This document shows, one piece after another, positions 1 through 12,855 of a stretch of DNA of 12,855 bases. The position numbers and the translations under genes are program-made. Position 1 is the stretch's first letter. Each line of letters begins with the position of its first letter. The DNA is from Planctomycetota bacterium (GTDB lineage: Bacteria; Planctomycetota; UBA11346): contig JBBQSO010000121.1 in NCBI GenBank assembly GCA_038213805.1, positions 1 through 12,855 of the forward strand, given 5' to 3'. The notes beneath the pieces are model-generated. The model did not search any database. It worked only from the letters and a program-made list of their open reading frames with translations, and was not told the origin of the DNA.

Positions 1-115
1 GATTCGAAGGGCTTCCGCAATGCAGTTTCTGCCTGGAAAGCAGTGGGCGGCACAGTCCCGTAGCTATTTCTGACTGCACTGCGACTGCTGAGGATTAGCG
101 TCAATCCGAGCTACT

Positions 116-658
116 ATGGCAGCACGGATTGACGCTCACCACCAAAGCATTGAGCTAGTATGGACGGGGCCAGCCACCTCGTTCATCCCGATGCGGAGGA
201 CGGAGCAGGTTGTCCAACGGGTCATAGATGCGGCGAAGGATCGCCTACTGTTGACCAGCTACGCCTTCGTCAATCCCGAGGGCCTTGCTTCCAGTTTACG
301 AGCTGCAGCAGCACGAGGCGTAGCCATTACGGCCATCCTCGAACCACCAAAGTCCCGCGGTGGTTCGATTGATCACGATCCTGCGGCCAACTTCAGGACA
401 ATCGTACCGTCAGCCAAGGTCCTTGAGTGGACCACAGCATCAAAAACCAGGAGCGACCTTCCACCCGGCGGTTGCCTGCACGCAAAGATCGCCCTTTCCG
501 ATGCAAGCGCGGTATTCATCTCTAGCGCCAACTTCACTGGCAAGGCGATGGATAAGAATATGGAAATGGGCGTGCTCATTGTAGGCGGATCCCACCCCCA
601 CGCATTGAGGAAGCATTTCGAAGCTCTTATTGAACGCGGTTTCTTCGATTGCACATGA
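116..658 (+). CDS. drmC: Phospholipase D-family nuclease, DISARM DrmC-like; probably 5'-truncated or disrupted
   Basis: Single HKD motif LHAKIALSD followed by ISSANFT and NMEMGVLI; N-terminal ELVWTGP...RRTEQV and LLLTSY segments as in DrmC-like proteins. No clear SD before ATG116, and all three + frames have a stop between 61 and 98. Confidence 0.75.
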   Translation: MAARIDAHHQSIELVWTGPATSFIPMRRTEQVVQRVIDAAKDRLLLTSYAFVNPEGLASSLRAAAARGVAITAILEPPKSRGGSIDHDPAANFRTIVPSAKVLEWTTASKTRSDLPPGGCLHAKIALSDASAVFISSANFTGKAMDKNMEMGVLIVGGSHPHALRKHFEALIERGFFDCT

Positions 659-927
659 ATCTCAGCCTCATTAAGCAAGAGTATTGACGCCTTGATAGTG
701 TGCGTTCAACCATGAGTACTAGAGGACGGAAATCCGCATCGATAAAATCGCGCGCTAAGGAGGTCCCATGGTCTGCGTCCCACCACGCGTACACTTGACT
801 GGAGGCAAGGTATGGACAGGCAATAAAGTCCACCTCCACAACGCCCACCATTTTCCAATCGACGGTCGAACCGAAGTACAACCTCCCACTTCTGTGGCAG
901 GAGATCCGCCGCGCCTCCCCCAAAACC

Positions 928-963
928 AAAAAAAACCTGCCACGACTCACATCGCAGCAGGCT
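928..963 (-). terminator. Intrinsic terminator, duplicate of the tRNA-Gln terminator
   Basis: Minus strand GCCTGCTGCGA-TGTGAG-TCGTGGCAGG followed by T8. Confidence 0.75.
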
Positions 964-968
964 CTCAT

Positions 969-991
969 TGGTTGAGGTACAGGGATTCGAA
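969..991 (-). pseudogene. tRNA-Gln 3' fragment from the T-loop to CCA (att core)
   Basis: Minus strand TTCGAATCCCTGTACCTCAACCA, 22/23 identical to the tRNA 3' end at 3310-3332. Identity stops at the T-loop. Confidence 0.92.
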
Positions 992-1148
992 GGCGAGCCA
1001 GAACGGCAGGCAACATCGGTTTATATCAGCCTATATGGAGTGAATTCACGCACTTAGATGGCCATACTGGCGCCACTCGGATTTCGACGCCAGAGGCTAT
1101 TTTACCCCCCTTATGGGCCGGCCGTGGGACCAGGATGTGACGATCAGG

Positions 1149-1188
1149 ACAGGATGCCGCCGGGTGGGCGGCATCCTGTTTATCTTTT
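1149..1188 (+). terminator. Perfect 13-bp hairpin with T-rich tail, terminator-like
   Basis: ACAGGATGCCGCC (1149-1161), loop GGGTG, GGCGGCATCCTGT (1167-1179), then TTATCTTTT. Confidence 0.65.
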
Positions 1189-1587
1189 ACCGCGAGCGGT
1201 CAGGTATCCATTCGCCATCCGACTGCCGCGCGGGCCGCCGCGGGAGCGGTCCATCAGGGCCGCAGGGCCGTCAGCCTCGAAGCGGGCCCTCCATGCATAC
1301 AAGGTGTGCTTCGAGACGCCCACTAGCGGAGCGAAGTCGCCGGCCGGCAGGCCGCTCTTCATCCAGGCGTCCAAGACCAGCGGCCGCTACGCCGGCGTCA
1401 GCTGCGCTTGGCTGGCTGCCACCTCCGGCGCCACCATCTGGCGGCCGCGCCGTGGGGCGCCCGGCCGTCGGCCGGTCAGCGCGGGCGCGCTCACCACTTC
1501 TTCCGGCCCGTGGGTGGCCACCTCCTCAATCGGCTCGATGGGCGGGACTGGGGTGATCGGGGTGTTCTGAAGGTGGCTCTTGGCCAC
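1180..1587 (-). pseudogene. Transposase N-terminal helix-turn-helix fragment (IS481/TnsB-like DDE type), with internal stop and truncation
   Basis: ORFs 1387-1587 and 1180-1374 are one frame split by TAG at 1387-1389: LTPA*RPLVLDAWMKSGLPAGDFAPLVGVSKHTLYAWRARFEADGPAALMDRSRG. VS..TLY.W..RF...G.AAL.DRSR is the typical HTH pattern of such transposases. Similarity appears to end near 1216; no DDE domain. Confidence 0.8.
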
Positions 1588-1735
1588 TCCCTCTGGCGGC
1601 TACGCCGCCGGTGGGAGCAGGGGAGTTCCTCTAGCTGACTTCAGGAATGGAACGTGATGCAATCTGGCGAGGAGGACCCGACATCCACCGACCGAGAGCG
1701 TAGCACTCCTGTGGCCCTGACCGTGCATGGCTCAT

Positions 1736-1764
1736 CTGACATTTATCCTTTCCAAAAGGATAAT
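1736..1764 (+). promoter_or_regulatory. Putative sigma70 promoter with overlapping palindromic operator-like site upstream of the ATPase
   Basis: CTGACA (1736-1741), 17-bp spacer, GATAAT (1759-1764). Perfect inverted repeat TTATCCTTT-cca-AAAGGATAA (1743-1763). Confidence 0.6.
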
Positions 1765-1785
1765 ATATGAGTAAACCCACCTCTC

Positions 1786-3117
1786 ATGAGTGATATTAGA
1801 GCGATCCTCCGCCAGCGCATCACCGATGCCCTGACGATGCCCATCCCCGCGCTGACCAAGCGTGATGTCCAGTTGCCCAAGGTGTCAGGGAAGGCGCACG
1901 CCGTCATCGGCATGCGCCGCAGCGGCAAGTCGACGTTCCTGTGGCAGTGCCTTGCCGAGCGCTTGGCCGCTGGTTCGCCACGCGAGGCCCTGCTGTACCT
2001 CAATCTGGAGGATGAGCGGCTGATCGGTATGACCGCCATCGACTTGGGCGGAGTGATCGAAGAATGGTTCCGCCAGATCCCCGGCATCCGCGACCGGACG
2101 CGCGCGACGTTGTTTCTCGACGAGGTCCAACTCATCCCCGGCTGGGAGACCGTTGCCCGCCGGATCATCGACCAGGAGCAGATCGACCTTTTCCTGTCGG
2201 GCTCGTCTGCTCATCTGCTGAGTTCCGAGATCGCCACCAGCATGCGCGGTCGGGCGCTGCCGACGACGATCTACCCGTTCAGTTTCCGCGAGACGCTGCG
2301 CCATGCCGGCCTGGAACCGGCCAAGTCCTGGAATCGCTTGCCCAAGGCCGGGCGCTCCGACCTCGATGCACGCCTGCGTCAGTACCTGCTGGCCGGAGGG
2401 TTCCCTGAGGTCCAGGGCGTACCCGATCGCGACCGCGCGGCGTTATTGCGCAGCTACGTCGATGTCGCTGTCCTGCGCGATGTCATCGAGCGGCACGCCG
2501 TCTCGCACCCGGTCGCGCTGCGCTGGCTGCAACGCCATCTGCTGTCCACGGCCGGCGGCCTGTTCAGTGTGCAGAAGTGCTGGGACACGATGCGCTCGCA
2601 GGGCTTGGCGGTGGGCAAGGACAGCGTCCATGCGTGGCTCGCCCATCTTGAGGACTGCTTCCTCATTCGCACCCTGAGCGTCGCCACGACCAGCGAACGG
2701 CGGCGCATGGTCAACCCGCGCAAGTCGTACCCCATCGACCCCGGCCTGATTCAGGTCTGGTCGCGGTCACCCGAGGCTCAGACCGGCCACGCCCTGGAGA
2801 CCGCCGTGCTCATCGAACTGCTGCGCCGTGGGCAGGACGTGGATTATGTGAAGACCGACGAAAGTCAGGAGATCGACTTCCTGGCGCGGGATCACACCGG
2901 CAAGGAGACGCTGATCCAGGTCGCCAGCGACACCACGGATGCGGAAACGCTAGCTCGCGAAGCCAGGTCGCTGCTGGCGGAGTCGCTGCGCAGGCCGAAT
3001 GCAGAAGCATTGCTCATCACCATGGATGCCCTGCCGCCCAAGGTGCCGGCAGGGGTGAAGTGGGTGGCAGCGGGGGAGTGGCTGCTTGCGATTGGTGACG
3101 AGGAACGCGCACGCTAA
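1786..3117 (+). CDS. AAA+ ATPase (AAA_14) with DUF4143 and PD-(D/E)XK-like C-terminus, COG1373-like, 443 aa
   Basis: Walker A GMRRSGKST, YLNLEDER, Walker B LFLDEVQ, LSGSSA, MRGR, GGFPE, KSYPIDPGL, LETAV, EIDFL...LIQV. Confidence 0.92.
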   Translation: MSDIRAILRQRITDALTMPIPALTKRDVQLPKVSGKAHAVIGMRRSGKSTFLWQCLAERLAAGSPREALLYLNLEDERLIGMTAIDLGGVIEEWFRQIPGIRDRTRATLFLDEVQLIPGWETVARRIIDQEQIDLFLSGSSAHLLSSEIATSMRGRALPTTIYPFSFRETLRHAGLEPAKSWNRLPKAGRSDLDARLRQYLLAGGFPEVQGVPDRDRAALLRSYVDVAVLRDVIERHAVSHPVALRWLQRHLLSTAGGLFSVQKCWDTMRSQGLAVGKDSVHAWLAHLEDCFLIRTLSVATTSERRRMVNPRKSYPIDPGLIQVWSRSPEAQTGHALETAVLIELLRRGQDVDYVKTDESQEIDFLARDHTGKETLIQVASDTTDAETLAREARSLLAESLRRPNAEALLITMDALPPKVPAGVKWVAAGEWLLAIGDEERAR

Positions 3118-3152
3118 ATAACGTTCGTCAATAAAAACTGTGTGCGGTAAGA

Positions 3153-3332
3153 TATGGACAGGCAATAAAGTCCACCTCCACAACGCCCACCATTTTCCAA
3201 TCACCGGTCGAACCGAAGCACAACCTCCCACTTCTCTGGCGGGAGATCCGCCGCGCCTTCCCCAAAACCAAAAAAACCTGCCACGACTCACATCGCAGCA
3301 GGCTCTCATTGGTTGGGGTACAGGGATTCGAA
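3153..3332. repeat. Direct repeat copy 2 (tRNA-proximal att-like site)
   Basis: Matches 811-991 and overlaps the last 23 nt of the intact tRNA. Confidence 0.97.
3270..3304 (-). terminator. Intrinsic terminator of tRNA-Gln
   Basis: GC-rich hairpin GCCTGCTGCGA/TCGTGGCAGGT running into T7, a few nt after the CCA end. Confidence 0.85.
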
Positions 3333-3383
3333 CCCCGACAGGCAGAGTCAGAGTCTGCAGTCCTACCGTTAGACGATACCCCA
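3310..3383 (-). tRNA. tRNA-Gln, anticodon CTG, 74 nt, CCA encoded
   Basis: Minus strand folds as a cloverleaf: TGGGGTA TC GTCTAACGGTAGGAC T GCAGA-CTCTGAC-TCTGC CTGT CGGGG-TTCGAAT-CCCTG TACCCCA A CCA. U1-A72 pair typical of bacterial tRNA-Gln. Confidence 0.97.
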
Positions 3384-3398
3384 ATGCCGGAGGGACGG

Positions 3399-3425
3399 AT
3401 TCTGGGGCGAAGGCCCTGCGGTCAA
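3399..3425 (-). promoter_or_regulatory. Possible tRNA promoter
   Basis: TTGACC (3425-3420) and CAGAAT (3404-3399), followed by GC-rich sequence. The spacer is only 15 bp. Confidence 0.4.
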
Positions 3426-3450
3426 GGGGCGGCCAGGGCTGGCTCGCTAC

Positions 3451-4410
3451 CTAATGCGGGGGCGGGGGCTTGGCGGGGGCGGCCCGGTCCTGGGCGACGA
3501 TGCCGGCGCGGTCCTGCCAGACCCGGGCGTCGGCGGAGTCGCCGCGGCGCTGGGCGAGTTCGGCAAGGTGCCGGGCGATGCCGGCGGTGGGGTCGCACTC
3601 GTAGGCGCGCAGGTAGGCGCGGCGCGCGTCTTCGAGGCGGCCGGCGGTGGTGGCGAGGTCGCCCAGCAGCTCATAGGCCCAGCCGGAGTTGGGTTCCTGC
3701 GCCAGGTAGCGGCCGGACAGGCGCTCGGCGAGGTCGCCGTCGCGCGCCTGGGCGGCGAGCTCGATGCGGGTGCGCAGGCTGGCGAGGTGGTCGGGGTCGC
3801 GGCGCAGGGCCTCGTCGATGAAGGCGGTGCCGCGCTGGCGGTCGCCGCGCATCAGGGTGGTGATGCCCTGGCCGTAGGGCCCCCACGGCGCCTGGGGCGC
3901 GAGGTGGTCGAGGTCGGCGAAGACGCTCTCGGCGGCGGCCAGGCGCTTGAGGCGCATGTAGGTTTGCGCCAGCAGCACGCGCGGCTCGATCCAGTAGCCG
4001 CTCGCGGCGATGGCCCGGTTGCACCACGGCACGGCCTCTTCGAAGTGCGACTGCTGGTAGAGCAGCCGCGCCTGGAGCAGGAACGCCACCGGGTGGGTGC
4101 CGCCCGCGGCAAGCACCGCCTTCAGCTTCGCGCGCGCCTGGTCGTAGAGGTCGTCCTCCATCAGCTGCTGGATCTCGTCCATCTGCCGCGCCTCGGCGAG
4201 GGTCGCGGCGGAGGGCTTGTCGTCGTTGCGGAACACACTGCGGCTGAAGGCCGACGAGATGCTGCCGGAGTTGGTCGAGCCGCGATCGATGGGCGTGGCG
4301 GGCGTCGGGGCGACCGCCGGCTTGGCCGCGGTGGCGGGGGCGAGCGCGTCGCGACCGCAGGCGGCCAGCGCCAAGCAGGCGGCGGCGAAAGCAGCGGCGC
4401 GCACGTTCAC
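3451..4410 (-). CDS. TPR-repeat lipoprotein (~319 aa)
   Basis: GTG at 4410 overlaps the upstream TGA (GTGA). Signal peptide with lipobox LAAC. Several TPR-like units, e.g. WAYELLGDLATTAGRLEDARRAYLRAYECDP. Confidence 0.85.
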   Translation of the reverse strand: MNVRAAAFAAACLALAACGRDALAPATAAKPAVAPTPATPIDRGSTNSGSISSAFSRSVFRNDDKPSAATLAEARQMDEIQQLMEDDLYDQARAKLKAVLAAGGTHPVAFLLQARLLYQQSHFEEAVPWCNRAIAASGYWIEPRVLLAQTYMRLKRLAAAESVFADLDHLAPQAPWGPYGQGITTLMRGDRQRGTAFIDEALRRDPDHLASLRTRIELAAQARDGDLAERLSGRYLAQEPNSGWAYELLGDLATTAGRLEDARRAYLRAYECDPTAGIARHLAELAQRRGDSADARVWQDRAGIVAQDRAAPAKPPPPH

Positions 4411-5660
4411 AGCGCCGACCCCAGCGCGGCCGCCATGGCGGCGGCCTTGGCGTGGACCTCGTCCCATTCGGCATCGGCGGCGGAGTCGGCGACGATGCCA
4501 CCGCCTGCATCCAGACGCACCGCATCGCCGTCGATGACCAGGGTGCGGATCGCCACCGCCAGCGCGGCGTCGCCACCGCCCAGCCAGCCGAAGGCGCCGC
4601 AGTAGGGCCCGCGCGGGCCGGCCTCGAGCTCGGCGATGATCTGCATGGCGCGCAGCTTCGGCGCTCCGGTGATCGAGCCAGCGGGAAATGCCGCAGCTAT
4701 CGCATCGGCAGCGCCCCGTCCCGGCGCCAGGCGCGCGGCGATGCGCGCCACCAGATGATGGACATAGGGCAGGTCAAGCACGCGCGCCGCGGTGGCCACG
4801 CGCACGCTGCCCGGCAGCGCGACGCGGCCGAGGTCGTTGCGCACCAGGTCGACGATCATCGCCAGTTCTGCGCGGTCCTTGTCCGCGCCGAGCAGCGCGG
4901 CGCGCGTCGCTGTCTCGGCGCCGGCCACGCGTCGGCGCGTGCCTTTGATCGGCGCGCTGGCCAGCGCGCCGCCGCGCGCGGCCAGGAAGCACTCCGGGCT
5001 GTGGCTGACCACGCTGCGGCCCGCGGCGCCGCGGAAGAACGCGGCGAAGGGCGCCGGACTGGCCGCGGCCAGGGCCAGGAACAGCGCCAGGTCGCGGTGC
5101 GCGCCCGCCTGCAGCGTGGCGCGGAAGGGCACGGTGAGGTTGGCCTGGTAGATGTCGCCGGCGGCGATGTAGGTGCGGATGCGCGCGACGCGCTCACGGT
5201 GCCCGGCCGTTTCCCACGCGGGCAGCAGTGGCGTGGCGAGGCGCGGCAGCGCGAGGGGCGTGGGTGCGCGCGCCAGGCCGGCGCGCAGGTGGGCGAAGCC
5301 GGCCTCGTCCGCCGCGTGCAGCGTGCAGCGTCCCTGGGGGTCCCAGGCGGCGAAGGCCGGCGCCGGCCACGCCCAGCCGGGCACGGCGGGGAATTCGTAG
5401 TCGAGCTGGACGAACGCGCCGCCGGGGAACCCGGCGGCCCAGGCCTCGTCCGGCGCGTCCTCTGTGCTCGCGACGCCGGCGCCCGCGCCCACCCACCGCG
5501 CCAGGGCATGGTGGTCGGCGATCGCCTGCGGGGCGCTGCCCCAGGTCGCATAGCTCCAGCCCAGCCCTCCTGCGTGCAGCACGGCAAGGTGCGGCTGGTC
5601 GGCGAGGCGCAACAGCGCGTCGCTGAGCGGCAGCGCCGGGCCGGGCTGCGTATGCTTCAC
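4407..5660 (-). CDS. pabB: Aminodeoxychorismate synthase component I (chorismate-binding MST family)
   Basis: GDIYQANL, SPECF, PIKGTR (Lys typical of PabB; TrpE has PIAGT), AELAMIVDLVRNDLGRV, FPAGSITGAPK, RGPYCG, AIRT, AGGGIVADS. GTG start overlaps the nadC stop. Confidence 0.85.
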   Translation of the reverse strand: MKHTQPGPALPLSDALLRLADQPHLAVLHAGGLGWSYATWGSAPQAIADHHALARWVGAGAGVASTEDAPDEAWAAGFPGGAFVQLDYEFPAVPGWAWPAPAFAAWDPQGRCTLHAADEAGFAHLRAGLARAPTPLALPRLATPLLPAWETAGHRERVARIRTYIAAGDIYQANLTVPFRATLQAGAHRDLALFLALAAASPAPFAAFFRGAAGRSVVSHSPECFLAARGGALASAPIKGTRRRVAGAETATRAALLGADKDRAELAMIVDLVRNDLGRVALPGSVRVATAARVLDLPYVHHLVARIAARLAPGRGAADAIAAAFPAGSITGAPKLRAMQIIAELEAGPRGPYCGAFGWLGGGDAALAVAIRTLVIDGDAVRLDAGGGIVADSAADAEWDEVHAKAAAMAAALGSAL

Positions 5661-6586
5661 GACGCCAGCGGTTCCGGCACGCAGCGCAGTGACAGGTCGA
5701 GCGCCTGCACCGAATGCGTGAGCGCGCCGGTCGAGATGCGCTCGACGCCGCTTTCCGCGTAGCTGCGAATGGTGTCGAGGGTGATGCCGCCGGAGGCTTC
5801 GAGGTCGACGCGCGGCCGGGTCGCGCCGCTGGGCGCGGCGAGCGCGCGGTCGCGCAGCGCCACTGCCGCGCGCAGCGCGTCGGGGCCAAGATTGTCGAGC
5901 AGCACGATATCGGCACCCGCTTGGATCGCCGGCACCAGGTCGTCGAGGCGCTCGACTTCGACTTCGATCATCGCGCCGGCGCCGAGCGCGGCGCGTGCGC
6001 GCCGCACCGCCTCTGCCGGGCCGCTGCCAAAAGGGCCGGGCGGCATCAGCGCGATGTGGTTCTCTTTGATCAGCACCTGGTCGTAGAGCCCGATGCGGTG
6101 ATTGCGCGCGCCGCCGCTGACCACCGCATGCTTCTCAAGCAGGCGCAGCCCCGGCGTGGTCTTGCGCGTGTCGTAGACGCCGGCGCGCGTGCCGGCCACC
6201 GCCGCGACGTAGCGACTGGCCATGGTCGCGGTGCCCGACAGGCGCTGGCAGAGGTTGAGCGCGGTGCGCTCGCCGATCAGCAGTGTCGCGGCGTCGCCGC
6301 GGCAGCGCAGCACTTCGTCGCCGGGCGCCACGGCGGTGCCGTCGGGTGCCGCCATGGCGACCGTGACTGCGCGCGCTGGATCGGCGGCGGCGATGCGGTC
6401 GAAGACCATTTGGAACAGGGCCAGGCCGCATACCACGCCGGGCGCTTTCGCGCGCACCACGCCGCTCAGGCGCGCGGTCGGCGGGACCAGCACGCGGCAG
6501 GTCAGGTCGCCGGTGGCGCGCAGGTCCTCCAGCAGGGCCTGCGCGATGACGGCGGCGGTGTCGGGGTGGGCGTAGGGGTCAGTCAT
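5657..6586 (-). CDS. nadC: Nicotinate-nucleotide diphosphorylase (quinolinate phosphoribosyltransferase)
   Basis: AL.ED...GDLT, ERTALN, DTRKTTPGLR, NHRIGLYD..LIKENH, IEVEVE, ADIVLLDN, EASGGITL, ISTGALTHS. Confidence 0.97.
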   Translation of the reverse strand: MTDPYAHPDTAAVIAQALLEDLRATGDLTCRVLVPPTARLSGVVRAKAPGVVCGLALFQMVFDRIAAADPARAVTVAMAAPDGTAVAPGDEVLRCRGDAATLLIGERTALNLCQRLSGTATMASRYVAAVAGTRAGVYDTRKTTPGLRLLEKHAVVSGGARNHRIGLYDQVLIKENHIALMPPGPFGSGPAEAVRRARAALGAGAMIEVEVERLDDLVPAIQAGADIVLLDNLGPDALRAAVALRDRALAAPSGATRPRVDLEASGGITLDTIRSYAESGVERISTGALTHSVQALDLSLRCVPEPLAS

Positions 6587-6601
6587 CGCGAGGCTCCGTC
6601 A

Positions 6602-7612
6602 TCATCCCGCACGCCCGCCATACAACGCCGCCACCACCTCTTCGATCGGCGCGTCCTCGATGCTGACGTCGGCGACGCGCAGGCGGCCCAGGCACTGCTG
6701 CAGCACGGCGGCGCTGTCCGCGCCGGAGCCGATGCGCGCCTCGAGTTCGACGGGGCTTTTCTGCGTCCACTCGACGCCGTCGCGGGGCAGGTCGAGGTCG
6801 GCCAGCACCACGGGCGCGTGCAGGGTGAGCTGCAACAGCCGGCGCGCGCCGTAGCGCGCCTTGAGCGCGTCCAGGTCGCCGTCGTGCATGATGCGCCCGT
6901 GGTCGATGACCACCACGCGGCGGCACAGCGCCTCGATGTCCTGCATGTCGTGGGTGGTCAGCAGGATGGTGGTGCCCTGCTCGCGGTTGAGCTCTGTGAG
7001 GAAGCCGCGCAGGCGCGTCTTGGTCACCACGTCGACGCCGACCGTGGGTTCATCCAGAAACAGCACTGGCGGATTGTGCAGCAGGCTCGCGGCGAGGTCG
7101 GCCTTCATGCGCTGGCCGAGCGACAGCTTGCGCACCGGCGTGCGTAGAAATTCGCCGAGTTCCAGCACCTGGTCGAAGCGCTTCAAACGCGCGTCGAAAT
7201 CCGCCTTGGGCACGTCGTAGAGGTGGCGCAGCAGGTCAAAGCTTTCACCCACCGCCAGATCCCACCACAGCTGGCTGCGCTGGCCAAAGACCGCGCCGAC
7301 GGTGTGCACGTAACGAGCGCGCTCGCGCTGCGGATCGAAACCATTGACGCGGATGGTGCCGGCGCTGGGCGTCATGATGCCGGTCAGCATCTTGATGGTG
7401 GTGCTTTTGCCGGCGCCGTTCGGTCCGATGTAACCGATCGCCTCGCCGCGTCCGATCGCCAGCGTGACGTCGCTGACCGCCGTCAGCAGCTTGTGGCGGC
7501 GCGCGAAGATGTCCTGGATGGCGCCACGTAAGCCGGGTCGCCGGTCGAAGATACGGAAGGTCTTGGTGAGACCGACGGCGCTGATCACCGGTCCGCTTGC
7601 CGCGGCGGTCAT
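6602..7612 (-). CDS. ABC transporter ATP-binding protein (ABC-2 exporter type, COG4586-like, ~336 aa)
   Basis: Walker A GPNGAGKST, Q-loop VFGQRSQLWWDL, signature LSLGQRM, Walker B LFLDEPT, H-loop LTTHD. Start set at ATG 7612 because the longer ORF overlaps the divergent gene. Confidence 0.93.
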   Translation of the reverse strand: MTAAASGPVISAVGLTKTFRIFDRRPGLRGAIQDIFARRHKLLTAVSDVTLAIGRGEAIGYIGPNGAGKSTTIKMLTGIMTPSAGTIRVNGFDPQRERARYVHTVGAVFGQRSQLWWDLAVGESFDLLRHLYDVPKADFDARLKRFDQVLELGEFLRTPVRKLSLGQRMKADLAASLLHNPPVLFLDEPTVGVDVVTKTRLRGFLTELNREQGTTILLTTHDMQDIEALCRRVVVIDHGRIMHDGDLDALKARYGARRLLQLTLHAPVVLADLDLPRDGVEWTQKSPVELEARIGSGADSAAVLQQCLGRLRVADVSIEDAPIEEVVAALYGGRAG

Positions 7613-7733
7613 GGACGGATCCAGGCGCGTGGCGCCACAGTGGTCGCAAGCGGAGTCGGTGACTGGGTCCGGGCTGGTCTGGGCACGGCGGCCATGGTGT
7701 TGGCATGACGCGGAAGGGAAGGGCTCGCACACC

Positions 7734-7762
7734 TTTACCTTGACCGCGGGCTGCATTAGTCT
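7734..7762 (+). promoter_or_regulatory. Possible sigma70 promoter for the gene at 7779
   Basis: TTTACC (7734-7739), 17 bp, TAGTCT (7757-7762), in the lower-GC patch of the divergent intergenic region. Confidence 0.35.
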
Positions 7763-7778
7763 GAGGTAGAACCACACG

Positions 7779-9230
7779 ATGGCCGAGCCCCTCCTCGCTC
7801 TGACCCACGATTGGCACCGCCAGCGCGCCCAGCTGCGGTCAGGGCGGATGCGTCCGCCGCCGCTGGTGGCCGCGGGCATCGATCTCGATCACGACGCTGG
7901 CGCCGGGCGTGCCGTCCACCTCGGTGGGCTGGCGGTGATCTTCGGTGTGTTCCCGGCGAATCTCGCGGAGTTCCTGGACCTGGCGCGCGCGCGCCTGCAC
8001 CTGGGCGCGGGCCAGGCGCGCGAACTCGACGCGGTGCTCAACACGCGCATCCTGGCGATGTGGGCGTGGCTGCCGACGCTCAGGCAGGACTGCTATCTCG
8101 AACTCGACCGCGCCACTGGCGAGGAGCGCATGTGGCAGGTCGGGCCCGGCCCGGGCGAGAGCGCCGAACTCGACCCCGAGGCGAGCAGCAGCGAACTCGA
8201 CATCGCTTTTCTTGATGCGCTGGTGCTGAACGGTCCCGGCCACTGGGGCGGCGAGAGCGGCCTGGCCAAGCTGGTCGAGCGCTTCGGCCGCCAGCCGCTG
8301 CTGATCGCCGCGCAGATCGCCGAGACCCTCGACCGCTATCCCAAGGAGCCGCAGCGCGCGCTGGAACTCGCGCGCGGGCGCTGGCCGACGCTGGCGCCGG
8401 GCGACGAGACGCCGTGGGCGCCGCTTGCCGACAATGAGCACCCGTGGGTCGCGGTGCAGCTTGGCCGCCTCGCCCTGCGCCTGGGCCTGGTGCGTGCCGC
8501 GCGCCTGCTGCTGCGTCAAGGCGGCCAGACCGAGGTCGCGCCGGTCGCGCACTTCGACCTTGGCCAGGCGTGCGAGGCGCTCGGCGACCTGACCGCCGCC
8601 GAGGCCGCCTTCGCGCGCTATGCCAGCGCGCGCCCCAGCGATCCGGACGCCTGGCGCCGCCTGCTGCTGTGCCGCCTGCGCCTGGGCCACCTCACCGTCG
8701 CCGAAGAGACCCTCAAGCGCTACCGCGCCGCCGGCGGCCGCGACCGCGATCTCACCGAGCGCTTCGTCGCCACTCTCACCCGACCGGGCCTGCGTGGTGG
8801 CCAGCGCGCCAACCTGGTCGGCTGGCTGTGCGCGCGCCTCAGCGAGGCCATCCACCGCCGTCTGCCGGTGGTCGAACTGCTCGACGACATCGCGCGGCGC
8901 AGATTCGGCAGCGTCGGCGGCGTCGGCGGCATGACCCTGGCCGCGCTCGTCGACCAGCTGCGTCTCGACCTGCAGCAGCTGATCGGCGGCACGCCCTCAG
9001 CGCTGCCGATCGACGACCTGGTGCGCGTCGCGCTGCTCGCCCTGCCACTGCTCGCGCGCAGCCGCCACACCCCGCGCGGTGAGGGCGATCCCGCGGACCA
9101 TCTCGCGCAGCAAGCGGTGACGGCGATGGATCTGTGGGCGACGTTGGTGCTGGATCCCGGACACCGTGTCGCCGAGATCGTCGGTAGCTCTGCCCTGCGC
9201 GAACTGGCGCGCGCCGCCCTGCCGCGCTGA
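7779..9230 (+). CDS. Hypothetical protein with central TPR repeats, 483 aa
   Basis: Long ORF with strong GC3 bias filling the gap between genes. TPR-like AHFDLGQACEALGDLTAAEAAFARYASARPSDPDAWRRL. Confidence 0.85.
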   Translation: MAEPLLALTHDWHRQRAQLRSGRMRPPPLVAAGIDLDHDAGAGRAVHLGGLAVIFGVFPANLAEFLDLARARLHLGAGQARELDAVLNTRILAMWAWLPTLRQDCYLELDRATGEERMWQVGPGPGESAELDPEASSSELDIAFLDALVLNGPGHWGGESGLAKLVERFGRQPLLIAAQIAETLDRYPKEPQRALELARGRWPTLAPGDETPWAPLADNEHPWVAVQLGRLALRLGLVRAARLLLRQGGQTEVAPVAHFDLGQACEALGDLTAAEAAFARYASARPSDPDAWRRLLLCRLRLGHLTVAEETLKRYRAAGGRDRDLTERFVATLTRPGLRGGQRANLVGWLCARLSEAIHRRLPVVELLDDIARRRFGSVGGVGGMTLAALVDQLRLDLQQLIGGTPSALPIDDLVRVALLALPLLARSRHTPRGEGDPADHLAQQAVTAMDLWATLVLDPGHRVAEIVGSSALRELARAALPR

Positions 9231-9254
9231 GCGGACGGGCCGCAGATCGCCGCC

Positions 9255-10022
9255 ATGACCAGCATCGACGCCCTGCTCAGCCTGCTCGAGGATCCCGATC
9301 CGCGCATCCACGAGCCGATCAGCGCACGCCTGGGCGCCGACACGGCGCTGCTGGACGAGGCCTGGGCGCGCGCCAACGCGCGCGGGCTGCCGCCGCGCGT
9401 GCTGGTGACCATGGTGCTGCGCGCCGACGCCGAGAGCCTGGTCGACGCCTTCGCCGGCGCCGAGGACCTGGAGAGCGGCGCGTGGATGCTGCCGCGCCTG
9501 CACGAACCGCGCCGCGACCACCGCACCCCGGGCATGGCCGCGCTCGACCAGCTTGCGGTGCGGGTCCGCGCCAGCGGTGCGTGCGACGGAGGCGGACTCG
9601 CGGCCTTCCTGTGCGGCGCCTGCGGCTTCGGCGGCGCAGAGCGCGACTACGACGACCCGCGCAACAGCTACCTGCCGGTGGTGCTCGAGCGCCGCGTCGG
9701 CCTGCCCATCGCGCTGACCACGCTGTGGCTGCTGCTGGCGCGCCGTCTGGGCATCGCCGCCGAAGCCATCGCCATGCCCGGCCACGTGCTCGGGCGCTGG
9801 AGCGGCGGCTATCTCGACCTGTTCTCTGGCGGCATCGGCATCACCCGCGCCGACCTCGACCGGCGCGCGCGCGCCGCCGGCGAGCCCAGCGCCGGGCCCT
9901 TCCTCGCGCCCGCCAGCGACCGGGCGCTGCTCAAACGCATGGCGCGCAACCTGGTCCACGGCTATTCCAAGCGCGGCGACCAGGTGCGCGCGACGATCGC
10001 GCATGGGATGGCGACGAGCTGA
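9255..10022 (+). CDS. SirB1-family transglutaminase-like (Transglut_core2) protein
   Basis: GF.G...DYDDPRNSYL..VLERRVGLPIAL...W...ARRLG, MPGHVL, YLDLF.GG, LLKRMARNL. Confidence 0.88.
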   Translation: MTSIDALLSLLEDPDPRIHEPISARLGADTALLDEAWARANARGLPPRVLVTMVLRADAESLVDAFAGAEDLESGAWMLPRLHEPRRDHRTPGMAALDQLAVRVRASGACDGGGLAAFLCGACGFGGAERDYDDPRNSYLPVVLERRVGLPIALTTLWLLLARRLGIAAEAIAMPGHVLGRWSGGYLDLFSGGIGITRADLDRRARAAGEPSAGPFLAPASDRALLKRMARNLVHGYSKRGDQVRATIAHGMATS

Positions 10023-10028
10023 TCAGGT

Positions 10029-10949
10029 TCAGGCCGGCCCGCGACCCTTGCGCGTGCGGATGGTCAGCTTCGGTTCCTCGACCATCACCACGCTGTGCGG
10101 CGCGACCGACTGGGTCAGCCAGACCTTGCCGCCGATCACGCTGTGGTGGCCGATCACGGTGTCGCCGCCGAGGATGGTGGCGCCGGCGTAGACCGTGACG
10201 TGGTCCTGCAGATCGGGGTGGCGCTTGTTGCTCTGCCCGCGGCGCAGTTCGCCGTCGGGGTCCTTGGCGGTGGGATTCCACGCGCCCAGGGTGACGCCCT
10301 GGTAGAGCACGCAGTGCGTACCGATGACGCAGGTCTCGCCGACCACCACGCCGGTGCCGTGATCGATGAAGAAGTGCTCGCCGATCGACGCGCCCGGATG
10401 GATGTCGATGCCGGTGCGGCCGTGCACCACCTCGGTCATCATGCGCGGGATCAGCGGCACGCCGCGCCGGTACAGGCAGTGCGCGAAGCGCTGCACCGCC
10501 AGCGCTTCGATGCACGGGTAGCTGAGCACGATGGTCTCGCGCCGGTCGGCGGCGGGATCGTTGGCGAAGGCTGCCTCGACGTCGCTGGCGACCAGGCGGC
10601 TGACCGCGACGAGGTCGCCGAGCAAGTCGTCGGTGAGCGCGCGCGCCGTGGCCGTGCAGCCGGCCACCGCCCCGCCCTTGAGGCAGGCGGCGAATTGCAG
10701 CGCCAGCGCCACCTGCGTGCACAGCTCGCTCTCGAGCTGCGCCAGCGCCGTGCCCGTCGGCGCGTCGCCTGGGGAGCGCGCGGCGAAGAAGCCGGGGAAG
10801 AGCAGGTTGAGCAGGTGCTGGCAGGTGCGCGCGACATTGCCGCGGTCGGGCAGGATCACCGGCTTGCCGTCGTGGACCACCAGGTGGCCGAGGTGCTGCT
10901 GCAGGGCCGCAGAGACGGCGTCGAGCGAGGAATCGGGCCGCGCGGTCAT
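10029..10949 (-). CDS. cysE: Serine O-acetyltransferase (long N-terminus, EpsC type, ~306 aa)
   Basis: NDPAA....E....YP, RFAH.LY...VPLIPRMMTE, TGIDIHPGASIG..FFIDHGTGVVVGET, LYQGVTLGA, KRHP, YAGATILGG. ATG 10949 overlaps the upstream TGA (ATGA). Confidence 0.93.
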   Translation of the reverse strand: MTARPDSSLDAVSAALQQHLGHLVVHDGKPVILPDRGNVARTCQHLLNLLFPGFFAARSPGDAPTGTALAQLESELCTQVALALQFAACLKGGAVAGCTATARALTDDLLGDLVAVSRLVASDVEAAFANDPAADRRETIVLSYPCIEALAVQRFAHCLYRRGVPLIPRMMTEVVHGRTGIDIHPGASIGEHFFIDHGTGVVVGETCVIGTHCVLYQGVTLGAWNPTAKDPDGELRRGQSNKRHPDLQDHVTVYAGATILGGDTVIGHHSVIGGKVWLTQSVAPHSVVMVEEPKLTIRTRKGRGPA

Positions 10950-12855
10950 GGGACGGGCGGCACGGCAGGGGCAGGCGCAGGCGCAGGCGCGGCTGGCGGC
11001 GGTGTCGGCGCGGTCTCGATCGGCGACTCGGGTGACGCGGGCACCGCAATCGCGGGCGCGCGCACCGTCGCCGGCGCGGGCCCGGGCTTGGCCGACGGCG
11101 CCGGCAGCGGCAGCGCTCCGGTCCCGGCACCGCCCGGCCAATCGTATGGCAGCGGCAGCGGCGTCTTTCCTGCCGCCAGCGCGGCGTTGGCCTCGGCCGC
11201 CTCGCGGCGCCGGCGGTAGAGCTCGGCGGTCTGCTGCCGCCGCTTGAGCTGCACGCGCGCGCTGTCGACACCGGCCTCGCCGGCTTCGATGGGTTCATCG
11301 CGCAGCAGGGCCTCGGCGCGGCGCTCGCTGTCGGCCGCCTTAGAATAGTCGCCGAACACGAACTGGGCGCAGGCGACCGTATCCAGCACGCTGTGCTGCG
11401 GGTGCTCCTTGACGGTCTGCTCGAGCGCGGGCAGCAGCTGACGGACCAGCGCCAGGTCGGCGGGCGTCGGCGCGGTGGTGCCGGCGACCGCGACGTAGGC
11501 GAAGGCGTTCTCGACACTCAGGTCGAGGTCGCCCTCGCCCGTGCCCTGCGCCAGAAACGGCACCATGCGGTGGCGATAGCGATACATCATGCGGTCGTCG
11601 TTCTGCGCGTCGCCATCCGCGTCCTTGGGCCCGGCGTAGAAGCCGAGCTTGAGGGTGCACTCGACAAACAGCTGCCGCTCATGGTCATTGGCCTGGCTGA
11701 CCCAGCGCTTGAGCCGCGGCAGGCTGCCCTGGTCGGCCTCGGCGAGCGCCGCGGCCAGCTCTTGGTCGTGGTCGACCCAGCTGGCAAGGGCGCTGGCCGC
11801 CTGCTGGGCCGTGAGATGACGCGCCCGATCCGGGTTCTGCCAGTATTGGTTCGCCACAAGCATGGCGAAGGTGATCAGGATGAGCGCGAGCAGGCTATTA
11901 CGCATACGGCGGACGCGGTCGTGGTGCTGGGTGGCGAGGGCGGGGTCGACGTTGACACGATCGAGGAAGGCGACGCGTTCCGCGATGCTGTAGTGCCGCC
12001 AGCTGGGTTCATTCTCTGGCTGACCGGAAAGGCGCGCAACCGATTTGAGGGCATCGCGCATGGTGGTGACGTCGCCGGCCAGCTCGGCCCCGGCGAGATC
12101 GGCCTGGCGTTCGCAGGCCCGACTGAGCACGCCGAAGACCAGCCGCCACAGCACCGCCATCACCAGCACCATCGCCAGCCCTTCGCTGATCCCGGCGACC
12201 GGCAGGGCGCGGCCCAGGCCCGGCACCGCGGCGAACAGTCCGGCCAGCTCGGGCTGGATGACCTTGACCATCTCCGGGCGCATGACCATCGACAGCAGCA
12301 GCGCGGCGTTGGCGAACAGGAAGTAGATCCACAGGTGGCCGTGGCGGGCGTGGCCCAGCTCGTGGCCGAGCACCGCCAGCACCTCGCGCTCGGGCAGGTC
12401 GCGTAGCAGGTCGTCGGTGAACAGCACGTAGCGCAGGCGCGGCACCATGCCGATCACCGCCGCGTTGTAGACCCGGCCGCCGGGCACCGGCCAGCGCAGC
12501 AGCCCGGCGATCGGCACGCGCATGGTCGCGCAGGCGCGGCGCAGCAGCCCGGCCGGCTCGCCCTCGGGCATCGGCTTGGCCCCCCACACCCGCACCAGCA
12601 CCACCGGCAGCGCGATGAGCAGGGCGAGCAGCGTGAGCTGGCCCATGTAGAGCCCGGCGATCTGCCCCCAGAAACCCGCGAACCAGCCGTCGAAGCGCCA
12701 GGTGATGGCGATCCACGCGCCCAGGTCGAACACCGGCAGGATCAGCGCCATCGGCAGCAGGCCAAAGTTGAACTGGTGGGCGACCCGCCCCCAGCGCGTC
12801 CACGGGTGCCCGCTCGCCGCGCGGATGGCCGGGGTCATGCTCCACCAGTGCGCGC
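10946..12855 (-). CDS. M48 (Ste24/HtpX-like) membrane zinc metallopeptidase with TPR-like and Pro/Ala-rich C-terminus; probably 5'-partial
   Basis: YNAAVIG, LFTDDLL, VLGHELGH (HExxH), ERQADLAG, HYSIAERV; several hydrophobic helices. The frame stays open from ATG 12838 to the window edge. Confidence 0.9.
   Translation of the reverse strand, partial: AHWWSMTPAIRAASGHPWTRWGRVAHQFNFGLLPMALILPVFDLGAWIAITWRFDGWFAGFWGQIAGLYMGQLTLLALLIALPVVLVRVWGAKPMPEGEPAGLLRRACATMRVPIAGLLRWPVPGGRVYNAAVIGMVPRLRYVLFTDDLLRDLPEREVLAVLGHELGHARHGHLWIYFLFANAALLLSMVMRPEMVKVIQPELAGLFAAVPGLGRALPVAGISEGLAMVLVMAVLWRLVFGVLSRACERQADLAGAELAGDVTTMRDALKSVARLSGQPENEPSWRHYSIAERVAFLDRVNVDPALATQHHDRVRRMRNSLLALILITFAMLVANQYWQNPDRARHLTAQQAASALASWVDHDQELAAALAEADQGSLPRLKRWVSQANDHERQLFVECTLKLGFYAGPKDADGDAQNDDRMMYRYRHRMVPFLAQGTGEGDLDLSVENAFAYVAVAGTTAPTPADLALVRQLLPALEQTVKEHPQHSVLDTVACAQFVFGDYSKAADSERRAEALLRDEPIEAGEAGVDSARVQLKRRQQTAELYRRRREAAEANAALAAGKTPLPLPYDWPGGAGTGALPLPAPSAKPGPAPATVRAPAIAVPASPESPIETAPTPPPAAPAPAPAPAVPPVP

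Follow-up and report, generated by a model that had tools for sequence, protein, structure and literature searches.

A probable remnant of a site-specific genomic island with a candidate defence ATPase at tRNA-Gln(CTG) of a Planctomycetota bacterium

As far as the accessible text of PMC5704250, PMC3146451 and PMC10201445 goes, CIMEs are flanked by att sites, are without genes for integration and transfer, and accrete in tandem at att sites. The Islander criteria, in the available sections of PMC4383910, comprise a tDNA and a correctly oriented fragment of it, 2-200 kb apart, with a tyrosine integrase inside. The accessible part of PMC12988326 ranks PDC-S01 as the fourth most common defence candidate and states that most PDCs await experimental validation. 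In the excerpts of the literature at hand, tRNA-Gln islets of the locus type analyzed here are not described in Planctomycetota, and a literature search on the HP1 182-bp att identity found nothing. Long blocks of identity between att sites are known.

The window, the whole stretch of DNA that was analyzed, comprises 12,855 nucleotides and corresponds to the complete contig C121 of the source assembly G000 (Planctomycetota bacterium); the contig breaks at base 1. Its left part contains the following features:

1..139, plus strand: right end of an IS66-like element, ending in ..GACGCTCAC; collapsed repeat where the contig breaks
140..658, plus strand: drmC, coding for a DISARM phospholipase D-like protein; the 3' two-thirds are present and the assembly lacks the first 83 codons
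698..792, plus strand: two stumps resembling IS66 left ends; the first (698-771) has a promoter, an RBS and an ATG, and the second (771-792) was recognized by eye only
804..968, minus strand: copy 1 of the repeat past the CCA, with a terminator hairpin (931-966) and about 120 nt that have no match in the sequences searched
969..991, minus strand: displaced tRNA-Gln 3' fragment, 23 nt with one substitution; the break lies in the T-loop, at the palindrome TTCGAA (att core)
992..1200, minus strand: element-derived junction arm with GATATAA (29 nt ahead of the core), a CCCAC-N6-CCCATAA motif (1111-1128) and a terminator hairpin (1147-1181)
1213..1677, minus strand: remnant comprising the 5' part of an IS481-like transposase gene and the left end; HTH_29/HTH_28 and NF033577 below cut-off; truncated at 1213
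1736..1764, plus strand: promoter-like site with the palindrome TTATCCTTT..AAAAGGATAA, kept upstream of close ATPase relatives
1786..3117, plus strand: intact 443-aa AAA_14 + DUF4143 ATPase, PDC-S01-type candidate defence gene (Pfam 1e-30 and 1e-14; PADLOC PDC-S01 1.8e-91)
3146..3309, minus strand: copy 2 of the repeat past the CCA, with a terminator hairpin (3272-3307) and about 120 nt
3310..3383, minus strand: intact tRNA-Gln(CTG), the integration target (tRNA call; passes Rfam)

We estimate a probability of about 0.6 that the segment 992-3309 is what decay has left of an island inserted site-specifically into the T-loop of tRNA-Gln(CTG), with the integrase lost and the att ends and the ATPase kept. 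Direct support for this reading comes from the intact tRNA, the 23-nt fragment, the homologous arm, the lack of a recombinase and the IS debris at the inner joints. Only this segment is shown to be a site-specific insert. The original prediction had anchored the locus at tRNA-Gln, and a tRNA-Gln(CTG) was confirmed at 3310-3383 on the minus strand; to the right of it host genes resume (GC 0.73), and the tRNA together with the neighbouring TPR gene is syntenic in several relatives. The duplicate of the tRNA 3' end, interpreted there as an att scar, is a true scar with the same breakpoint in relatives (identical in genomes G008 and G061, degenerate in G041).

The adjoining junction arm, which may represent the P arm of an attP site, is homologous to the arm of G008 over about 200 nt in an anchored alignment (z 6.6, 0 of 500 shuffles); BLAST with the arm as query against 47 family genomes had not detected it in G008, where only the anchored test revealed it. 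The first 45 nt gave z 4.4 with G061 and only z 1.4 with G041. The latter likeness alone is not significant and was counted against the decayed-island reading. GATATAA is also located 29 nt before the breakpoint in G008 and G061, and a search of 185,579 species genomes with the gapped junction pattern gave four matches, G008 and G061 at their tRNA-Gln fragments accounting for two. The other two matches (L086 and L087) belong to other phyla. In the window and in G008 the motif CCCAC-N6-CCCATAA is found on one side of the core, at a distance of 120-137 nt; G043, G050, G048, G041 and G022 have it on the opposite side, at 67-69 nt. The motif was picked after these sequences had been seen and shows no genome-wide enrichment (14 matches and 14 control matches in 48 genomes). 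A second match of the motif in G043 was tried as the far end of the G043 element and rejected as a chance match without arm similarity. A junction search with two mismatches in five genomes revealed no convincing far end, and searches of viral sequences for the arm pattern and for the G043 integrase were blank.

Comparison of the tRNA-Gln(CTG) site in 36 relatives revealed tyrosine integrases, one intact and at least three broken, and intact large serine recombinases in three genomes (G008, G045 and G012). The intact tyrosine integrase is located in G043 and broken enzymes of this type in G051, G048 and G022, which indicates that integrase decay is common at this tRNA. G061 contains a 4.4-kb integrase-less islet with ParE/Phd cargo and the same junction signature. 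In G041, a contiguous 3.3-kb integrase-less islet with a HigB pair and PDC-S01 as cargo joins a tRNA-side arm like that of G043 (80% over 66 nt, E 2e-8) to the junction signature of the window. This variety of integrases, serine recombinases and integrase-less islets fits decay and stacking in a CIME-like manner. An integration hotspot with varied cargo, as proposed originally, was borne out across the family, often with defence or toxin-antitoxin genes. The idea that a cargo gene occupies the place expected for an integrase held as well: the ATPase gene converges on the tRNA, in the position of the integrase 3' end in relatives.

The serine recombinase genes of the three relatives converge on tRNA-Gln and read through it, and partial serine recombinases align in two further relatives. 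These genes favor the alternative that the islet is the remnant of such a large-serine-recombinase element, akin to the Dehalococcoides ssrA islands, for which the available text of PMC3146451 reports T-loop integration into tmRNA by a serine recombinase and integrase-less neighbours. An enzyme of this kind occurs in G008, which also has the arm closest to that of the window. The only displaced fragment found in G008 sits on another contig than the tRNA with the intact serine recombinase; if the two form a pair, the arm would be of serine type, which would argue against the tyrosine reading. However, the repeat is not a stump of these genes (best frame 0.6 bits, compared with 8.8 bits for the best of 300 random stretches), and G041 pairs the junction signature with a tyrosine-type arm. 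The conserved arm of about 200 nt with the motif on both sides of the core also fits the attP architecture of tyrosine integrases better. Taken together, we consider a serine-type origin very improbable.

No recombinase is located in the window, in agreement with the earlier observation that no integrase is in view. G000 has seven PF00589 matches, none of them on C121, no PF07508 match indicative of a large serine recombinase, and no relative of the G043 tyrosine integrase. The tyrosine recombinase suspected to the left of the window was not recovered, as no cognate integrase was found in G000; with a completeness of 90% and no sequence to the left of the contig, G000 may simply lack the part that encodes such an enzyme.

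The direct repeat (804-991 and 3146-3332) has a spacing of 2342, and the copies are 94.7% identical (E 2e-79). The described unit of ~180 bp downstream of the tRNA-Gln end proved genuine, with 10 differences in 188 aligned columns and a longest identical stretch of 50 nt; the identity beyond the CCA, given as ~158 bp, had to be corrected to 165/164 nt by the alignment of the copies. The repeat consists of the 23-nt tRNA-Gln(CTG) 3' end, a terminator-like hairpin with a T-run that is present in both copies, and about 120 nt of orphan DNA. Further copies had been suspected in the contig or genome; only two exist in G000, and a third one was not found. The 120-nt part was not found in 47 family genomes (two short chance matches) or in 400 sampled genomes of the phylum (three matches of 27-35 nt in unrelated contexts). 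Exact 25-mers gave no match in JGI metagenome contigs and exact 22-mers none in viral contigs, the records nearest to the window's genome possibly being excluded from both sets. It is also absent after tRNA-Gln of relatives in 28 of 28 anchored comparisons (best z 2.7). The lack of a homologue in anything searched was counted against the decayed-island reading. Rfam passes only the tRNA as a known RNA family in the repeat, and the fold z-score of -4.3 includes the terminator hairpin.

The hairpin of the repeat is closest to those of the nearest relatives G010 (z 5.9) and G003 (z 4.0), in which no recombinase was found beside tRNA-Gln. The repeat is also without the arm motif that G043-type elements have just past the terminator; the ends in the window therefore do not pair as canonical G043-type attL and attR, a point against the decayed-island reading. 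Both observations favor a homologous re-integration, in which the 165 nt are resident flank at the species level and an imprecise circle re-entered by RecA-type recombination, or alleles of two strains were spliced. The circle would have been cut from the old attR, with arm, fragment, flank and ATPase, and closed at the IS joint. There would be one old site-specific scar, the duplication would have arisen without an integrase, and the unit could loop out or be amplified via the repeat. In line with this, the homology of the arm to G008 stops at about 1200, by the IS truncation at 1213, and record 10 of run X2, the single joined form observed, connects 3152 to 811, with a crossover within 811-860, 130-180 nt away from the core, and copy-1 letters throughout. 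However, depth arithmetic in this low-depth assembly shows that 771-924 and 3081-3234 have no cover in run X2 other than this record, so that the joint could equally well be a chimera of the assembly graph as a circle or a tandem. Furthermore, the same hairpin type precedes tyrosine integrases in G051 (z 4.5) and G022 (z 3.7), and the 120 nt are missing after the tRNA in all anchored comparisons. Homologous re-integration appears rather unlikely to us. A successive integration of two sibling elements is possible, as the hairpin resembles those before the integrases of G051 and G022.

The intervals 811-1360 and 2522-3152 are each spanned without a mismatch in one public assembly, and pieces from two runs match 140-726, 811-1360, 1604-3182 and 3347-4600 exactly. 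A misassembly of the window is unlikely. That the contig, assembled from a metagenome, strings together the tRNA-flank alleles of two strains is extremely improbable, because the copies differ at 10 places and their longest identity of 50 nt is shorter than the 140-nt overlap at the assembly's fork. Such an artefact would agree with the finding that the joints of drmC to copy 1 and of copy 2 to the tRNA are unbridged among the pieces listed, and with the origin of the two best runs from one study, which may be the source of the assembly. Unit depths of 9.8-10.9, compared with 5.3-6.7 in the flanks, are not copy numbers, and run X1 has a piece of depth 3.0 inside the unit. No joint with a crossover at the core was found in the low-depth contigs of four runs.

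The islet (992-3309, 2.3 kb) contains only the IS481-like remnant and the ATPase, and is without recombinase or conjugation genes. Public contigs of high depth carry other letters before 1213, and 1540-1677 is present also on contig C30. The ATPase has a Walker A motif at residue 42 and a Walker B motif at 109, and its AAA_14 domain, DUF4143 domain and PADLOC profile match all assign it to PDC-S01; a literature search on the combination of DUF4143 with AAA_14 found nothing. The palindrome at 1736..1764 is predicted to be an autoregulatory operator of this gene. Five distinct close relatives of the ATPase have neither the repeat nor a tRNA alongside. The clean second unit of the original prediction was found in part: the ATPase is followed by copy 2, but the junction arm, a terminator and the IS481-like remnant, all absent from that prediction, lie between copy 1 and the ATPase.

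On the left side, bases 1-140 are identical to the end of contig C108, and the terminal letters of 1..139 are those of the IS66 right end on contig C124, a likeness which suggests the IS66 family. Record 1 of run X1 joins the window at 140 with 936 other letters preceding. The drmC gene is cut by the IS66-like end at 139/140; intact DrmC (P0001, 258 aa) is 100% identical over the common part, and the product matches NF038319 with 190.6 bits (cut-off 133, profile 72-236) and PADLOC DrmC with 1e-60. The stretch 698-770 matches contigs C18, C90, C106 and C77 at 77-92%, and C90 and C77 carry IS66 transposases. Of the layout with cargo, arm and terminator, and tRNA 3' end occurring twice, the double repeat stood, but IS66-like stumps (698-792) lie between drmC and copy 1. 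The genes drmA, drmB and drmD, looked for beyond the DrmC-like gene, were not found over the cut-off in G000 (90% complete) in a search with three profiles: NF038324 and NF038325 gave no matches and NF038317 none over cut-off. Relatives of DrmC at E<=1e-25 were present in 0 of 47 family genomes. A DrmC-containing second unit as a site-specific insert is unproven, its far end not being demonstrated and the gene being IS-cut and without DISARM partners in the assembly. The drmC gene is normally part of a multi-gene DISARM system and not a one-gene cassette.

A cassette-like array of integrase-less defence modules, served by a recombinase in trans or further left, had been proposed and seems quite improbable. 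It would be compatible with the integrase-less islets of G061 and G041, which share the junction signature and carry toxin-antitoxin or PDC-S01 cargo, with the intact recombinases for tRNA-Gln in the family, and with the unseen DNA left of the contig. However, the repeat has two copies and no third one, neither a G043-type integrase nor PF07508 is present in G000, the inner joints are IS debris, the drmC unit is without a far end, and the low-depth contigs of four runs showed no core-crossover joint. Because no cognate integrase was found in G000 and the ATPase relatives are without the repeat, so that cargo does not travel with it, a modular array is not supported. Compared with an integron, the repeat reads directly as tRNA tail plus terminator, in two copies only. 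It is likewise unlikely that the integrase-less islets (2.3 kb in the window, 3.3 kb in G041 and 4.4 kb in G061) are live satellite defence modules borrowing a G043-type integrase, and that the long repeat lets the PDC-S01 gene loop out or amplify as a dosage switch.

In the decayed-island reading, the T-loop of tRNA-Gln(CTG) would have been the entry point of an island whose enzyme was more probably a tyrosine than a serine recombinase (about 70:20). The 165 nt past the CCA would have been carried on the incoming circle and would have matched DNA already present after the tRNA. This resident sequence may be an arm left by an earlier, related element in which drmC now lies, or else resident flank that became captured. 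The integrase may have been lost via an IS-associated deletion near 1200-1213, both att ends and one PDC-S01-type ATPase being retained as cargo. On this view the locus would be a passive hotspot where defence genes build up and erode, without the active shuffling of a cassette array.

In comparison with known systems, the DrmC of the window passes the NCBIfam cut-off as in class I DISARM, but an IS interrupts the gene in this assembly, and drmA, drmB and drmD had no match above cut-off in G000. Like PDC-S01 in the accessible text of PMC12988326, the ATPase is encoded by a single gene and carries a fused PD-(D/E)XK-type domain; its HMM match is 1.8e-91, and no specific difference was noted. 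Like the islands of Islander (PMC4383910, available sections), the islet has an intact tRNA and a displaced 3' fragment, a T-loop (J) sublocation and a length above 2 kb, the tDNA and its fragment being spaced by 2342 bp; it fails the tyrosine integrase filter and would thus be rejected. The Dehalococcoides ssrA islands, in the part of PMC3146451 at hand, share T-loop integration, a conserved motif just upstream of the displaced fragments, tandem arrangement and members without integration modules. They differ in the tmRNA target, the serine recombinase DsiB and repeats of ~20 bp, whereas the islet has tRNA-Gln, probably a tyrosine enzyme and a 188-bp repeat; G000 contains no large serine recombinase converging on the att site (0 PF07508). 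As far as the sources describe CIMEs, the likeness is that the islet is att-flanked, without integration and transfer genes, has kept its cargo and is stacked at a site that related elements target; both the attL/attR flanks and the lack of recombinase and conjugation genes inside were found. An origin by decay may be read from the intact and the broken integrases that relatives have at this tRNA, but the tRNA-side repeat of the window is without their arm motif. In contrast to the CIMEs described in streptococci, the islet belongs to a Planctomycetota-affiliated family, no adjacent functional ICE or IME was seen, the identity extends 165 nt past the tRNA end and the att ends are putative. Integrase-requiring island finders would miss such islets. 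The analysis also maps an attP-like signature and candidate enzymes competing for one tRNA, the G043 tyrosine integrase and the G008, G045 and G012 serine recombinases. If single-gene islets were mobilized in trans or amplified by long att repeats, this would offer a testable route for rapid defence turnover. Most likely the islet is a known, ordinary kind of genomic scar, and in this likely case it exemplifies a tRNA hotspot that gathers and erodes defence cargo in an uncultured Planctomycetota-affiliated family.

The window is all of contig C121 of G000, an assembly of 5.5 Mb in 180 contigs that is 90% complete. It contains one established islet without integrase, resembling a cis-mobilizable element (CIME) and carrying candidate defence cargo (992-3309), between tRNA-Gln(CTG) and a displaced 23-nt fragment of this tRNA (969-991). 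The features are:

698-792: IS66-like left-end stumps
1213-1677: IS481-like gene of which the 5' part remains, truncated at 1213
1786-3117: intact ATPase (AAA_14 + DUF4143), matching PADLOC PDC-S01
3310-3383, minus strand: tRNA-Gln(CTG)

PDC-S01 is described in the cited part of PMC12988326 as a very common, mostly unvalidated defence candidate. The left end of the IS481-like element (1540-1677) is also located directly 3' of tRNA-Pro at G000:C30:2-139, and contigs of this element have a depth of about 100 in the public runs X1 and X2.

The two copies of the direct repeat (804-991 and 3146-3332, spacing 2342 bp) differ at 10 of 188 columns, and the longest stretch without a difference is 50 nt. 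The repeat comprises the 23 nt at the 3' end of the tRNA, starting at TTCGAA in the T-loop, a terminator-like hairpin plus T-run and about 120 more nucleotides. The original prediction had called for a search for more copies, and a genome-wide search of G000 found none beyond these two. The GC content of the non-coding parts is 0.51-0.57 versus 0.73 in the host genes to the right. The first 45 nt of the repeat resemble hairpins in the closest relatives, G010 and G003, but also hairpins preceding tyrosine integrases in G051 and G022, and therefore do not distinguish a host from an element origin. The other ~120 nt had no match in metagenome and viral contigs, family genomes or sampled phylum genomes, and the arm motif of the G043 type is absent from them. 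Their assignment to a serine recombinase stump was rejected by frame comparison with the genes of relatives.

A tRNA with a displaced fragment is the island signature given in the cited part of PMC4383910. The tRNA-Gln 3' pattern matched in 31 of 48 family genomes, and three of these (G000, G008 and G061) contain a second, displaced match; a degenerate fourth displaced fragment was spotted by reading in G041. G000, G008 and G061 have the same breakpoint between GCC and TTCGAA, with GATATAA 29 nt upstream. The arm adjacent to the fragment (992-1206) was identical to that of G008 at 117 of 231 aligned columns (z 6.6; none of 500 shuffles was as good). Over the first 45 nt of the arm the z values were 4.4 for window-G061, 4.0 for G008-G041 and 3.6 for G061-G041, and only 1.4 for window-G041 and 2.0 for G008-G061. 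The postulated att scar is thus real, and the common breakpoint together with the arm alignments identifies 992-1200 as DNA of an element family targeting tRNA-Gln(CTG).

To assign a recombinase type, the DNA past tRNA-Gln(CTG) was read in 36 relatives, many of whose loci stop within a few kb. G043 contains an intact tyrosine integrase converging on this tRNA; broken relatives of it are located at the tRNA in G051, G048 and G022, with a weak trace in G044. Large serine recombinases with frames entering the tRNA were intact in three genomes and partial in two:

L025:980-2677 (G008): large serine recombinase converging on tRNA-Gln(CTG)
L077:217-1794 (G045): the same
L030:536-2056 (G012): the same
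L023 (G005) and L035 (G006): partial serine recombinases

The serine recombinase frames cross the terminator and continue into the antisense tRNA, and one tRNA-Gln(CTG) is used by both serine and tyrosine elements in this family. Serine integrases are stated in the cited part of PMC4383910 as not known to target tRNA genes; a serine recombinase at tmRNA is reported in that of PMC3146451. For G008 the simplest pairing of the arm is with its serine enzyme. In G041 a G043-like tRNA-side arm is joined to the junction signature in a single contiguous islet, which tips the balance to the tyrosine type. The motif CCCAC-N6-CCCATAA, picked post hoc from these same sequences, is located on one side of the core, at 120-137 nt, in the window and G008; in G043, G050, G048, G041 and G022 it lies on the opposite side, at 67-69 nt. 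Arm-type sites likewise flank the core on both sides in lambda-type attP. The motif was not enriched genome-wide (14 matches, 14 for the control; 4 of the 14 beside the core). At L129 (G008:C96:6-400) the 3' end of a G043-type tyrosine integrase (68% identity) faces a tmRNA-like 3' end, on which it converges in place of tRNA-Gln; this suggests target switching.

G000 itself has seven tyrosine recombinase matches, none of them on C121, no relative of the G043 integrase (tblastn, E<=1) and no PF07508 (serine recombinase) match. With neither enzyme and no third copy in G000, there is no support for an array of actively served cassettes. Moreover, the ATPase is not bound to the repeat: proteins 75-91% identical to it are encoded at five distinct loci (L049 and L136 counted once as one locus), none of which has a tRNA, the repeat or the arm in its vicinity. 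DNA homology to these relatives covers at most 1741-3086. A palindrome at 1741-1764, upstream of the ATPase and kept in close relatives (L136-L139), is likely an autoregulatory operator and would mark the gene's own left boundary.

Left of the islet, the DrmC ORF scores above the NCBIfam cut-off, yet it is truncated; the complete protein that matches it is 258 aa long. Neither the N-terminal part of drmC nor the DISARM partners drmA, drmB and drmD were found in G000 (90% complete). Bases 1-140 are common to the end of C108, and their terminus is like an IS66 right end on C124. A public contig extends drmC and departs from the window from position 140 leftwards. No integrase is seen in the window, as originally stated, but since the contig breaks at an IS66-like end this absence is partly an assembly effect. 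On C108 (9991-16035) a tyrosine integrase and phage-like genes follow tRNA-Gly, and the contig terminus is the window's IS66-like right end. A 46-bp palindrome of two IS66-like ends (G000:C133:1090-1135) may be a minimal footprint left by the element that interrupts drmC. Of the proposed tandem array one integrase-less islet is established; a second stacked unit holding a DISARM remnant is plausible, with no far end demonstrated on the DrmC side, where the contig ends at an IS.

Four of eight listed public runs were compared with the window, all as assembled contigs. X1 and X2 are from one study, which may be the source of the G000 assembly, and their contigs show no differences to the window over most of 140-4600. 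Record 10 of X2 runs from 2522-3152 straight into 811-1360; apart from this record, X2 has no coverage at 771-810 or of the copy-2 letters. Because its copy-1 letters at 861-991 would place the crossover in 811-860, away from the core, this joint is not an integrase-type excision; it may reflect homologous looping, a tandem amplification or a chimera of the assembly.

The predicted hotspot with varied cargo was borne out, as cargo at tRNA-Gln(CTG) differs between relatives, with ordinary genes in many, HNH and Fic genes in G007 and a SNF2 helicase in G047. Two further integrase-less islets carry toxin-antitoxin genes or PDC-S01:

L065:12865-17244 (G061:C2): 4.4-kb islet, ParE/Phd
L081:519-3850 (G041:C77): 3.3-kb islet, HigB pair and a PDC-S01 differing from that of the window

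The G061 islet also contains another small gene pair, which matches no Pfam family; an additional arm-like copy lies at 11521-11573 of the same contig, with a 1.2-kb tandem gene duplication past it. In G041 the tRNA-side arm is directly followed by 46 nt that repeat the 3' tail of the ATPase gene, and the tRNA CCA end differs from the relatives' reading. Downstream of tRNA-Gln in G013, G061, G062, G058 and G059 (L032, L065, L069, L070, L072) lie an inverted copy of the tRNA's own 3' end and a REP-like repeat, which in some of them are repeated in tandem. Dense tRNA arrays occur in G000 (13 genes, C70:4968-7308) and G005 (more than 20, L023:6831-12506, at a distance of about 7 kb from tRNA-Gln(CTG) in that genome). 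The decay and accretion of CIMEs described in the cited parts of PMC5704250, PMC3146451 and PMC10201445 match the varied cargo at tRNA-Gln(CTG).
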